64,000 nt of DNA from a virus (taxonomy: Duplodnaviria; Caudoviricetes). The stretch spans positions 1 to 64,000 of the IMG/VR virus record IMGVR_UViG_3300028048_000086; one strand, written 5' to 3'. Positions 1 through 64,000 of the stretch are shown piece by piece (position 1 is the first letter of the stretch; every line of letters begins with the position of its first letter). The position numbers and the translations under genes were made by a program. The notes under the pieces were generated by a model. The model made no database searches. It saw only the letters and a list, made by a program, of their open reading frames with translations, and was not told the origin of the DNA.

Positions 1-995
1 CCTTCATCGACATCGGCAACGATATCGAAAACCGGGCGCTGAATCGTCGTCTGCGTTCCCGTTGACGGATCCAGGTAAGGCTGTTCTCTCGTGATACTCT
101 TTATATAATCGACGACACTATGCGGGACAGCTTCTACGATGCCTTCCAGCATAGATGCCGCGAGGCCGCAGGTAATTCTGTCTTCATCTTCATTCGGCGT
201 CGTCGTCGCGAAGATGACATTACCGCGACCTTGGCTCTTGAGAAGATGATCCTTGATATCATCGATATACGCGATTTCTTTCGTAGAGTTCGCGTTGATC
301 GCGCTACGAAGATTTTTCGCTGTCTCGAGATCAAAGTCATCGATAGAAAGCGGAACGTCCTTCGTTCTCGTATTATTTTCAAGGACAGTCAGTGCCTTCG
401 GCAGCATGGTGTCCGGAAGAAGATTGCCATACTTTACACAGAGAGCCAGATTGTTCTTGATACCGACAATATCTTCATCCTGCTTACGATTGACTTCTTT
501 CAGCTCACCGTAGTACGCCGCGACTTCTTTTTTAAGAGCTCCGTACGTATCACGGTCTTGGTCGTATACCTTCGATAGAAAGTTACTGTCAAACATGTCT
601 TCTGTAATGAAGACTCTGCCATCTTTGGCAAGAAGCTGTCCTCTCAGATCCTGAACATCTTTCGTGTTCTGGTCAATCGAAGCTTTTAGGGTATCGTTGA
701 CATGGATAAGATTTCTTTTGATCTCATCCTTCGAATACATATCTGATTTTTTCAGATATTCATTCATGTCCGGAAGCGATGCCTTAGTGGCATCTTCTTC
801 GTCTTTGAGCTTCTGCAGCTCGTCGCGGACTTCCGTATCATCATAAGCGATGAACTTTCCGTCTTTATCCGTGACAGAACTCTTGAGCGTATTGATGATA
901 TTTTTTACTTCCGGATCTAAGTCCTCGGATTTGATCAGAGCATTCTTTCGAAAATATTTGAGGACTTCATCATCAAGATTTCGTAATTTGATCAT
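1..995 (-). CDS. Tail fibre/appendage-associated coiled-coil protein, partial (runs off the left edge)
   Basis: ATG at 995 after GAGG. Frame reads MIKLRNLDDEVLKYFRKNALIKSEDLDPEV... and was open in the segments I translated, down to base 1. It is absent from the ORF track, presumably because no stop falls in the window. The N-terminus resembles MIDVKQLDENF of 5081..6637. Confidence 0.7.
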   Translation of the reverse strand, partial: MIKLRNLDDEVLKYFRKNALIKSEDLDPEVKNIINTLKSSVTDKDGKFIAYDDTEVRDELQKLKDEEDATKASLPDMNEYLKKSDMYSKDEIKRNLIHVNDTLKASIDQNTKDVQDLRGQLLAKDGRVFITEDMFDSNFLSKVYDQDRDTYGALKKEVAAYYGELKEVNRKQDEDIVGIKNNLALCVKYGNLLPDTMLPKALTVLENNTRTKDVPLSIDDFDLETAKNLRSAINANSTKEIAYIDDIKDHLLKSQGRGNVIFATTTPNEDEDRITCGLAASMLEGIVEAVPHSVVDYIKSITREQPYLDPSTGTQTTIQRPVFDIVADVDE

Positions 996-1004
996 ACTCT
1001 ATCC

Positions 1005-2144
1005 TCATTCTTTCCACATCGCCGAGAATGGTGCCCACTTCTTGTCACTCGTGAAAATCTTTATGCATTCTTTGCCGGCCGTCGTGTCAAACCAAATAGA
1101 CCCGGGATTCGGATTATCCGGAAGCGTGTCCTGAATAAACATGATGGCGGCATCTGCCAGCATTTGCTTGATATCAACCGTCGTTGTTGGGAGCTTGCCA
1201 TACTGGTCATACGTTACGATGTTGTAAGCACCCGTACCGACAACGTGTCCCTGTACGGAATCCGCGTTGCCGCCATTCGCCGGAAGTGTCGTCGGAAAGT
1301 CGACGATATCAGCTACTCTATGATAATGTCCCTCGCGAGACAGCGTATCTTCAAATCCTAGGCTTTCAAAAAGCGTATCCAGAGAGTTCGGTTTTCCCGT
1401 GATATCCTTCCATGCGATTGTCTGGATAGCCGGTTCTTCATATTCGTTATCGAGCCAGAAGTCGCCTTCTTCGGCGCCGTCCGGTATAATTTTAGTATCG
1501 CTCACTTTTTTCGTCTCCATTTTCGAAATATCGCTGTAGATACGAGGATATGGATTGCCGATGCGAAGGGACGTCAGATATTGCGCCGTAACTTTTGATC
1601 CCGGAACTAGCTTCGTATTAAGAGCGAATTTTGTCTGCGTCAATTCCTGAACGCCATCATTGATATCGAAACGTAGAGCATCATCAACGAAGACGGTAAG
1701 ATGATGACGGTCAAGAAGATAAGAGCCTTTTTCCAGCGTAAATACGTAGGAGCCATCGCTCATAATCTTCTCGTGGCGAACACTGCCTGTCCGGCCTTTC
1801 TCGTCGCACAAGAAATAGCTGAACATTTTCGGCTTTGCGTCGCCGGTGCCATCGTCCAAGGTTTCGATTTCGAAGACTTCCTGAATTAGCTTGGCATCTT
1901 TATCGATACAGACCGTACCGTCATTTTTACGATCAACGGGAACCCAGTCGGATTCTCCTTCTAACTTCACATAGAGGCGGCCGCCGTCCTTGGCGCTCGC
2001 CGAAGAAATGACGCAGATCGTTCCTACGGGGATGTTTGCCCAGGTAAGCTTGTCTGCCTGTTCTTTCGTTATGATTACGGCTCTGCCGTCAAGAGTATTC
2101 TGCTCACTTACTTTACGTACGCCACGAGCAACTGCGTCTGACAT
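1005..2144 (-). CDS. Tail fibre-like structural protein
   Basis: 379 aa with fibre-type motifs WKDITGKP, HYHRVADIVDFP, ANGGNADSVQG, EEGDFWLD and PNPGSIWFDT; lies in the fibre cluster. Confidence 0.65.
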   Translation of the reverse strand: MSDAVARGVRKVSEQNTLDGRAVIITKEQADKLTWANIPVGTICVISSASAKDGGRLYVKLEGESDWVPVDRKNDGTVCIDKDAKLIQEVFEIETLDDGTGDAKPKMFSYFLCDEKGRTGSVRHEKIMSDGSYVFTLEKGSYLLDRHHLTVFVDDALRFDINDGVQELTQTKFALNTKLVPGSKVTAQYLTSLRIGNPYPRIYSDISKMETKKVSDTKIIPDGAEEGDFWLDNEYEEPAIQTIAWKDITGKPNSLDTLFESLGFEDTLSREGHYHRVADIVDFPTTLPANGGNADSVQGHVVGTGAYNIVTYDQYGKLPTTTVDIKQMLADAAIMFIQDTLPDNPNPGSIWFDTTAGKECIKIFTSDKKWAPFSAMWKE

Positions 2145-2199
2145 AGCTTTTCACGTCCTTTAGGTATCGCTATAGAAATATTACCAATCGTAGATTCCA

Positions 2200-2232
2200 T
2201 AAAAATAGGCGTCGGTAAAAAGCCCCGACGCC
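2200..2232 (-). terminator. Rho-independent terminator after the holin-like gene
   Basis: Stem GGCGTCGG/CCGACGCC followed on the minus strand by TATTTTTA. Confidence 0.65.
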
Positions 2233-2251
2233 CCTTTTCCCTAGTTATCTA

Positions 2252-2605
2252 TTACATTTCCCGAGGGATAATTTCAAAGGTCTTGAAGTCATTATATATA
2301 TCAGTCACCATGCCATTCCCTCCGAGACCATGATATGCCTGATAGAGGAAATCCATGTTCTGAGTATCGTAATAAGTTTTCTTCCTTCCGTCTCGAAGAC
2401 ATTTATCGTGAAGCTGGATGATGCTGTTACGGAGAAGCGATTGAAGTCCGAGGGCGGTTGCGGTCGCTTGCTTTTCTAATTTTTCGGCAGCTTTCTGCCG
2501 CTCTTGTTCTCTCTTCTCGTATTTTCTTCTCATATGCTCCACGAATGCCGTAAGGGCTATAGGGATCGCCGTCAAAAGCACCTGCAACCAGAAAGCATAG
2601 TCCAT
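2252..2605 (-). CDS. Putative holin / small membrane protein
   Basis: 117 aa; one N-terminal hydrophobic helix (FWLQVLLTAIPIALTAFV), a coiled coil, and a C-terminal YHGLGGNG motif typical of holin-like proteins of Firmicutes phages; AAGGAG RBS. Confidence 0.55.
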   Translation of the reverse strand: MDYAFWLQVLLTAIPIALTAFVEHMRRKYEKREQERQKAAEKLEKQATATALGLQSLLRNSIIQLHDKCLRDGRKKTYYDTQNMDFLYQAYHGLGGNGMVTDIYNDFKTFEIIPREM

Positions 2606-2659
2606 GGGGGCATTTGCTCCTTTCTAGTAGTATTTCTTGAATTTTGCTTCATAGATAAA

Positions 2660-2702
2660 ATTACGGGATAGAACGGAATACCAGCACTCTACGTTTTGAA
2701 AT
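2660..2702 (-). promoter_or_regulatory. Candidate phage late promoter ATTTCAAAACGTA-N24-CGTAAT
   Basis: The same two boxes with the same 24-nt spacer recur at 7911..7953; both copies are intergenic and upstream of an RBS. Confidence 0.45.
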
Positions 2703-2709
2703 TATTGAT

Positions 2710-2759
2710 AAAAAACGGCGCGGCGCAACCCCATGATTTCAATCGTGGGAGTATGTCAA
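2710..2759 (+). mobile_element. Miniature IS200/IS605-family end remnant (PATE-like)
   Basis: Preceded by TTGAT (2705-2709), contains the hairpin CCCATGATT-TC-AATCGTGGG, and ends GAGTATGTCAA. This matches the target and right-end pattern of ISDra2-like elements. No tnpA or tnpB is present. Confidence 0.55.
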
Positions 2760-2775
2760 CGAAATCGTACGATAC

Positions 2776-2807
2776 AAAAAGCGAGTAAGCAAAAAGCTTG
2801 CTCGCTT
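2776..2807 (-). terminator. Rho-independent terminator
   Basis: Stem AAGCGAGTAAGC/GCTTGCTCGCTT followed by a T-run on the minus strand. Confidence 0.7.
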
Positions 2808-2829
2808 GTCGATATATTATTCGATTCTG

Positions 2830-3618
2830 TTATTTAGCTGGTTCTGTAGTGCGATAAGAGATGATTGTAAATTGACTCTCATTCAATCCAAGATCAGAAG
2901 CTTTGAGATTCTTCGGAGCGTTTTTGATCTTTAATCCTTTGAGTTTCGTGCAGTTTTCAAACATTCTTTCCCATGTCGTAGCGGAAGTCATGTCGATGTC
3001 ACCAGGAATATTCTCAAGCGATTCACAGCCAGAGAACATTGTCTCAAAATTTTTTCCGCGAGAAGTATCCATTTCAGGGACTTCTTTCAGTGCTGAACAT
3101 CCAGCGAACATCGACCTAAAATTTTCAACTTTTGACGTATTGTATTTCGGTACATTCATAAGTTTGTGGCATCCAACGAATAAGCATTCCATGCTTGTTA
3201 TATTTTTTGTATCAAGCACTGGGGCAGTGACCAATGACGAACATCTTATAAATAGTTGAAGCGAAGTAACCGATGGATCTAATACGATTTTGTCAGGTAC
3301 TTCTTCCTTCGCAAAATCATACCCGTAAATACCGATAATCGAAGAATATCCATTGAGAATTAGATAATGTCCATCTTTAAAATGCTTCGCATCCACTTTC
3401 CCGTCATTATTCCAATCTATATTTTTAGGAACACCATTTAGTACGGCTTTTACGGCTTTAAACGGATACGAAGATTTCTCCATTTGCTCATTTGTTGGTT
3501 TTACAGCTTTTTCAACGCTAATGAGCTCGAAAGTGCTTGGTTCAAGAGAGTGAACATTAATAGGTATGGCATCCTCATCTTTGCTCGCCGAAATAATATC
3601 GATTCCATAGAACTTCAT
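2830..3618 (-). CDS. DUF285/BspA-like surface repeat protein (putative appendage or receptor-binding protein)
   Basis: ~23-aa repeats of the form DTKNITSMECLFVGCHKL / NTSKVENFRSMFAGCSAL / DTSRGKNFETMFSGCESL; AAGGAG RBS. Confidence 0.75.
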   Translation of the reverse strand: MKFYGIDIISASKDEDAIPINVHSLEPSTFELISVEKAVKPTNEQMEKSSYPFKAVKAVLNGVPKNIDWNNDGKVDAKHFKDGHYLILNGYSSIIGIYGYDFAKEEVPDKIVLDPSVTSLQLFIRCSSLVTAPVLDTKNITSMECLFVGCHKLMNVPKYNTSKVENFRSMFAGCSALKEVPEMDTSRGKNFETMFSGCESLENIPGDIDMTSATTWERMFENCTKLKGLKIKNAPKNLKASDLGLNESQFTIISYRTTEPAK

Positions 3619-3646
3619 TTAAATAGCTCCTTTATATATATTGTCG

Positions 3647-3694
3647 TTTATACTATAAAATCCGACGAATATTCGTCGGATTTTATAGTATAAA
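3647..3694. repeat. Perfect 48-bp palindrome
   Basis: TTTATACTATAAAATCCGACGAAT|ATTCGTCGGATTTTATAGTATAAA: 24-bp arms, no loop, intergenic. Confidence 0.9.
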
Positions 3695-3706
3695 ACTTAA
3701 GTAAAA

Positions 3707-5050
3707 TTACTTACTAGCGTCGTAGACGAAGTAGACGGCATTTGTCAGATCCTTATCAATGTCGAAGCCTTCATTTGCTTCTGTGAGCGTCCACGTAGCT
3801 TTCTTCGCGGCACGGTCCACCGTGAAGTCATCACCTTCGAAATACGGGCAATGGTTGATATAGAGAGCAACCTTGTCATCCGTCGGCGTCTTCGAGAGCG
3901 TGAACTCCGTCACCGGAGCACTAGCTTCCGCCGTAACGGCGATTTTGTCCGTGACATGCTCAACAGCTTCACCGACATTCGCGAGAGCCGCGAGAACGGC
4001 TTTTTCAGAAAGAACTTTGTCGTCGGACGGCGTGTAGCCAGAAGCTTTCGTGTCAACCGTCGAAGCAACGACGTTGCTCTTGTCAAGCTTCTTCGCATCT
4101 TCAGCGATAAGAGAAGACGGGTCGAAGACGTTCGGAATCGCGGCCGTCTTGATGACATCCTGAAGATCCGTATCAAGATCTTCCATCTTAAGGGCATCGG
4201 AAGTCTTGCGGAAGAGCGGCGTCTTTACGCCCTTGTCGTCGACAGAATAAACATCCGTCGTATCAGCCTTCGCGTCGATCTTCGTCTGGAGAGTTGCCGT
4301 GGCGTCATTCAGCTGATCCTGAACAGCCTTCGTGCCGATCTGCGTCTTGACAGCATCGATGATGCCCTTGTCCTTGGCGAGTTCGACGATGACTTTATTC
4401 AGAGCCTGCTTGTAAGCGATGAGCTGGATCTCGTTGTTGTCGAGAAGAGCTTCTGCCGGGAGATCCGAAAGCTTCCACTCGCCAGCCGGGAAGACCTTGA
4501 CTTTCGAGATCGTAGCAACCTTATAGACGAAGGAGCCATCCGTGGACTTCGCCGAAGCATCCGCATCGATGACCGACGGCGTGCCGTTGAAAGCACCCGT
4601 AGTCATATCAACGATGAGCTGTTCGCCCCTTTCGTTCAGGAGAACTTCGTTGTCAGCCGAGTAAGCCGGAAGCTTAATCGTCTTGTTGAGACCCGGAATC
4701 TTCGTATCAATATCCGTCGGGATAGCTGCCTTGCCATCAACGATGGAAAGTTCCGTACGAACAACGTCTCTGATCTTCTTATCCTGAAGAGCTTTGATAG
4801 CCGTATCGAGGCTCGTAATCGTCGGCGTCGAGGAGCTGGCACCAGCCGTACCGAGAATCGAGGAAAGGCTCGTGCGAAGTTCCGTGAGGAGTTCTTCGAC
4901 GTTATAATTGCCTGCTGCTGCGTCAGCGCCCTTCGCGATCTTCGTTAAAACCTTCGCGGCATCATACGAAGTGAGAAGAGCCTGGACGTCAGACTGAAGC
5001 TTTTTACCGCCTTTGATCTGAGAGAGATTCATAAGTGACATAAGAGTCAT
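3707..5050 (-). CDS. Virion structural/fibre protein with C-terminal beta-rich module
   Basis: 447 aa; coiled-coil segments; C-terminal FTLSKTP...VALYINH...EGDDFTVDR...W module shared with 6653, 9670 and 10726. Confidence 0.6.
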   Translation of the reverse strand: MTLMSLMNLSQIKGGKKLQSDVQALLTSYDAAKVLTKIAKGADAAAGNYNVEELLTELRTSLSSILGTAGASSSTPTITSLDTAIKALQDKKIRDVVRTELSIVDGKAAIPTDIDTKIPGLNKTIKLPAYSADNEVLLNERGEQLIVDMTTGAFNGTPSVIDADASAKSTDGSFVYKVATISKVKVFPAGEWKLSDLPAEALLDNNEIQLIAYKQALNKVIVELAKDKGIIDAVKTQIGTKAVQDQLNDATATLQTKIDAKADTTDVYSVDDKGVKTPLFRKTSDALKMEDLDTDLQDVIKTAAIPNVFDPSSLIAEDAKKLDKSNVVASTVDTKASGYTPSDDKVLSEKAVLAALANVGEAVEHVTDKIAVTAEASAPVTEFTLSKTPTDDKVALYINHCPYFEGDDFTVDRAAKKATWTLTEANEGFDIDKDLTNAVYFVYDASK

Positions 5051-5080
5051 CCAACCTTTCTATTTTATCTAGATAAAAAC

Positions 5081-6637
5081 TTAGTCAATGTAATTGTCGA
5101 TAACGTACTTGCCTGCTGCGATACCGATTTTCGAGAGGTCAAGAGAACGTGGTACATTCTTCAAGTGGAAGCCGTTGTCTTTTGTATTCTTCGCATTTTG
5201 GAACATATTGCCAACGTTCTCGGCGCTCGAAAGATCGATTGCCCACGGAAGTTCAACTAGCCTATAGTTTCCATTGAACAAGTTCGATAAATTTTTAGCC
5301 TGCTTTGTACTAAATTCTGGAATCGTATCGAAACTAGTACCGCAAAACATTCCTGACATATCGATTACGGATTCTGTATTGATAGCCTTTGTTGGCTTTA
5401 AGTATCCGCAACCATTAAACATTCCTTTCGCATTTGTTACCTTGTTCATATTAAGCCACTCAGGGAAATCCGTAATATGAGTGCTTGAGAACATATAGCT
5501 AGTATTTTCTGCTTTGCTCATGTCAAGCGTCGGGATTTTTTCGAGAACGCTCAGCCCTTGGAATATTCCGCTGAAATCTGTAAGATTACTTGTATCAAGC
5601 TTTTCTGGAATATGCGTTAATTTACAACGCATATCATAGCTATACATGCTGCCGATAGAATGATTGCTATCTGTCAGCGTCATAACGAATTCGTTAACTG
5701 AATCGTCAATATAATTATCAACGACGTACTTTGAAGCATCGCATCCAATCTTCGACAGATCGAGTTTCTTTGGTACGTTTTTAAGATGAACTCCGCCATC
5801 TTTTAGGGAGGTGCATCCTTCAAATACGCCTTCGGCAGAATAAACATTTTTCATGTCAATAGACTTAACGTCTTGAAGCGCCGTAGCATTTCTAAAAAGC
5901 CAATCGATATTTGTTGCATCATAGAAGCTTACGTTGCCGACGTGAATCATCTTAGAACCACTAAAGTCACAGTATGTAATACTATGCATAGCCATATCAC
6001 CAATGTCAGTGACCGTAGCTGGAATGCTGAGTACTTTCACGTATGGAGCGTCGAATGAAGGAAGCGTCGTGCGATTTTTATTCGACGACTTGTCAACGAC
6101 AGTTAAATTATCTATTTCCGGCATATCGAAATTTTGTTTCTCGAATTTTTGAACGTAATCTGGATTATGATTTGCAATGCGGTCATTTAAGTCTATCGTG
6201 TTATTCTTGTCTACAAACGAAACAAAAACACGATATGCTGGAAGAGACTTAAATTCGGGGTCATTAACTCCTGCGGGGAGCGCTAGCTCTGGATAAACGA
6301 CGAATTCTTTTCCGCGAAGATCCTGGTTTTCTCCTCGAAGAATGCTGTCTGCATATCCCCCAAGAGCACTGAGCGAAGAAACTGGGCTTTTTATGGCGTG
6401 GTAACCTCTTACGAAGTAATTGACTGTTGTTCCATCGTTTAGTTCAATATTGAAATTTGACGGTAGATCCTTGTCGTTGATATCTATCCCAGTGTTTACA
6501 TCCGAAGAGCGAATCGTATGAAGTTCTTCTTCTCCTATTACTCTTTTGATAGAACGAGGAGCGCCGTCAGCAATGGTCTTAATCGCTTTCAGAATCTCGC
6601 TCATAAAATTTTCGTCTAGTTGTTTTACGTCGATCAA
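5081..6637 (-). CDS. DUF285/BspA-like repeat protein with duplicated cap module
   Basis: Repeats such as LDTSNLTDFSGIFQG, LDMSKAENTSYMFSS, INTESVIDMSGMFCG; the cap HLKNVP..LDLSKIG....KYV.DNYID occurs twice. Confidence 0.75.
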   Translation of the reverse strand: MIDVKQLDENFMSEILKAIKTIADGAPRSIKRVIGEEELHTIRSSDVNTGIDINDKDLPSNFNIELNDGTTVNYFVRGYHAIKSPVSSLSALGGYADSILRGENQDLRGKEFVVYPELALPAGVNDPEFKSLPAYRVFVSFVDKNNTIDLNDRIANHNPDYVQKFEKQNFDMPEIDNLTVVDKSSNKNRTTLPSFDAPYVKVLSIPATVTDIGDMAMHSITYCDFSGSKMIHVGNVSFYDATNIDWLFRNATALQDVKSIDMKNVYSAEGVFEGCTSLKDGGVHLKNVPKKLDLSKIGCDASKYVVDNYIDDSVNEFVMTLTDSNHSIGSMYSYDMRCKLTHIPEKLDTSNLTDFSGIFQGLSVLEKIPTLDMSKAENTSYMFSSTHITDFPEWLNMNKVTNAKGMFNGCGYLKPTKAINTESVIDMSGMFCGTSFDTIPEFSTKQAKNLSNLFNGNYRLVELPWAIDLSSAENVGNMFQNAKNTKDNGFHLKNVPRSLDLSKIGIAAGKYVIDNYID

Positions 6638-6652
6638 GTTTATGCTCCTCTC

Positions 6653-7156
6653 TTAGTTCTTAGCCATGTAGACGATAGAAATGATATCTTTCGAGCTGAG
6701 GCTGAAGCCATTCGGATGCTTCTCGTCTTTGATACCGATCCACGTTTCTTCGTTCGTATTCTCGTCATACGAGTGGTCAGCACGAGCGTATTTGACGCCG
6801 TTGACGAAGAACATGATATTATCTTTATCAGCCGGAGTCTTCGTAAGCAAGAACTTCGTATCTCCATCCTGGCATTTGAATTCATCATTCTGAATGCCGC
6901 CGGAGACGATACTCGTAACCTGTTCTTTGACGATATTGATGATATTCTCTTTAACGTCAGTTACCTGATCAGAAGCTGTCTGAGATTTGTTAATTGCCTG
7001 AGACAGATTACCTTTCAGCTCATTGATAGCTTTCGTGATAGACTTCTGTGTTGTCTTCAGCTGGTTCAGCTTGTTGATTTTCGCATTAGCTTCAAGGGAA
7101 GTAGTGAGGACGTCTGCCTGGATCACGCTTAAATCCGTTGATTTATCGTAGGCCAT
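6653..7156 (-). CDS. Fibre-associated protein (coiled coil plus shared beta module)
   Basis: 167 aa; LKTTQKSITKAINEL is a fibre-type heptad motif; C-terminal FLLTKTP...FFVNGVKY module; GGAGG RBS. Confidence 0.6.
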   Translation of the reverse strand: MAYDKSTDLSVIQADVLTTSLEANAKINKLNQLKTTQKSITKAINELKGNLSQAINKSQTASDQVTDVKENIINIVKEQVTSIVSGGIQNDEFKCQDGDTKFLLTKTPADKDNIMFFVNGVKYARADHSYDENTNEETWIGIKDEKHPNGFSLSSKDIISIVYMAKN

Positions 7157-7172
7157 ATTTTAATACCTCCGG

Positions 7173-7829
7173 TTACGGCTCGTACGTGACACGTAGCTTA
7201 TAAGCTTTGTTCGTATAATCCATCTGAAGATCGAGAGAGCTGTCAAGGCAATAGCCGCCAAGGGGAGCGTCGAAGGACGGCGTAAATCCGAGAGCCTTCA
7301 GATCATTGAAGACCTTATCATTCTTTTCGCCGGCGTTTTCGACCCACGGAAGTTCGTAAGCGCTCGTCGGCTTGTCAGGCGTACCGAGGAAATAAACATG
7401 GATCTTACGGCCAACGCCATCAGCCGCCGCGCCTGCCGTATTATCATCCGTCATAACGGACTTCTGCTCATCCGTAAAGAGCGTCGAGATATCGAAATCC
7501 GTACCCGGCGTATTTTCCGGCGACGTAATGTCGACCGTCCAAGCTGCTTTCGGCTTATCATCCGTTTTCGGTTCTGTCGGTTCCGTTTTTGGAGTATCGG
7601 AAGAGCTTGTAGCTCTGGAGGCGATAAAGACGCCCTTCATATTTCCGTCTCTGTCTGCTTTCTTGTAATTTAGCGTGCAGTAGCTCTTATTCTCGTGGAG
7701 ATCTTTTTCGTCCACGAGAATCGCTTTCTTCGTGATATTGCCTTCATTGTCCTGAGCGTTGACCGTGACGTAGTATCCCGTAGACGGGGTATCTACGACA
7801 GCCAAGCCGCGAAATTCGATATCGGCCAT
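7173..7829 (-). CDS. Hypothetical appendage/decoration protein
   Basis: 218 aa; N-terminus (IEFRGLAVV...YVTVN) resembles those of 2830..3618 and 8010..9548; P/T/K-rich linker; AAGGAG RBS. Confidence 0.6.
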   Translation of the reverse strand: MADIEFRGLAVVDTPSTGYYVTVNAQDNEGNITKKAILVDEKDLHENKSYCTLNYKKADRDGNMKGVFIASRATSSSDTPKTEPTEPKTDDKPKAAWTVDITSPENTPGTDFDISTLFTDEQKSVMTDDNTAGAAADGVGRKIHVYFLGTPDKPTSAYELPWVENAGEKNDKVFNDLKALGFTPSFDAPLGGYCLDSSLDLQMDYTNKAYKLRVTYEP

Positions 7830-7910
7830 TCACTAAAAACTCCTTCCTAAAATTCGATTCTACGAGTAGAAGAATATAGTATATACTATGTTTTCCCTCG
7901 CCTTTTATCT

Positions 7911-7953
7911 ATTACGTTCGAGACTTTCGGCTACTCATTTTACGTTTTGAAAT
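7911..7953 (-). promoter_or_regulatory. Candidate phage late promoter ATTTCAAAACGTA-N24-CGTAAT (second copy)
   Basis: Boxes and spacer length identical to 2660..2702. Confidence 0.45.
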
Positions 7954-8009
7954 GATGAATTTGTGACGCGAAATATTCTTCGCAGTAAGTAGCTCAGGTA
8001 CCTTCTTAA

Positions 8010-9548
8010 TTACTTTTTTTGTTCTTCTATCTGATAGCGTAGTTTCTTATCGCTATTAAGAGACGCATCGCATTTCTCGATAGCTAGATCAAGGTTAGAA
8101 TTGATGAGATTAACGATATTTTTACGCATCACTTCTTCGGATGTAGCGGTCTTGACTAAGTCATAGTACAGTTTGAGTGTGGGATAATAGCTCGGAAGCT
8201 TTATTGGTTTACTGGTACGATTCTTAGCATCATGAATTTCTCCGTTCGCATAAACTGTACGATCTCGAACATATACGGTATTTTTATCATTAATGCCTTT
8301 TTCCGCGAGCTGGGCAACCGTAGTGTTTTTATCGTATTTCGTGCCATTAATCGAAAAACCGTCTGATCCTACTTCGAGAGCATCATGAATTTCATAATCG
8401 ATAATGCCGAAATCACCTTTTTGCCCATGTTTCGTATAGTCTTTTTCGACTGGGTAGCTAGATACAAAAGTTTCTTGAGCTTTCTCTTTTATCTTGGCCA
8501 TAACGTTAGGACTCGAGATACTTATAAGATCGCCTAAGCAAACAGAACTTCCACTTTTCTCGACGCCTTTGAGCCCGAGTGCCGTCGCACGCAGATCCGT
8601 AAAGCCGATTTTGACGGACTGGTTTGCTTTCGTGCCCGTCTGGAATACGAGTGCATTATCTTCCGAAGGATCCTGGGCACGGATGACTTCTTTGAAATCA
8701 TTCAACTTGCCGCTTGCCGTCTTGTTCACCGTACCATCTGAGCGAACCACTTGGAAAGTCAACCCTGAAATCTGCCCCTTGATGCCCGGCACCTTTGCCT
8801 GATAAACAATCGCATCTCCACCATCTGGTGTATATACGGATTCTCCATATTGATTTTTGCCAATATATGACGGATCACTCGAATTATACGCCATTCCCAT
8901 GACATCATCCATCGACCAAGTAGCAAATACATCCGACAGCACGGAGTATTCATCCACTTCCAACGGATCGCTCTGACTCGTAACACCATTTCGCACGTAC
9001 GAGACAATCAAGGTATCACCAACATGAATCCCCAGACTATTGCCATTCCGCTCGTTCATTTCCGTCAACGGCGTATTGAACGCATCTGTTCCTGCCTGCA
9101 AGCTCATATTTGCAAACGTCGTCAGCGTTCCTGGGTCTTTCACATAATTATTGTGAGATCCATCAACTAATGTCTTACCATTATACGTAACATTTCCGTT
9201 ATCATCAATTTGCTCGACAGCCTGATCGACTTCTTTCTGAATGGTGGCGCGATCGGCGTCCGTATTCGTATCATTCGCCGCGTTGATGGCCTTTTCCTTC
9301 AGCGTCTTGAGGATACTCTTAGTGTCGTTCACCATGTTTCCATGAGCGGTAAGCAGCTGAATCGCAGCGTTAGCCTCGGTAGCTTCCCAAACAACGTTCT
9401 TGCCGTTACTGAGTTCACCTTTATCATCATGAACGCAGAGAAGATTTGTTTCTACTTTATTATCTTTATTAATAGAAGTAAGGTTCACGGGAATATAAGC
9501 CGCGCCCGAATTTTTGATTTCTTGAATATCTAGATTCGAAAATTTCAT
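8010..9548 (-). CDS. Chimeric flagellin-domain protein (phage N-terminus plus flagellin D1/D2 region, no D0)
   Basis: ILKTLKEKAINAANDTNTDADRATIQKEVDQAVEQIDDNGNVTYNGKTLVDGSHN and FQTGTKANQSVKIGFTDLRATALGL are flagellin N-D1 and beta-hairpin signatures of the Selenomonas type. The terminal D0 helices are absent. Confidence 0.85.
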   Translation of the reverse strand: MKFSNLDIQEIKNSGAAYIPVNLTSINKDNKVETNLLCVHDDKGELSNGKNVVWEATEANAAIQLLTAHGNMVNDTKSILKTLKEKAINAANDTNTDADRATIQKEVDQAVEQIDDNGNVTYNGKTLVDGSHNNYVKDPGTLTTFANMSLQAGTDAFNTPLTEMNERNGNSLGIHVGDTLIVSYVRNGVTSQSDPLEVDEYSVLSDVFATWSMDDVMGMAYNSSDPSYIGKNQYGESVYTPDGGDAIVYQAKVPGIKGQISGLTFQVVRSDGTVNKTASGKLNDFKEVIRAQDPSEDNALVFQTGTKANQSVKIGFTDLRATALGLKGVEKSGSSVCLGDLISISSPNVMAKIKEKAQETFVSSYPVEKDYTKHGQKGDFGIIDYEIHDALEVGSDGFSINGTKYDKNTTVAQLAEKGINDKNTVYVRDRTVYANGEIHDAKNRTSKPIKLPSYYPTLKLYYDLVKTATSEEVMRKNIVNLINSNLDLAIEKCDASLNSDKKLRYQIEEQKK

Positions 9549-9670
9549 TTGTTTTTATTCTCCATTTCTTCGATTTTCTTCGTTAGCTCTTCTACTTTTC
9601 TCTCTAATTCTTCAATACGGGTAAGCAACGCCGCCCCGTTCTTGATTTGCCTAGGATCGATTAGTGGCAT
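9545..9670 (-). CDS. Small coiled-coil protein (41 aa; below the ORF-track cut-off)
   Basis: MPLIDPRQIKNGAALLTRIEELERKVEELTKKIEEMENKNK*; its start overlaps the upstream stop (TAATG) and its stop overlaps the downstream start (ATGA). Confidence 0.65.
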   Translation of the reverse strand: MPLIDPRQIKNGAALLTRIEELERKVEELTKKIEEMENKNK

Positions 9671-10665
9671 TATCCCTTACCCTCTTCCTTGCTGTCTTTA
9701 TTTTCTTCTGAGCTCCCAGAACCTTCCGTAGGAGATGGCGGCTCTGACGACGTAGAATCTCCGTTCTTATCATCTGACGGCTTATCTTCTGATGGAGAAG
9801 TTTCTTCCGACCCTTCTTTATCGGATCCCGACGACTCTTTCATGCCATCGCCGCCTTCCGAGGAAGAACTGGAAGAGTCACCTTCTGAAGGCTTGTCTTC
9901 TGTTCCCGACGTTTCTCCACCCGTAGGAGTATCAGAACCTTCGCCCGGCTTTTCACTTTCACCGGTACCGGAAGACTCTTCTCCACTCTTGCTATCTTCT
10001 CCACTCTTGCTATCTTCTCCAGAAGAAGAATCTGGCGGCGTGCTTTCTCCCGTGCCGCCTTCGCCGGAAGTTTCTTTCCCGCCGGTTCCGCTTTCTTCCG
10101 AAGAACCGGTACCCTCAGAAGAACCCGAAGACGTTCCTTCTCCGGTTCCAGTTCCACCTTCACCGGTCCCTCCGGATGAAGAAGTTCCACCCGATTCGGT
10201 TCCGCCAGAAGTCTCTTCTGACTTATCTATCTTCTCGTCCTTCGAATAGCTGTATTCAAAAACGACGTTCATATCACTGAGTTGAAAGCCTTCCGTAGAT
10301 TCTTCCGTATTCGTCCATTTGACGGTATTCGTATCTGCGTCGTACGTATAAAAAACGTCCGCTCCGTTGTTCCCGTTAAAGTAACGGAGACCGTCGATGA
10401 ATAGCTTGATTTTCCCGACCGGGATATGCGTCAACTGGAAATCTGTACGGTTCTCGCCTTCCGCTACCGAGAAGACATCTTCAAATTCTTTGACGATAGA
10501 TTTTGAGTCTCCGATTTCGATGTCTTTTGAACCATCGAACTCAACACCGTTGATCTTTACCGTTTTCTCTAAAGCTTTCGCTTTCCTGGCTACAAATTCG
10601 CTTCGAAGATAATTCATCGTAGTCTTCAGATGTTTTAGCTGCAAGACTCCCGAAATTTTTGCCAT
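9670..10665 (-). CDS. Fibre-associated protein with long Ser/Gly/Glu/Thr-rich tail
   Basis: KINGVEFDGSKDI fibre motif (also in 11972..14401), the shared beta module, then ~185 aa of low-complexity sequence including an 18-bp tandem duplication near 9977-10020. Confidence 0.65.
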   Translation of the reverse strand: MAKISGVLQLKHLKTTMNYLRSEFVARKAKALEKTVKINGVEFDGSKDIEIGDSKSIVKEFEDVFSVAEGENRTDFQLTHIPVGKIKLFIDGLRYFNGNNGADVFYTYDADTNTVKWTNTEESTEGFQLSDMNVVFEYSYSKDEKIDKSEETSGGTESGGTSSSGGTGEGGTGTGEGTSSGSSEGTGSSEESGTGGKETSGEGGTGESTPPDSSSGEDSKSGEDSKSGEESSGTGESEKPGEGSDTPTGGETSGTEDKPSEGDSSSSSSEGGDGMKESSGSDKEGSEETSPSEDKPSDDKNGDSTSSEPPSPTEGSGSSEENKDSKEEGKG

Positions 10666-10688
10666 CGATATTTCACCCCTACTTAGTA

Positions 10689-10719
10689 AAGAACGGAGAC
10701 TATAGCAGCCTCCGTTCTT
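10689..10719 (-). terminator. Intergenic hairpin / probable terminator
   Basis: Stem AAGAACGGAG/CTCCGTTCTT between 10726..11427 and 9670..10665; T-tract is short. Confidence 0.5.
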
Positions 10720-10725
10720 ACGACA

Positions 10726-11427
10726 TTATTTCCTGAGAACATCATCAACATCTTCATCCGAGGCTGCGCTGACGAATTCTTCATTTGCAGGCACCCATTC
10801 ATCTTCCGATGAATGACTTCCGCCATACGGAAGCGCTGTCTCTCTCAAGACACTCGAGACTTCTTCATCGGTAGCGTAACTGATGTAATCAGAATCAAGT
10901 GTCGGAGTCCAAGACTCGGGAGCCTCGCCAATCATGTCATCGATATCTTTATCCGTAGCTAGGTCAACATATTCATGAGCTCCTGGAACCCACTTCATCG
11001 TGTCTTCTATGTTGACGTGGTACAAGAAATAGACTTCATCGGCAAAGTTCTTATCTAGCTCGATGTCTCTCTTCCAGACTACCTGTCGAGATTCACGATC
11101 AACGGTAAAATCGTCGCCCTCGACGTACGTGAAGTTATTGACTAGAAGCAGTACGTTCCACGCGTTCGGAGTCTGATTCAGAGTGAAATTCTTCGTCGAA
11201 AATCTAGTGAGCTTAAATTTATCTAACTGGTCTCTTTCTCCGTGAGTCGGATGCCCCCAGATGCTTCCTTCTTTTTGGAGAATAGCTAGAATATCAGCAA
11301 TTGCTTTTTCTGATAGAATTCTGTCTTCTTGCGGAGTATCTGAGGGTTTTTGGAGTACCTCATCCATGTGGACGAGATCTCTTCCATACAGTAGTTCGTG
11401 TATGGTTTTAGAAAGGGAAACATCCAT
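10726..11427 (-). CDS. Fibre-associated protein
   Basis: Shared module FTLNQTP...LLVNN...EGDDFTVDR; DRILSEKAI matches DKVLSEKAV of 3707..5050; acidic A(T/S)D-D/E-(I/V) repeats at the C-terminus. Confidence 0.6.
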   Translation of the reverse strand: MDVSLSKTIHELLYGRDLVHMDEVLQKPSDTPQEDRILSEKAIADILAILQKEGSIWGHPTHGERDQLDKFKLTRFSTKNFTLNQTPNAWNVLLLVNNFTYVEGDDFTVDRESRQVVWKRDIELDKNFADEVYFLYHVNIEDTMKWVPGAHEYVDLATDKDIDDMIGEAPESWTPTLDSDYISYATDEEVSSVLRETALPYGGSHSSEDEWVPANEEFVSAASDEDVDDVLRK

Positions 11428-11449
11428 TTGATTTTCGTCCCCCTTCTAG

Positions 11450-11644
11450 TTATTTATTTTCTGTCTGCGCTTCTGATTCCGTTTTATTCGCTCTAGACTC
11501 AATCCCTAGCGGATCATCTTTCGAAACTTCAACCCCATGATTCGGGCAGCTTTCGTTTTCGCAGATATAATGAATTTGGTCTGCCTGCTGAACCAGACGA
11601 TGCCCGCACAGCTTGCAGCGCTTCGGAAGAGAGAAATTAAGCAT
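11450..11644 (-). CDS. Small Zn-ribbon protein (64 aa)
   Basis: MLNFSLPKRCKLCG...CENESCPNH with CxxC and CxxxxC motifs; ATG at 11644 overlaps the end of the upstream gene. The track start at 11752 is probably too long. Confidence 0.6.
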   Translation of the reverse strand: MLNFSLPKRCKLCGHRLVQQADQIHYICENESCPNHGVEVSKDDPLGIESRANKTESEAQTENK

Positions 11645-11975
11645 TTGTCTGCCCCTCCTTGTTAGCTTCTTCGATACTGACAGACGAAATAAGCTCAGCG
11701 TAGGAATCCTGAAGTTCCTTGATAAGCTCTTCGTCATTCTGGAGCTGGGCAAGTGCCATCTGGCGCATCAGCTCTTCTTTCGCTTCCACGAAAGCTTTTT
11801 CCGTCTCTTTCTTTTCATCGACGGGTTCTTCGACTTCTTCTACGGGAGGAATGAAGTCATCGGCAACTTCCTCCCAGCCGACGAAGTATTTTGCCTTCGC
11901 CTTATCTGAATAGTATTTATCTCCCCACGGAGCTTCGCTCTGGAGAACTTTCGTATTTACGTTATAATACATCAT
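11637..11975 (-). CDS. Putative tail fibre assembly/chaperone protein
   Basis: 112 aa, acidic, helical C-terminus, translationally coupled directly downstream of the fibre gene. Confidence 0.5.
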   Translation of the reverse strand: MMYYNVNTKVLQSEAPWGDKYYSDKAKAKYFVGWEEVADDFIPPVEEVEEPVDEKKETEKAFVEAKEELMRQMALAQLQNDEELIKELQDSYAELISSVSIEEANKEGQTNA

Positions 11976-14401
11976 AGCCAGTACTCATCCTCCACCTGAT
12001 CATCGATTCTCGCGTAGCAACCGACATAGCCGCTGTCTTTCCACGCGCCTTCCGTATAGCAGATATGATTGCCAACGTAGGCATCGATTGTCTGCATATA
12101 GCCGTTGATCTGTGAACCGACTCTCATGACACCGTAGTGATCCGTTTCCGAAGGAGCGACGAAACCATAAGACGGATAAACTTCCTTCATGCGGTTATCG
12201 TTCGGGCCTTCGCAGTAAACGAATTTCGTCTCGACGTTGTAGCGGCGGAACGGATTCGGCCACGAAACGATGCTTGTCGCCGGATCCAGCTTCGTGTTAT
12301 TGACCCAACGCCAGCCGAGGAACCTCCAGCGGTTGCCGAAGAACTCTCTTTCACGACGGCCGATATAATACGAAGAATCATCGTACATATAGATATCATC
12401 TTCATCGGCACGGCAGTAAGCGAGAACGAGTTCGTTGTTCGGATCCGTAACGTCCTCGATAATCGAGCTCATACCCTTCTTGAAGACCTGATGATAGATC
12501 GTGCTGATTTCGCCTTCGCCGAGAGCTCTCGGAACATACATGAAGTACGACATGTATCCTTTGAAATCATTGTCCGTCGTCATGTCCTTGTTATACGTAC
12601 CAAGAGAAATAGTGTCATTCGCGACGACTTTCTTCCAGTACGAATTCTGGCGCTTTGCCGTGATGCCATTCAGGAAGAACGTGAATTCCTGGTCCGTAAC
12701 CGTAATAGCAACGAAGTTGTCTTTGCCCGGCGTCGGCTTCAGGCCGGAAGTCACCCACTGGGAACCATTCGTACGGCCGCACCAGAAGGAAAGACCTGCC
12801 GCGTTATTAACGTTGATCGTGTCATCGCCTTCCGGATTCGAGCACGAGAACAGGAATTCTTCCGTATTCGTCGAGCCAACGATACGGTTTCTTTTGTCAA
12901 TGGCATCCGGATTGATGACGGCCATGATCGTGAATTCCTTCGGCATGATGATATTCGCCGAAGACGTAGCGAAATGGCCGCCTCCGCCGGCGAAGAAGAA
13001 TTCATTGCCGAGTCCGTTGCGGTTCACGCGAGTCGTAATGCCGGAAACAGAGCCATCGAATTTCTCTATATCGTCGAACGTGTATTCGATCTTGTCATCA
13101 TACTGAAGCGTCTTCGGATACGCGACAGTCTGTTTGTTATAAGAGTTGAAGAACAGGTAACGGTTATGGAAAGCGGAAACCTCATCGGCGCGGCGAATGT
13201 TGTGGCTGATTTCCAGGAAGCTGTAAACTGCTGCGCAGGGTTCGCCGGAATCAGCGTTCTTGCCGAGACGAACCGGAACCGTCTTATCCGGAGCCGGGAA
13301 AGCACGATTGCTATCGTGCGCAAGTTCCTGACCATTGACGAAAACGCTCCAGCGATTTCTCGCGAGATCATTCTGAATCGTAATCATGAACGGCTCATGT
13401 GGCTCTACTTTGAAGTTCAGACGATATGTGTCAACGTAAAGATCGCCATTCGCATCCGTACGAATCCGATACGTATCTTCCTTCGACATACGGAAGATTT
13501 CCTGAACAGCGTACGGATTATCGAGAGCGCAGATCAGCGTGATCTCGCCATCGACGTTGCCCGTGAGCATCGTCGCCGGATAATTGGCATCCGGGTCAAG
13601 ATCGACGTAGGAATCTTTGTTACCCATCGTATGAATACCGTAATCCGCGTAGCCATCGATCGAGAAAGAGCCATGCGGAATGAACGAGCAGTCTTCCGCA
13701 AGCTTGCTGATGCCGTAAGCTAGGTTCTGGAAATGCTCGCCGGAAAGTCTCGCGTTGAAGACCCAACATCCAATCGTATTATTGTTGATAAGATCGGACG
13801 TTCTGTAACCAGAGATTTCATGCTTCTTCAGCGTCGCATCTGCTTGAAGCGTAATCAACGCAGCAGATCTCTTAGAAATATCGATCGTGCCGCTGTTAAA
13901 TGTAATGTTGCGACCGCCGATAATCGCGTGGCCGGAGGAAACCGTCATCGTATGACCATCAATGCCGGAAACTTTCAGGCCATCAACGATGTAGCTCTTG
14001 CGGTCAACGCTGTCCGTCGAGATATTGATATCGTGCGTTCCATCGAATTCAACGCCATTGATCTGGACAGCTTTTTTGAGTTTCTCAGCGGTATGCGCAT
14101 CACCGACCGTGCGGATTGCCCACGTAATGCCGCCATCTTCCACAGTCTTGTCGCTATTGATTTTTATAACTGTTCCAGAAACAGCTTGGTTACTGGCAAC
14201 TGCGGTGCATTCCAGATACTGATTTGTTCTCAGCGCTGGATCGTAAGCGATATCGCCGACTCTATAATGAACGTTCGGCTGACGAAGATTTACTTTCGCT
14301 AGCCAAGAATCAAGGCCGTCTACCAGCTTCGCCTTTGTCGCGGGATAGGCTTTCTGATAGGAACTGCCAACCTTGACCTCCATCGTGCCTTCGAATGCCA
14401 T
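11972..14401 (-). CDS. Tail fibre / receptor-binding protein with two LamG (ConA-like) domains
   Basis: 809 aa; INGVEFDGTHDINI fibre motif; two beta-sandwich regions ending LEISHNIRRADEV and FKGYMSYFMYVPRALGEGEI; the second contains FTIMAVIN...FVAITV...FFLNG. Confidence 0.7.
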   Translation of the reverse strand: MAFEGTMEVKVGSSYQKAYPATKAKLVDGLDSWLAKVNLRQPNVHYRVGDIAYDPALRTNQYLECTAVASNQAVSGTVIKINSDKTVEDGGITWAIRTVGDAHTAEKLKKAVQINGVEFDGTHDINISTDSVDRKSYIVDGLKVSGIDGHTMTVSSGHAIIGGRNITFNSGTIDISKRSAALITLQADATLKKHEISGYRTSDLINNNTIGCWVFNARLSGEHFQNLAYGISKLAEDCSFIPHGSFSIDGYADYGIHTMGNKDSYVDLDPDANYPATMLTGNVDGEITLICALDNPYAVQEIFRMSKEDTYRIRTDANGDLYVDTYRLNFKVEPHEPFMITIQNDLARNRWSVFVNGQELAHDSNRAFPAPDKTVPVRLGKNADSGEPCAAVYSFLEISHNIRRADEVSAFHNRYLFFNSYNKQTVAYPKTLQYDDKIEYTFDDIEKFDGSVSGITTRVNRNGLGNEFFFAGGGGHFATSSANIIMPKEFTIMAVINPDAIDKRNRIVGSTNTEEFLFSCSNPEGDDTINVNNAAGLSFWCGRTNGSQWVTSGLKPTPGKDNFVAITVTDQEFTFFLNGITAKRQNSYWKKVVANDTISLGTYNKDMTTDNDFKGYMSYFMYVPRALGEGEISTIYHQVFKKGMSSIIEDVTDPNNELVLAYCRADEDDIYMYDDSSYYIGRREREFFGNRWRFLGWRWVNNTKLDPATSIVSWPNPFRRYNVETKFVYCEGPNDNRMKEVYPSYGFVAPSETDHYGVMRVGSQINGYMQTIDAYVGNHICYTEGAWKDSGYVGCYARIDDQVEDEYWL

Positions 14402-14415
14402 GTTTTTACCTGCCT

Positions 14416-14784
14416 TTACTTCTGTTGATCAGATTTCTTATAAATATCCGCGCTGTGATAGAACGCGGTAATCGTATCATACTCTTCCTTCGATACGTAT
14501 TGCTTCAGATGGGCAATCGTATACATATTAGGAATTCCAACTTGCTCATCAGAATCATTACCGCGAATTCTACTAATTATAGCTGAGCTTTGGTCTACGT
14601 CGTCATTTCTGATGACGAATTCTGTCTCGGAACTTCCGGTCGTAGCATTGCCGACCGCAGGGGTTCCGGAGACCATTTGCCCTGAAAGTTCATTGCGAAG
14701 ACTGTCAATGCTATTCTGAGTTTCACTCTTCAATGCATCAAGCGCATCTTGAAGCCCGGCTACTTGAGGAATCGCATTACTCAT
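14416..14784 (-). CDS. Hypothetical fibre-associated protein
   Basis: IPQVAGLQDALDAL fibre-repeat-like motif; GGAGG RBS. Confidence 0.5.
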   Translation of the reverse strand: MSNAIPQVAGLQDALDALKSETQNSIDSLRNELSGQMVSGTPAVGNATTGSSETEFVIRNDDVDQSSAIISRIRGNDSDEQVGIPNMYTIAHLKQYVSKEEYDTITAFYHSADIYKKSDQQK

Positions 14785-14806
14785 TTCCTTCCTCCTTCTT
14801 TATTTA

Positions 14807-15259
14807 TCAAATAGGAACAACTTCTATAGATAAGTTCTTGATGTCATTTTCCTTGACCCGCACTGTCTTATCGTCAATGCGGAACTTCAAAGTGAAATCA
14901 AGATAGTTTTCTTTATTCTCGGCCTCGACGCCGTTATTCTTTTTCCCTGAAACGTATTTGGATCTAGGAATCGAGAATATGGCATTCTTACCGGCGACGC
15001 TCGCCGGAATTTCTTCTGTACCAAGAAACATTGTGCAGTACGGAAGGAGAACTGAATCCTCGTAGCAATCAAAAGAGAGACGCAGGGCGAAGTTCTTCAG
15101 ATCTTCAACATCTTCAGATCCATAACGGTTATTCCATAAACGAAGATACACGACAATCGGCGAGTATAACGAGTACGTTCCGACATATTTTTCATCTTCT
15201 GCCGCGTATTTGTTTTCTTCATCAATCTGTACGTACCAGATAAGCTTCGGTTGATCCAT
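14807..15259 (-). CDS. Hypothetical baseplate/tail protein
   Basis: 150 aa, beta-rich, LWNN motif; co-oriented and closely packed in the baseplate cluster. Confidence 0.55.
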   Translation of the reverse strand: MDQPKLIWYVQIDEENKYAAEDEKYVGTYSLYSPIVVYLRLWNNRYGSEDVEDLKNFALRLSFDCYEDSVLLPYCTMFLGTEEIPASVAGKNAIFSIPRSKYVSGKKNNGVEAENKENYLDFTLKFRIDDKTVRVKENDIKNLSIEVVPI

Positions 15260-15262
15260 AGA

Positions 15263-17254
15263 TTATCGCCTCCCGAAGATGAATCCGGTAACGTAGATCG
15301 TATTTCCGGAAATCGCTAGTTCAGGACTCAAGTCAATTCGAAGTCCTTTTTCCGTATTGGCTAGCGTGTAGTCAACGGAACGAATCAGCATACGGTTATC
15401 TGACTTGCTTAAGAGATGAACTTGAATGAAGTCCGTATCTTTCGCGTCCTGGATCGGTGTCACCGCCGTCGCATTCATCGAGATGTCAATCACGCTATTA
15501 ATAAGCCCATTGATAACATCATCGTCGATATTGTCTCTTTTGACTTCTTTAACAGCGATCTTGCGTTCCTTGATCTTGTTGATCACCTGGTCTTGCGTAT
15601 CCAGCCTTTGATCGATAGAATCGAGCTGCCCGGATACTAGATCTGACTGCTTTTTGATGTCATCGGCATTCTTATCGATGTCTGCACGGAGTTTCTTGAT
15701 ATCGTTAAAAGTGTCGTCCATCAACTGAGAAATTTGATCGTAACTCCAGACCTGCTTCGTCAGCTTATGCTCAACAAGCTGCCCGACATTCAGAGGCTTC
15801 TTGACCTTGAAAAAGTGGCTGAGATATTTCTCGCTCTTTTTCTGTTCATCTGTCGGCACGAATTGGTTATCCAGTAATTCCTGAATTTCGATATCAGGAG
15901 AAAGGCGAAGGCCATCGACAAAAACTTCAAGCTGTTTTCCTCCGACAACGTAGGGATATTCTGTTTTGAAAATCTGATCTTTATTCGTTTCCGTCATATA
16001 ATCATGATTTTCATTGATGAATATCGCTGCTCTCTGGAACGTCTCTACGATCGGAGACGTGCGAACTCTATGATTTACGACGAGCTGGAGATATGTAGGG
16101 TGAGCTAGCGGTTTCTTCAGCCGGAATCCGATGCCCTGAGCGAGATAAGATGGAGCTCCGGGAGCGCCCTCGGAAATGATTTCGGTGAACTGGTCCTGCA
16201 TAAGGGTCGCGTTATCGACGAAGACTTCGAGAGCATTCGTATTCGGAACGAATCTTAGATTAATATCCTCTTTATCGAACAAGAACGTCTGATTATCGAG
16301 CGGCCATGTTTCCGGTGTCCACATTTTCGTTTCTCGCATCGTGACGGTTGAAAAGTCATTGACCTGTTGCCACCCCCAGATGCCGTTCTTCTGACGATAA
16401 ATCAGCAGAACTTCGTGTTCGATGTCATACCAGAAGTCATTTTCTTGCGGCTCTTCCGGCTCCTGAAGATAAATCTCATGAGGCTCTTCATAGAGCTTGC
16501 CATTGATATATAGACGATTCTTTTTGTCTACGTAGACACGGCGGTAAGAGCGATGGTTTGTATAGATACGAGCCGTAACTTTCTCACCGATCTGCCAGTG
16601 AATTGTACCGATCATCATGTAGCCCTTGTCATAATCTTCAAGGTCTACGTGAGACGGGTTCGACGCCACGATGCTTTTCTGGTACTTATAAGTGCCATCC
16701 GAGTTTAATAGAATGGCATCGACTCGGTCGCTCGTTACGAAGTAATCGAACGTGAGTTCTTTACCTCTCCAGTATTCCGGTTGATTGATATAGATAATAT
16801 CGCCGGAAATCTGAAGATATGGGACGTTCTTGCCTTCCAAGGCGCACATGATATGAAATTCTTTTTTACTGGGAATTTCTGTATCATACGGTGGAACGTA
16901 TTTTACGAGAGCCTTCTTTGACGGAGAGTACGGCTTATTCGCCAACCTCATGATTCCGTCTTCTGGGCAGATCAGTTTCTCTTGCACCGTGATGCATTCC
17001 GGAGCTCCGACGCTGAATGTTGTCTCCGGAATGATTTCTTCGCTTCCATCAACTGTAACGATACGTCCCTGGGAAACATTGACTTTGAAATTTTCAAGAT
17101 CGACCGAAATGTCGAATCCATCGATGATTCCAACGCCGCCGACGCAAGCACGTTCATCTTTGATCCACTGGTCTACGACATCGAAATTGTCATTGATGTC
17201 TTTTGCGCGGATGCCCGGAGTGAAGTCCAGTTTTACGAGCTTATTGTTCGCCAC
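15263..17254 (-). CDS. Baseplate/fibre-attachment structural protein
   Basis: 663 aa; DINDNFD...GVGIIDGFDI...VSQGRIV N-terminus typical of baseplate-distal proteins; two LEVFVD(N/G) modules; coiled coil. Confidence 0.55.
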   Translation of the reverse strand: MANNKLVKLDFTPGIRAKDINDNFDVVDQWIKDERACVGGVGIIDGFDISVDLENFKVNVSQGRIVTVDGSEEIIPETTFSVGAPECITVQEKLICPEDGIMRLANKPYSPSKKALVKYVPPYDTEIPSKKEFHIMCALEGKNVPYLQISGDIIYINQPEYWRGKELTFDYFVTSDRVDAILLNSDGTYKYQKSIVASNPSHVDLEDYDKGYMMIGTIHWQIGEKVTARIYTNHRSYRRVYVDKKNRLYINGKLYEEPHEIYLQEPEEPQENDFWYDIEHEVLLIYRQKNGIWGWQQVNDFSTVTMRETKMWTPETWPLDNQTFLFDKEDINLRFVPNTNALEVFVDNATLMQDQFTEIISEGAPGAPSYLAQGIGFRLKKPLAHPTYLQLVVNHRVRTSPIVETFQRAAIFINENHDYMTETNKDQIFKTEYPYVVGGKQLEVFVDGLRLSPDIEIQELLDNQFVPTDEQKKSEKYLSHFFKVKKPLNVGQLVEHKLTKQVWSYDQISQLMDDTFNDIKKLRADIDKNADDIKKQSDLVSGQLDSIDQRLDTQDQVINKIKERKIAVKEVKRDNIDDDVINGLINSVIDISMNATAVTPIQDAKDTDFIQVHLLSKSDNRMLIRSVDYTLANTEKGLRIDLSPELAISGNTIYVTGFIFGRR

Positions 17255-17258
17255 TTAT

Positions 17259-19001
17259 TCAATTAACCTCCTTCTCTCCGAAGAGCAGTACGTAATGCTG
17301 TCCAGCGGCAATATGTCTGTCTACGGCATCTTTGATTTTTTCTCTATGTTCTTCCAGCCTCTTAGGAAGCCGAATAATGATCGTAGAACCTAATCTGTAC
17401 GGTCTCCCTTTTACATTACCGATATCCAGTAAACTATAGACATCTTTTTCGTCTACGGGGAGGCCGCCGCCATACGGACGAATATCTACGAGAGAAGATT
17501 TATCCTTCGCCGTAATGATAATATCTGCGATCTTGTAACCGTTCGTTTCCTTGCTGTAGTTTTCTTGTTCAATTAGCTGGGGATCCAGTTCGGAGTTTAT
17601 TGTCAGGCACCAATGTTTATTCGCATCCGTAATCTTGAATGTCCTTGCCTTTTTCATATAGATCTTCCGAGAAGAATCTTTTAAAGGCATCAACTTAATC
17701 GTGATAAGTCCTTCCTGGATTTCCGCCGTCAGATTCGCATGAGTCGTTAGCAACTTTACGTCTTCCGGCTTATAGAACATAATCGTTCCTTTAGTCGTCA
17801 GATAAGACGATATGCCGTCGCCTTTCTTCGGATCTTTCGAGCCTTTTCCGTTCTTACGGAACAAGATATCTTTATTCGAGTCTACCGAAATAAACGAGAC
17901 ATCCTCTTTATTCGTATTCACGTAAAGAAGCTGATATTCTCCGTTGAGTTCATAGCCGGAAAAATACAGGAGCTTCGAAAGGCTGATTTTCTTATGGTAA
18001 GTATCGAGGCGTTCTCCGGAGTAAGATACGTAGTCAACTGGTTCATCCGTAATCCAGCTAGAAGCATAACGAGAAGTACGATAGCTTTTAAGAAATACCG
18101 TAACCAGTACATCATAGATAATCTTTACGTTGTCTATCGCCTTATCCATAAACTCTTTCGGAGTTATGATGACATAGCCGACGTTTCTCTTGTGGAGAAC
18201 GAGTACGTCTTCATACGGGAATTCATATTCATAAACGTCATCCGGATACCCGCCGTGAGACCCCGACTGCTTGAATATCTTTTTCGGCTTGCTTTTTCGT
18301 TCCGATGGAACATAAAACGTCCCGTAAGTGCCTTCTTTTTTGAATGTATACTGGACATCTTTCTTCAGCTCTTGAATCATATCGTCGAAAGTATCTACTT
18401 GGAGCCATAAGTTGATATGATTATCGAAACAGGTCTTCAGCGTCTTTTCTTCATCGCCATTATCCGATCTCATAAACATGAAATCAGCTTTCGTACTAGC
18501 TGCTTTGGCTAAGAACTCCGTATAGTCGATGCTTCCCTTGTTTATGGTAATGTTCGACGGGCAGATGCCTCTTTTATTCGCATCGCCAAATACACTGATC
18601 AGCGTATTTACAAGATCATGTTCGTAGCTGTTGTCGATAACGCCGACGGTTATATCGTAAGAAGCAGAGCTTCGATAAGTCATCGCTTTCTTGATAACAG
18701 CATCACATGTGAAAGTCTCTGGCTGGAATTCCGTTGCGTTGCTCGGTTCGTAAGAATATATATTCCCTGAACGCTTGAATTTTCCGTTGATCTTCTTCCC
18801 TTCGCTATTAAATACATAAGGCACGGAATCAAATTTCTGATAGGCATATACCTGTTCCGAGCTGTCCGTCGCGAAGTCCTTTGACAGATAAAAATCAACA
18901 TTGAATGTCGCATCCTGCGAATCGATATAGGCAAGCGGAATATCCGTCGGTTCTACTCTCTTGGATTCTACGATATCTCTATCCGATACTTTTATCTTCA
19001 C
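17259..19001 (-). CDS. Hypothetical baseplate protein
   Basis: 580 aa, GTG start; C-terminal DIRPYGGGLP...LLDIG...IIIRLP...HIAAG resembles baseplate wedge C-termini. Confidence 0.5.
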   Translation of the reverse strand: MKIKVSDRDIVESKRVEPTDIPLAYIDSQDATFNVDFYLSKDFATDSSEQVYAYQKFDSVPYVFNSEGKKINGKFKRSGNIYSYEPSNATEFQPETFTCDAVIKKAMTYRSSASYDITVGVIDNSYEHDLVNTLISVFGDANKRGICPSNITINKGSIDYTEFLAKAASTKADFMFMRSDNGDEEKTLKTCFDNHINLWLQVDTFDDMIQELKKDVQYTFKKEGTYGTFYVPSERKSKPKKIFKQSGSHGGYPDDVYEYEFPYEDVLVLHKRNVGYVIITPKEFMDKAIDNVKIIYDVLVTVFLKSYRTSRYASSWITDEPVDYVSYSGERLDTYHKKISLSKLLYFSGYELNGEYQLLYVNTNKEDVSFISVDSNKDILFRKNGKGSKDPKKGDGISSYLTTKGTIMFYKPEDVKLLTTHANLTAEIQEGLITIKLMPLKDSSRKIYMKKARTFKITDANKHWCLTINSELDPQLIEQENYSKETNGYKIADIIITAKDKSSLVDIRPYGGGLPVDEKDVYSLLDIGNVKGRPYRLGSTIIIRLPKRLEEHREKIKDAVDRHIAAGQHYVLLFGEKEVN

Positions 19002-19005
19002 GGTA

Positions 19006-21153
19006 TCACCTCTTTTTCCTCGCTACGATATACTTCGTCTTCAGGGAATCAATCTGCGTGCGAACATATCCCGGATTCATATTATCTGAGTTCATGTCAT
19101 AATGAATATCCAGCTTTTCTTCATCAGAAGCAACGTCGAGCTCGTATTGGCGAACATCGTCACGATAATTCAGCGTATAGCTGTCTTTCTTGAGATAGTC
19201 GATGATAATTTCTTCATATTTATTCCGGATTTCCGGATGCAGGGCAATGCGGCCCGTCTCGATTCCGATATCGAAGAGTTTTCCTGAAACAACTTCATAT
19301 TCTTCTGCGTAGTAGTCAATCGAATTCATAGAAGCTTTTGATGGAACACGATAAAAATATTTCGGATGCTTTTTTGCGCCTTTTCGAATGCCATAGACGA
19401 TGACGTCCAAATTGTTCTTTGAAATCGGCTTTGATAAGAAGATATATTTCTGATCGCCCGGGAAAGTCTCTCTTTCGTAGTTCGTGAACTCATAATAGAA
19501 ATCTTCCAGGGAATCATATTCTGCTACGATATAAGCGTAACGTTTCAAGTCTTCATTCTTGATCGCGAAGAAGTTGCCGAAGAACTCAATATGCTCATAC
19601 GGAATCTCGCTATAAGCGGACGCTGCTTTTGAAATAGAATCAGCGTTCTTATTGATGCGGGCTTCCACTGGAATTCCGTATACCTTGATTGAATGAATAT
19701 TTAGCGGGATATTTTCTCCCAAGAAGAATGGCGCTGTCTTTCGAAAGAATACGAGTTTTTTATGTGGGATAATGACTTCCCGATAAGATGCCGACAAGTC
19801 AATCGGCTCTTTCTGACTATTAAGAATCACGACAGGACTGACGATCGAACTCGGAATATATCTCTTAATAGTTTTCTGGATAATCTTATCGACGGACGTT
19901 CCGTCTTCAGCGATGAACTCCAGTGACGTTATCGTCATGCTCATGTTGTCCATGATCGTAATGATATTCCGATCGTCAGGATCAATTTTCCTTTCGGTGA
20001 TTACCTGGATCGCGGCGGTGTCTTCCAGTACTTGAACCGTATGGGTTGCTACATCGTAGACATATTTATAGTACTTTCCGAGAGAGATGCCCATATCATT
20101 GATTGAGAGTTTCTTCTTGCCATTGTGAATAACGGCGTAGGGACATGGAAGAGTGAAATCCAGCCATTCAGGAATACGTTCGATCCTCGCCCGCCACTTG
20201 ATTTTTTTATATCCAGTAAGAATAATCTCGATACTGCTGCCGTCTTGATGGTATGGATTTTCATCTGTCTCTACGAAGGAAGAATAGTCATTGTCCATGA
20301 TGGCAATATTCTTGACAGCTCCATTCTGCCCCTTGAACTTGATTGATATCTCCTGCGGAGCTTTTAAATAAAACGAGCCATCTTTCTCCAATATATTCTT
20401 CTTATCATCTTCGAGCCCCATATCTCCTTCCGAGATATTTACCGCCGACGGAAATAGATATCCCTTGATATCATTTTCTCCGTTGACTTTTTCCGTCTCG
20501 TACTTGAAGTAATGCTTTCCAGCAGGAACGGTGATATAATCCTGCTCAATTTCGGCATCGTGTTCACAGTTCTCGAAGATAATCTTGTCTCTCTCGAAGG
20601 AGAGGCGGCCGCCCATCGAATTTCCGACATTCGTTCTCCAGTGTCTCGGAACGGACGATTTGAAATTCACGGAACGGATCGTGTTATCCGCATTCGAATA
20701 AAAGCCGACTCGATAAGACTGGAATAGCTTATCAAGATGTATCTGCCCGAGAGAAACATCTCTTGGATTGTTATTCGAGTCCAGCGTATGATATACAGCC
20801 GAGAAGACGTGCCCTTTTAACGTAAATGTCAGCGAGGCATTCTGGATCTCTGGCTCGAAGATACAGCCGCCAGAATAGATTTCTTTCTGGAGACCGAGTC
20901 TTTTACGATAAACTCGGTAATCATTCAAGCCGACCTTTCCGAGATAGAGATTCGAGTAGCTATTTAACAGCGATGGATTCTTTTCATCGCATTCAATCAG
21001 GGCGACACCGAATCCTGGCCGCTCATAATCTACGACGACATTGATTTCCAAGTCTCCGCTGAACAGATAAGACGAACAAAGGATGTCCGGTTCATAGAAC
21101 TGGACACCCTCCGTGACTTTCTGTACGCGGCTACCTTTATCAAAGATAAACAT
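19006..21153 (-). CDS. Hypothetical baseplate protein
   Basis: 715 aa, beta-rich, coupled to the upstream gene (TGATG overlap). Confidence 0.5.
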   Translation of the reverse strand: MFIFDKGSRVQKVTEGVQFYEPDILCSSYLFSGDLEINVVVDYERPGFGVALIECDEKNPSLLNSYSNLYLGKVGLNDYRVYRKRLGLQKEIYSGGCIFEPEIQNASLTFTLKGHVFSAVYHTLDSNNNPRDVSLGQIHLDKLFQSYRVGFYSNADNTIRSVNFKSSVPRHWRTNVGNSMGGRLSFERDKIIFENCEHDAEIEQDYITVPAGKHYFKYETEKVNGENDIKGYLFPSAVNISEGDMGLEDDKKNILEKDGSFYLKAPQEISIKFKGQNGAVKNIAIMDNDYSSFVETDENPYHQDGSSIEIILTGYKKIKWRARIERIPEWLDFTLPCPYAVIHNGKKKLSINDMGISLGKYYKYVYDVATHTVQVLEDTAAIQVITERKIDPDDRNIITIMDNMSMTITSLEFIAEDGTSVDKIIQKTIKRYIPSSIVSPVVILNSQKEPIDLSASYREVIIPHKKLVFFRKTAPFFLGENIPLNIHSIKVYGIPVEARINKNADSISKAASAYSEIPYEHIEFFGNFFAIKNEDLKRYAYIVAEYDSLEDFYYEFTNYERETFPGDQKYIFLSKPISKNNLDVIVYGIRKGAKKHPKYFYRVPSKASMNSIDYYAEEYEVVSGKLFDIGIETGRIALHPEIRNKYEEIIIDYLKKDSYTLNYRDDVRQYELDVASDEEKLDIHYDMNSDNMNPGYVRTQIDSLKTKYIVARKKR

Positions 21154-24100
21154 CAGGAAGCCACCTCAAAAACTATATTGTCAATTTTTATGCTAGCGCT
21201 CGTATCGTTGATTTCGATCTTGAGCTGAAAATATCTATAATCATAGAATACATGCGAATCAGAGAAGCCCAGGCGGTTATTCAATTTCGCTGAATACCAG
21301 TCCGTCCAGACAATCGAGTTGTCGTCTTCGCGGCATCCTCTTACAGATATTTCGATATTTTTCAGATTTGTCGCGGAGCCTTCGATACGCCGTAAACGAT
21401 AATTCGCCGAAGTCACTAAATCGTATACTTTCGTGATAACGGATCCGTTGACTCTCGGCAATACATGCAGGTCATGCTTGGCATTCTCAGCGTATCTTGC
21501 GTAGATCTCTATATTTTCTATTACGCGATTGGCCGGTATTTCAACTACAATTCGTACAAAAGAGTCTAGCTCGCTACCGACAACGGACACCATGTTTGTC
21601 TTCTTGTCAAGCAGGACTTCTCGCAGATTGTCGCCATTCTGTGTCGGCGATGTCTGTACGTGGATATTGAAGAATCGGAACCCATCGACGAGAACATCAT
21701 TGATCTTGATATAGAGAGCTAAGACATTCTCGTGATCCGGCAGGTATGTCCATGGAGAAGTAATCGTGCCGGCTTCTGTTCCCGTATAGAAAGCATTCTT
21801 CCTGAGACCGACACGATAGCCGACGAACTCGTCGAAGTTATCCTTAAATTCCGCGATACGGGTAACGCCCCAGTCGATAGACGAGCCAGTCTCGATTCTT
21901 CCATCTTGAGCGATTTCCGCGTTGTCTTCCCGGTTGCCCTCCGAAGTAAATGCTTCTTTTACGAGCATTCTCTTATGCGTCTGTTCTGGGATATCCAGCT
22001 GAATTGAGTCAATGAACTTCGTATGACGAGTTTCGTCGAGAGAATCTTCGAGAATAATATCATCGATGGCGCCGCTGCCCATAATGCAGAGGTAATATCT
22101 CGTCTCTTCTTCGAGATTCTCGAAGTGATACGTGAGATACTTATCGTCTCTTTCACACTGGCCGATGGACTGACAGAAGATTGACCGAGCCATGCGGTCA
22201 ACTCCGGCATAGATTTCTTTCATGATATAAGCATCGATGCCAGCATCCGCGTAGAAAGACAGCCAAGAATTTGATTTAATAGCTTGGGTGATATTTAGCA
22301 GGGCGTATGCTGCCGACTCTTTCTTCTGAAAATTAATTCCTAGTCCGTTGATACTCGGAACAAGCGAAATATTCATTCCGAAAGAACGCCAGAGCTGATA
22401 AGAATCGCAGGCGGTGGTTGCCTTAAAATCTGAGACGCCTTCGATGCGATCTTGATCGTCATGGCAGTCAATCACACAGATTTTCTCTAGATGGTCTCCA
22501 TTCGTCATAACCGTATCTAGTACGTAGTTATTAGATTCTGGAGACCCCTGAAGCGTATTCGCCGTTCTTGAGATATTCTTGAGCTCGATGTCTTCCATAC
22601 GATTGACGGAGTCCGTATCATCATCACTGTAAAGATAATATTCGTCTTTGCCGTCATAATAATATCCACTCTGGACAATAGCGACATTTCGGTCGGGATA
22701 GCGATGCACCGTGACAACAGGGCCGGAAAGTGTCGTATAGAAGTCGCTATTATTTGTATGAACGATGATACGGCTCGCGGGGCCGTCTTCGAACTGGAGT
22801 TCTCTTTGCTCTCCATCTTTCAGTTTCTTATATACGATCGGGGTCTTATTGATAACTTCGTAGGCATCAACCGGATATCCGATGATTTCATAAAGAGAAG
22901 AGACATCCTTGAATTCCAGGGATTTTGGCCGTAAATATTGATACGTAATTTTTACTTTCTGGCCGACGTATTCCTTCCCGAGCTTCCACGTAACGATGCC
23001 CGCATCAGGGAGCAGCGAATAAGATGATTCATGGAGTTTCTTTCCTCCGCAATTTATATCGAGAATCTCCGTTGCGTTAGAGTACCATAGCTTATTGAAT
23101 CCGTCTTCTTCGATATAGAGTTCTTCTACGGTCGTTTCTTTCTGGTAAGAAACCTTCATGTCATCCGGAGGAATAATCAGATAGCGAGCTAAATCATAAC
23201 TCGTATCGCCAATCTGATAGCTATCTTCCAGCTCGATATTATTGCTCAGCGTAAAAGACTCATTCAAATTGTCGACATCAAGCTGGTAAGATGTGTTATT
23301 CCCGAACTCTAAATCATAAGCGACCCGCAACCCGAGATGATTTTCGCCGAGAGCCCAGTCCGTATAATACGTATCTGATCCATCGCTCTTCTCGAATTCA
23401 ATATCAACCTTTTCTCCATTTTCAAGTGTCGGAGATTCTACGGTCATATAAATTAGCTTGCCATTCGGAATCGCCGGGAAGAACGTATTGATTACGGGAA
23501 TGTTCTTCATAGACGGCTGGAGAAGCTGAACGGAATTATACGCGATGTACGTATTATATTTCGTCGGACGCAGGAAGCAATGATCGAATGCGGCGCTCGA
23601 AATCTTCGAGCTTTCAATCGTATTATTGTGAAGAGCATCTAGAATGAAGACGCCGCGAACGTTATCCGGAAGCCCAGAGAATTCGAACTGGTCACTTTTT
23701 ACCGGGAGATCTCTAGGATAGATGGAGACGACTCTTGTCTGTTCTCCGTTCTTTATAATAAAGCCATCGGAAGTACCGGAGATAAAAAGTTTATCGTCCG
23801 TGCTCAAGTTTAAAATCGTCGAAAGTGTTTGTTCTCCCGTATTTCTCGTTACTTCGCCGGAGAACGTGATATACCGAATACTTTCTCCGGGCTTTACCGA
23901 GAATGTCGCCGCATTGCTGCCATGATAAGCAATCGTGTTAATTACCGGGCTCGACGCCGTGATGTTGCTGTAGCGAGAAATGTCGATAATGACCGGAGCG
24001 TCTGAATCCGTTTGATTCACGTATGACGTATGTGTATCATAATCAGAATCGACGAGAGTGCCGTTTTTGCGGAGTTCTACGCGGCAATTCGTTTCTATCG

Positions 24101-26144
24101 CGAAGCTGGCTTTTTTATCGATCTCGACATTCGAGATAGTATATGATGACTTTAAGAGCGACGGGCCGATATGGATATACTGGAACTGCGGAGCGTAGAT
24201 GCTCATGGACGTAACACGGATATGCATCACATTCTTGCCATATCCGATCGGCAGTCTCATATAATTCTGAGCGTAGATCATTTCACCATGATCGAAAGAG
24301 TATGTCACCGTATATCGAGCCGCCGTGATATTCCGAATCGTAACCGGAAGCATGCCTGCTTTAGTGATGACGACTTTAACTCTGGCCATATGATCGAATT
24401 CATAATGGAATGTTTTAGCCTTGGTATAAAGACCAGATTTCTCAGGATCTAGCTTTCCATCGATTGAAAACATGATGGAGATAGATCCCTGCTTCGCCGC
24501 ATCGGCCGCCGCCGCGAATGTATACGACAGCGAATTACAGTTGATATCGATCGTCACGGTACTCGCAGAATCGACAGAATGACTCTCGATATTCTTGCTA
24601 TCAACTAGAGCAAAGCTGCCAGTTGTCTTGACGAAGTTCTCGTCATTTGTGTAATTCATCTCACGGCAAGTATATGATGGCATTAGCAGCTGGCCTTCCA
24701 GACCGGAAATATCCAAGTCCATCGTGCCGACGGTGCCTTTGTCTCCTAACGTAAAACCTTCAAGATTATCTACCACGTTGTCGTAACTATCAAAAGTCTT
24801 TACCTGGGTGATATGGAACTTGACATCTGAGTTCCGCAGGACGCCGCCATTGAACTTGAAAGCTCCCTGCTCTTTCAGCAGGCTCTTCGATGTTTTTTCA
24901 TCATATACGAGATCGCATTTAGAAATCGTCATGTCCGAGTATTCACTTCTCGGATAGAACGTTAAATCATATTTCTGGCCGACTTCCGGCAATGCTCCGA
25001 CTTCTTCCGTTAAGTTACCTTTATCTAGTATGATTTCTGAAACCGGAGTCTGAATCTCGCCCGTGATATGCTGCTTTGATTTTACGTAAATCGTATTCGA
25101 ATCAATTTCCTGCGCATCAGAAGCAGTGATTTTATATTTTACGTCTTTCGAGATGAGTTCATCACGATATCTCTTCAGCTTAAGAGGTATCGTCTTCTGA
25201 ATCCCCTGCTTGCGAATATACTCGTTAACAGTGATTTGGTTCGCCTTATATCCGGTAACGTAAATATCCGTTGTCTCATCAGCAGAATCCGAAGACATCT
25301 TGACTTTCAAATCGCCACCTTGTCCGGTGCCATTCTGATACGTAGAAAGCTCTTTATCCCACTCGTTCGGGATATACGTCGTTTGCTTGAAGTTGTTTTC
25401 CCAGTAGCTCTGGTTCCAGACTTTGTCTTTCGCGCTATCTTGATTTAATTCAGAGATCTCATCATAGATCGTGCTTCCATTTTCGTCTTTCTCGAAGATA
25501 TTCTCTCCGTTAGGTTCTTCGAATAAGATTTCTTCTGGAAGCAGATTGTCATAGTTGATGACGCTGTTAATAATAGCGTTTTTCAAGCCGGCTTCCGCAG
25601 AACTCGTCGGATTCCGATAAACGGCATAAATGCGTTTGACTAATTCAGCATTTGTTTCTCCGTCGTAACGATCGATGCCGCTGAATAGGGCGTATTCATC
25701 GAAAATATTCCAGAGATGCTGTTTCGACGTATTCGCCGAATGGATGTATTTATCGATCGTCTCGTATTTGATTTCCGGACCGGGATCTTCTCCGAACACC
25801 AAGTAGCCGCCTTGATACAAGACATATTTCCTGATATCTCTCAAGAACTCTCTCGCTGATTCCGTTACTTCGAGAGCTGGAGATTTCATAGTAATTGTCG
25901 GCAGTTCTCCCACGAGAGAGATCCAGACGGTCTCTAAGACTTCGTCTTCCTTCTTGTCATACGTTTTTAGAAAGAAACTTTTCTCGAAGTCCTTGAATTC
26001 TTTACAGAGACTATCCTGCTCTTCAGTAAAAGCTGATAGAAGCTTGCCGCCGCGAGACGTGCGAAATCTCTTGTTGATGTCCATCCATTCAGGAAAGAAA
26101 TCTAACGCGATTTCGTTTGCCTGCTGAACATTATACATCTGCAT
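21153..26144 (-). CDS. Large baseplate wedge protein
   Basis: 1663 aa directly after the baseplate J-like gene; HLWNIFDEYALFSGIDRYDGETNAELVKRI resembles the gpI/gp7-type N-terminal motif. Confidence 0.6.
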   Translation of the reverse strand: MQMYNVQQANEIALDFFPEWMDINKRFRTSRGGKLLSAFTEEQDSLCKEFKDFEKSFFLKTYDKKEDEVLETVWISLVGELPTITMKSPALEVTESAREFLRDIRKYVLYQGGYLVFGEDPGPEIKYETIDKYIHSANTSKQHLWNIFDEYALFSGIDRYDGETNAELVKRIYAVYRNPTSSAEAGLKNAIINSVINYDNLLPEEILFEEPNGENIFEKDENGSTIYDEISELNQDSAKDKVWNQSYWENNFKQTTYIPNEWDKELSTYQNGTGQGGDLKVKMSSDSADETTDIYVTGYKANQITVNEYIRKQGIQKTIPLKLKRYRDELISKDVKYKITASDAQEIDSNTIYVKSKQHITGEIQTPVSEIILDKGNLTEEVGALPEVGQKYDLTFYPRSEYSDMTISKCDLVYDEKTSKSLLKEQGAFKFNGGVLRNSDVKFHITQVKTFDSYDNVVDNLEGFTLGDKGTVGTMDLDISGLEGQLLMPSYTCREMNYTNDENFVKTTGSFALVDSKNIESHSVDSASTVTIDINCNSLSYTFAAAADAAKQGSISIMFSIDGKLDPEKSGLYTKAKTFHYEFDHMARVKVVITKAGMLPVTIRNITAARYTVTYSFDHGEMIYAQNYMRLPIGYGKNVMHIRVTSMSIYAPQFQYIHIGPSLLKSSYTISNVEIDKKASFAIETNCRVELRKNGTLVDSDYDTHTSYVNQTDSDAPVIIDISRYSNITASSPVINTIAYHGSNAATFSVKPGESIRYITFSGEVTRNTGEQTLSTILNLSTDDKLFISGTSDGFIIKNGEQTRVVSIYPRDLPVKSDQFEFSGLPDNVRGVFILDALHNNTIESSKISSAAFDHCFLRPTKYNTYIAYNSVQLLQPSMKNIPVINTFFPAIPNGKLIYMTVESPTLENGEKVDIEFEKSDGSDTYYTDWALGENHLGLRVAYDLEFGNNTSYQLDVDNLNESFTLSNNIELEDSYQIGDTSYDLARYLIIPPDDMKVSYQKETTVEELYIEEDGFNKLWYSNATEILDINCGGKKLHESSYSLLPDAGIVTWKLGKEYVGQKVKITYQYLRPKSLEFKDVSSLYEIIGYPVDAYEVINKTPIVYKKLKDGEQRELQFEDGPASRIIVHTNNSDFYTTLSGPVVTVHRYPDRNVAIVQSGYYYDGKDEYYLYSDDDTDSVNRMEDIELKNISRTANTLQGSPESNNYVLDTVMTNGDHLEKICVIDCHDDQDRIEGVSDFKATTACDSYQLWRSFGMNISLVPSINGLGINFQKKESAAYALLNITQAIKSNSWLSFYADAGIDAYIMKEIYAGVDRMARSIFCQSIGQCERDDKYLTYHFENLEEETRYYLCIMGSGAIDDIILEDSLDETRHTKFIDSIQLDIPEQTHKRMLVKEAFTSEGNREDNAEIAQDGRIETGSSIDWGVTRIAEFKDNFDEFVGYRVGLRKNAFYTGTEAGTITSPWTYLPDHENVLALYIKINDVLVDGFRFFNIHVQTSPTQNGDNLREVLLDKKTNMVSVVGSELDSFVRIVVEIPANRVIENIEIYARYAENAKHDLHVLPRVNGSVITKVYDLVTSANYRLRRIEGSATNLKNIEISVRGCREDDNSIVWTDWYSAKLNNRLGFSDSHVFYDYRYFQLKIEINDTSASIKIDNIVFEVAS

Positions 26145-26940
26145 TACTCGTATCTCCTATCCAGTGGATTTCATCGAAGAGCATCTTAGATTCCGTATCC
26201 TGAAGAATTCGCATCGTGCTAACTTGATAGTTATTGATATAGAGGCCGAGAACGCTAAAATACTCTACGTTTGAAGTATTAACGCCCATACGATTGATAT
26301 CTCCGATTGACAGGTAATCATTCGGCGCGATAGAGTTGATATAAGTAGAGATAGAGTCTGTAAGATACTGCTTGATAGCTGTCTCGTCCTGACTTGTTTT
26401 GAGATAGATTTCGAGAGAAACTGAACGGACTTCAGGGATAATATAATCAACGTAGAGCTGGGCACTCGCATACTTCTCGATAATCTTACGAGCCTCCAGT
26501 AAAGATTCGCTGATAGATTCTTGCGTATAATGCTTTGGAATCACGTAGCACGTCGCCGTACCGCATCCATGCGTAAAAGTAACGAACGAGATGTTCTCCG
26601 CGTATTGAGGAGACAAACATGCCGTATCGATTGCCGTACGGTTCGATGTCTCCATCATCTGTTCCCATTTCATCAGGCGATATTTATAAGAATCATCGCT
26701 CTCTCCGGACTTGCGCGGAACATTAACCCAAGTGCCGGTATCATCAAGACGAGTCCCTTCTAGGTATGTCCATACATGAGGCGTACGATTGTCATCGATT
26801 GCCTGATAGTTTCCATGGACTTCTTCGGCGGCAGCCAGGGCATAAAGGTCGATGACTGCGCCCGGATCATCTCCAGTTTTCTCGACGAATCTATCTCGTA
26901 TATCTTGAAAGATTTCGTCAGATGTTTTTACTTCTGCCAC
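26131..26940 (-). CDS. Baseplate J-like (gp6-like) protein
   Basis: GTRLDDTG...RKSGESDDSYKYRL and GCGTATCYVIP motifs; follows the gp25-like gene. Confidence 0.7.
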   Translation of the reverse strand: MAEVKTSDEIFQDIRDRFVEKTGDDPGAVIDLYALAAAEEVHGNYQAIDDNRTPHVWTYLEGTRLDDTGTWVNVPRKSGESDDSYKYRLMKWEQMMETSNRTAIDTACLSPQYAENISFVTFTHGCGTATCYVIPKHYTQESISESLLEARKIIEKYASAQLYVDYIIPEVRSVSLEIYLKTSQDETAIKQYLTDSISTYINSIAPNDYLSIGDINRMGVNTSNVEYFSVLGLYINNYQVSTMRILQDTESKMLFDEIHWIGDTSNADV

Positions 26941-26942
26941 TT

Positions 26943-27431
26943 TTATGCCTCCATCGTGAAATTATAGATTTCTTCTTTGCCGTCGTAGATATAAATGTCG
27001 AGGTTCTGCCAAGAGAAAGGAGAATCATTGATTTCTCGTTTCTCTATCTCAACTCTCGGATCATTTAAGAACGGAGAAACGGTATCGAGTACGGCATCAT
27101 GAATCCCATCGATCGTTGTCTTAGCGAGAATATCTAAATGCCTTTTAGCGATTACTTGCTCATTAATTCTGAGTAGGATCATGATTCTCTGGCGCAGCTC
27201 TTCACGATCAAGAGCACTGTCAATCTGATTCGCGTGAGATTTCTCTCCGAGATAAAAAGACAACGTGATTCCGTTTTCAAGCTTTGGCGGGTCTACTGCG
27301 TTACGCCCGGTACGAAACTTTAAACGCAAAACTGGGTAATCAGAAAACATCCATTTGAGCTTTGTCTTCGCGAGAACTTCGGATTCTCTTTCTTTTAAGT
27401 CACCGCTATTCGTAATCGCCAAATCAATCAT
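26943..27431 (-). CDS. gp25-like baseplate wedge / sheath initiator
   Basis: MIDLAITNSGDL start, ELRQRIMILLR helix, size and position before baseplate J. Confidence 0.55.
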   Translation of the reverse strand: MIDLAITNSGDLKERESEVLAKTKLKWMFSDYPVLRLKFRTGRNAVDPPKLENGITLSFYLGEKSHANQIDSALDREELRQRIMILLRINEQVIAKRHLDILAKTTIDGIHDAVLDTVSPFLNDPRVEIEKREINDSPFSWQNLDIYIYDGKEEIYNFTMEA

Positions 27432-27443
27432 TTATATCGTCCT

Positions 27444-28739
27444 TTAAAAGCCTAATTTTATTCCTGATACCATACCACCAAGCTTGCCACCAATCATCCC
27501 GCCGAGAATTCTCAGGCCCTTCGCGGCGAGGTTTCCGATAATCGCTTTCGTCTTTTCTTGAATAAAATTCTTGACCTTATCTTCATATGTTTTGATTAAT
27601 GTCTTGAATTTTTTCTGGGCAAGAAATACTTTAGCTTTGAACGTAGCTACCTTTTTAGCGATTTTCTCGATCTGCTTGACATGCTTCTCTATCATAGGCT
27701 TCAATCTGTTTTCCAGATTTTTTCCAACGGTAGATTTAATGCGATTGAGAACAGGAGCTAATCTTGCTTTGCTGTTAAAGCTTTGACCCGTCAAACGACC
27801 AACGAGTTTATCGACTTTATTGTACGTACTGCCAAGCAATTTATCTTCTAATCTGCTACTGTCAAAGGCATCCGTGATCGCCTTAGAGATCGTGCCTTCC
27901 TTCGTAAAGTTATCAATCATGTTGTATGTTTTCGAGAACTTCTGATACATATTGTCAAAAGTATTGAAGACTTTATCTCCGAAAGCATTGATTTTATTAA
28001 ATGCTGCACTCGCTTTTCCTGTGAGCATCTTCGTTTGTCTTTCGGTAAAGCTCGATAGAGCATTCTCCACTTTCGATACAGCAGAATCGAATAGTTTGCT
28101 TTGAACGATCTCAACGGTTTTATGCGCTCGAATAATGGCACGCATTTTGCGTTCCGTCATTTCATCAACTTTGCCGTTCTGTTTTAAAACATCGAGCTCT
28201 TGTTGCATTTCGTCCTGAAGCTGCTGAGAGATGATTCCTTCTGCGGCCTTGCGGTTCTTGTACTTCTTCGACTGCTCAAGTTCACCTTGAAATTGCTGAA
28301 GTTCGCCTTGAATCTGCCGATCCGCTAGCATAGATTGAGATAGAAGCTTATCCTTCTTGTCGTTAAGCTTATCAAGCTTCTTCTGTTCCGTCGAAGTTAG
28401 CTCACGAGTCTTCTTGATTTTCTCGATATCCTGAATCTGAGAGTCAACCGTAGACATCTGGCTCCAAGCCTTAACTCTCCTCTGTTGCTTTTTATCGATG
28501 TCTTTCTTCAGGCGAGTTCTCTTCTTCTCGTAGTCCTCATCAGACATCGTATCCCTATTTTTCTCTTCCTCTGCTTTTTTAGCCTCTTCGGCTTTTTTCT
28601 TTTCTTCTGCCGCTTTTTTCTTTTCGGCGTCTTTTTTCGCTAGTTCTTCTTTATGCTTCCGATGATGCTCTTCTTTTCTTTTCGCGTAATCTTCGACATT
28701 CTTATTCGCATCTTCTTCTATCTGAGAAAGAGAAATCAT
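27444..28739 (-). CDS. Lys/Glu-rich coiled-coil protein with Gly-rich hydrophobic C-terminus
   Basis: 431 aa; highly charged N-terminal half; ends GLRILGGMIGGKLGGMVSGIKLGF. Confidence 0.6.
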   Translation of the reverse strand: MISLSQIEEDANKNVEDYAKRKEEHHRKHKEELAKKDAEKKKAAEEKKKAEEAKKAEEEKNRDTMSDEDYEKKRTRLKKDIDKKQQRRVKAWSQMSTVDSQIQDIEKIKKTRELTSTEQKKLDKLNDKKDKLLSQSMLADRQIQGELQQFQGELEQSKKYKNRKAAEGIISQQLQDEMQQELDVLKQNGKVDEMTERKMRAIIRAHKTVEIVQSKLFDSAVSKVENALSSFTERQTKMLTGKASAAFNKINAFGDKVFNTFDNMYQKFSKTYNMIDNFTKEGTISKAITDAFDSSRLEDKLLGSTYNKVDKLVGRLTGQSFNSKARLAPVLNRIKSTVGKNLENRLKPMIEKHVKQIEKIAKKVATFKAKVFLAQKKFKTLIKTYEDKVKNFIQEKTKAIIGNLAAKGLRILGGMIGGKLGGMVSGIKLGF

Positions 28740-28753
28740 TTATATCATCCTTA

Positions 28754-30136
28754 TTAAAGCTTCGTACCTTCGTTTCCAAGAGCGCCGGCGCACTTCTGAT
28801 AATATTCTTCCAAACTGTCTGAAGCACAATATGGTGTAACATCTGATTGCAGAATCGAGATAAATTCATGGAACGTTTTTGCGCTGCATGCACCATAATT
28901 CTTGATTGTATTTCTGTAAACTCTAAGAAATTCGTCGTTGTCAGCATACTGATTATGCGGACCAAGTCCGGCATAATTATTTTCTGATCGTGACTGCTCA
29001 TTGAATCTACCAGATTCACATGCCCATTGTCCCCAAATCCAGTCAACAGGAATACCAAGCATGTTAGATGCTTGCATCGCGAGATCGACTGTCCACGGTT
29101 CTGCGTCGGACGGAATATTTTCCTTACCTTTTCCTGGCGCGGGCCCGATTGGTGTATTACTGTTACTGGAACTGCTAGAAGAACTTGATGACGAAGAACT
29201 ACCTCCACCGCCAACTTCCATAGCATCCACATTTCTCGGAATACCAGGACGATCCTGTCCAGCTTTGCCGATAAGAGACTTGGAATCTTTGATAACGGTG
29301 CTAACCTGATATCCTTTGTCCGTAAGAGCTAGAATATCATCGTTGATCTTCAGCGGATCGTCAATTCGAATAGCTGAGTTGATCTCGGGAACATTTAGAA
29401 TCGGTCCGAACATCGGGCCGCGCCACGGACGCCGAATCAGCATATAACGCTTTAGCTGAGGCTCCCAAGCTTTTACCAAGACATGCCCGTCTAGCGTGAA
29501 TCCACCAATCAAAGCATGCATGTTCGTAAGCAGTGGAGACTCTCTAAAATCTGTCAGCTCCCATAGCTGTGGATTCATCTTATGCTCGTTGACGATAATT
29601 TCATCTGTGAGCAGACGCATCCGATTAGTAATCGTCTCGGATTCCATAGACTGCTCAACCGCTTTCCCTTTCGGAGAAAGTTTATAAGATGAATATTTAC
29701 TCGCGGCTAGATTAATCTGTCCATCCGTGCGGACGACGACGGCCGCACCTGTCTGCTCATTGACGATACCCTGCTCGCTCATGCGAGAAAGGTTCTTTGA
29801 CTTCGACTTCATGTCATTTAGAGTCGGCGTCAATTCTTTCGGCTCTTCCGGCTCGATGGCGACCCTGATAGACCCCTGCGTATTACCTCTGGAAGCCACT
29901 ACTTCCGTACCTGTATTGGCGCTATCGCTGACGGACTGAGAAGAATCGAAGTTTTCAGTCTTGCCTTCTTGAACATTGTTATTAGCGATATTTTTGACGG
30001 AAGCGATCAAATCATCTGCGCTAGCCCTATTCCTTTGAATATTTGATGGTGCATTTTTCAAGAAAGCGCGGGCTTGAGCATTTGATGGGATTCCAAGCGT
30101 TTTCGTCGCTTTATCTTGTCGATCAGATTTTGACAT
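28754..30136 (-). CDS. Baseplate spike-region protein with C-terminal GH73/FlgJ-like peptidoglycan hydrolase
   Basis: After a Gly/Ser linker: GIPVDWIWGQWACESG...NNYAGL...YCAS, matching the Q-x-x-x-ESG / NNxxG / Y-A-T pattern of glucosaminidase-lysozyme folds. Confidence 0.65.
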   Translation of the reverse strand: MSKSDRQDKATKTLGIPSNAQARAFLKNAPSNIQRNRASADDLIASVKNIANNNVQEGKTENFDSSQSVSDSANTGTEVVASRGNTQGSIRVAIEPEEPKELTPTLNDMKSKSKNLSRMSEQGIVNEQTGAAVVVRTDGQINLAASKYSSYKLSPKGKAVEQSMESETITNRMRLLTDEIIVNEHKMNPQLWELTDFRESPLLTNMHALIGGFTLDGHVLVKAWEPQLKRYMLIRRPWRGPMFGPILNVPEINSAIRIDDPLKINDDILALTDKGYQVSTVIKDSKSLIGKAGQDRPGIPRNVDAMEVGGGGSSSSSSSSSSSSNSNTPIGPAPGKGKENIPSDAEPWTVDLAMQASNMLGIPVDWIWGQWACESGRFNEQSRSENNYAGLGPHNQYADNDEFLRVYRNTIKNYGACSAKTFHEFISILQSDVTPYCASDSLEEYYQKCAGALGNEGTKL

Positions 30137-30161
30137 CCCTTATTCAACTCACCTTTCTCTT

Positions 30162-30533
30162 TTAAGCAATCGTGCCGCCAGGGGACAGGCATCCGCCTTC
30201 GTCAGAATTGATATCTTGACGGAGCTGTCTCTTGGAACGAACGTCCATCGCATAATTACCGACATGGCGAGCAACGACAACGCAGGTGTCACCCGTGTCT
30301 TCGATAACGACTGTATCGTCGACGGCCGGGAACCAGTCCGCGCCATTTCCGTAAAGACGAACAACAACGTTACTACGTTCTCGCTTCTTTCCAGCCTTAT
30401 CTACATACTTGATATTTACTGTGTTATTTGATTCATCTGATCCAGTAACTACGCCGATCGTCGTAATCGATGTATTGGCATGTGCCGAAGGATTGACGAC
30501 GCGGCTCTGGAGCAGCGCTTTTAAATCACTCAT
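30162..30533 (-). CDS. Baseplate spike OB-fold (gp5/gpV N-terminal-like) protein
   Basis: IGVVTGSDESNNTVNIKY...NVVVRLYG..WFPAVDDTVVI pattern; directly follows the hub gene. Confidence 0.6.
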   Translation of the reverse strand: MSDLKALLQSRVVNPSAHANTSITTIGVVTGSDESNNTVNIKYVDKAGKKRERSNVVVRLYGNGADWFPAVDDTVVIEDTGDTCVVVARHVGNYAMDVRSKRQLRQDINSDEGGCLSPGGTIA

Positions 30534-30566
30534 ACCCTATCTCTCCTTTTCTATTTTACATTACGC

Positions 30567-30601
30567 AAAAAAGCCCTCGCTATTGAGACGAGAGCTTTTT
30601 T
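30567..30601. terminator. Bidirectional rho-independent terminator
   Basis: AAAAAAGCCCTCG-loop-CGAGAGCTTTTTT. Confidence 0.7.
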
Positions 30602-30689
30602 GAATCGAATATCAGGATTCAGAGGACGAATCCGTTGATTCAGAGCTGGAATCCGAAGACTCGGTCGAATCACTGGATTCCGAGCTATC

Positions 30690-33600
30690 TTAATTACTAG
30701 AATCACTTGAATCATCTGTGCTCGCTGATTCATCCGTTGATTCATCTTCTGGTTCTTCCATAGGCATATCTTCGCTATAAGCGTCATTGCCGGATTGCTC
30801 GGCGACATTCTTATTCGAGATACGCGGCATACGAACAACGACTGCTACTTTCTGAGCATCTACTTTCTTGGAGCTGAAAATCTCACTCGCAAGCTGTCCA
30901 TCACTATTTGCCGCGTCCTGCTTAATTTCCTGGGCAAATTCGATAATCGCATCCGCCAGAGGATTAATTGCGTTCTCTACGGCGTGGAGGATAAACGTAA
31001 AACCGGCGGCCGCCTGAGATTCCGTGTCTCCGATGCGGAGAGCGGACTCCAAAGCAACGAAAGAATTCTGAGTCATATCGTAAGATTCCTGAGGATCCGA
31101 GGAATTCGCCGTCGGCATATTGTTCTTAGCTCTGCGAATAATCTCGTAAAGAACGTCTACGGCATCAGGATTTAACAGCGGCATGTCATAAACATGGTCG
31201 CCATTGTCAAGGTCATATTCCATGACCTTAACGTACTTCTGCTCTCCTTCGATATTCAAGATTCTTGACTCTACATACTTGCCATCATTCAGCGCCGGAG
31301 TTTCGTGGATAATCTTAAAGAAGCCTTCTTTGATATATGGGCGGAAACGAGGATCGTCGCCAATCATGCGGACATTTTTCATCTTAGGATCATCCTGAAA
31401 ATTCGATGTGTTCTGCATGGAGAAGTAATTATACGAAGTTTGGACGTCATCGTAGAGAGAATAATCAGCTCTAGGAGTCATGAGCAGACGACGATAATCC
31501 TGCTTTACGGTATTGCCGGAGAGTGCCGACATTCCGTAAGAAGCTTGAAGCGTATTCTTGAAGAGATTGTTACTGGAAGTAGGATTGCCATTAGCATCTA
31601 CCATTCCAGAATCTCTTTGAGATTTCGCGACCGCATCTTTATAAACTTCTGGATCAGAAATCAAGGAGCCAGTGTAAGCGCCGATGGCTGACGACGGATC
31701 ATTCTTGATTCTCTCGTCGTCGTCGATGCCACTGACCTTGTTCATGAGTTTCGTCCATGCGCCCTGCTCTTTATAAGAAGGATCACCATAAATCATGCCC
31801 ATGCTTCCGGCTACGCCCGCCGTCCAGACAATGCCGTATCTCTTAAGAGGATAAATCGTAAGCACTTGGAGATTACGAGTATATTTTTTGAACATATTCA
31901 TGATCGTACTTCCGATAGCTTCTACGGCGATTGTCTCTAAAGTGGCCTCTACTAGATTAACTACAAGACCTGGCCCAAGAACGCCAGCGCCACCGGTACC
32001 TATAGCATTACGAAGAAAACGAGCACCGAAACCAGCAGCAATTTTCCCAACCGCACTTTCGGCTAATCGTTCCCCGGCTTTTTTGCCGGCCCATTTGGCA
32101 CCGGCATCAACGTACTTTATCGGATTCGCTGACTTAACCGCTGAACCTGCCGCGCTCGCCGCTTTTCCTCCCATCTCTACGGCTTTCGTAGCCATCTTGC
32201 TTTTTGCCGTGAGATTCTTCATAGCTTCTAGTCCGCGTTCAGGATAGAGAGCCTGCTTTAACTTAGAAGCCGCGTCAACAACGGGAGAGCTTCCGAAGAG
32301 TCCCATCGCCGAAGCAAATTTCGCGACGGCTAATAAATGGACGGTAGCAAAACCAGCCGTCATATTAAACCAGGAAGCGATGATTTGCTCAAAGCGATCG
32401 TCGACCGCGCAGATTAAATCAGGAGATACCGTAGTCGTGAATCCGTTTTCTACGGACATAGAATGAACAACTTCTTTTGCCGTACATTGGCCCGAGATGC
32501 CTTCATACTCATCGCTGATATACATACGGTCATGTGGCTTTATCGTCGGATCTCCGAGGAGAACCATATCGCCGGCATACATCTCTTTCATGGAATCTTT
32601 GAGAGCGGAAGCTGTCATACGCCAAGCGATAGACTTGTTGTTCATGTTATGACCGCCGGTAAGAGCTCCGTCTTCATCGTTGCCGACGATAGCATCTACT
32701 GTCTCGAAAGACGTAAAGAAGTTTAATCCGGCGGCACCGACGAATGGAACGCCCTTGCCCAACAGCTGCGTATCCACAACCATAGATTTCTGGTCTTCTG
32801 GATAGATATCATAGTCGGCATAAAGCGGGCCAACTGTATGCTGCTCTTTCGTATTCGCTGTCGCACAAACCTGATACAATCCAGTGGCTACGGTCTTCAT
32901 CTTTTGAGAAGTTGCCGTGATGCCATTCGCGATAATATCAGATCCAGAAGTATAAATATGATATTGTTGAAATGGTTTGCGCTTTTCGAGAATTGCCCCG
33001 TTTGAATTTATGTAGGAATAAGCATAATAGAAACGAGGAGCGCCGATGAAGAGCGTAGACCGGAAATCGAACGGAGCTACTGCGCAGATGAAGTCAGGCA
33101 TAACACTCTTACAGATATTCGCGATATCCCAGACAGTCTTGCCGAAAACATCGAACGTAATTGATGGAGCCTTATCGATGCCTAACACGTTCGTGACATT
33201 ATCATCGCCCCAATTTGGACTAGCCCAAGCTTCAAAGATGTTCTGCATAGGTTCAGATGACTTTGAACTTGAACCAGAGCCAGAAATATCAGCCGAGGAT
33301 GCCATTGAGAAATCTTTATTTCCAAAATGATAGATACCATAAGGATTATCTCCGAGAATATCCGGGCGATCAAAACCGAATGGAAGATTCTTGAGAACGG
33401 TCGCGATCGCGCCGCCATTCGTCGTCAAGATATCATTCATAATCTGCTTCGGAGTCTCGCCGTTTGATAGCCAACCGCCACTCGAAGTAAGAGAGTGGGC
33501 TTCTTTCTTCTCTAAAATCGGATTCATGAGCTCGACACCATCGCCTTGGGCCACGATTTCAACGGTATCTTCCGCCGTAACTTCGGCGATAGAACCATTA

Positions 33601-36600
33601 AAGATAATCGGAAGCATCACGGCATTCGAACCATATCCAGCTCTTAAATGAATGCGGGCTCCGGCGCGAAGACGAAGTTTATCTGGCGGTGAAGCATTCT
33701 GGCGTTTCTTTTCCTGTTGCTCAGCATAGCTACTGGAGTCCTTCGCAAAATGATTATGCCACCCAGGGAAAAATACAGAATCAAACGTATCTCCGAGAGA
33801 GGCTTCTGATTTACGTAGGCGATCAATTCCTTCCGTCGCGTATGATTGGAAGTAATTCGTCAACGTAATCGTAGCCGTATCAGCCGGATTTTTACGATCT
33901 TTTACAACCGTAAACTTTAAGATATTCATGGAGTTATAGAAGTTATCGTGAAGTTTATAAGAACCGACATCTCTGCCTTCATCAACGAAAATCAGATAAT
34001 ACGTTGGGAATGCTCGGAGCATACGCCCACGAGCATCATGAACAATCATATCGTGGCAGGAATGAACCATAAACTTCTTCGGATCATCTGCTGCTTTAAT
34101 GTATAACTGTTCCGTTTCATTACGAGCATGCTGCACAGCCGGATCATTTTGCGAAACGCCGATCGTATCTTTGTTGTCGATATGACCAAGGCCAGTCATA
34201 GCCATCGTCATCTTGCGTAAGGCCATTGTCGGCTTGTCACCGGTAGAAATCTGGGAAGACGGAACCGCCGCGCCGCGAGAATATTCTTGAAGACCACGAT
34301 AATCACGATTGTCGATACGGTCAAGTATCATTTGGTTTCCGTCGCTTGAAGCTAGCACACTTGCTGTCCAAATTTTACCGGAATCCATCGTATCCGTATT
34401 CCGAGAGAAGAATTTGATGTGCTCTACTAGCTGAGCTTCTTTCTCTCCGACACGAAGTTTATTCGCTTCTTCTGTATTCGAAACCCCCTGCTGGGCTTTC
34501 GATGCTTTTCTCAAAATATCCGTTTTGATCGTAGGAATCGCGTGGCGATCAATTAGAACTTTGATCCAGTAAAGACAATTGCGTAAATAAGCATGCGTAC
34601 AGAATAGCGGATCACGAATGCATGCTAGTTTGTATGCAACGATCGTATCGACAGGCTGATAGCGATAGTAACGATCGAGAAGATAATAATTTGTGTTAAT
34701 GCGGGTAAGGTCATCATTCTTCTCCTTTTCTGTCCAAACATCACTCGGATTTTCTCCGGTCATTTTCATGAACTCGCTACGGGAATATTGCTTAATTTTG
34801 AAGCAGCCAAATTCCGTAGCATAAAAAGCACCGGCATCTGGAAGGTCTTCGTCCATCGTCGTCTCTGCTCTTGTCGTACCAGGAACATAACCGACGAAGC
34901 CCGGGGATGCCATCCAGTTCGTAGATTTTTTCTTACTGGAATATTCTTTTTCTCCCGTCGCGGCGCAGGCGGCGGAATAAACGATGTCTTTGACGGTTTT
35001 CAAGAAATTCGCGTTAACATCGATATTTATCAGATCCATGATCTGATGCACTTCAGATATATTGAAAAACTGCTCAACGCCGTTATAAATAGCGGTCTTG
35101 ACTAAGTCAAAGCACTTTTTGGTGTCTCCACCGTTCTTTTTCGCTGCCAGATATTGATTGCGGATAGCGTTATTGCTACTCCACATATCTACGACGATTG
35201 GTTCAGTTTTTAGATACGTCTCTATTTCACTAGAGGCTTCTCTCGCGTTTTCCAGTTGATCATGAACCCAAGCGCCTTCCGTAATCTTTTCTTGCGTTGA
35301 TTGCTGGCTATCATCAGTTGAAGAATCATCTGTGGCTTGCTTGGTATCCTGTTGTTGGGTGTTAGATTCGGCACCTTGCTGAACAGCATTCTGAATTGCT
35401 CTTTTTCTCTCATTCGCTTCGTACGCTTTGATTTCTTTCGTGTAATTAGGTTCGAGAAACATCGCCTTTACATCATTGCTAATTTCCCATCCTTCATACT
35501 CTTCAACAGCATTATAATTGCTATCTTTCTTTAGATTCTCGAGCGTCTTCTTAGCGTTGACAGTGTATTTAGCATTTTCACTGTTCTTCGCCATCTTTTC
35601 CTGATTTTTGGCAGCATCATTCATCGCTACGGCTTCATAGCCTTTTTGTTCCTGAGCTGTGAGTTTGTATTTAGCTCCCGTGGAATCCTTATAAGTTTTC
35701 GTACCGTCAATGCCGGCTTCGATAGATTCCATAATCGTATCGCGAAGAATCTGACTAGAAAGGCGTGCTAAATATACGAAGTAAAAATCAGGATCAACGT
35801 AGACACGGTTGTCTTGGAACTTATATCTGAGATAGGAATACCCGAGGGAGTTCATATCCTCCAAAGTTGGAAGTTCCAAATCAGGATACAGTTCTGCGTG
35901 AGCAAGAGTATTTTCAACTTCGAAGAAAGACTTCAATGTCTTCTCTTCAAAGTTACTATCCTTACGATCTCCGTTATTCCTAGCTTGAAGCATGGCCGTA
36001 GCTTCTCTTTGACGAAGCGTACGATCCATGGAACGCATGGAGAACGAAATATTATAAACGCCTGGCTGGCCCGGAATCGTATCTATTTGGACATCTGTAA
36101 TTGATACTTCTGTCGTACCGAAGAATCTCGTAAATTCAGAATCGACTTTGATAGGATAGCATGGAATTACCTGACGATATTGACGCATCATCAATGCTGA
36201 TAGCTTCGGCAAATTGCTGATAATACCGGCTGCTTTTTTACTCGACGTCATAATGCTGACATTGAAAACTGTGTCTTCGCCGCCGAGATATTGCGGAGCA
36301 CATCCTTTTGAATCCTGAAGAGAAATTGGATGACCATTTGCAGATGACATGTGGTTCATGATCTGTGCTGAATAATCCGTTATGTAAAAGACTCCAGCAT
36401 CGATAGGAATAAACGACATATTGTCCAGCTGGTCAATATTCGCTACTTTTCTCCATTGACTATTGCCAGAGTCATTGCCTTTGATTGAGTTGTTGTCATA
36501 TTTGTCTTTTGCATATGACAACAACTTCATATCATCTGTATCAGCTATCGGAGTAAAACTAGTTCCGGATCCATCCGCCGCGATAGAAATGCGCATCGGT

Positions 36601-39182
36601 ATAAAGATACGGCCATCTTTGTAAGTAGCTCCTTCCGTGCCACCAATAAATGCCGTAGCATTTTTCTGTACATCTTTAATAGCGTCTTCCGTAAGCGCAT
36701 GACCATCATCGTCATTGAAAGCTACGCAAGCGCCAATTTCAAAATACTTGTTTTGGCTATCATATCTTTCATATCCGCGCACGTTAGCATCCGGACACTG
36801 TTCTTTAATCGATGCTTTTAACGTAGATAGAGCTTCATCTACTTCATCGTGAACATCGTTGCCATCTGCATCACGGAGATCTCGCCATGAAGACATTCCA
36901 TGGTCTAAAAACGTCGTGGCATTTGTGTTTGCTTGCGGAGAAACTGGAATATAGTGAATGCCTCTACCGTCGAGTTTCTTGATCGCATTCTGAAAATCGT
37001 CACTGTTAATTGCAGCCTCGATTCCCTTGGCATTCTTACCGATAGTATTCATCGCTTTCGCGCCATCTTCGGAGTAATTAATGCCAAGCTGCTGCTCCTG
37101 CATCTTTTCTCTCTTAGCTTTGAGCATCTTATCAAGATATACAGGGTCAGCGACGTAGAACTTCATAGTGCTGTCTTTAAGAGGCATTGGCTGAAGCATT
37201 GTACGGTTTTCGAGAGTCTTTTTGAGATAACCCTTCGAATTAATTTCCAGTCCAGAATTCAGCAAGGCGTTGCCATTAATCAGTGCTCTCTGATAATAGT
37301 AACGCATAACCGGCCAGTTGAATGCCGCCGAGAATCCATTTATTTTCTTTCCTGTTTGAAGCTTGAAGAGAGCACAATCAGGGATATAGACGGCATAATC
37401 AAATTCCGTCATTGTGAGAGTTGCTTCGATTAATTGTGGGCCATTCGACGACACATTCTTGATAGCGATGGAATTCATAACAACGGCTTCAATTCCAAGC
37501 GTATCATTCAAATAATCGTTTTCGATCGGCAGAAATGGCGTGAACTTAAATTCCGAAACGAGAGCGCGAAGGCCATCCATATAGTAGACCATCTTTTTCC
37601 CGTTCGGAGCCTGTGCTTTATATTCCCAACCATTGATACCTTTATCTCCGCAAAAATAAATATGCATGGAAATTTCGCGCTCGATATTGCGGCCGCCCTT
37701 CGCCATCGTGCCACGAGCGCGGAGCATAGAGACACGTTCTTCTGATGTATGCGTCGTAACAGAAATCGACGTAGGAGGAACTAAGAAAGTAACATCACCG
37801 ATTGTTACCGTCCAATTTGTCAGTTCTGCCCAGTCTTTGCCGAAGATAGATTCCTGGATTTTCTTGCGATCATCCAGCTCTGAAGCCATAGAAAAATAAG
37901 CGTCAGCAAAAACCTGCTGGTCAGGATCATATTCTGTTTTGAAAGCTTCATTATTTCCGATATTTGAGTTATCCGGCTGCGCATGCGTTTCCGTATCCGC
38001 GATAAGGGCTTTCGCTAAGTTTACGAACTTGCCATCAACTTTTACGAAGGCTTGCCCGGAAACTCTACCGAGGACATCTTCTTTCGCGAGGCACCAGCCA
38101 TTATTCGCGCCATAAAGATCATTTCCCGCCCAATTCTTTAGTGTGCTGATTGCTTTTTGATCATCGGCAATATACTGGAAATTGTTGATACCACCAATGC
38201 CGGTTTTATTATCAATCGTAACGTAAATCGGACCATGATCTTTGATGAGATTTTTTAGTCTCATCGACGCTTTTTCAGCATCTTCTTTACTGCCGTTAGC
38301 CGGGCATACGAGCCATTTGAATGAGATTTTCTCGTCAGAATCATTCGTCCGTTCAATCTGATACCAGCGTTCTCCAAGATGAACGAACTCTGCTGAATTT
38401 TCTCCGTCTAAGAACTCTTGCGTACAGGTATAAGAACTCGGATAATTCTTGGCATCTGTTGGCGAGAAAGACCGAATTTCTACCTGATCAGCGGGAATGT
38501 TCTTTTCAAAGGCATAGCGATCTGGGTACACGGCGTCAATACCGTATAAAGATAGCTGTATGCAATCAGAATCATCGAGCCCGCCGAAATTCGGATCATT
38601 TCCACTGACAGACTGGCGGAAAGTCTTCGCTGCGCCATCCGTCATCCCATTCGCATCAGAATGGAGTTCGCTGAGCCCGACACGTAGAACGTTACCATTT
38701 AGCCAATCACCTTCATAATCGTGAGATGAAGGTGTAGCGTAAAACATCGTAGACTGAGTCTTTTCATCGTAACCGAACTCTTTGCTTGGTGGATTTTCGG
38801 TATAGAATGCCGCTCTCTTTCCTTTTTCTTCGTCTCCAGGTTTGAAAGCATCGTCCGTCTTGTTTACCATATCATCGAGTTTTCGAAGATAAACATCGTC
38901 GACGGCGCCGAGATAAAAATCTCCCATTTCAGGAGTCTCAAAAGTATTTACCTGCGTAACATTTCCATTCTCGTCAGTAACTGTTTCGGAGAACGGATTA
39001 TAGTCTTGGCCTTCGTATCTCTTACGATATTCTGCGGCCTGCTTCGCTGCAGAAGCCAGATTTGCTTGTGCATTTGGATCCATCTTCTGAGCAACAGGAT
39101 TGCTCAGTCCAGGAGTCGCGGTAGCTACCTGCTGAACTTCTTCCATTGATGGCTTTTCAGTTGTGTTATTCTCGTCAGCCAA
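30690..39182 (-). CDS. Giant baseplate hub-like protein (~2830 aa) with N-terminal SNase-like region
   Basis: Likely TTG start at 39182 after AGGAGG (track start 39212). LYGIDA...DVLGRVSG...VNLAKAL is thermonuclease-like. TIGDVTFLVPPTSISV and DRKNPADTATITLTN...RIHLRAGYG...IFNG...GDPTIKPHD...EVVHSMSVENGFTT are tube/hub (gp27-like) patterns. Lies just upstream of the spike gene. Confidence 0.65.
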   Translation of the reverse strand: MADENNTTEKPSMEEVQQVATATPGLSNPVAQKMDPNAQANLASAAKQAAEYRKRYEGQDYNPFSETVTDENGNVTQVNTFETPEMGDFYLGAVDDVYLRKLDDMVNKTDDAFKPGDEEKGKRAAFYTENPPSKEFGYDEKTQSTMFYATPSSHDYEGDWLNGNVLRVGLSELHSDANGMTDGAAKTFRQSVSGNDPNFGGLDDSDCIQLSLYGIDAVYPDRYAFEKNIPADQVEIRSFSPTDAKNYPSSYTCTQEFLDGENSAEFVHLGERWYQIERTNDSDEKISFKWLVCPANGSKEDAEKASMRLKNLIKDHGPIYVTIDNKTGIGGINNFQYIADDQKAISTLKNWAGNDLYGANNGWCLAKEDVLGRVSGQAFVKVDGKFVNLAKALIADTETHAQPDNSNIGNNEAFKTEYDPDQQVFADAYFSMASELDDRKKIQESIFGKDWAELTNWTVTIGDVTFLVPPTSISVTTHTSEERVSMLRARGTMAKGGRNIEREISMHIYFCGDKGINGWEYKAQAPNGKKMVYYMDGLRALVSEFKFTPFLPIENDYLNDTLGIEAVVMNSIAIKNVSSNGPQLIEATLTMTEFDYAVYIPDCALFKLQTGKKINGFSAAFNWPVMRYYYQRALINGNALLNSGLEINSKGYLKKTLENRTMLQPMPLKDSTMKFYVADPVYLDKMLKAKREKMQEQQLGINYSEDGAKAMNTIGKNAKGIEAAINSDDFQNAIKKLDGRGIHYIPVSPQANTNATTFLDHGMSSWRDLRDADGNDVHDEVDEALSTLKASIKEQCPDANVRGYERYDSQNKYFEIGACVAFNDDDGHALTEDAIKDVQKNATAFIGGTEGATYKDGRIFIPMRISIAADGSGTSFTPIADTDDMKLLSYAKDKYDNNSIKGNDSGNSQWRKVANIDQLDNMSFIPIDAGVFYITDYSAQIMNHMSSANGHPISLQDSKGCAPQYLGGEDTVFNVSIMTSSKKAAGIISNLPKLSALMMRQYRQVIPCYPIKVDSEFTRFFGTTEVSITDVQIDTIPGQPGVYNISFSMRSMDRTLRQREATAMLQARNNGDRKDSNFEEKTLKSFFEVENTLAHAELYPDLELPTLEDMNSLGYSYLRYKFQDNRVYVDPDFYFVYLARLSSQILRDTIMESIEAGIDGTKTYKDSTGAKYKLTAQEQKGYEAVAMNDAAKNQEKMAKNSENAKYTVNAKKTLENLKKDSNYNAVEEYEGWEISNDVKAMFLEPNYTKEIKAYEANERKRAIQNAVQQGAESNTQQQDTKQATDDSSTDDSQQSTQEKITEGAWVHDQLENAREASSEIETYLKTEPIVVDMWSSNNAIRNQYLAAKKNGGDTKKCFDLVKTAIYNGVEQFFNISEVHQIMDLINIDVNANFLKTVKDIVYSAACAATGEKEYSSKKKSTNWMASPGFVGYVPGTTRAETTMDEDLPDAGAFYATEFGCFKIKQYSRSEFMKMTGENPSDVWTEKEKNDDLTRINTNYYLLDRYYRYQPVDTIVAYKLACIRDPLFCTHAYLRNCLYWIKVLIDRHAIPTIKTDILRKASKAQQGVSNTEEANKLRVGEKEAQLVEHIKFFSRNTDTMDSGKIWTASVLASSDGNQMILDRIDNRDYRGLQEYSRGAAVPSSQISTGDKPTMALRKMTMAMTGLGHIDNKDTIGVSQNDPAVQHARNETEQLYIKAADDPKKFMVHSCHDMIVHDARGRMLRAFPTYYLIFVDEGRDVGSYKLHDNFYNSMNILKFTVVKDRKNPADTATITLTNYFQSYATEGIDRLRKSEASLGDTFDSVFFPGWHNHFAKDSSSYAEQQEKKRQNASPPDKLRLRAGARIHLRAGYGSNAVMLPIIFNGSIAEVTAEDTVEIVAQGDGVELMNPILEKKEAHSLTSSGGWLSNGETPKQIMNDILTTNGGAIATVLKNLPFGFDRPDILGDNPYGIYHFGNKDFSMASSADISGSGSSSKSSEPMQNIFEAWASPNWGDDNVTNVLGIDKAPSITFDVFGKTVWDIANICKSVMPDFICAVAPFDFRSTLFIGAPRFYYAYSYINSNGAILEKRKPFQQYHIYTSGSDIIANGITATSQKMKTVATGLYQVCATANTKEQHTVGPLYADYDIYPEDQKSMVVDTQLLGKGVPFVGAAGLNFFTSFETVDAIVGNDEDGALTGGHNMNNKSIAWRMTASALKDSMKEMYAGDMVLLGDPTIKPHDRMYISDEYEGISGQCTAKEVVHSMSVENGFTTTVSPDLICAVDDRFEQIIASWFNMTAGFATVHLLAVAKFASAMGLFGSSPVVDAASKLKQALYPERGLEAMKNLTAKSKMATKAVEMGGKAASAAGSAVKSANPIKYVDAGAKWAGKKAGERLAESAVGKIAAGFGARFLRNAIGTGGAGVLGPGLVVNLVEATLETIAVEAIGSTIMNMFKKYTRNLQVLTIYPLKRYGIVWTAGVAGSMGMIYGDPSYKEQGAWTKLMNKVSGIDDDERIKNDPSSAIGAYTGSLISDPEVYKDAVAKSQRDSGMVDANGNPTSSNNLFKNTLQASYGMSALSGNTVKQDYRRLLMTPRADYSLYDDVQTSYNYFSMQNTSNFQDDPKMKNVRMIGDDPRFRPYIKEGFFKIIHETPALNDGKYVESRILNIEGEQKYVKVMEYDLDNGDHVYDMPLLNPDAVDVLYEIIRRAKNNMPTANSSDPQESYDMTQNSFVALESALRIGDTESQAAAGFTFILHAVENAINPLADAIIEFAQEIKQDAANSDGQLASEIFSSKKVDAQKVAVVVRMPRISNKNVAEQSGNDAYSEDMPMEEPEDESTDESASTDDSSDSSN

Positions 39183-39259
39183 GTTTTCGTTCCTCCTAAA
39201 TACTGTCGTCACTTTATTGCTAACCGTATATTACGGTTTTGACGAGCCGATATGAATTT

Positions 39260-39281
39260 GTCTAACGGTTAGACTTTTTCA
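39260..39281. promoter_or_regulatory. Palindromic site GTCTAAC-G-GTTAGAC (copy 1)
   Basis: 39263..39281 is the exact reverse complement of 48365..48383 (19 bp). Confidence 0.55.
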
Positions 39282-39287
39282 ATTCAT

Positions 39288-39315
39288 AAAAAATAGAGCC
39301 GATCTCTCGGCTCTT
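39288..39315 (-). terminator. Rho-independent terminator after the 3006-aa gene
   Basis: Stem AGAGCCGA/TCGGCTCT followed by ATTTTTT on the minus strand. Confidence 0.7.
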
Positions 39316-39318
39316 AAG

Positions 39319-42300
39319 TCAGCTCGACATCCCGATGGCATTCGACACCATACGATTAATATGATATTGGCTGGCAGTAGATCCAATCGTACTGCTCATC
39401 GTGATATTTACTGATCCATTCTGCGGCGTCATTCCGGAAGCGGCATTCTGAATAGCTTCTACGGCTTTTTGCTGTCCCTGCGGAGAAGTAGCGTTGACAT
39501 TGATGACGTAACCACTATTCGGGCCTCCACGCATGACATTCAAGTTCGCATCAGAGAGCGATGGAGCCTGCTGCATCTGTGCTACTTGGCTTTCATCAGA
39601 CTGACCACTTTGAGCTTGATCTGCCGGGCCATGATCCGATGTAGAATTCATCGGACCAGAAACATATCCGGAAGTAAGCAATCCGCCGGCGATGCCGATT
39701 GCTCCGGCGAGAATCGGATTTCCGACATGTTCTGTCATTCCGGCAATGCCTTTGATAGCCTTCGCCACTCTATGAGTAGAAGCTCTAACGGCAGCTTCTT
39801 CGATTTCTTCTCTGCGTTTTAAAGCATTGTCTGAATTCTGACGAATGACATCGGCAGCTTCTCTTGCTTTTTCTGTACGAATATCGGCGGCGCTACTACG
39901 ATTTTGAGGAGCTAGTGCATCTTCGTAGATTTTAGAATCAACCCCCATGCTTTTCGCTTGTTGATTGACCATTTCTTCTGTGCTCGTTATGAGCGATTCA
40001 GAAGATCCGCCTTCAATTTTGTACTGGTCATAATCTGGGTTGAGACCATTCTTGGAGATACCGACACGCATTGCCGCACGGAAATTAGCGCTGTTCGGAG
40101 AAGTCATTGTCTCTACAGCGTCATGAACGAGCTGGGCGCCCATCGCGGCTTTCATGCCATTCGTAATTTCTCCACGATTAACGGAAGCAATTTCTTCGGC
40201 GTTCGCGGCGGCATCCTGTCCAAGTTTCCAGAGATAGAAGTCTTTTGCTTTCTCATATATCGGCGTATCCTTATCGAGAACGTTGGACGGTAAACGAGCA
40301 AGTTCTTTTCCGGTACGAGTACTTAAGAGATTATAGTACATCTCGCGAGCTTCATTCGCGACATCACTGACTTCTTCGCCTCTACCGCGTCTATTCATAA
40401 CACCGTAGATACGGCTATTCAATTTCGACAGCTCTTCACTTCGAGTCAAATCACCATGTTTCTCACTCTTACCCGTTAAGGTAGCTTCCTGAATCGCGGC
40501 TACAGTTGTCGTCGCGAGATTTAAGTAACCATGCGTATCTCGATTGCCTTCGAGATTTGCCATGGTGCGCATCCATTCAAAGATCGAAGTATTCAAGCTG
40601 CCAGCTGCTAGTTTCGAAGCATCTGCCTCGATCTTCTGATTAATCAGAGCAGAAGTCTTCGCATAATGCATGGACTCCAGCAAATCTTTCTGCGTGTCTT
40701 CCGTATACTTTCCGCTCGTCCGTACATAGTCGCTCATCGCTCTTAAGTAATCTGTGGATCCTTTTTCAAGACCTTTTTCTTCGGCGATAGGCGCGAAAGC
40801 TTCATTTAGTTTTTCATTTAACTTGGAATATTTCTTTTCTTCTTCAGGAGTGTAGACTCTGTCGAAATCAACGGAATGGCGACCATCATACGTGGCATCC
40901 CGAACAGAGTGCGTATCAAGATCATCCATACGAGGAGAAGCATCGCGGCGATCATCAAACTGGTTGAACGTAGCTGCTGTATGGATCGTAGAACCGATGG
41001 CGTCGCGGAAAGCCTTTCCTCCGTCATCGAGCTCGACAGATACGCCTTCCATTTTCTTGAGAGCTTTGTATCCGGCATAGTCAAGAGAATCCGTGTGGAT
41101 TTTCTTTTCTCCGATATTAATCGTAGCTCCGGAACGAACGACGAGAGCGTCGCCTTTATCGGAGTCAAAGTCACCTTTCTTTTGCATCCAGCCCCTGACA
41201 CCGACAAGAAGCTCATCATCTCCGACTGTATCATTGACGTATAAAGCACTCGCGGCGATAGAAGTATTCTGCTGAGCTGGTTGACGAAGAATATCGGAAA
41301 GAGTACCCGTCGTTTTAACTTCTTCCAGCGTAGCCTTCTTCAACTTCGTAGCCAAATCGGCATTGCCGCCGGTCAGTTCCATGAAGTAGTCGTCGTTGTA
41401 AATAGCCTTCGCAGCATTGTTACCAACGACAGCGTAAGAAAAGTTTAAAGCCTTAGAAGCATCTTTTCTTCCAACATCTGCCATTTTCGACAGGTTGACA
41501 CCTTGCCATTCCAGCTGCGAGAAGTTGCCATCCAGAGAACGCCATTCTCCATTTTCGGTAACGCCGCCAGCGAAATCATGTCCCTGAGCAGTCGCACGAA
41601 TAACGCCATCTTGGAAGTAAGCATTCGACGCTTTCTTGACAACGCCATCTTTGCCTGTCGTCAGCTGCGAGACATGTCCGACAAACTGGTCAATACTTTC
41701 CTGAATTTTTCCGAGAGCTTTTTCACGAGCGCCTTTGACGTCAGCATTTTGCTCGTAGTTATCACTATAATCACGATATTGACGCAAGAGACTAGCAATG
41801 TCACCTGTAAGAATGCCAGGACTCAGTGTGCCATCTTCTCTTTCGAAGATATCTTTCGTAAACGGAAGAGCTAAGTAGCGATTGCTTCTCTTGCCGTAGA
41901 TCTGAGCCTCTTCAGGAAGTTTGTCATCATGAAGATCGATCAGAAGAGGTCTGCCATAGAGCTGATTCGTAAACTCTTCCATACCAGAAGCTCTTGCCTG
42001 AGTATTCAAGTCTTTCAATGAAACGACATTGAATCCGAACTTCTGCATGTCATCGACGGTCAGAGTATTCTTTTTCTGATTAAACTTGCGAGCGACGGAG
42101 AAAGAAAACGCCATATTTTGCGCCAAGACTTTATCAGCCGTGATCTTTGTTGCGCCGGCTTTTTTCATGGTGCCAATGACAGAATCAATCTGTTCTCCTG
42201 TCATGCCTTCGTCAACTAACCTTTGGCGAGCTTTCTGAGACTCTTCTGTCAGCTGTTTATACTGAGGAGCAAATTCTTCTTTGCGTTCTTCCAGCGTCTT

Positions 42301-45300
42301 ATCATAGATACGATCTTCTCCATCCGTATAGAACTGATGAGCTTTAATCGTATCAACCAGAGATTGATCGATATTATCTCCGGCTTTTGTGCCTTTGACA
42401 AATCTCTCGTATAGTTCGTTACCTTTTTCTTCTCCGAGAGAATGAACAAGGCGTTGCTGAATCGTATTTACATAGTCTTCGTTGATTCTATTCGCGAAGA
42501 CGTTTGTCATAATACGCTCGTCAAGTTTCTCAGGCTTCTTGTTCTGACGAGCTGTATCCTTCGTCGTAATACGAAGCATATCTAGATTCTGGAGCTGCCC
42601 GCCACGAGACAATGCCGTATTCGAATATAGATATCTCTGACCGTATTTCTTGGCTTCTTCGTCATTCAGCCTCTGAACTTTTTCGAAAGAGTGAATCTCT
42701 CTTGCGTAGTCGTCTTTTCCTAAGAGCTCGTCTACGGTTTTTCCAGTACTAACTTCCTTTCCTTCCATATCGAATTTGCGATAATATCCGTTATCTAATT
42801 GCTCGATATAGCCGGTGACTTTCTTGCCGCCCTTTGATAGCTCGAAATACTTTTCAGGGCCTTCGCTCTTAAAGTATTTGTGAGCTATCTCATCGTACGC
42901 ATCCCAATCAATAGAACCGTGAGATAACGTAAACGTACCGGTTTTTTCATCAAGTTCAAGATCTGGGCGAACCTTCTTCATTTCACGAAGAATCTCTTGG
43001 TTCGACATGCCACGATCTTTCATAGCATAAAACATGCTTGAAAATGCGGTAGGATCTCCGTGCTTGATCTGTCCGGAGTAGTTGTTCATGACGCCCCAGA
43101 TATGCTGTCCTTCTTGCAGGGCACCGCTGGCCGTCATAACACGTTCGAGCAAGTCTGTCGCTCCATGCCGCTCCGTCATCATGGCATTCGCGAATTCTTC
43201 TATGCTGGAGAATGTTTTTCCAATCGTTTCCCGGATTCTCTTATCGTTCCAGCCACCATCAGTCATCGCATTGAGAGCGATACCGAACTTCGTCTTCGAG
43301 AGATCCTTCGGTGGATTCATCAGTTCCGTAATAAAGTCTGCCGTAACTTCTCTGCCAATTAGGTTCGTTGCCTTAAATTCCGTAAGGACTTTAGCGACTT
43401 TCCGATCTTTCTGCCCGAGACCGTTCATGATAACACGGCCCATCGTCTTCTCGTTATTATCCGAGACTTTGATGTTACCGGACATGTCCATGTCTTCGAG
43501 GAAGTAACGTGCTTTATATGTGTTGTTCGAATTGAAGAGATTCCAGACTCTTTCCTGCCAGCCTTCGCGGCTCGTATCAATCTTATCGAGATTCTCATTG
43601 ATGATTTCGCTGACTCGTTCATCCGACAGGCGCATACGATCCTGGAAGATTCCGAGGCGCAAGAATCCATTTGATTTTGCTAGAACAGGTTTTTCGCCTT
43701 CGTCGTAAGCGCCGAGAACGCTGAACAACTTTTCATCTTTTTTACGGAAGACACCGTTGTTAGAATGGAAATGAACGTTGCCTTCGCTATCAAGTTCGAG
43801 TTCCGGAGTAGCATCGCCGAGATTCGAGCGTTTCATAACAACGTCACGAGCATTGCTTTCAACGGCACGAACTTTATCGACATCTACCTGTTGCTCGTAA
43901 TAGCGATAGGATAGCATCGCATCAGCTGCACGAGAAGTAATTGCGCCAGCGCCTTCATCCGTCATAATTGAGGAAATGCGAGTAAATTCAGCGCTTTCTC
44001 TCGCTGATAGAGATAGAGCTAGAGCATTCGCGCCTTTATCGACGAGAATTTGAAAATCTCTCGTACTCGTAGAAAGACGCCTGCCGATAAACGAGTTTTC
44101 TACTTTATAGCCAATGCTTTTGCCAATTTCTTCGTTACGAGCAGACTCACCGACGGTGCGAATAAGATCTCCGGCCATGCCACCGATTGAATCAAGATAT
44201 TTCAGAGTATCTTCTGAAGCCCTGAAATAAGAAGCTCTCGCTTTCTTGTATTCGATGCCATTCGCACCAACATGGGCATTCTCACCGACATTCTGATTCT
44301 CTTGATAGATACGGTAGAAGCCCTTCGAAGAATGCGTTCCTAGATGACGAGTAAATCCGCGAATCTTGGAATAAACATCGGCATTCGGGCTGCCGTTATT
44401 AATAACTTCCTGTATTGCGTCTTCGAAGAGAGAACCGTGCTCTTGAATAGCAACGACCTGTGCCATCGTAAGATCGCTCAGACGTTTGCCGTCATAAAGC
44501 TCTGTTCCGTCTTTCATGTAAGCTTCATGGGATTTATCCATGAGCTCTTTCAGGATATTATCAGTATCTGAGCCAGTACCTTCGAATTCTTGGAAAGCCT
44601 TGGTATTTGAAAGTTCTCCCAGCTTCTGTACAATATCTCCTGCATAGAAAGATTGCGAAGTCAGGCGATCCTGCTTATTCTTGTCCAAGCTCGTAGAGAA
44701 ATCTCTCCACGTAGCGTTGAACTTGCTGAGAATATAATTGACACCGCCAAGAAGTTCGTTCTCGCCAGCTTTCCTTTCAAGAAAGTCTGTATGGAGAGAG
44801 GCCCCGACATTTCCGGCGGCCTTGCCCCATAATGAATTAACTTGGAGCTTCTTTTCACGGCTTCCTCTGTCGTAGAGGTTAAATAAACCGATAGGGTCTA
44901 CGCGACGAGTATTATTCTTGCCTTGGCGAATAAAGAACGCCCCGTCTTCATAGCGCTCCTTGGTGAAGAATAGCTCTTGAGACTTGCCAGCTTTAAAATC
45001 ATTGATACTGTTGTAGCCCCAGATTTTGCCAGTTTCTTCGTTGTAGCCGATGGCGCCGCCATTTTCATAGATTCCACGAACAAGATCGTGGACGACTTCG
45101 CGAGTATTTGCTCTCTTGATCTGTTGTCCTCTCTGCATGAGTTCAGCGCTCTCTTTCGAGTAGCCCTGAGCCATGAGATTCTTTACGAAGTCCTCGGAAT
45201 CTTCATGAGCGAACCCTGTATTGAATAGAATCTTATCTACGATATTATCGGCGATTTTATTCGTCGCGTTCTCGAATTTCTGCTTCGCAAGTTTCGGATT

Positions 45301-48300
45301 ATCTTTACTATACGAGAATGGGATGATTCCTAGCTTGTTTTTGCCGATACGATCAAGAGTCTCTTCAATCGTTTTCTTCGAGAGTCCTTGGTTTTTCTCC
45401 TTCGAATTTACGACATCATAAGTGCCGATAGGAGACAAGAAGCCTTTCGTCGGGTCTTTCTCACGAGCTTGTTCGAAGCCATGGAGAATCTTGCTCGTGG
45501 CAATATCCGTACTATCATTTGCCAAATCAACGGCATAGTCTTTATCTTCTTCAATGACATGCTTATCAACGAGAAACTTCTGGAAATCGCCGAGAATCTT
45601 GACTTGATTTTCCGGCGTGAAACTCTGAATCTGACGATCGTCGTAGCCCATCTCTTTTAAGAGAGTAGTGGCCATGCCCCATTCGCCACCATGAAGCTTA
45701 AAGGCTTTGATTCTACCTTCCGGAGCTTTGATGCCATTGAATCCGTTAAGATCAACTTCGAAGATATTCTCCATTTCGGAGGCAACACGATATCCTCTGC
45801 GCCACCCAATCGGAGCATTATTCAGTTTTGATAGCTTCGTTACACCTTCATTTGCCTGAAGAACTGCTTGTTCTTGAAGAGCTTGACGAGCATAGCGATA
45901 GTAAATCTTGAAGCTCTTGTCGCGAGTATTGTCTGTGCCGGACTGCTTCTTAGCGAAATCGAGTGCAGCCTGAATCAGACCGAAGTTACGACGGCCATAA
46001 TCTTCTAGCTGTGTCATGTTACTCGCAGTGTTCGAGTACATGTGCATGATGCCGTCGGATTCCCAACCGAAATATTTATAGAGAGTATCCTCAAAAGACT
46101 TCGCCGAAGGTTTATATTTCGGATTATTCGCGATTTCCGTCGCCGTACGTATCGTGCGATCCATCATCTCTTGAGTATATTTGCGACGATATACTTCAAG
46201 ATCAGAACCGGCGGCAGCTACCATATGAGGAGTATCTTCTGGCAGCCCCTGAATCGGACCATAGACTTTCGGGATTTCCTCATCCATATCGGAGATATAA
46301 CGAAGCAACCCGGCGTCTTTCGTGGCGTCGAGTTCTCTCGCTGCTCTAGCGGCCGCATCGTTATCAAACGCCAGCGTGCTTTGAGCTTTTAAGCCCTCAG
46401 CCGTAGGATCGATAATTTCGACTTTTCCCTTGGAATCTGTAGAGTAAAGTCGAAGAGCATTTCTCTCTTCTTTTTTCAAGTCATTAATAACATATTCGCC
46501 ATTCTCGTTGATATGGCCAGCGTATGACATATGACTCAGGCTGAGTCCGATATTATGCGGAGTACCGAATTTCCAAACATCGCTATTGGCGCCAATGGTT
46601 TCAGAATCAGAATATGGAGTTAAATGGATAAAATCTAGAGAACCGAAATCTAATTCAGGATGTGCTTCTATGATGGATTGATATAGTGGATTATCTCTAT
46701 CAATCCTGCCATTGCCCTGAAGAATGTAAAGACCGCGACGACGCTCGCCAGTTTGCTGGAAAAGTTCTTCTTTCGCTCCAGTTCCCGTGATAGAGACAGC
46801 ATCCGATGTACGGATAGTGCCATTCATTGGATCTCCGACGAATGTCAAAATGCCATCTTGGCGATAGCCAGAACGATTTGCGTAAAATACTTCCGTGCCA
46901 TTTGCGCTAAGTCGATCGGCGTCTTTCGGCAACTGATTGATAAGCGAATTCGGGTCATTCGGATTGAATAATCCAGTTCTATAAACCAGCGTCGCTGTTC
47001 CGATGGCGTCTTCTTTCGCGTTATGGGCACCGTTCTGAACTTTCGAGCCATTGATAAGTTCGAAAGCGTGAAGAAGAGCTTCCTGTGTCAGAGGCGTCTT
47101 GCCGGCTTCGCGCATCCATTTCATTTGCTGCGGAAGGAGGTCTTCGTGTCCTTTAAAAAGGTTCCGATAAAATTCAGAGCTATTTCCGACAGCTGCTCTT
47201 TCGACATGGAGATCGTCGAAAACATGATTGAACTTAATAGCGGAGCCGCCGAAGAGCTGATTGACTTCTTCTTTAGCTTTGTCGCTCATATAAGGCGACG
47301 TAGCAAAATAGCTTAAGTTGCGAATATCGAAGACTTCGGTGTTGTGGCCAATTGCTGTTAAGTCATTATCTACGATTGTATGAAGACCGGAAAGAAGTTC
47401 TTTTTCCCATCCACGAACACCGTCAACAGCCGTAGCTTCCTGCTGACGATAGATATCCGTATAAAGTTTGAGACCTTTTTCGACTTCTTCCTTCGAAAAA
47501 CGTATGTCTTCCTGCTCCGCGAAATTATCGAACGTGAAGATGCCTTCACTTGCTCTAGAAGTATTTAATTTCGTCTTCTCATTTCCAGCAAGAGCGAGAC
47601 GGTTCAGCGTAACCTTTTCATCGTTCGTGATTTCCTGACCGGAAAAATAGCGGCGCGAAATATCTTCGATACGCTTCCGCATATCATCGTTGATACCGAT
47701 GATAGAGCCATAAGTATGCTTGATTCCCGTAGAAGCATCGAAAGCGTTATTGGCGATGTCTCCTTGAACATGAGAGAAAGAAAACTCCGTGATGAACTGG
47801 CCTAGTTTTCTTCCGCCCTCATCGTAAGTAGCGCCAAGAGTTTCCAGATCCCATAAGACACTTTCACCGTTATGCTTCAAGATATTAGCGATACCTTGAT
47901 AAGCGGTCGCCGGTGTTTGTGCGACGTTATTCAAGATCCTCTGATAGAAGAGTCTCGGCGTCTGGTTCTTCGGTGATGTTACTGCTTCGATAAATGTATC
48001 TGGCGTGAGCTTCCCGTAAGCATTCTTGACAACTTGAGAAATCAGAGCTTTATCTGAGCTAGTAAGAGCCTGAATAGGTACTCCGATATGGCCGCCTTCA
48101 CCATATTTCGAGACAGTCTGAATTCTACCGGTAAAAATAGGCGCAATACGAGTGGAGAGAGCGTCAGAATCCATCTTGCGCAGATAATCATCAATGAGAG
48201 CGTTCTTTTCTTCCGCGCTCAAACTGTCAATATCATTGACTTCTCTCGTTACTTGCTGGTGTACTCTCCTATTTTTCTCTCTAATCTCTGCTTGTCCACG

Positions 48301-48339
48301 GACGTACGCAGCTACGCTGTCTCCTTCGTATATGCTCAT
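39319..48339 (-). CDS. Giant virion protein: DEDDh exonuclease domain plus putative single-chain two-barrel RNA polymerase
   Basis: Exonuclease motifs WDLETLG (D164/E166), GHNTEVFD (D338), HNAKED (H439/D444). Beta'-like GKDG (2229), RQP (2352) and GDFDSD (D2390). Weaker beta-like DEGAG (1461) and K1624/K1631. C-terminal hydrophobic segment ILAGAIGIAGGLL. Confidence 0.7.
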   Translation of the reverse strand: MSIYEGDSVAAYVRGQAEIREKNRRVHQQVTREVNDIDSLSAEEKNALIDDYLRKMDSDALSTRIAPIFTGRIQTVSKYGEGGHIGVPIQALTSSDKALISQVVKNAYGKLTPDTFIEAVTSPKNQTPRLFYQRILNNVAQTPATAYQGIANILKHNGESVLWDLETLGATYDEGGRKLGQFITEFSFSHVQGDIANNAFDASTGIKHTYGSIIGINDDMRKRIEDISRRYFSGQEITNDEKVTLNRLALAGNEKTKLNTSRASEGIFTFDNFAEQEDIRFSKEEVEKGLKLYTDIYRQQEATAVDGVRGWEKELLSGLHTIVDNDLTAIGHNTEVFDIRNLSYFATSPYMSDKAKEEVNQLFGGSAIKFNHVFDDLHVERAAVGNSSEFYRNLFKGHEDLLPQQMKWMREAGKTPLTQEALLHAFELINGSKVQNGAHNAKEDAIGTATLVYRTGLFNPNDPNSLINQLPKDADRLSANGTEVFYANRSGYRQDGILTFVGDPMNGTIRTSDAVSITGTGAKEELFQQTGERRRGLYILQGNGRIDRDNPLYQSIIEAHPELDFGSLDFIHLTPYSDSETIGANSDVWKFGTPHNIGLSLSHMSYAGHINENGEYVINDLKKEERNALRLYSTDSKGKVEIIDPTAEGLKAQSTLAFDNDAAARAARELDATKDAGLLRYISDMDEEIPKVYGPIQGLPEDTPHMVAAAGSDLEVYRRKYTQEMMDRTIRTATEIANNPKYKPSAKSFEDTLYKYFGWESDGIMHMYSNTASNMTQLEDYGRRNFGLIQAALDFAKKQSGTDNTRDKSFKIYYRYARQALQEQAVLQANEGVTKLSKLNNAPIGWRRGYRVASEMENIFEVDLNGFNGIKAPEGRIKAFKLHGGEWGMATTLLKEMGYDDRQIQSFTPENQVKILGDFQKFLVDKHVIEEDKDYAVDLANDSTDIATSKILHGFEQAREKDPTKGFLSPIGTYDVVNSKEKNQGLSKKTIEETLDRIGKNKLGIIPFSYSKDNPKLAKQKFENATNKIADNIVDKILFNTGFAHEDSEDFVKNLMAQGYSKESAELMQRGQQIKRANTREVVHDLVRGIYENGGAIGYNEETGKIWGYNSINDFKAGKSQELFFTKERYEDGAFFIRQGKNNTRRVDPIGLFNLYDRGSREKKLQVNSLWGKAAGNVGASLHTDFLERKAGENELLGGVNYILSKFNATWRDFSTSLDKNKQDRLTSQSFYAGDIVQKLGELSNTKAFQEFEGTGSDTDNILKELMDKSHEAYMKDGTELYDGKRLSDLTMAQVVAIQEHGSLFEDAIQEVINNGSPNADVYSKIRGFTRHLGTHSSKGFYRIYQENQNVGENAHVGANGIEYKKARASYFRASEDTLKYLDSIGGMAGDLIRTVGESARNEEIGKSIGYKVENSFIGRRLSTSTRDFQILVDKGANALALSLSARESAEFTRISSIMTDEGAGAITSRAADAMLSYRYYEQQVDVDKVRAVESNARDVVMKRSNLGDATPELELDSEGNVHFHSNNGVFRKKDEKLFSVLGAYDEGEKPVLAKSNGFLRLGIFQDRMRLSDERVSEIINENLDKIDTSREGWQERVWNLFNSNNTYKARYFLEDMDMSGNIKVSDNNEKTMGRVIMNGLGQKDRKVAKVLTEFKATNLIGREVTADFITELMNPPKDLSKTKFGIALNAMTDGGWNDKRIRETIGKTFSSIEEFANAMMTERHGATDLLERVMTASGALQEGQHIWGVMNNYSGQIKHGDPTAFSSMFYAMKDRGMSNQEILREMKKVRPDLELDEKTGTFTLSHGSIDWDAYDEIAHKYFKSEGPEKYFELSKGGKKVTGYIEQLDNGYYRKFDMEGKEVSTGKTVDELLGKDDYAREIHSFEKVQRLNDEEAKKYGQRYLYSNTALSRGGQLQNLDMLRITTKDTARQNKKPEKLDERIMTNVFANRINEDYVNTIQQRLVHSLGEEKGNELYERFVKGTKAGDNIDQSLVDTIKAHQFYTDGEDRIYDKTLEERKEEFAPQYKQLTEESQKARQRLVDEGMTGEQIDSVIGTMKKAGATKITADKVLAQNMAFSFSVARKFNQKKNTLTVDDMQKFGFNVVSLKDLNTQARASGMEEFTNQLYGRPLLIDLHDDKLPEEAQIYGKRSNRYLALPFTKDIFEREDGTLSPGILTGDIASLLRQYRDYSDNYEQNADVKGAREKALGKIQESIDQFVGHVSQLTTGKDGVVKKASNAYFQDGVIRATAQGHDFAGGVTENGEWRSLDGNFSQLEWQGVNLSKMADVGRKDASKALNFSYAVVGNNAAKAIYNDDYFMELTGGNADLATKLKKATLEEVKTTGTLSDILRQPAQQNTSIAASALYVNDTVGDDELLVGVRGWMQKKGDFDSDKGDALVVRSGATINIGEKKIHTDSLDYAGYKALKKMEGVSVELDDGGKAFRDAIGSTIHTAATFNQFDDRRDASPRMDDLDTHSVRDATYDGRHSVDFDRVYTPEEEKKYSKLNEKLNEAFAPIAEEKGLEKGSTDYLRAMSDYVRTSGKYTEDTQKDLLESMHYAKTSALINQKIEADASKLAAGSLNTSIFEWMRTMANLEGNRDTHGYLNLATTTVAAIQEATLTGKSEKHGDLTRSEELSKLNSRIYGVMNRRGRGEEVSDVANEAREMYYNLLSTRTGKELARLPSNVLDKDTPIYEKAKDFYLWKLGQDAAANAEEIASVNRGEITNGMKAAMGAQLVHDAVETMTSPNSANFRAAMRVGISKNGLNPDYDQYKIEGGSSESLITSTEEMVNQQAKSMGVDSKIYEDALAPQNRSSAADIRTEKAREAADVIRQNSDNALKRREEIEEAAVRASTHRVAKAIKGIAGMTEHVGNPILAGAIGIAGGLLTSGYVSGPMNSTSDHGPADQAQSGQSDESQVAQMQQAPSLSDANLNVMRGGPNSGYVINVNATSPQGQQKAVEAIQNAASGMTPQNGSVNITMSSTIGSTASQYHINRMVSNAIGMSS

Positions 48340-48364
48340 GGAATAAACTCCTTATCTATATAAA

Positions 48365-48392
48365 TGAAAAAGTCTAACCGTTACACTTTTTC
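48365..48392. promoter_or_regulatory. Palindromic site GAAAAAGTCTAAC-C-GTTACACTTTTTC (copy 2)
   Basis: 13-bp arms with one mismatch, ~26 nt upstream of the ATG of the 3006-aa gene; shares 19 bp with copy 1. Confidence 0.55.
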
Positions 48393-48421
48393 GAAATGAC
48401 TTCTACTACGTAGATTACCCG

Positions 48422-48451
48422 AAAAAATTTCCCGCTTAAATAAAGCGGGAA
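48422..48451 (-). terminator. Rho-independent terminator after the 2190-aa gene
   Basis: Stem TTCCCGCTT/AAGCGGGAA followed by ATTTTTT on the minus strand. Confidence 0.7.
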
Positions 48452-48459
48452 GCACGAAC

Positions 48460-51400
48460 TTAATTCGCTTGCATCTGAAGACTTTGATTAACACGTTCCT
48501 GGACATCTTTCATTCCGAGCATCGTCTTAATCGATGCTTTTATCGAAGTAGCTCCGCCGGATTGGCCGGCCTCGACGGAGATATCAACGTTCTTCAAGCC
48601 TTGTCCTTTTAGTATCTTTTCGATACGGTTTTTGACGGTCGTAGAATTATGATCTTGCTTATGTATATCCTGAATCCGAGGAGCATTCGCTACTTCCGGT
48701 TTATCCAGCTCAGATTCATAGAATCCGAAATCGCCTAATTGCAGTCCTTGATTCACAACACTCTGGACTTCAGAATTCTTCAGGTCATACTGCGGAGCCC
48801 ATCCAGCCCAGTTTTCCTGTGGAAGAGCATGCTTCTTGAAATATGTTTCGTTATCTACTTGCTTATCTTCTTTCATGCCCCAAGCCATTTTGAGGGCCCG
48901 ATTCAAGAACGGAGATACTTTATTCAGGATTTCCTCTCGACGAGATTTATTACGCTCCTTGACAAATTCCATGAAATACTCGCGGTCTGTCTGCGGAAGT
49001 GCCGTGATAATCTGTGACCACGTAGCATCTTCTTTTAAGCCGTACATCGTATTTTCTGCCGCTTGCTTATAAAGCAGGGCAGTACGTGTCCATTTACCAC
49101 CTGGAACAACGAGTTTTTCTCCTTCGAGGTCGTTGATACGGCTCGTGAGCATACTCGTCAGACGATCTCTTTCTTCACTTTCAGGAGCAGAACGAACAAG
49201 ATCTTTTTTAAGAGACTGGAAGTGTTTAATCGCGAGACGATTCTGTTTGGTCGCTTCTTCTCGACGTTCGATGACATCTTCGATATCGACGTCTTCTTCA
49301 TCTTTCGCTTTTTTGGCGGCTTTCTTGTAGAGCCCCATGAACTTGAGATATGTCAGGCGATCATAGTAATCCTGCATCTCCCATTTCTTTTTCGTTCTTT
49401 GAGGTACCCATTCGCCGTTTGGATTCGTAGCCGTACGATATAATGCGCCTACGGCAGCACCTATCAAAGCACCCTTGCCTCGGCTCTTCTTAAAGAAACG
49501 AGCAACTTCTTGCCCGACATTCGCCGCAGAAAGTGTTTCATCGGCGTAACTATTGCCTCCTGTAAGAGCGTGGCCTAACGTAGAAATCGCACTTCCATGA
49601 CGAGCCCATTCCATGGCTTTCTTGGAGTTACCGAGATACAGTAGCTGAGATAAAGCCGCTCCGATAAATGCACCTCGATCAGAAAGAAGATAAGCCGCTC
49701 CGATTCCGTGACGCATGCCAGGAGATAACCCTTCAATTTCTTCTGAAATACGATAAGCTCCACCGATCAATCCCGTAAAAGCTGAGCGATCATGGAAAGA
49801 ACGCTCCAATGCAGGACGCAAGAACGTCTCAATTGGATGAGACCAAGTCTGATAAGGAGTGCCGTAAACTTGCTCTGCTTCATAAGATTCTAGCGGAGAA
49901 CGAACTCTCAAGAACTGGTCAGAGATCCACGGGAGATCCAGGTGAGCGATAAATTCAGAAGCGTAGGCTACACCTTTTTGAACGACGCCCATATCGCCAA
50001 GAACTGCCGGGGTGCTATTATCGCTTTTACGAATCGCGGCATCGCCGGCGGAAATCATCTGCTTTCCGACATTTTGTCCGTCGATGTAAACAGCTGCGTT
50101 GATACTACCGATAGAATCATTGTTCGTCTGATTATCCGAATCTTCGTCAACGGCAACAGTAACTGTTTGACCAACGTGAATATATCTACCGAGAACATCC
50201 TTCATGGATTCATTCGGATTTCCTCGGACACTCGCACCGGCAATCTTGAAGATAGAGTTGCCACTACGGAACTTGCCGTATCCAAGAACTTCAGAAACGA
50301 CGACATTCTTATACTGTAATCCGTGTCCTACGACTTTATAATCGTAGAAATCATGTTGCTTGCCTTGCTGGTTAACTCTCTGACGAATCTCGCTCATCTC
50401 ATCGATGAGTTCAGGATCCGTAACAGTCTTCTTAGCGATGTCTCTCCACATCTTATATTCAGGAGAAAAAGGAGCGATATCCGCTAGAATTTTCATTCTA
50501 TCAAAAGCACCGTATTTTCCTCCGAATTGATCAGGGTGCAGTTGATTCAGACTTTCGTATCCTTTACCAGGTAAACGCATTTCTCCTTTCGGCACGGCCG
50601 TAAACGGATCACCATAGCGGAAACGATCTGGGAGCCAATCAGGCATCTCATTCATGAGAGGATTGATACGAGTATTACGTCGATAATCAGGAATAAAACG
50701 ACGCATGATTTCTGCGGCTGGGCCGCCGAGACCGCCGAGATTCTCATCCCAAAAAGTACGGCTAAATGAAGTGATGTCTTGTCCCGTCGCGATACGTTTC
50801 TTATTATCGACACCGAACCCGGTAGCCTCGCCGACACCATAACCGTAAATACCAGCTATTAAGCGCCAAGAAACTGCCGCATTCTGAACGAACGAAGAAC
50901 CTTTACCTTGATTAATCAGATCCGTAACAGTATCAGGATCATTTAATAAGTTCATGGCGTCGACTGGACGATAGTTTTTGAGTTTCAGCCCCTGAGCCAT
51001 TCCTTCTTCCGCATCGATTTCGTCCTGAGACATCGTGCGAACGTTCTTTCCGGCCTTCGCTTTCGTAGCATCATTCATTTGACGAAGCCAATTTGCCGGA
51101 TTATGATCTCTCAGTATATTTTCGAGGTCTTCTTTAATACCGAGAGTATCGCCTTTCGTTAAACGATTAATCTCTAGACGATCTGCGTCATATAGATGTC
51201 GAGCATTTTTATTTACCGGTTGCCCATCTTTATCAGCGACGTAAGAATCTTTCCCGTCAGCTTTCTGAACGACGTAATTCTGTTGGTTCGGGACTGGGCC
51301 TCCGAAAACAGCGTAATCAATCGCTTCTTTCCAACCGATATGATTATTCTGGTTAACCGTTTCAAGAGCATCAGCAGCTGATTTTCCTCCCGTGAGAGAA

Positions 51401-54400
51401 ATGCCGCCTATCGTTCCTCCCGCTCCGGAACCAGAACCTAAGCCGAAACCGCCTTCTCCGTTCGGCGCTCCAGTAGCCCCGATATTCGGTCCGCCATTTC
51501 CATAACGAGTGCCAAGTAATTGGCCATTCTTAAATTGGACCGAAAGAACGTTTGTGTCATCCGTAGGATGATCATAAGGAACGAAGTTAATCGGGTCGAA
51601 GTTGCTTCCACCGATCTGGATATAATTTTCTCCGGCGAGATCTCTTGCTTTCTGCTTCGTATATTCATTGATTCCATGAAGCAGTGAAAGAGGATCGATG
51701 CCATTGACATTTCGATAGTCAATATCCGTAAACGGAATCGTATGAAGACTCTTTTGAGGTTTTATCAGCTCTCCGATCGTAGGATTCAGTATCGCGCCCC
51801 ACGGAGTACCATCGGCGAACATATGACCCGTTAATTCGTACGGGCGGTCGTCTTTATGTTTTTCTTCTAACCAATAAGGATCTAGGATTCCGAGAATCGG
51901 AGAAAATGGATTCGTCGGAGTAGGCAAGAGTGAATGTGACCACTTATCAAAGTATCCATCATAAAGAGATTTATCTTCGTAGTCTGATTGAATACGACGA
52001 ACGAAAGTGGGCTCGAAATACTGGATCGCGCCGCCACGAGCTTCATTGACGCCGCCAAATGTCCACCAAGCGCCCTTGCGAACCGGCGTATATCCTGACT
52101 CGTACCATTTACGGCGCTCATCCGCGCTCTGGAATTCATCATGATCTCCCCAGTACTGCATAATCGGATTAATCGATTTTTCACCTTTCATCCAATCCGT
52201 AATACCGAAGGTATCCATCAATTTACGTGAAGCAATATCGACGTTCGCTACACCTTGAGCGGCAGCGCCGGTAATCGACATTCCGGTAACTTCCTGAGAA
52301 GTATCATCTGCCCATTCATAATACGTAGCGGCAACGCCGATCGGGATCACACGCTTCAGCATAATAGCCGATGCTAGATCGGCGGTAGACCCCATATTAT
52401 CTTTCGAAAAGCCTAAACCGACTTTATTCATTTCATCGGAGAGGCGAGAAAGCATAAAGTATGGAATCTGCGTATATTCCGATACGCTTTCCATGCTATC
52501 GCGGCCTGCGTAGAACTGTTTGAAAAACTGTTTGACGTTCGCTTTCGTTTTCGTCCAGCTATTAAGGTCGTTCAGCATATCTAGCGGGCCCATCGCGTCA
52601 CGCATTGTGACCCATGAGTTATATCCGATAGGATTGCCGATTTCGTCCGGCTTTTCGTAGACCGTATCCGTAAAATGGGAATTCTCTTTTCTCATGTTAC
52701 GGACTTCGCTGCGAAGTGTACTAGTTAGCTCATCATCTCCTACGAAGATATCATGAGCTCTTTCGACTGCTTGCCAACCTTCGCCGATACTATTAGAACC
52801 ATCATCTTCGCCGATATCGCGGCCGAGATTCACCATATCATCGAAATATGATGTCATTGCTGAACGCTTTGCATTAATTTCTTCTACGCCACTGAGATCA
52901 GCTTTTTTAATTAAATCCAGCGCTTGCTGAAAATCTGGCAAATCCGTATCAGGAACTCTGGAAGCACTCTCTTTCGCGAAAGCTTCACGAGTTAGCACGG
53001 TACGAAGATATTCATCGACTGTTTCGGTAGCGTTCCCGGTATCTGTACCGACGATATCATTGATAGAAGAACCGACCCTCGTATTTGAGCGAGAGTTCTT
53101 TTGTTTGACGATCTCGAAAACAGAACGAGGATTCGTCTGAAGACGGTTCGACACATCTTTCAGTTCTGAATCAGAAATATAATCGAGATCCGCGTTCTTT
53201 ATGAAATCGATAAGCTCTTCATGATTTGCCGACTGTAATGCTTCGAAAATCCTTTTCGCGTCTTTATTCTCGGCAGCTGCCGCGAGTTTGCCGGCAGATT
53301 CTCTCGTAACTCCATACGTATTATCATGCATGAAATCACGAATCGTTTTGACTTTGAAGAGCTCTCCGAGACGAGTCTCTCGTTGCTCTGCTGTTTCTCT
53401 TTGATAGCTTCCTCCAAAAGCATCGATGGTATCATGAAGGGTATTCAGCTCTTCATTCGTGGCATCAGTATATGAATCGATAATATTGCCGAAGTAATCC
53501 TCAGAATCGTATTTATTGGCCATTGCCTTGATACGTTCCAAGGAAGAATTCATACCGGAGAATTCATCGCGGTCTTGTCCGATATCGAAGAATCGTAAAA
53601 TACGATTATCGTTTCGTTTATATCGGACATCGCCTGCCATCTGCTTCAAGATATTCTTGCGGGCTCCGTATTCGCCGGAAGCCATATGCGTTCGGATACC
53701 GCGAAGTTCTTCTATTTCTTCTAGGCCGTTCTCGGTAAATCTGAAATAACGAGAACTGGTATGAAAAATCGTAGAATCTAGCTGTGAACTACCGTGATTT
53801 TCTTTATTGTTCGTCAAAGCGGCGAGGACTGGGTCATAGGAGCCTTTGAATTCTAGAGAAAACTTCGGAGCAAAGCGAGCGTATTCAAAATCTCTCGCTT
53901 TCAAAACTTTGCCGGGGAGGGTGTCGGCAACACCTTTTATTAGCGAGTCAACGAATTTACGAGAGCCTTCTTTGGAATAGATATTTCCGTTCGCGTCTTT
54001 TCCGAGGCCACCGACATCCGCCGTGATATTTAAGAAGCGCTCTTCGAAATTCGTTCCTTTCTGAGCATCGATGCGGGCATAGAATTTCCGCATATCTTCC
54101 ATATCTTGAATCGGATCGAATTTCTTTGCCGCGTGATGCGCTCCGCCAGTTTTGTACGTCGATACTTCGATTTTATCTTTATTTTTTAGGAGGTCTCTGA
54201 CCGTGACTTCGTTCTGCCCTTGGATGAGGTCAACGAGTTTCCCGAAAGCGCCTTTCTTTCTCGTCGCTGTTCCGAAGATCTCTTCCATTTCGTCAAGAGA
54301 AGCCATTTCTTTCATCAGAAATTTATTCTGGCGTCTCCAATCAAGCATGAAAGGCGTACGATGTTCTTTTGAGTACGCCTTCATATCGTTTACGAGCATC

Positions 54401-55032
54401 TGGGCAAAGTCTTTCTGAGTCCCCGTAAAGCCAGCTCGTTTTATTTGCTCATTTACGATGTTTTCTTTGTGAACACCTGAAGCAACATTGCTGATAAAAG
54501 AACGAAATCTCTGCGCTTCGTTCGCATCCATCCTGGAAGCCTGAACGCCAGCTTCGAGATTTTCTGCCGCATGATTAATTAGTCTCTGCGTCCATGCACT
54601 CCCGGCATCGGAAATACCTTCTGTATTCCGCATCGTGCGTATCTGACGCAAATGACTAAAGAGAGAACGAGATTCTTCAGGGTTCAAGCGAACTTTGCCA
54701 CGCGCTGTTTCAGCCGCTTCTTTATATGCTGCTTCCGCTGTTTTACGTAGTCCTCTTACGTCGTCAATCGTCCAGTCTTCCATGGCTTTTGAAAAACTGG
54801 AATTCGTCGCCATTCGACGAGCGAACGTCGCACCAAAATTAAGCCCCCGTTCAGCAACGGAGGCTAATCCAGTACGTCTAGCGAGCATCTTACCTGTCTT
54901 CCAAGCAATCGCGGCTCCAACGCTTTTACCTAGGAAACTCAGATATGGATTCTCTCCACTCTGACGTTCGTTCATTTCTCTTTGACGGCGGCGCTGCTCT
55001 TCAGCGGCTAATTGTTTATCTTCGTCTGCCAA
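48460..55032 (-). CDS. Tape measure-like giant protein with degenerate SNase-like region
   Basis: 2190 aa, TTG start; immediately downstream of the tail chaperones (canonical tape-measure position); helical with Ala/Gly-rich hydrophobic stretches; VVSEVLGYG...FKIAG...AAVYIDGQNVGKQMISAG resembles the SNase OB fold. Confidence 0.6.
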   Translation of the reverse strand: MADEDKQLAAEEQRRRQREMNERQSGENPYLSFLGKSVGAAIAWKTGKMLARRTGLASVAERGLNFGATFARRMATNSSFSKAMEDWTIDDVRGLRKTAEAAYKEAAETARGKVRLNPEESRSLFSHLRQIRTMRNTEGISDAGSAWTQRLINHAAENLEAGVQASRMDANEAQRFRSFISNVASGVHKENIVNEQIKRAGFTGTQKDFAQMLVNDMKAYSKEHRTPFMLDWRRQNKFLMKEMASLDEMEEIFGTATRKKGAFGKLVDLIQGQNEVTVRDLLKNKDKIEVSTYKTGGAHHAAKKFDPIQDMEDMRKFYARIDAQKGTNFEERFLNITADVGGLGKDANGNIYSKEGSRKFVDSLIKGVADTLPGKVLKARDFEYARFAPKFSLEFKGSYDPVLAALTNNKENHGSSQLDSTIFHTSSRYFRFTENGLEEIEELRGIRTHMASGEYGARKNILKQMAGDVRYKRNDNRILRFFDIGQDRDEFSGMNSSLERIKAMANKYDSEDYFGNIIDSYTDATNEELNTLHDTIDAFGGSYQRETAEQRETRLGELFKVKTIRDFMHDNTYGVTRESAGKLAAAAENKDAKRIFEALQSANHEELIDFIKNADLDYISDSELKDVSNRLQTNPRSVFEIVKQKNSRSNTRVGSSINDIVGTDTGNATETVDEYLRTVLTREAFAKESASRVPDTDLPDFQQALDLIKKADLSGVEEINAKRSAMTSYFDDMVNLGRDIGEDDGSNSIGEGWQAVERAHDIFVGDDELTSTLRSEVRNMRKENSHFTDTVYEKPDEIGNPIGYNSWVTMRDAMGPLDMLNDLNSWTKTKANVKQFFKQFYAGRDSMESVSEYTQIPYFMLSRLSDEMNKVGLGFSKDNMGSTADLASAIMLKRVIPIGVAATYYEWADDTSQEVTGMSITGAAAQGVANVDIASRKLMDTFGITDWMKGEKSINPIMQYWGDHDEFQSADERRKWYESGYTPVRKGAWWTFGGVNEARGGAIQYFEPTFVRRIQSDYEDKSLYDGYFDKWSHSLLPTPTNPFSPILGILDPYWLEEKHKDDRPYELTGHMFADGTPWGAILNPTIGELIKPQKSLHTIPFTDIDYRNVNGIDPLSLLHGINEYTKQKARDLAGENYIQIGGSNFDPINFVPYDHPTDDTNVLSVQFKNGQLLGTRYGNGGPNIGATGAPNGEGGFGLGSGSGAGGTIGGISLTGGKSAADALETVNQNNHIGWKEAIDYAVFGGPVPNQQNYVVQKADGKDSYVADKDGQPVNKNARHLYDADRLEINRLTKGDTLGIKEDLENILRDHNPANWLRQMNDATKAKAGKNVRTMSQDEIDAEEGMAQGLKLKNYRPVDAMNLLNDPDTVTDLINQGKGSSFVQNAAVSWRLIAGIYGYGVGEATGFGVDNKKRIATGQDITSFSRTFWDENLGGLGGPAAEIMRRFIPDYRRNTRINPLMNEMPDWLPDRFRYGDPFTAVPKGEMRLPGKGYESLNQLHPDQFGGKYGAFDRMKILADIAPFSPEYKMWRDIAKKTVTDPELIDEMSEIRQRVNQQGKQHDFYDYKVVGHGLQYKNVVVSEVLGYGKFRSGNSIFKIAGASVRGNPNESMKDVLGRYIHVGQTVTVAVDEDSDNQTNNDSIGSINAAVYIDGQNVGKQMISAGDAAIRKSDNSTPAVLGDMGVVQKGVAYASEFIAHLDLPWISDQFLRVRSPLESYEAEQVYGTPYQTWSHPIETFLRPALERSFHDRSAFTGLIGGAYRISEEIEGLSPGMRHGIGAAYLLSDRGAFIGAALSQLLYLGNSKKAMEWARHGSAISTLGHALTGGNSYADETLSAANVGQEVARFFKKSRGKGALIGAAVGALYRTATNPNGEWVPQRTKKKWEMQDYYDRLTYLKFMGLYKKAAKKAKDEEDVDIEDVIERREEATKQNRLAIKHFQSLKKDLVRSAPESEERDRLTSMLTSRINDLEGEKLVVPGGKWTRTALLYKQAAENTMYGLKEDATWSQIITALPQTDREYFMEFVKERNKSRREEILNKVSPFLNRALKMAWGMKEDKQVDNETYFKKHALPQENWAGWAPQYDLKNSEVQSVVNQGLQLGDFGFYESELDKPEVANAPRIQDIHKQDHNSTTVKNRIEKILKGQGLKNVDISVEAGQSGGATSIKASIKTMLGMKDVQERVNQSLQMQAN

Positions 55033-55054
55033 GGAAGTGCCACCTTTCTATTTT

Positions 55055-55879
55055 TTAATACCAGCCTGGACGCAGTGCTGGCGGACGATCATCAACATCA
55101 TCCTGCGCAAGTCCGTCGATGCCATGTTCCATAACATCATCGTGAGCGAATTCCGGGAACTTCTTCAAGAATTCCTCACGCTCTTTCATTTTGTCGAGAG
55201 TAAGCTTGGCCCCTTTGTCTCTCTTGTTGTCCCGAGAAACTGTTCCATCGTCAGCCTTCTTGTCAGCTTTCTTTGATCGATTCCGAACTTCGGAACGCTC
55301 AGCTTCTTTTTCTTCGAGGTTTTCTTCGCCATAGAACTGTCCTTCCGGCTCCTTGAATTCTAGCCCATGCAGATTATGAAGTTTCCATTCCGCACGAGAT
55401 AGATACTTCGTTGTCTTCTCGACATCCCATTTTTCGATTTCTTCGATATCATAGTTCGGGAATGCCTCGTTAATAATGCAAGTGATCTGATTGTCGAGAT
55501 CATACATTTCTGAACGATAATAGTCATGGAGACTGCGGCGACGGGCCAGGTCATCTAAGAAAGAGTCCTTCAGAATTTCCTGTTTTAGCTGAGAGGGAAG
55601 ACCAGCTTCCTTATCATCCCAATCATATTCATCCGGATCCGGGTAGAGCATGCACTGAGAACACATGAGCTCTTCTTTCTGATAATCGTTGAAACGAGAA
55701 TCTTGAAGAATCTCCCGAAACTCGGCGCGGCCAAGTGCTCGGTAGATAAATGTTTGACCATCAATTTCTGTGACGAAAACATTGCGATATTTCTGGCTAA
55801 ACTCGATGAATAGCTTGGTGATATCTACTGGCTCTTTTGCTTCTTCGACAGCTTTTTTGATTTGAATCTTATTCCTCAT
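55055..55879 (-). CDS. Tail assembly chaperone (long paralogue)
   Basis: N-terminal half aligns with 55889..56251 (FIYRALGRAEF / IIYRPIRRSEY; CMLYP / AVLYP; AGLPSQL / AGLADNL); lies between the tube genes and the tape measure. Confidence 0.6.
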   Translation of the reverse strand: MRNKIQIKKAVEEAKEPVDITKLFIEFSQKYRNVFVTEIDGQTFIYRALGRAEFREILQDSRFNDYQKEELMCSQCMLYPDPDEYDWDDKEAGLPSQLKQEILKDSFLDDLARRRSLHDYYRSEMYDLDNQITCIINEAFPNYDIEEIEKWDVEKTTKYLSRAEWKLHNLHGLEFKEPEGQFYGEENLEEKEAERSEVRNRSKKADKKADDGTVSRDNKRDKGAKLTLDKMKEREEFLKKFPEFAHDDVMEHGIDGLAQDDVDDRPPALRPGWY

Positions 55880-55888
55880 AAGACATCA

Positions 55889-56251
55889 TCAGAGTTCCTT
55901 TGTTCTCTTAAGAGCACCGAAGCCAGAATGCGACATAATCTCTTCCGAGAGATTGTCGGCAAGGCCGGCAGCTGCTTCAAGTTCATCATCGATGTTTTCC
56001 GGATACAGAACTGCCGCACGGCAAATTTCCGTCTGACGATCCATGAGACGCTTTGCCCTCTTCGCGTCATCCTGCTCGTCTTCACGAGGAATTTCGGTAT
56101 CAATCATAATCTTCGAATATTCACTACGACGAATCGGACGATAGATAATTACGGTATCGCCATAACCCGTCTGATAGACATGTTTGAATTCATCCTTCCA
56201 GGAAGCGATGGTCTCTTCCGTAAGAAGCGTGCTCTCCAGTTTCTTGTTCAT
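55889..56251 (-). CDS. Tail assembly chaperone
   Basis: 120 aa; IASWKDEFKHVY...IYRP motif; position; GAGGAG RBS. Confidence 0.65.
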   Translation of the reverse strand: MNKKLESTLLTEETIASWKDEFKHVYQTGYGDTVIIYRPIRRSEYSKIMIDTEIPREDEQDDAKRAKRLMDRQTEICRAAVLYPENIDDELEAAAGLADNLSEEIMSHSGFGALKRTKEL

Positions 56252-56306
56252 GTAAATATATCCTCCTCTAGGAATGAGTAATTAGTTGTTTTTTACACTA
56301 TAAACA

Positions 56307-56966
56307 TTACGTATCGGACGCAGCTTTCGCATCCAGAGTTTTCATGTCGTTAGCTACGAATTGATACATTTCTGTTGTCGGCGTCGGATCGGAGACGCTG
56401 GCACCGTTCGTACATGATAAGATGTGAACACCTTCTAAGATAACATGAACTTCACGATTTCCTCTCTCAGGATGCCCGTAAATCACATCGATATCGAAGG
56501 TTTGCGGCCAAAGATATCCATGATTATCTTGAGAAACTGAGCCTTTTACCTTTGCATCCCCAGCGCCATGAACTTCTCCTAAAATGCGATCATGTACAGG
56601 GACAACATAATCCTTCATGTTATAAATAGCATTCTGTTTCTCAGCCGAAGCTAGTAGTCTAAATAGATAGTTCGGAGACGTAAAGCGAATAGAGAACTGT
56701 CCGTTGATAATACGACTGCCAATCGCGATTTCGTCGAAGGTATAGCTGTTAAAACCATAGATTGGTAGGCTCCTCTGCTGTACCGTCCATTGAATATCAC
56801 TAACATCCTCTACGTAATAATTTCCGAAATAGATTTCGGCATCAATCGAAGAATAATATCGCTTGATATACTGCTTCGATATTTCTTGCACGCCATTCTC
56901 GGTTTTTACTCGATCATAGCTAGCAACGAATGGAGTATAAACTGGCGTCTGATTCTGATTAGCCAT
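56307..56966 (-). CDS. Tail tube-fold paralogue
   Basis: YYSSIDAEIYFG...IQWTVQQRSLPIYG...GSRIINGQF...FDIDVIYG aligns with the tube motifs FSGCDIVATFG...ITYHVQREKAPVY...GKRGVAGSL...FDITISFA. Confidence 0.65.
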   Translation of the reverse strand: MANQNQTPVYTPFVASYDRVKTENGVQEISKQYIKRYYSSIDAEIYFGNYYVEDVSDIQWTVQQRSLPIYGFNSYTFDEIAIGSRIINGQFSIRFTSPNYLFRLLASAEKQNAIYNMKDYVVPVHDRILGEVHGAGDAKVKGSVSQDNHGYLWPQTFDIDVIYGHPERGNREVHVILEGVHILSCTNGASVSDPTPTTEMYQFVANDMKTLDAKAASDT

Positions 56967-58719
56967 CGTAGATGTTCACCTCCATATCCAGCTGGTCGCG
57001 ATAGCACGATGCATCGCCAATATTATTGAATGCCGCGAAACCTGAACGATGATAGTCATTCAAGCTAATCGCTAGAACAACGCAAAGGGCATCTTGTGCT
57101 ACATTTACCGTTACGGCATGTCTGTAATCATCAGAGCGATAGAATCTCTTCGTCACCGTTCTCGATGATGTGTCGTACTTAATAGCGCATATCTCGTATG
57201 GAACGTCTTGGTCGTAGAACGCGACTTCGCCCTCGGAGTATTTTAGTATCGGCATTTTGTCGAAGAACTGACGAGTATAATTGAACTGTTTCATCCACTG
57301 ATCGTGAATAAAGAAGATTGTGTTGTCGATGTCATTCGACAGTTCTTGGTGCTGAAGAATCTCGAAAATGGCCTTGTCTCGAATATCTTGCATCGTAAGA
57401 TCATAGTCATGAGACAAGTTGGTGATGATATCTGAAACGGTATTGTATAGATTTCCCGCGCCGAATACCCGCTGGAAGCTCTGAAGAAAGCTCTTTGCGT
57501 AAGATAGATTCTCTACCAATTGGCGCTTCTTTCGATAATCGTCGATATCTCCCCGGATATCGAAACGAGCAAATTTCGATATAATCTTGCCATCAGCATC
57601 TTTGATATATAACAAGATTTCGTCATCGATAAAGTCTGAACGAGTATCGATCGTCATAACTCTCTTGTTGATCTTATAGCGGCAATCGTACGTAACGTTC
57701 TCGAAGAGATCTGTCTCGCAAAGCGCCAGATAAAAGTCTTTTCTCGAACTAGCGAAGAAATCATAATCTGGAATCGTAACATGAATCACGCGGTCGTCCA
57801 GATTGTCTCTCTTCACCGTGACACGATCTATGATATAATCTACCGGCTCTTTCTGTGTTTCAATGACGATGCGGGACTTGTCATCCTGTGTCAATTCAAT
57901 ATCCAAGTACGATAGCTCCGTATCATCGATAGAGTTTTCAATTTCAATATCGCGAGAAAGCCCTGAATAGGATTCCCATAGGAATTTGGATCCTTCCTCA
58001 TCCATTTGATAATGGATAAGTTCGAGAGCCATTTCCCCCTGAATGTAGAAATCCAGCAGATAGTATGTGTCTGGCGTCAAGCTCGGATAGAAGTCTTCAT
58101 CAATTCCTCTCGTAGTTACATATACTTTTTCTCCGTCTTCGATTTTGAAGACATTTACGCTCGTAAAACCGGAAAACGGAGTTATGCTGAAACGTGCCGC
58201 ATAATGAATAGAAACATCCGGGCAGTTTCTTTTATTGCATGACATCGATACAATATTTTCGTACTGCTCCGATGCTAGAATCAGTTGATAGAAGCTTTTT
58301 CTTTCGAACTCCTGAATATTTTTCACTTCATGAAAAGCTTTTACCAGTGAGTAAGTATATCCATCATTCGCATCTCGAATTTCGGCGATTACTTTCTTCA
58401 TGTAATCTTCGTCGATAGGGGAGACGATGCGAGAATATATTTTCTCGTAAGTTTCGCTGTCTTTCTCAAGAGAAACATATGCTTCAATTTTTGCGGAACT
58501 GCCTTCTCCTGATGTCATCCAGAAAGAATAGAATCCTGCTCCTTCTGGAAAGCTTCTTATAATTGTTCGGTTCGACGCTACAGCAGCGGCATGAATCTCG
58601 TCATTGCCATTCTTCTGATACATAACAGAATTATATCCGACGTCCCATCCGTCTGTCCGGAAGCATAAGCCTCTTTCTCTCTGCCATAAAAGCGCTAGCG
58701 GCGCGTAAGATCTTCTCAT
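56959..58719 (-). CDS. Hypothetical virion-region protein
   Basis: 586 aa, acidic, overlaps both neighbours; no motif recognised. Confidence 0.55.
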   Translation of the reverse strand: MRRSYAPLALLWQRERGLCFRTDGWDVGYNSVMYQKNGNDEIHAAAVASNRTIIRSFPEGAGFYSFWMTSGEGSSAKIEAYVSLEKDSETYEKIYSRIVSPIDEDYMKKVIAEIRDANDGYTYSLVKAFHEVKNIQEFERKSFYQLILASEQYENIVSMSCNKRNCPDVSIHYAARFSITPFSGFTSVNVFKIEDGEKVYVTTRGIDEDFYPSLTPDTYYLLDFYIQGEMALELIHYQMDEEGSKFLWESYSGLSRDIEIENSIDDTELSYLDIELTQDDKSRIVIETQKEPVDYIIDRVTVKRDNLDDRVIHVTIPDYDFFASSRKDFYLALCETDLFENVTYDCRYKINKRVMTIDTRSDFIDDEILLYIKDADGKIISKFARFDIRGDIDDYRKKRQLVENLSYAKSFLQSFQRVFGAGNLYNTVSDIITNLSHDYDLTMQDIRDKAIFEILQHQELSNDIDNTIFFIHDQWMKQFNYTRQFFDKMPILKYSEGEVAFYDQDVPYEICAIKYDTSSRTVTKRFYRSDDYRHAVTVNVAQDALCVVLAISLNDYHRSGFAAFNNIGDASCYRDQLDMEVNIYDG

Positions 58720-59747
58720 TCTTTCTTTTCACGCTCTCTTTCATCATAGTATTCTCGAGTCTTTGAGAAAGCGTAGTTGTAAGCTGCTCTGATCTTTTCT
58801 TTTCTATGCTCGTATCTATCTTTCTGTATCAGGCCGCTCTTATAATCTTTTTCGTTCTCATTGTCAAACCAAGCTTTTTTATCGCTGAGCTTTTTATTGA
58901 AATCTTCCCGAGTCGAATCCTGTAGTTCTCTTACGTCTAACGGAAAATCGGAAACGTATGGATTCGAGCTATCATACTCTTTAGAAATTCCCGTGATAGA
59001 TAAGTTGTAGTCATCATCGCTTGATTTTACCTCACCACTATCTTTTTTTACTGGGTTATCAATGGGAGTATTATCGTTAACGTTATTGTTTACAGGGATA
59101 TCGTTTATGGATAGCGGGCGATTGACACCAGCGCGATTTCCGTCCGTGACATTCGACAAATAATCTACATCCTTCGCGAAGAACTCAAACGTATTTTCAG
59201 TGTACATGTCCTGCACACTCATAACCTGTCCTTCTGATACAAAAGAAACACCGTAGATTGCCAAGCGAGAGCTACTGCCGTATTCGTTGCTCATTGAAAT
59301 CGTAACATTAATCGGCGGAATCTCGTCTATCAAAACATGAGATTTATTGCTAACAGCATTCAGGTATTCGTCCATCATAGACTGAGCCCAGTGACGATCG
59401 AATACCGTAAAAATCATTTTACCGGCAACCATGCGATTGCTGAAGACATAACTCTTGTAATTCATGTCTCCGAGAACGCGAACTGGCATTTTCTGGTTAT
59501 ACAAGGAATATGATATCGTCTGCATCTCTCCGACGACCTTCGTAATGCTCTTTCCGCTCACCAACGGAAGTTCGAAGATGCAGATCATATCGTTGCCAGA
59601 GTAGCTCGTATAAGTACGAGTATACGCAGAAGCTACTGTTCCACCATATCCTTGAGATTTTGCCGATACTCCGCTCGTGTATGCTTTTTTATTTTCTTGA
59701 GCCGTATAAGCAGGAGAATCCACTTTCGGCTTGTCTACTATATTCAA
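58716..59747 (-). CDS. Tail tube-fold paralogue with charged C-terminal extension
   Basis: YTRTYTSYSGND...VGEMQTISYS...FTVFDR...DEIPPINVTISMSNEYG closely matches the spliced tube protein. Likely TTG start at 59747 after GGAGG (track start 59774). Confidence 0.7.
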   Translation of the reverse strand: MNIVDKPKVDSPAYTAQENKKAYTSGVSAKSQGYGGTVASAYTRTYTSYSGNDMICIFELPLVSGKSITKVVGEMQTISYSLYNQKMPVRVLGDMNYKSYVFSNRMVAGKMIFTVFDRHWAQSMMDEYLNAVSNKSHVLIDEIPPINVTISMSNEYGSSSRLAIYGVSFVSEGQVMSVQDMYTENTFEFFAKDVDYLSNVTDGNRAGVNRPLSINDIPVNNNVNDNTPIDNPVKKDSGEVKSSDDDYNLSITGISKEYDSSNPYVSDFPLDVRELQDSTREDFNKKLSDKKAWFDNENEKDYKSGLIQKDRYEHRKEKIRAAYNYAFSKTREYYDEREREKKE

Positions 59748-59774
59748 TGGAGAATCCCTCCGTTTTATACGCAC

Positions 59775-59814
59775 GAAAAAAGAGAGTGAGTTAATTTTTT
59801 AATTCACTCTCTTT
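59775..59814 (-). terminator. Terminator after the tail tube gene
   Basis: Stem AAAGAGAGTGA(A)TTAA/TTAA(C)TCACTCTCTTT followed by a T-run on the minus strand. Confidence 0.65.
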
Positions 59815-59841
59815 ATTACCGATTGTAGATATAAATATATC

Positions 59842-61936
59842 TTACTGGACGGCGCTCTCGCGCTCGATCGGCTTCATGTACTCGACGCGACGAGCAACGA
59901 ACGTGCAGGCTTTCTCCGAGATGACATTGTCGATAGAAAAACCGCTCTGCTCGTTCAGGATTTCAACAGCGTAAAGAACGATTGAAGCCTTCTGGCCATA
60001 TTCATTCGCGAACGAGATCGTGATATCGAACGGCGGAATTTCATCGGCGTACTTCGGCATAGCGACACTCGAGATATTTTTCGCACGCGTCTCGGCTGCC
60101 TTCTGCATACCAGCATCCGTATTCGTATCGTTAGAACCGACGCCATTATTCGCGATACTCGTCATGTTCTTATCCCATTCATCGATGGAGAGACGAGCAT
60201 ACTCGTTAGCATTTTCGTTATCTCCGCCGATACGATGGAACGACTTTTCTTTTCTGACGTGATCAGCTAGACCAGCGACAAGAGCATCACGGTCGAAAAT
60301 TGTGAACACAAGAGAGCCCGCGACGCCACGTTTGCCACGAGAGAACGAACGAGGCTCTGCACTACCCATAGTATAGCATTTATTGGACTATGCCTTTGGC
60401 AGCTCAAAGAGCTGCGTGTCTCGCATATTAGCAATAAAATCAGAATCTTTTATATGCAGTCGATAATACTTATGTGTTCCTTTATTGTGAAAAACAGGTG
60501 TCGAATTAACATCAAGAAGATGCTGAATTCGTTTACACCACGCAAGTGTTCGATTGCTATCAGCTATTGGCATGATTTCATTTCTTTCATCGAGAACGGT
60601 ATGCGAAACATATAGAAGTTCTTGATCTTGATTGTCAAATGTGTTATTATCGAGAACATATTTTTTATATAGCTCATGCTTTCTGGATAAGCAACAGTCG
60701 TCTATGTCTCCATGATATAGCCACCAAATAATCAATCTTGCGAGATTTCCTTCCCACAGAATTTCCCAGACATTATTTTGTGGTACCCATCTTGGCGCTT
60801 TTGGAGGAAGCATAAGAGTGTCAACAAGCGTATCACATACCCAATCAGTGATCTCTTTCTTCTCGTCTATAAAACCAAATCTTACCGCGTTTCTTGAAGC
60901 ACGATATGAAATGGTGCCATCGCCATCGACACATCCACGAATAAAATCTCGTTCATAGCCTTTTATCGCTTCTACAGGAACTCTTTCTTTGATATCTGAA
61001 AATTCATCGATAATGTCCCTGCGATCGTAAACACGAATTTTGGGTTGTGGAGATTTATACTCGGAATAATCATGAACAACGGCTTTAATTCCGAGAATTG
61101 CTTTTACCTTATGCATCAATTCCCTGTCAGCGTATTTACAGATAAACTGCATATGCGTTTCATCACCTTTTCCTCGATATGAAGGATGTGTAATGGCGCC
61201 ATCTGACAGAAGATAACCTAAAAACCATGCCATTTTGCTATTCAATTTTGATTTCTCCTTTATATCCACCTATAGGGGATTGGAATATTGCTAGGACCTC
61301 TTCAGGTCGAGTCTCTACGGGCTTTGATACTTTATGTATCTTACCCTCGGCGTTGGGTGCTAACCGTTCACCGATTTGAGCGAGATTTTATGCCAGCCTA
61401 CACTTATTAGGCAACCGGCGCTTTTTCCTTTTCTTTTAGATAGTTCGTTAAGCTATCTACTGCATCATATGCAGCTCGAGATTTCAATCTCGATGAGGAG
61501 ACTATTTCTTCACCATGCCGCTTACGCGGTTTAGGGCGACCCATTTCGAAAGCACTTGCTTTCTATGGCTATTTCAAGCCTTAGTCGTTTGACCTTCCTG
61601 TTTCCAGGCTTGGCGACCAAACATCCCTTGTTAGCAGCTTTTAGACTTGCGTCATGAGCTATCTTCATCGTTGTTTCTGGATTTCTCCACCATCAACAAG
61701 GTTTCTATCTATCCTTGTTTGTGGTGATGAAGCTCTTAAGGAGTTACTGGTTTTAAGGTCGTGTCCCTGCACGGTTTCCCGTACAGCGGAGAATAAAATG
61801 CTTTTTATAGCGTTTCTCTTTGAACGTGATAGGTAATAGCTTGCAGCTCTCCGATGACGGTATCACCGAAAGTAGCTACGATGTCGCATCCTGAAAACGA
61901 CGTATAAGTACGCGTGTAGCTAGAAGATATTGACAT
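59842..61936 (-). CDS. Major tail tube protein, split in 3 exons (61936-61817, 61427-61414, 60376-59842; 222 aa spliced)
   Basis: AAGGAGG RBS and ATG at 61936 right after the sheath gene. Joining the exons gives MSISSSYTRTYTSFSGCDIVATFGDTVIGELQAITYHVQR|EKAPV|YTMGSAEPRSFSRGKRG..., 669 nt in frame, with the same register as the paralogue at 58716 across both junctions. Confidence 0.85.
60377..61413 (-). mobile_element. Group I intron 2 (carries homing endonuclease)
   Basis: The 5' exon ends in U and the intron ends in G. IGS GUGUAG-GCUGGC (61403-61392) pairs with exon 2 GCCGGU (U.G at the splice site) and with exon 3 CUAUAC (P10). P3 UCUCGC/GCGAGA, P4 UCGGUG/CGCCGA, P7 GACU/AGUC, P8 GCAGCUC/GAGCUGC. 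Confidence 0.9.
60388..61269 (-). CDS. Intron-encoded double-motif LAGLIDADG homing endonuclease
   Basis: Motifs AWFLGYLLSDG and DFIRGCVDGDG; lies inside intron 2 and looks more AT-rich than the flanks. Alternative TTG start at 61245 after AAGGAG. Confidence 0.85.
   Translation of the reverse strand: MDIKEKSKLNSKMAWFLGYLLSDGAITHPSYRGKGDETHMQFICKYADRELMHKVKAILGIKAVVHDYSEYKSPQPKIRVYDRRDIIDEFSDIKERVPVEAIKGYERDFIRGCVDGDGTISYRASRNAVRFGFIDEKKEITDWVCDTLVDTLMLPPKAPRWVPQNNVWEILWEGNLARLIIWWLYHGDIDDCCLSRKHELYKKYVLDNNTFDNQDQELLYVSHTVLDERNEIMPIADSNRTLAWCKRIQHLLDVNSTPVFHNKGTHKYYRLHIKDSDFIANMRDTQLFELPKA
61428..61816 (-). ncRNA. Group I intron 1 (ORF-less, ~389 nt)
   Basis: P2 CUGUACGG-GAAA-CCGUGCAG; P3 CGACC/GGUCG; R element GGUCAAACGACUA (P7 at 61586-61582); S element AAGAAAUAGUC (to 61500); P7.1, P7.2, P9, P9.1 and P9.2 hairpins; terminal G. 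Boundaries are uncertain by a few nt. Confidence 0.8.
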
Positions 61937-62017
61937 GTTTTCCTCCTTGGTCTGATTATAAATTCAGGCGAGGGCGACGGCCCCCGCCCAAATATACTTT
62001 TCTTATATTTTCTCGAA

Positions 62018-64000
62018 TCAGCTATTCGTCGTAATGGTGTCAACCATCTTGATCGAGTTGCTGACCTCGCGAATTTCATAGATCGGGATGATCTGATAGT
62101 CGATCTCGATACGGTTGAACTTCATGAGGCTCGGATCCGTATTCATCGTGAAGTCGTACTTCTCGATGAGCTTGTTGACGATCTTATCAAGTTCGGACTT
62201 GATCGCCGTATTAAGAGCATTACGGTTCGCCTGATGATTTTCCTTACCGATGAACGGCTCAGCAGCAGCACGAATGAGCTCTTCAACTGCACCGACGATA
62301 CGGCTCGTGGAAAGGCGACGGTAAATCGACTCTGCCGGAGCCATCGTGATACCATCCGTAACGACGATACCCTTCGTGAACGAGTTCTTGAAGGTGACTG
62401 CACCGTAAGACGTGAGGCGACCAAGCTGAGTATTCGTCAGCGTGTAGCTCGGCGTCGGAATAGAAATCGTCTGGCCCGTGGAGCTCTGATCAAGCGGAAG
62501 CGTTGAAACCATCGCGGCATAACCAGCGGCACCGTTGGAGATGTACTGATAGTTCGTGCTGCCAACCGTGATCGGATACTGACCGAAGACAAGAGAAACG
62601 TTCTTGCCAATCGGATACGGCATCGAGTTTGAATCCAGCATGTTGTGGCCGACGCTCGTCTTCGCGTAGAGATCAAAATCACGATCAACGATCGAAGAAA
62701 CCTTCTTCGCGACAGAAGCGAGGCCGAGATTCGAAAGCGTTTTAACACCGATCACACCATGCGTCGGAGCCGTTTTGATTTCCGTATACGTGCAGTGCTG
62801 TGCAAGCTGACGAACAAAGTTGTCGCTCGTACGATACGGAATATAACGAGAGTAATCATACGTGAGCTGACGATCTTCGAGAGAAACAACCTCTGCCGGA
62901 GTTCCCGGGGTCGTCGTGCTCGGACCGCCACCGACACCCGGAACCGTCGTGCCCGGAGTAGCGAATGCCTTCTTCGCGTTCTCAGCTTCCTCGACAAAAT
63001 CATCTTTTTCGAGAGAGCCGTCATCCGTAAGAGACGTGATGAACAGGCGGCTGAAAACTGTATCCGCATTAAGATCTTCTGCGATTTCATCAACCGTAGA
63101 CGTGTCAAAGATGTTCGAACGAACGATGACATGATTGAGAACTCCGCCGAGGTTCGTAGCTGCGACTGTAAGAATATCAGAAGTATCCGTAGCAGACAGC
63201 TTCGAGAACTCGCCCTGCGGAACCATCGAACCGCTTTCTTCTTTATATACGAAAACCATGCTCATGTCATCACCAAGAGCGTACTCCTTGCCAGCAGAAA
63301 GCGTATCGGCAATAAGAGCACCCGTTGCGTCAGCTTTCATGAGCTTAGCATCGCCTGTCGCGTCGATGACGATATATTTCGTTCCATCAGCAACCGTGCC
63401 GGAAACATCATCAATCGACTTATCGCCAACGCGCTTCAGCTTTCCGCCGACACTGATAAGCGTACCGTTATCGTAATCATCGACTTCAGGATCTGACGGG
63501 AGTTCAGCGATGATCTTGCGGATATCATCCGTATCGACCTTATCCATCTTATCAGCGATGGAGTCTGCATCCGTGATCTTCTCGAACTTGATATCAAACT
63601 TGCGAGCAGCCTTCAGATCAGACTGAGCAACGTTTGCTTTGACGCGGATATCGCCGCCAAGGACGATTGCATCATTCGCGGCTGCAACGCGGAACGAATT
63701 TGCTCTCGGAAGTTTGCCGTTGATGCTTTCATCCGCACTAGCGCAGGTAAGAACGCGATACTTTGCATTCGAGTCCTGAATGACCGAATAAATGCCATCC
63801 GTGATAGCAACAACATGATTCGAATCATCAGCTTCAGATTCCTTGATGCGCGGACGGAGCTCTTTGCCTTCGCTATCAACACGGCGAATCGCATGAGCCG
63901 TAATAGCGTAGCCCATGCCGAGACGCTGGTAAATATCGAACGGCGTCATGCTCGTTTCCTCGTAGTCAATGTCGTCCTTCGTGAAGACACGATCCGTGAG
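62018..64000 (-). CDS. Tail sheath protein, partial (start beyond the right edge)
   Basis: C-terminal sheath signature DGITMA...YRRLSTSRIV...AAEPFIGKEN...IDYQIIPIYEIREV; directly upstream of the tube gene; the frame stays open to the window edge. Confidence 0.85.
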   Translation of the reverse strand, partial: LTDRVFTKDDIDYEETSMTPFDIYQRLGMGYAITAHAIRRVDSEGKELRPRIKESEADDSNHVVAITDGIYSVIQDSNAKYRVLTCASADESINGKLPRANSFRVAAANDAIVLGGDIRVKANVAQSDLKAARKFDIKFEKITDADSIADKMDKVDTDDIRKIIAELPSDPEVDDYDNGTLISVGGKLKRVGDKSIDDVSGTVADGTKYIVIDATGDAKLMKADATGALIADTLSAGKEYALGDDMSMVFVYKEESGSMVPQGEFSKLSATDTSDILTVAATNLGGVLNHVIVRSNIFDTSTVDEIAEDLNADTVFSRLFITSLTDDGSLEKDDFVEEAENAKKAFATPGTTVPGVGGGPSTTTPGTPAEVVSLEDRQLTYDYSRYIPYRTSDNFVRQLAQHCTYTEIKTAPTHGVIGVKTLSNLGLASVAKKVSSIVDRDFDLYAKTSVGHNMLDSNSMPYPIGKNVSLVFGQYPITVGSTNYQYISNGAAGYAAMVSTLPLDQSSTGQTISIPTPSYTLTNTQLGRLTSYGAVTFKNSFTKGIVVTDGITMAPAESIYRRLSTSRIVGAVEELIRAAAEPFIGKENHQANRNALNTAIKSELDKIVNKLIEKYDFTMNTDPSLMKFNRIEIDYQIIPIYEIREVSNSIKMVDTITTNS

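Follow-up and report, generated by a model that had tools for sequence, protein, structure and literature searches.

The closest described system is the tail-tube gene orf142 of phage Twort. According to the passages of PMC11878797 and PMC10136302 that deal with it, this gene carries three self-splicing group I introns (Landthaler and Shub, 1999), two of its introns are separated by a 23-nt exon, exon skipping has been shown, and introns 2 and 3, both of the IA2 type, closely resemble each other. PMC10136302 also cites the 23S rRNA gene of Coxiella burnetii, in which two group I introns surround a 34-nt exon. The gene analysed here, located in a window of 64,000 nt (the whole stretch of DNA under study), adds another case to a layout already known from Twort. 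As far as these accounts go, it is, like orf142, a myovirus tail-tube gene with closely packed putative group I introns and a very short internal exon, and exon skipping is possible in both. It differs from orf142 in its phage lineage, that of a 0305phi8-36-like jumbo phage, in a tube protein family that shows no sequence relationship to the Twort one, and in the length of its micro-exon (14 nt instead of 23 nt). Its two introns come from unrelated families, unlike the closely similar introns 2 and 3 of Twort; one of the two present introns contains a putative LAGLIDADG gene, and intron 1 has no U at its 5' splice site. With C. burnetii it shares the presence of two group I introns of different subgroups around a very short exon, but the gene interrupted there is a bacterial rRNA gene and the exon is longer. 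The sequence-only reading of this locus had cited orf142 as a precedent for several introns in one late gene. This remains true, but the precedent is closer than claimed, since it extends to the tail tube, the short exon and the skipping, and the novelty of the present gene is lower.

Each intron has, in addition, relatives of its own. In intron 1, the 33 nt that extend from the end of P4 across P6 to the P7 5' strand (61614-61582) share 94% identity with the tape-measure introns of Lactococcus phage 38502 and Streptococcus phage Str-PAP-1. These are likewise found in phage tail structural genes and score 25-35 bits with Rfam Intron_gpI; unlike the family of intron 1, they carry HNH and not LAGLIDADG ORFs, and their peripheral helices are different. 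Intron 2 shares what we take to be the core strings of the Azoarcus and cyanobacterial tRNA IC3 introns, namely GUAGAGACU (J6/7 and P7 5' strand) and (A/G)AAGGCAUAGUCC (J8/7 and P7 3' strand), and presumably also resembles them in P3-J3/4-P4 (..CAAAUCGGUG..) and in its small P4-P6 domain. In contrast to these introns, it is devoid of P2 and, in the window copy, of P9, it accommodates an endonuclease ORF of about 860 nt and two hairpins between the P7 5' strand and P3', and it interrupts a protein-coding phage gene and not a tRNA anticodon loop.

The contig, a metagenomic assembly, is about 46% complete and comes from an uncultured 0305phi8-36-like jumbo phage; megablast of the region against GenBank phages yields zero matches. 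The main tail-tube gene is located on the minus strand, just downstream of the sheath gene (Table 1). In tblastn comparisons, exon 3 matches the tube protein of KLEB27-3 (E 7e-35) and gp140 of 0305phi8-36 (E 3e-24), the latter being recorded in GenBank as a virion protein by mass spectrometry and as tail tube. Homology to gp140 and position downstream of the sheath gene together assign the product to the tail tubes of 0305phi8-36-like myoviruses. The label "major head protein" is given to this protein family in some records. A tube paralogue adjoins the gene at 58716-59774.

Table 1. Predicted features of the tail-tube locus, with their positions in the window.
Feature	Position	Strand	Description
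Sheath gene	62018-63949		PHROG 16991, E 6e-49
Tube gene exon 1	61817-61936	-	40 codons, MSISSSYTRTYTSFSG...YHVQR; ATG at 61936
Intron 1	61428-61816	-	389 nt, no ORF; group I family A, IA-like P7.1/P7.2; terminal G 61428
Intron 1 guide UUCUC	61789-61793	-	Pairs with exon GA 61818-61817 and intron GAA 61816-61814
Intron 1 catalytic core	61499-61588	-	P7 strands, P7.1, P7.2, P3', P8
Intron 1 P7 5' strand	61588-61582	-	ACGACUA
Intron 1 P3'	61542-61537	-	Pairs with 61761-61756
Intron 1 P8	61529-61518	-	
Intron 1 P7 3' strand	61504-61499	-	UAGUCU
Micro-exon	61414-61427	-	GAAAAAGCGCCGGT = GAAAAAGCGCCGGU; 14 nt; E K A P and first two bases of V45
Intron 2	60377-61413	-	1037 nt; group I family B, Azoarcus/IC3-like, no P2; terminal G 60377
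Intron 2 guide	61392-61403	-	GUGUAG (P10) then GCUGGC (P1)
LAGLIDADG homing-endonuclease ORF	60388-61245	-	285 aa; TTG start after AAGGAG ribosome-binding site
Intron 2 3' core	60385-60424	-	P3', P8, J8/7 CAAAGGCAU, P7 3' strand
Intron 2 P3'	60424-60419	-	GCGAGA
Intron 2 P8 hairpin	60415-60399	-	
Intron 2 P7 3' strand	60389-60385	-	AGUCC
Tube gene exon 3	59842-60376	-	C of V45, then YTMGSAEPR... to stop

In the ORF track, the gene is represented by a 175-aa ORF whose start Met is at 60369. Exon 1, which is 70-82% identical to exon 1 of its relatives, continues in unspliced reading after position 61817 as GAA ACG CTA TAA. Homologues without intron (Bacillus phages KLEB27-3, WH1 and 0305phi8-36; Moorella phage MTATph1) read ...ITYSVTR EKAPV YTMG..., and positions 14-52 and 59-168 of the PHROG 9206 profile correspond to exons 1 and 3, respectively, leaving a gap that fits the micro-exon. 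It is such homologues, uninterrupted here, that define the junctions. Residues R40-E41 do not vary in any of the 59 metagenomic alleles (59 of 59) devoid of intron there, K-(A/V)-P coming next in almost all of them. The invariant E41, together with locus L061, fixes the junction of intron 1, and junctions at AGAG|AAA or further 3' are excluded by L061, L043, L045 and L034. Exon 3 begins with C60376, preceded by G60377. With the predicted joins 61817|61427 and 61414|60376, exons of 120, 14 and 535 nt amount to 223 codons including the stop; the predicted protein of 222 aa carries ...YHVQREKAPVYTMGSAEPR... in its N-terminal region, and the peptide expected across the exon joins is EKAPVYTMGSAEPR. 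A single large intron combined with a chance EKAPV match was considered and rejected, the match being of five residues, in frame and splice-compatible within about 1.4 kb of intervening sequence.

All coordinates of the sequence-only reading hold, from the 40 codons of exon 1 that run into TAA to the micro-exon and the 175-aa fragment, and so does its proposal that splicing would restore 222 aa in frame. Its gene model is borne out by the intron-less homologues, through both the invariant R40-E41 and the EKAPV of the named phages. At the level of sequence comparison, a tail-tube gene of three exons, split by two putative group I-type introns in tandem with a 14-nt micro-exon between them, is thus confirmed.

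Intron 1 and its homologues (family A) have the topology of group I introns, with a P3/P7 pseudoknot, P4-P6, P7.1/P7.2, P8 and P9-P9.2. Over 15 sequences and 16 helices, 92.7% of the cells are paired, against 30-40% in slid controls, and 58 of the 77 pairs show compensatory changes. The covariation score is 0.588, to be compared with 0.07-0.12, and the observed values are reached in none of 500 shuffles. P3 of intron 1 has compensatory changes in five of its six pairs. P7, GACUA/UAGUC with a bulged C, is invariant in the 15 sequences and reads A(C)GACUA/UAGUCU in intron 1, as in a guanosine-binding core. The pseudoknot between P7 and P3 led RNAalifold, used by itself, to a wrong partner for the P7 5' strand, and the pairing was corrected by hand.

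P3, P4, P6, P7 and P8 are also mapped in intron 2, again with a P3/P7 pseudoknot, and 96.5% of the cells are paired in its family (family B, n=9), against 35-47% in slid controls, 19 of 44 pairs being compensated. P3 is 100% paired with four compensated pairs (UCUCGC/GCGAGA in the window, UCUUGC/GCAAGA in L013, UCCUGC/GCAGGA in L016 and CUCUGC/GCAGAG in L043). P4, P6 and P7 vary little or not at all, P7 of intron 2 reading G(A)GACU/AGUCC with a bulged base and the G-C pair expected to bind guanosine, and P8 is a hairpin in all nine members, with a different sequence in each. The claim that both ribozyme cores are complete, initially made by inspection of the window, is therefore upheld by covariation in the two families.

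In the window, the core of intron 2 is split by the endonuclease ORF, which separates the P7 5' strand from P3' and whose last 12 or so codons and stop overlap P3', P8, J8/7 and P7'. As the ORF runs through P3', P8 and P7', translation and ribozyme folding of intron 2 may compete. The protein, probably a LAGLIDADG homing endonuclease, matches PHROG 4645 "endonuclease" (E 7e-16) and contains the motifs LGYLLSDG and FIRGCVDGDG. It scores 21.5 bits with Pfam LAGLIDADG_3 for a cut-off of 22.5 bits, and this model is matched by five of five aligned orthologues (best E 7e-8). Solved structures give no significant sequence match to the endonuclease, whether the query is one sequence or a profile.

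A search with group I models speaks only in part for the introns. With Rfam Intron_gpI (RF00028), whose gathering score is 50 bits, homologues of intron 1 reach 37-39 bits (37.2 for L019 and 38.7 for L033, E about 1e-6), below that threshold, and no match at the gathering score is obtained in the whole window. Intron 1 itself obtains 14.4 bits (E 0.3-1.7); this alignment spans the whole model and starts exactly at 61816. For intron 2, the window yields no match up to an E of 10, and its ORF-less relative in L046 none up to an E of 0.1; the Rfam model probably misses this subtype, and in the window copy the core is, moreover, interrupted by the ORF. Other introns of the relatives' tube gene score 50-87 bits. 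When viral contigs are scanned with the family-B core string AACGCCGNGGGTAAGATAC, the L016 contig is recovered; all other hits (L036-L039) fall by chance inside a terminase coding sequence and were rejected.

The splice sites of intron 2 are marked in the usual way. Its P1 (GCCGGU/GCUGGC, 6 bp) involves micro-exon positions 61419-61414 and places a U61414.G61397 wobble at the junction; this pair is U.G in nine of nine family B homologues, and three of the six P1 pairs show compensatory changes. P10, CUAUAC (60376-60371)/GUGUAG (61403-61398), is also of 6 bp and contiguous with the P1 guide, with a compensatory change in L060 (GUACAC/GUGUAU). Compensatory changes of the P1/P10 guide in L013, L043, L052, L060, L079 and L099 track synonymous changes of the exons. 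The last base of the intron is G in eight of nine homologues, the exception being L016.

At the 5' splice site of intron 1, no U.G wobble is found: the last exon base, A61817, pairs with U61790, and in relatives the exon-end pair at the site-1 junction is either A-U or G-C, never with a U on the exon side. The guide directly abuts P2 (61789-61765), and only two exon pairs of P1 are present below the junction. P1 nevertheless covaries across alleles (GA|GAA/UUCUC, GG|GU/GCCC, GG|CAG/UUGCC and GA|GU/GCUC); alternative P1 helices with GGAGAA at 61691-61686 show no covariation and were rejected. At the other end, the terminal base is G61428, and ..AAG|GAA is kept in 13 of 13 site-1 introns, unambiguously in L061. 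Judging from these pairings, intron 1 seems to break the usual marking of the 5' splice site, its exon ending, two pairs up from the P1 base, in a purine held in a Watson-Crick pair. For family A in general, we give roughly even chances to a rule in which cleavage occurs without a U.G mark, after a covarying Watson-Crick purine at this same height, the terminal G being kept. Literature searches for natural group I introns that lack a U at this site yielded nothing usable. In the terminase intron L031, the 5' flank is the intron ORF and not a terL exon, and the family-A junction rule is not applicable there.

Both sites of intron 1 could alternatively be shifted by +2, with the 5' cut after the fourth P1 pair (GAGA|A) and the 3' cut after ...AAGGA, leaving a terminal A. 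With GA present at each of the two junctions, the mRNA of the window would be the same in either case. Several family A members (L045, L057, L098, L033 and L034) do have a U.G pair at this position, two nucleotides inside the intron and four pairs above the P1 base, which is the usual position of group I cleavage, and the family-B intron of L016 likewise has no G available as last base. The shift would however change residue 41 to V or Q in L045, L057, L098 and L061, in spite of its invariance in intron-free alleles, and under it all tube introns would have to end in A, but the tape-measure intron L034 in C. With the unshifted junction, in contrast, the last base is G in every case, and AGKNR|NVFTSIM aligns without gaps to SPbeta YomI. 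We consider the +2 shift quite improbable and retain the unshifted junction.

As it has no U.G wobble and only two exon pairs in P1, intron 1 could self-splice weakly or need a protein cofactor. It could even be a splicing-impaired or cofactor-dependent relic, whose removal would be inefficient or rely on a host or phage protein and would limit the supply of tube protein. Such a state would fit with the absence of ORF in this copy, family A members elsewhere having a LAGLIDADG ORF in the P1 loop, as well as with the three pairs of P10 and with the need of many group I introns for maturases in vivo (review PMC3984707). The same junction type is however found in at least eight diverged lineages, with P1 covariation at -1 and +1 and therefore selection for pairing. 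Furthermore, the core, including the P7 G-binding pair, is invariant, and the tube is an essential and abundant virion protein. A relic is thus, in our opinion, unlikely, and we favour a functional intron 1.

It had also been suggested that the guide pairings of the two introns share the same 14 nt, which might force a splicing order. The pairings contradict this: P1 of intron 2 takes the last six nucleotides of the micro-exon, while P10 of intron 1 can use only the first three (GAA, 61427-61425), five unpaired nucleotides being left before P1 of intron 2. As each guide pairing occupies its own end of the micro-exon, the sequence imposes no order of splicing. Exon skipping would, as anticipated, shift the frame, the micro-exon being of 14 nt. 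Since introns 1 and 2 come from unrelated families (IA-like and Azoarcus/IC3-like, respectively), exon skipping through cross-reaction between them is less to be expected than in Twort.

The presence or absence of each intron is independent across relatives, all four allele states being found: neither intron in the stretch (59 loci), site 1 only (L010, L051, L057, L061 and L091), site 2 only (L013, L052, L060, L079 and L099), or both, with an identical 14-nt micro-exon (the window, L019, L043, L044, L045, L046 and L098). The micro-exon thus recurs in at least six contigs besides the window. L012 is an intron-less allele 98-99% identical to L010. Within this jumbo-phage clade, known from metagenomes of rumen, gut and other sources, at least nine distinct insertion sites fall in the first 70 or so codons of the tube gene, alleles have from zero to four introns, and micro-exons of 14, 21 and 23 nt recur where two homing sites are close.

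These comparisons also bear on whether the gene could be a decaying pseudogene of a defective phage, or an assembly artefact, with the paralogue supplying the tube. The metagenomic and incomplete nature of the contig and the adjacent position of the paralogue are compatible with this view. Yet all exons are intact and in frame, with 60-80% identity to orthologues, the two ribozyme cores and the endonuclease ORF are likewise undamaged, several independent assemblies show this layout, and the tube gene and its paralogue are both retained in 0305phi8-36 and its relatives. We therefore find a pseudogene or an artefact scarcely credible, and regard the gene as functional.

Altogether, it is very probable that two unrelated mobile group I introns invaded the tail-tube gene at homing sites 14 nt apart, and that each removes itself to give an mRNA for the 222-aa protein. 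Intron 1 would be an ORF-less derivative of an IA-like family, its guide pairing with the last two exon bases and with its own first three bases. Intron 2, with its putative LAGLIDADG homing endonuclease, would be a canonical ribozyme of the Azoarcus/IC3-like kind, and its guide would align the last six nucleotides of the micro-exon (P1, with its U.G pair) and the first six of exon 3 (P10). After transcription, each ribozyme would fold separately, and each intron would be removed by two GTP-initiated transesterifications. The sequences show the exon structure, the ribozyme secondary structures with their covariation and the independent occurrence of each intron, while self-splicing itself, with its efficiency and order, is inferred.

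For the annotation of these phages, recognition of the introns changes a 175-aa fragment of an essential virion gene, as given by automatic annotation, into the real, predicted 222-aa tube protein. The apparent non-U 5' splice site of the intron 1 family is the most useful lead; it can be tested directly at the bench and bears on the choice of reaction sites by group I ribozymes. If true, site recognition in family A would differ from the rule inferred from Tetrahymena, Azoarcus and Twort. Finally, the clade offers a natural system for intron gain and loss and for the packing limit of two ribozymes, 14 nt being about the minimum able to hold the P10 of one intron and the P1 of the next.

Comparison with intron-less homologues, a check that the sequence-only reading had proposed, shows that the exon structure of the tube gene is real. 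Homologues without introns encode an unbroken ...GELQAITYSVTR-EKAPV-YTMGDPNPKSFSRGKRG..., and the EKAPV of these proteins matches the 14-nt piece of the window: exon 1 ends in ...YHVQR, the 14-nt piece supplies EKAP and two bases of V, and C-YTMGSAEPRSFSRGKRG opens exon 3. The frame of exon 1 reaches a TAA three codons past codon 40, and the 1440 nt that separate it from exon 3 contain, besides the 14-nt piece, a LAGLIDADG ORF. When joined as expected, the exons (120 + 14 + 535 nt) restore a 222-codon frame plus stop, in line with these homologues.

Features of the tube-gene region, in positions of the window
Feature	Position	Strand	Basis or remark
Tail sheath gene, upstream of tube gene	62018-63949	-	PHROG 16991, E 6e-49
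GC-rich hairpin between sheath and tube genes	about 61965-61990		
Tube gene start ATG, 40 codons, MSISSSYTRTYTSFSG...ITYHVQR	from 61936	-	sequence reading
Exon 1	61936-61817	-	
Intron 1 (family A, site 1)	61816-61428	-	predicted, 389 nt
Micro-exon GAAAAAGCGCCGGT	61427-61414	-	14 nt
Intron 2 (family B, site 2)	61413-60377	-	predicted, 1037 nt
Intron 2 guide GUGUAG-GCUGGC	61403-61392	-	P10 half then P1 half
Likely TTG start of endonuclease ORF	61245		preceded by AAGGAG
P3', P8, J8/7 and P7' of intron 2	60385-60424	-	overlapped by last ~12 ORF codons and stop
Exon 3	60376-59842	-	
Tube-like 175-aa ORF, next after exon 1	Met 60369 to 59842	-	sequence reading
Strong hairpin and T run, directly past tube stop, before paralogue	59765-59835		probably intrinsic terminator or attenuator
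Tube paralogue	58716-59774		

Among named phages, the tube protein has its closest relatives in the Bacillus jumbo phages KLEB27-3, WH1, Edson and 0305phi8-36 and in Moorella phage MTATph1, in whose records the sheath gene is followed by the tube gene. The annotation is "tail tube" for KLEB27-3 and 0305phi8-36, and the record of the latter lists gp140 as a virion protein identified by mass spectrometry. PHROG 9206 and several GenBank records label the family 'major head protein'. In MTATph1 (L004:2851-3483), CDS0020 is annotated from Met48; the intact ORF begins ~150 nt upstream, at a GTG.

Among the relatives fetched (23 from IMG/VR, 80 from metagenomes), all compared as metagenomic assemblies, the two sites are found in all four states. 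No insertion interrupts the stretch from codon 40 to Met48 in 59 loci, where R40-E41 is present in 59/59 and followed by K-(A/V)-P in almost all; site 1 only is occupied in L010, L051, L057, L061 and L091, site 2 only in L013, L052, L060, L079 and L099, and both, around an identical 14-nt micro-exon, in the window, L019, L043, L044, L045, L046 and L098. L012 is an intron-less allele 98-99% identical to L010, which carries the upstream intron only. Overall, one to four intervening sequences occur in the first ~70 codons of ~30 loci (some being duplicates of the same contig), with up to four introns in single alleles, and several of these introns pass the Rfam gathering score (87, 59, 53.5 and 50 bits). 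At least nine insertion sites were counted between codons 18 and 69 (in L016, L018, L019, L023, L033, L050, L078 and others): D18|I19, Q32/G33, H37|V38, V38 phase 2, R40|E41, V45 phase 2, G59|K60, G62|I63 and V68 phase 2. The micro-exons left by other site pairs measure 23 nt in L016 and 21 nt in L050. No other part of the protein is as conserved as the one in which the sites fall, a placement to be expected of homing-endonuclease targets. A regex scan for core strings over the whole contig holding the window (117,973 nt, completeness estimate 46%) found no further copy of either family outside the tube gene, its only two extra matches (GGCATAGTC at 41074 and 45532) being chance ones in coding sequence.

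Intron 2 has the structure of a canonical group I intron. The 3' half of its guide forms P1 with GCCGGU, the final six bases of the micro-exon (junction pair U61414.G61397), the 5' half forms P10 with CUAUAC, the six bases that open exon 3, and the last base of the intron is G60377; these rules are reviewed in PMC3984707. In the eight other family-B members, guide changes match synonymous exon changes, with a U.G junction pair in all. The core comprises P3, P4, P5, P6/6a, P7 and P8; one A is bulged in P7, and P3 has its 3' strand past the ORF. P3 is UCUCGC/GCGAGA in the window, UCUUGC/GCAAGA in L013, UCCUGC/GCAGGA in L016 and CUCUGC/GCAGAG in L043. Across the nine sequences, 96.5% of cells are paired, versus 35-47% with slid partners, compensatory change is seen in 19/44 pairs, and the sequence of the P8 hairpin differs from member to member. 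Intron 2 also contains GUAGAGACU and AAAGGCAUAGUCC, strings of the Azoarcus/IC3 introns; the subgroup labels IC3-like (intron 2) and IA-like (intron 1) are based on helix content and consensus strings. A homologue in a four-intron tube gene (L016:2926-3995, IMGVR_UViG_3300028591_000168) carries an additional P9 hairpin and has no G that could serve as its last base (...CUAAAA/AUAUACC, slash marking the junction). Its last base must be A if the reading frame is kept; either its 3' splice site is defective or a non-G terminal base is used.

The ORF of intron 2 (285-293 aa, two LAGLIDADG motifs) matches PHROG 4645 (E 7e-16); Pfam LAGLIDADG_3 is matched by 5/5 orthologues (best E 7e-8), the window copy scoring 21.5 bits versus a cut-off of 22.5. 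It is placed between the P7 5' strand and P3', and its stop TAG overlaps the first two P7' bases; in L013 it continues across P7' in a different frame (KGIVQ*). As the end of the ORF encodes P3', P8 and J8/7, translation and ribozyme folding should compete.

Intron 1 is by structure a group I ribozyme, and its 5' splice site seems unusual. In a search with the single Rfam group I model, also proposed at the outset, intron 1 scores only 14.4 bits, in an alignment covering the full model and beginning exactly at 61816. For intron 2 no match was obtained at E up to 10, nor for an ORF-less relative at E up to 0.1, which we take as a limitation of the model. Direct homologues of intron 1 reach 37-39 bits (E about 1e-6). 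Intron 1 also shares 94% identity with introns in tape-measure genes of Lactococcus and Streptococcus phages, themselves at 25-35 bits, over 33 nt that begin at the end of P4, include P6 and finish with the P7 5' strand. The family-A alignment holds 15 members (12 at the same tube site, one at another, one in a terminase and one in a tape-measure gene). The structure tested, completed by hand, comprised P2, P3, P4, P5 with its three-way extension, P6, P7, P7.1, P7.2, P9 and P9.2; P6, P8 and P9.1 were seen by eye and excluded from the pair count owing to alignment indels. It gave 92.7% of cells paired versus 30-40% in slid controls, compensatory change in 58/77 pairs and a covariation score of 0.588 versus 0.07-0.12; no observed value was reached in any of 500 shuffles, and P7 (A-bulged C-GACUA with UAGUCU) is invariant. 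Covariation in both families thus upholds the two ribozyme cores that the sequence-only reading had placed around the micro-exon. As members lie in a terminase large-subunit gene (L031:8157-8511) and a tape-measure gene (L034:13081-13455) of other uncultured phages, family A moves between late genes.

The 3' end of the site-1 introns is always ...AAG/GAA. A repeat of GAAA leaves four possible bases of play for the junction in the window; L061 (CAGAGG/CAGACU...ACAAG/GAAAAGGC) has no bases common across it and, with L043, L045 and L057, fixes it between codons 40 and 41. The last base of the 5' exon is thus A (AGA) or G (AGG) and in no case U. The guide adjoins P2, and its partners are the last two exon bases (-2 and -1) and the first three of the intron (+1 to +3): GA/GAA (exon/intron) with UUCUC in the window and six others, GG/GU with GCCC in L045 and L057, GG/CAG with UUGCC in L061 and GA/GU with GCUC in L098, hence covariation of positions -1 and +1. 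The tape-measure intron of L034, which ends in G, shows the same geometry (GA/GUA with GCUC) at a junction, AGKNR/NVFTSIM, that gives a gapless alignment to SPbeta YomI. Shifting both junctions two bases downstream would reach a U.G pair present there in some members, but is improbable: the tube introns would have to end in A and that of L034 in C, and residue 41, otherwise always E, would become V or Q. Given these costs we prefer the unshifted junction; in the window both give an identical mRNA. In six alleles the P1 strands lie ~1 kb apart, with a LAGLIDADG ORF in the loop between. These ORFs (L010, L043, L045, L051, L057 and L061) are of 318-330 aa and each reads into the guide and P2; that of L045, the sole copy scanned, matches Pfam LAGLIDADG_1 (E 6e-7), has a helix-turn-helix-like N-terminal region and is preceded by a promoter-like TTGACA-17-TATGAT. 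The window carries the form without ORF.

Only micro-exon bases 1-3 are usable for P10 of intron 1, and P1 of intron 2 takes bases 9-14. Since separate bases are used, with five others between them, the two guides do not compete and the sequence itself forces no splicing order, contrary to what had been suggested; skipping of the 14-nt micro-exon would indeed shift the frame. In Twort orf142, later recognised as a tail-tube gene, three group I introns occur, of which introns 2 and 3 are separated by an exon of 23 nt, and exons can be skipped (PMC11878797; PMC10136302); in Coxiella 23S rDNA two group I introns flank an exon of 34 nt (PMC10136302). Whereas Twort introns 2 and 3 are highly similar, the two introns here are unrelated, and less cross-talk is therefore expected. 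The two-intron, micro-exon layout is of an already known kind; the phage lineage is new for it, and the micro-exon is very short. What may be novel is the rule by which the intron 1 family marks its 5' splice site.
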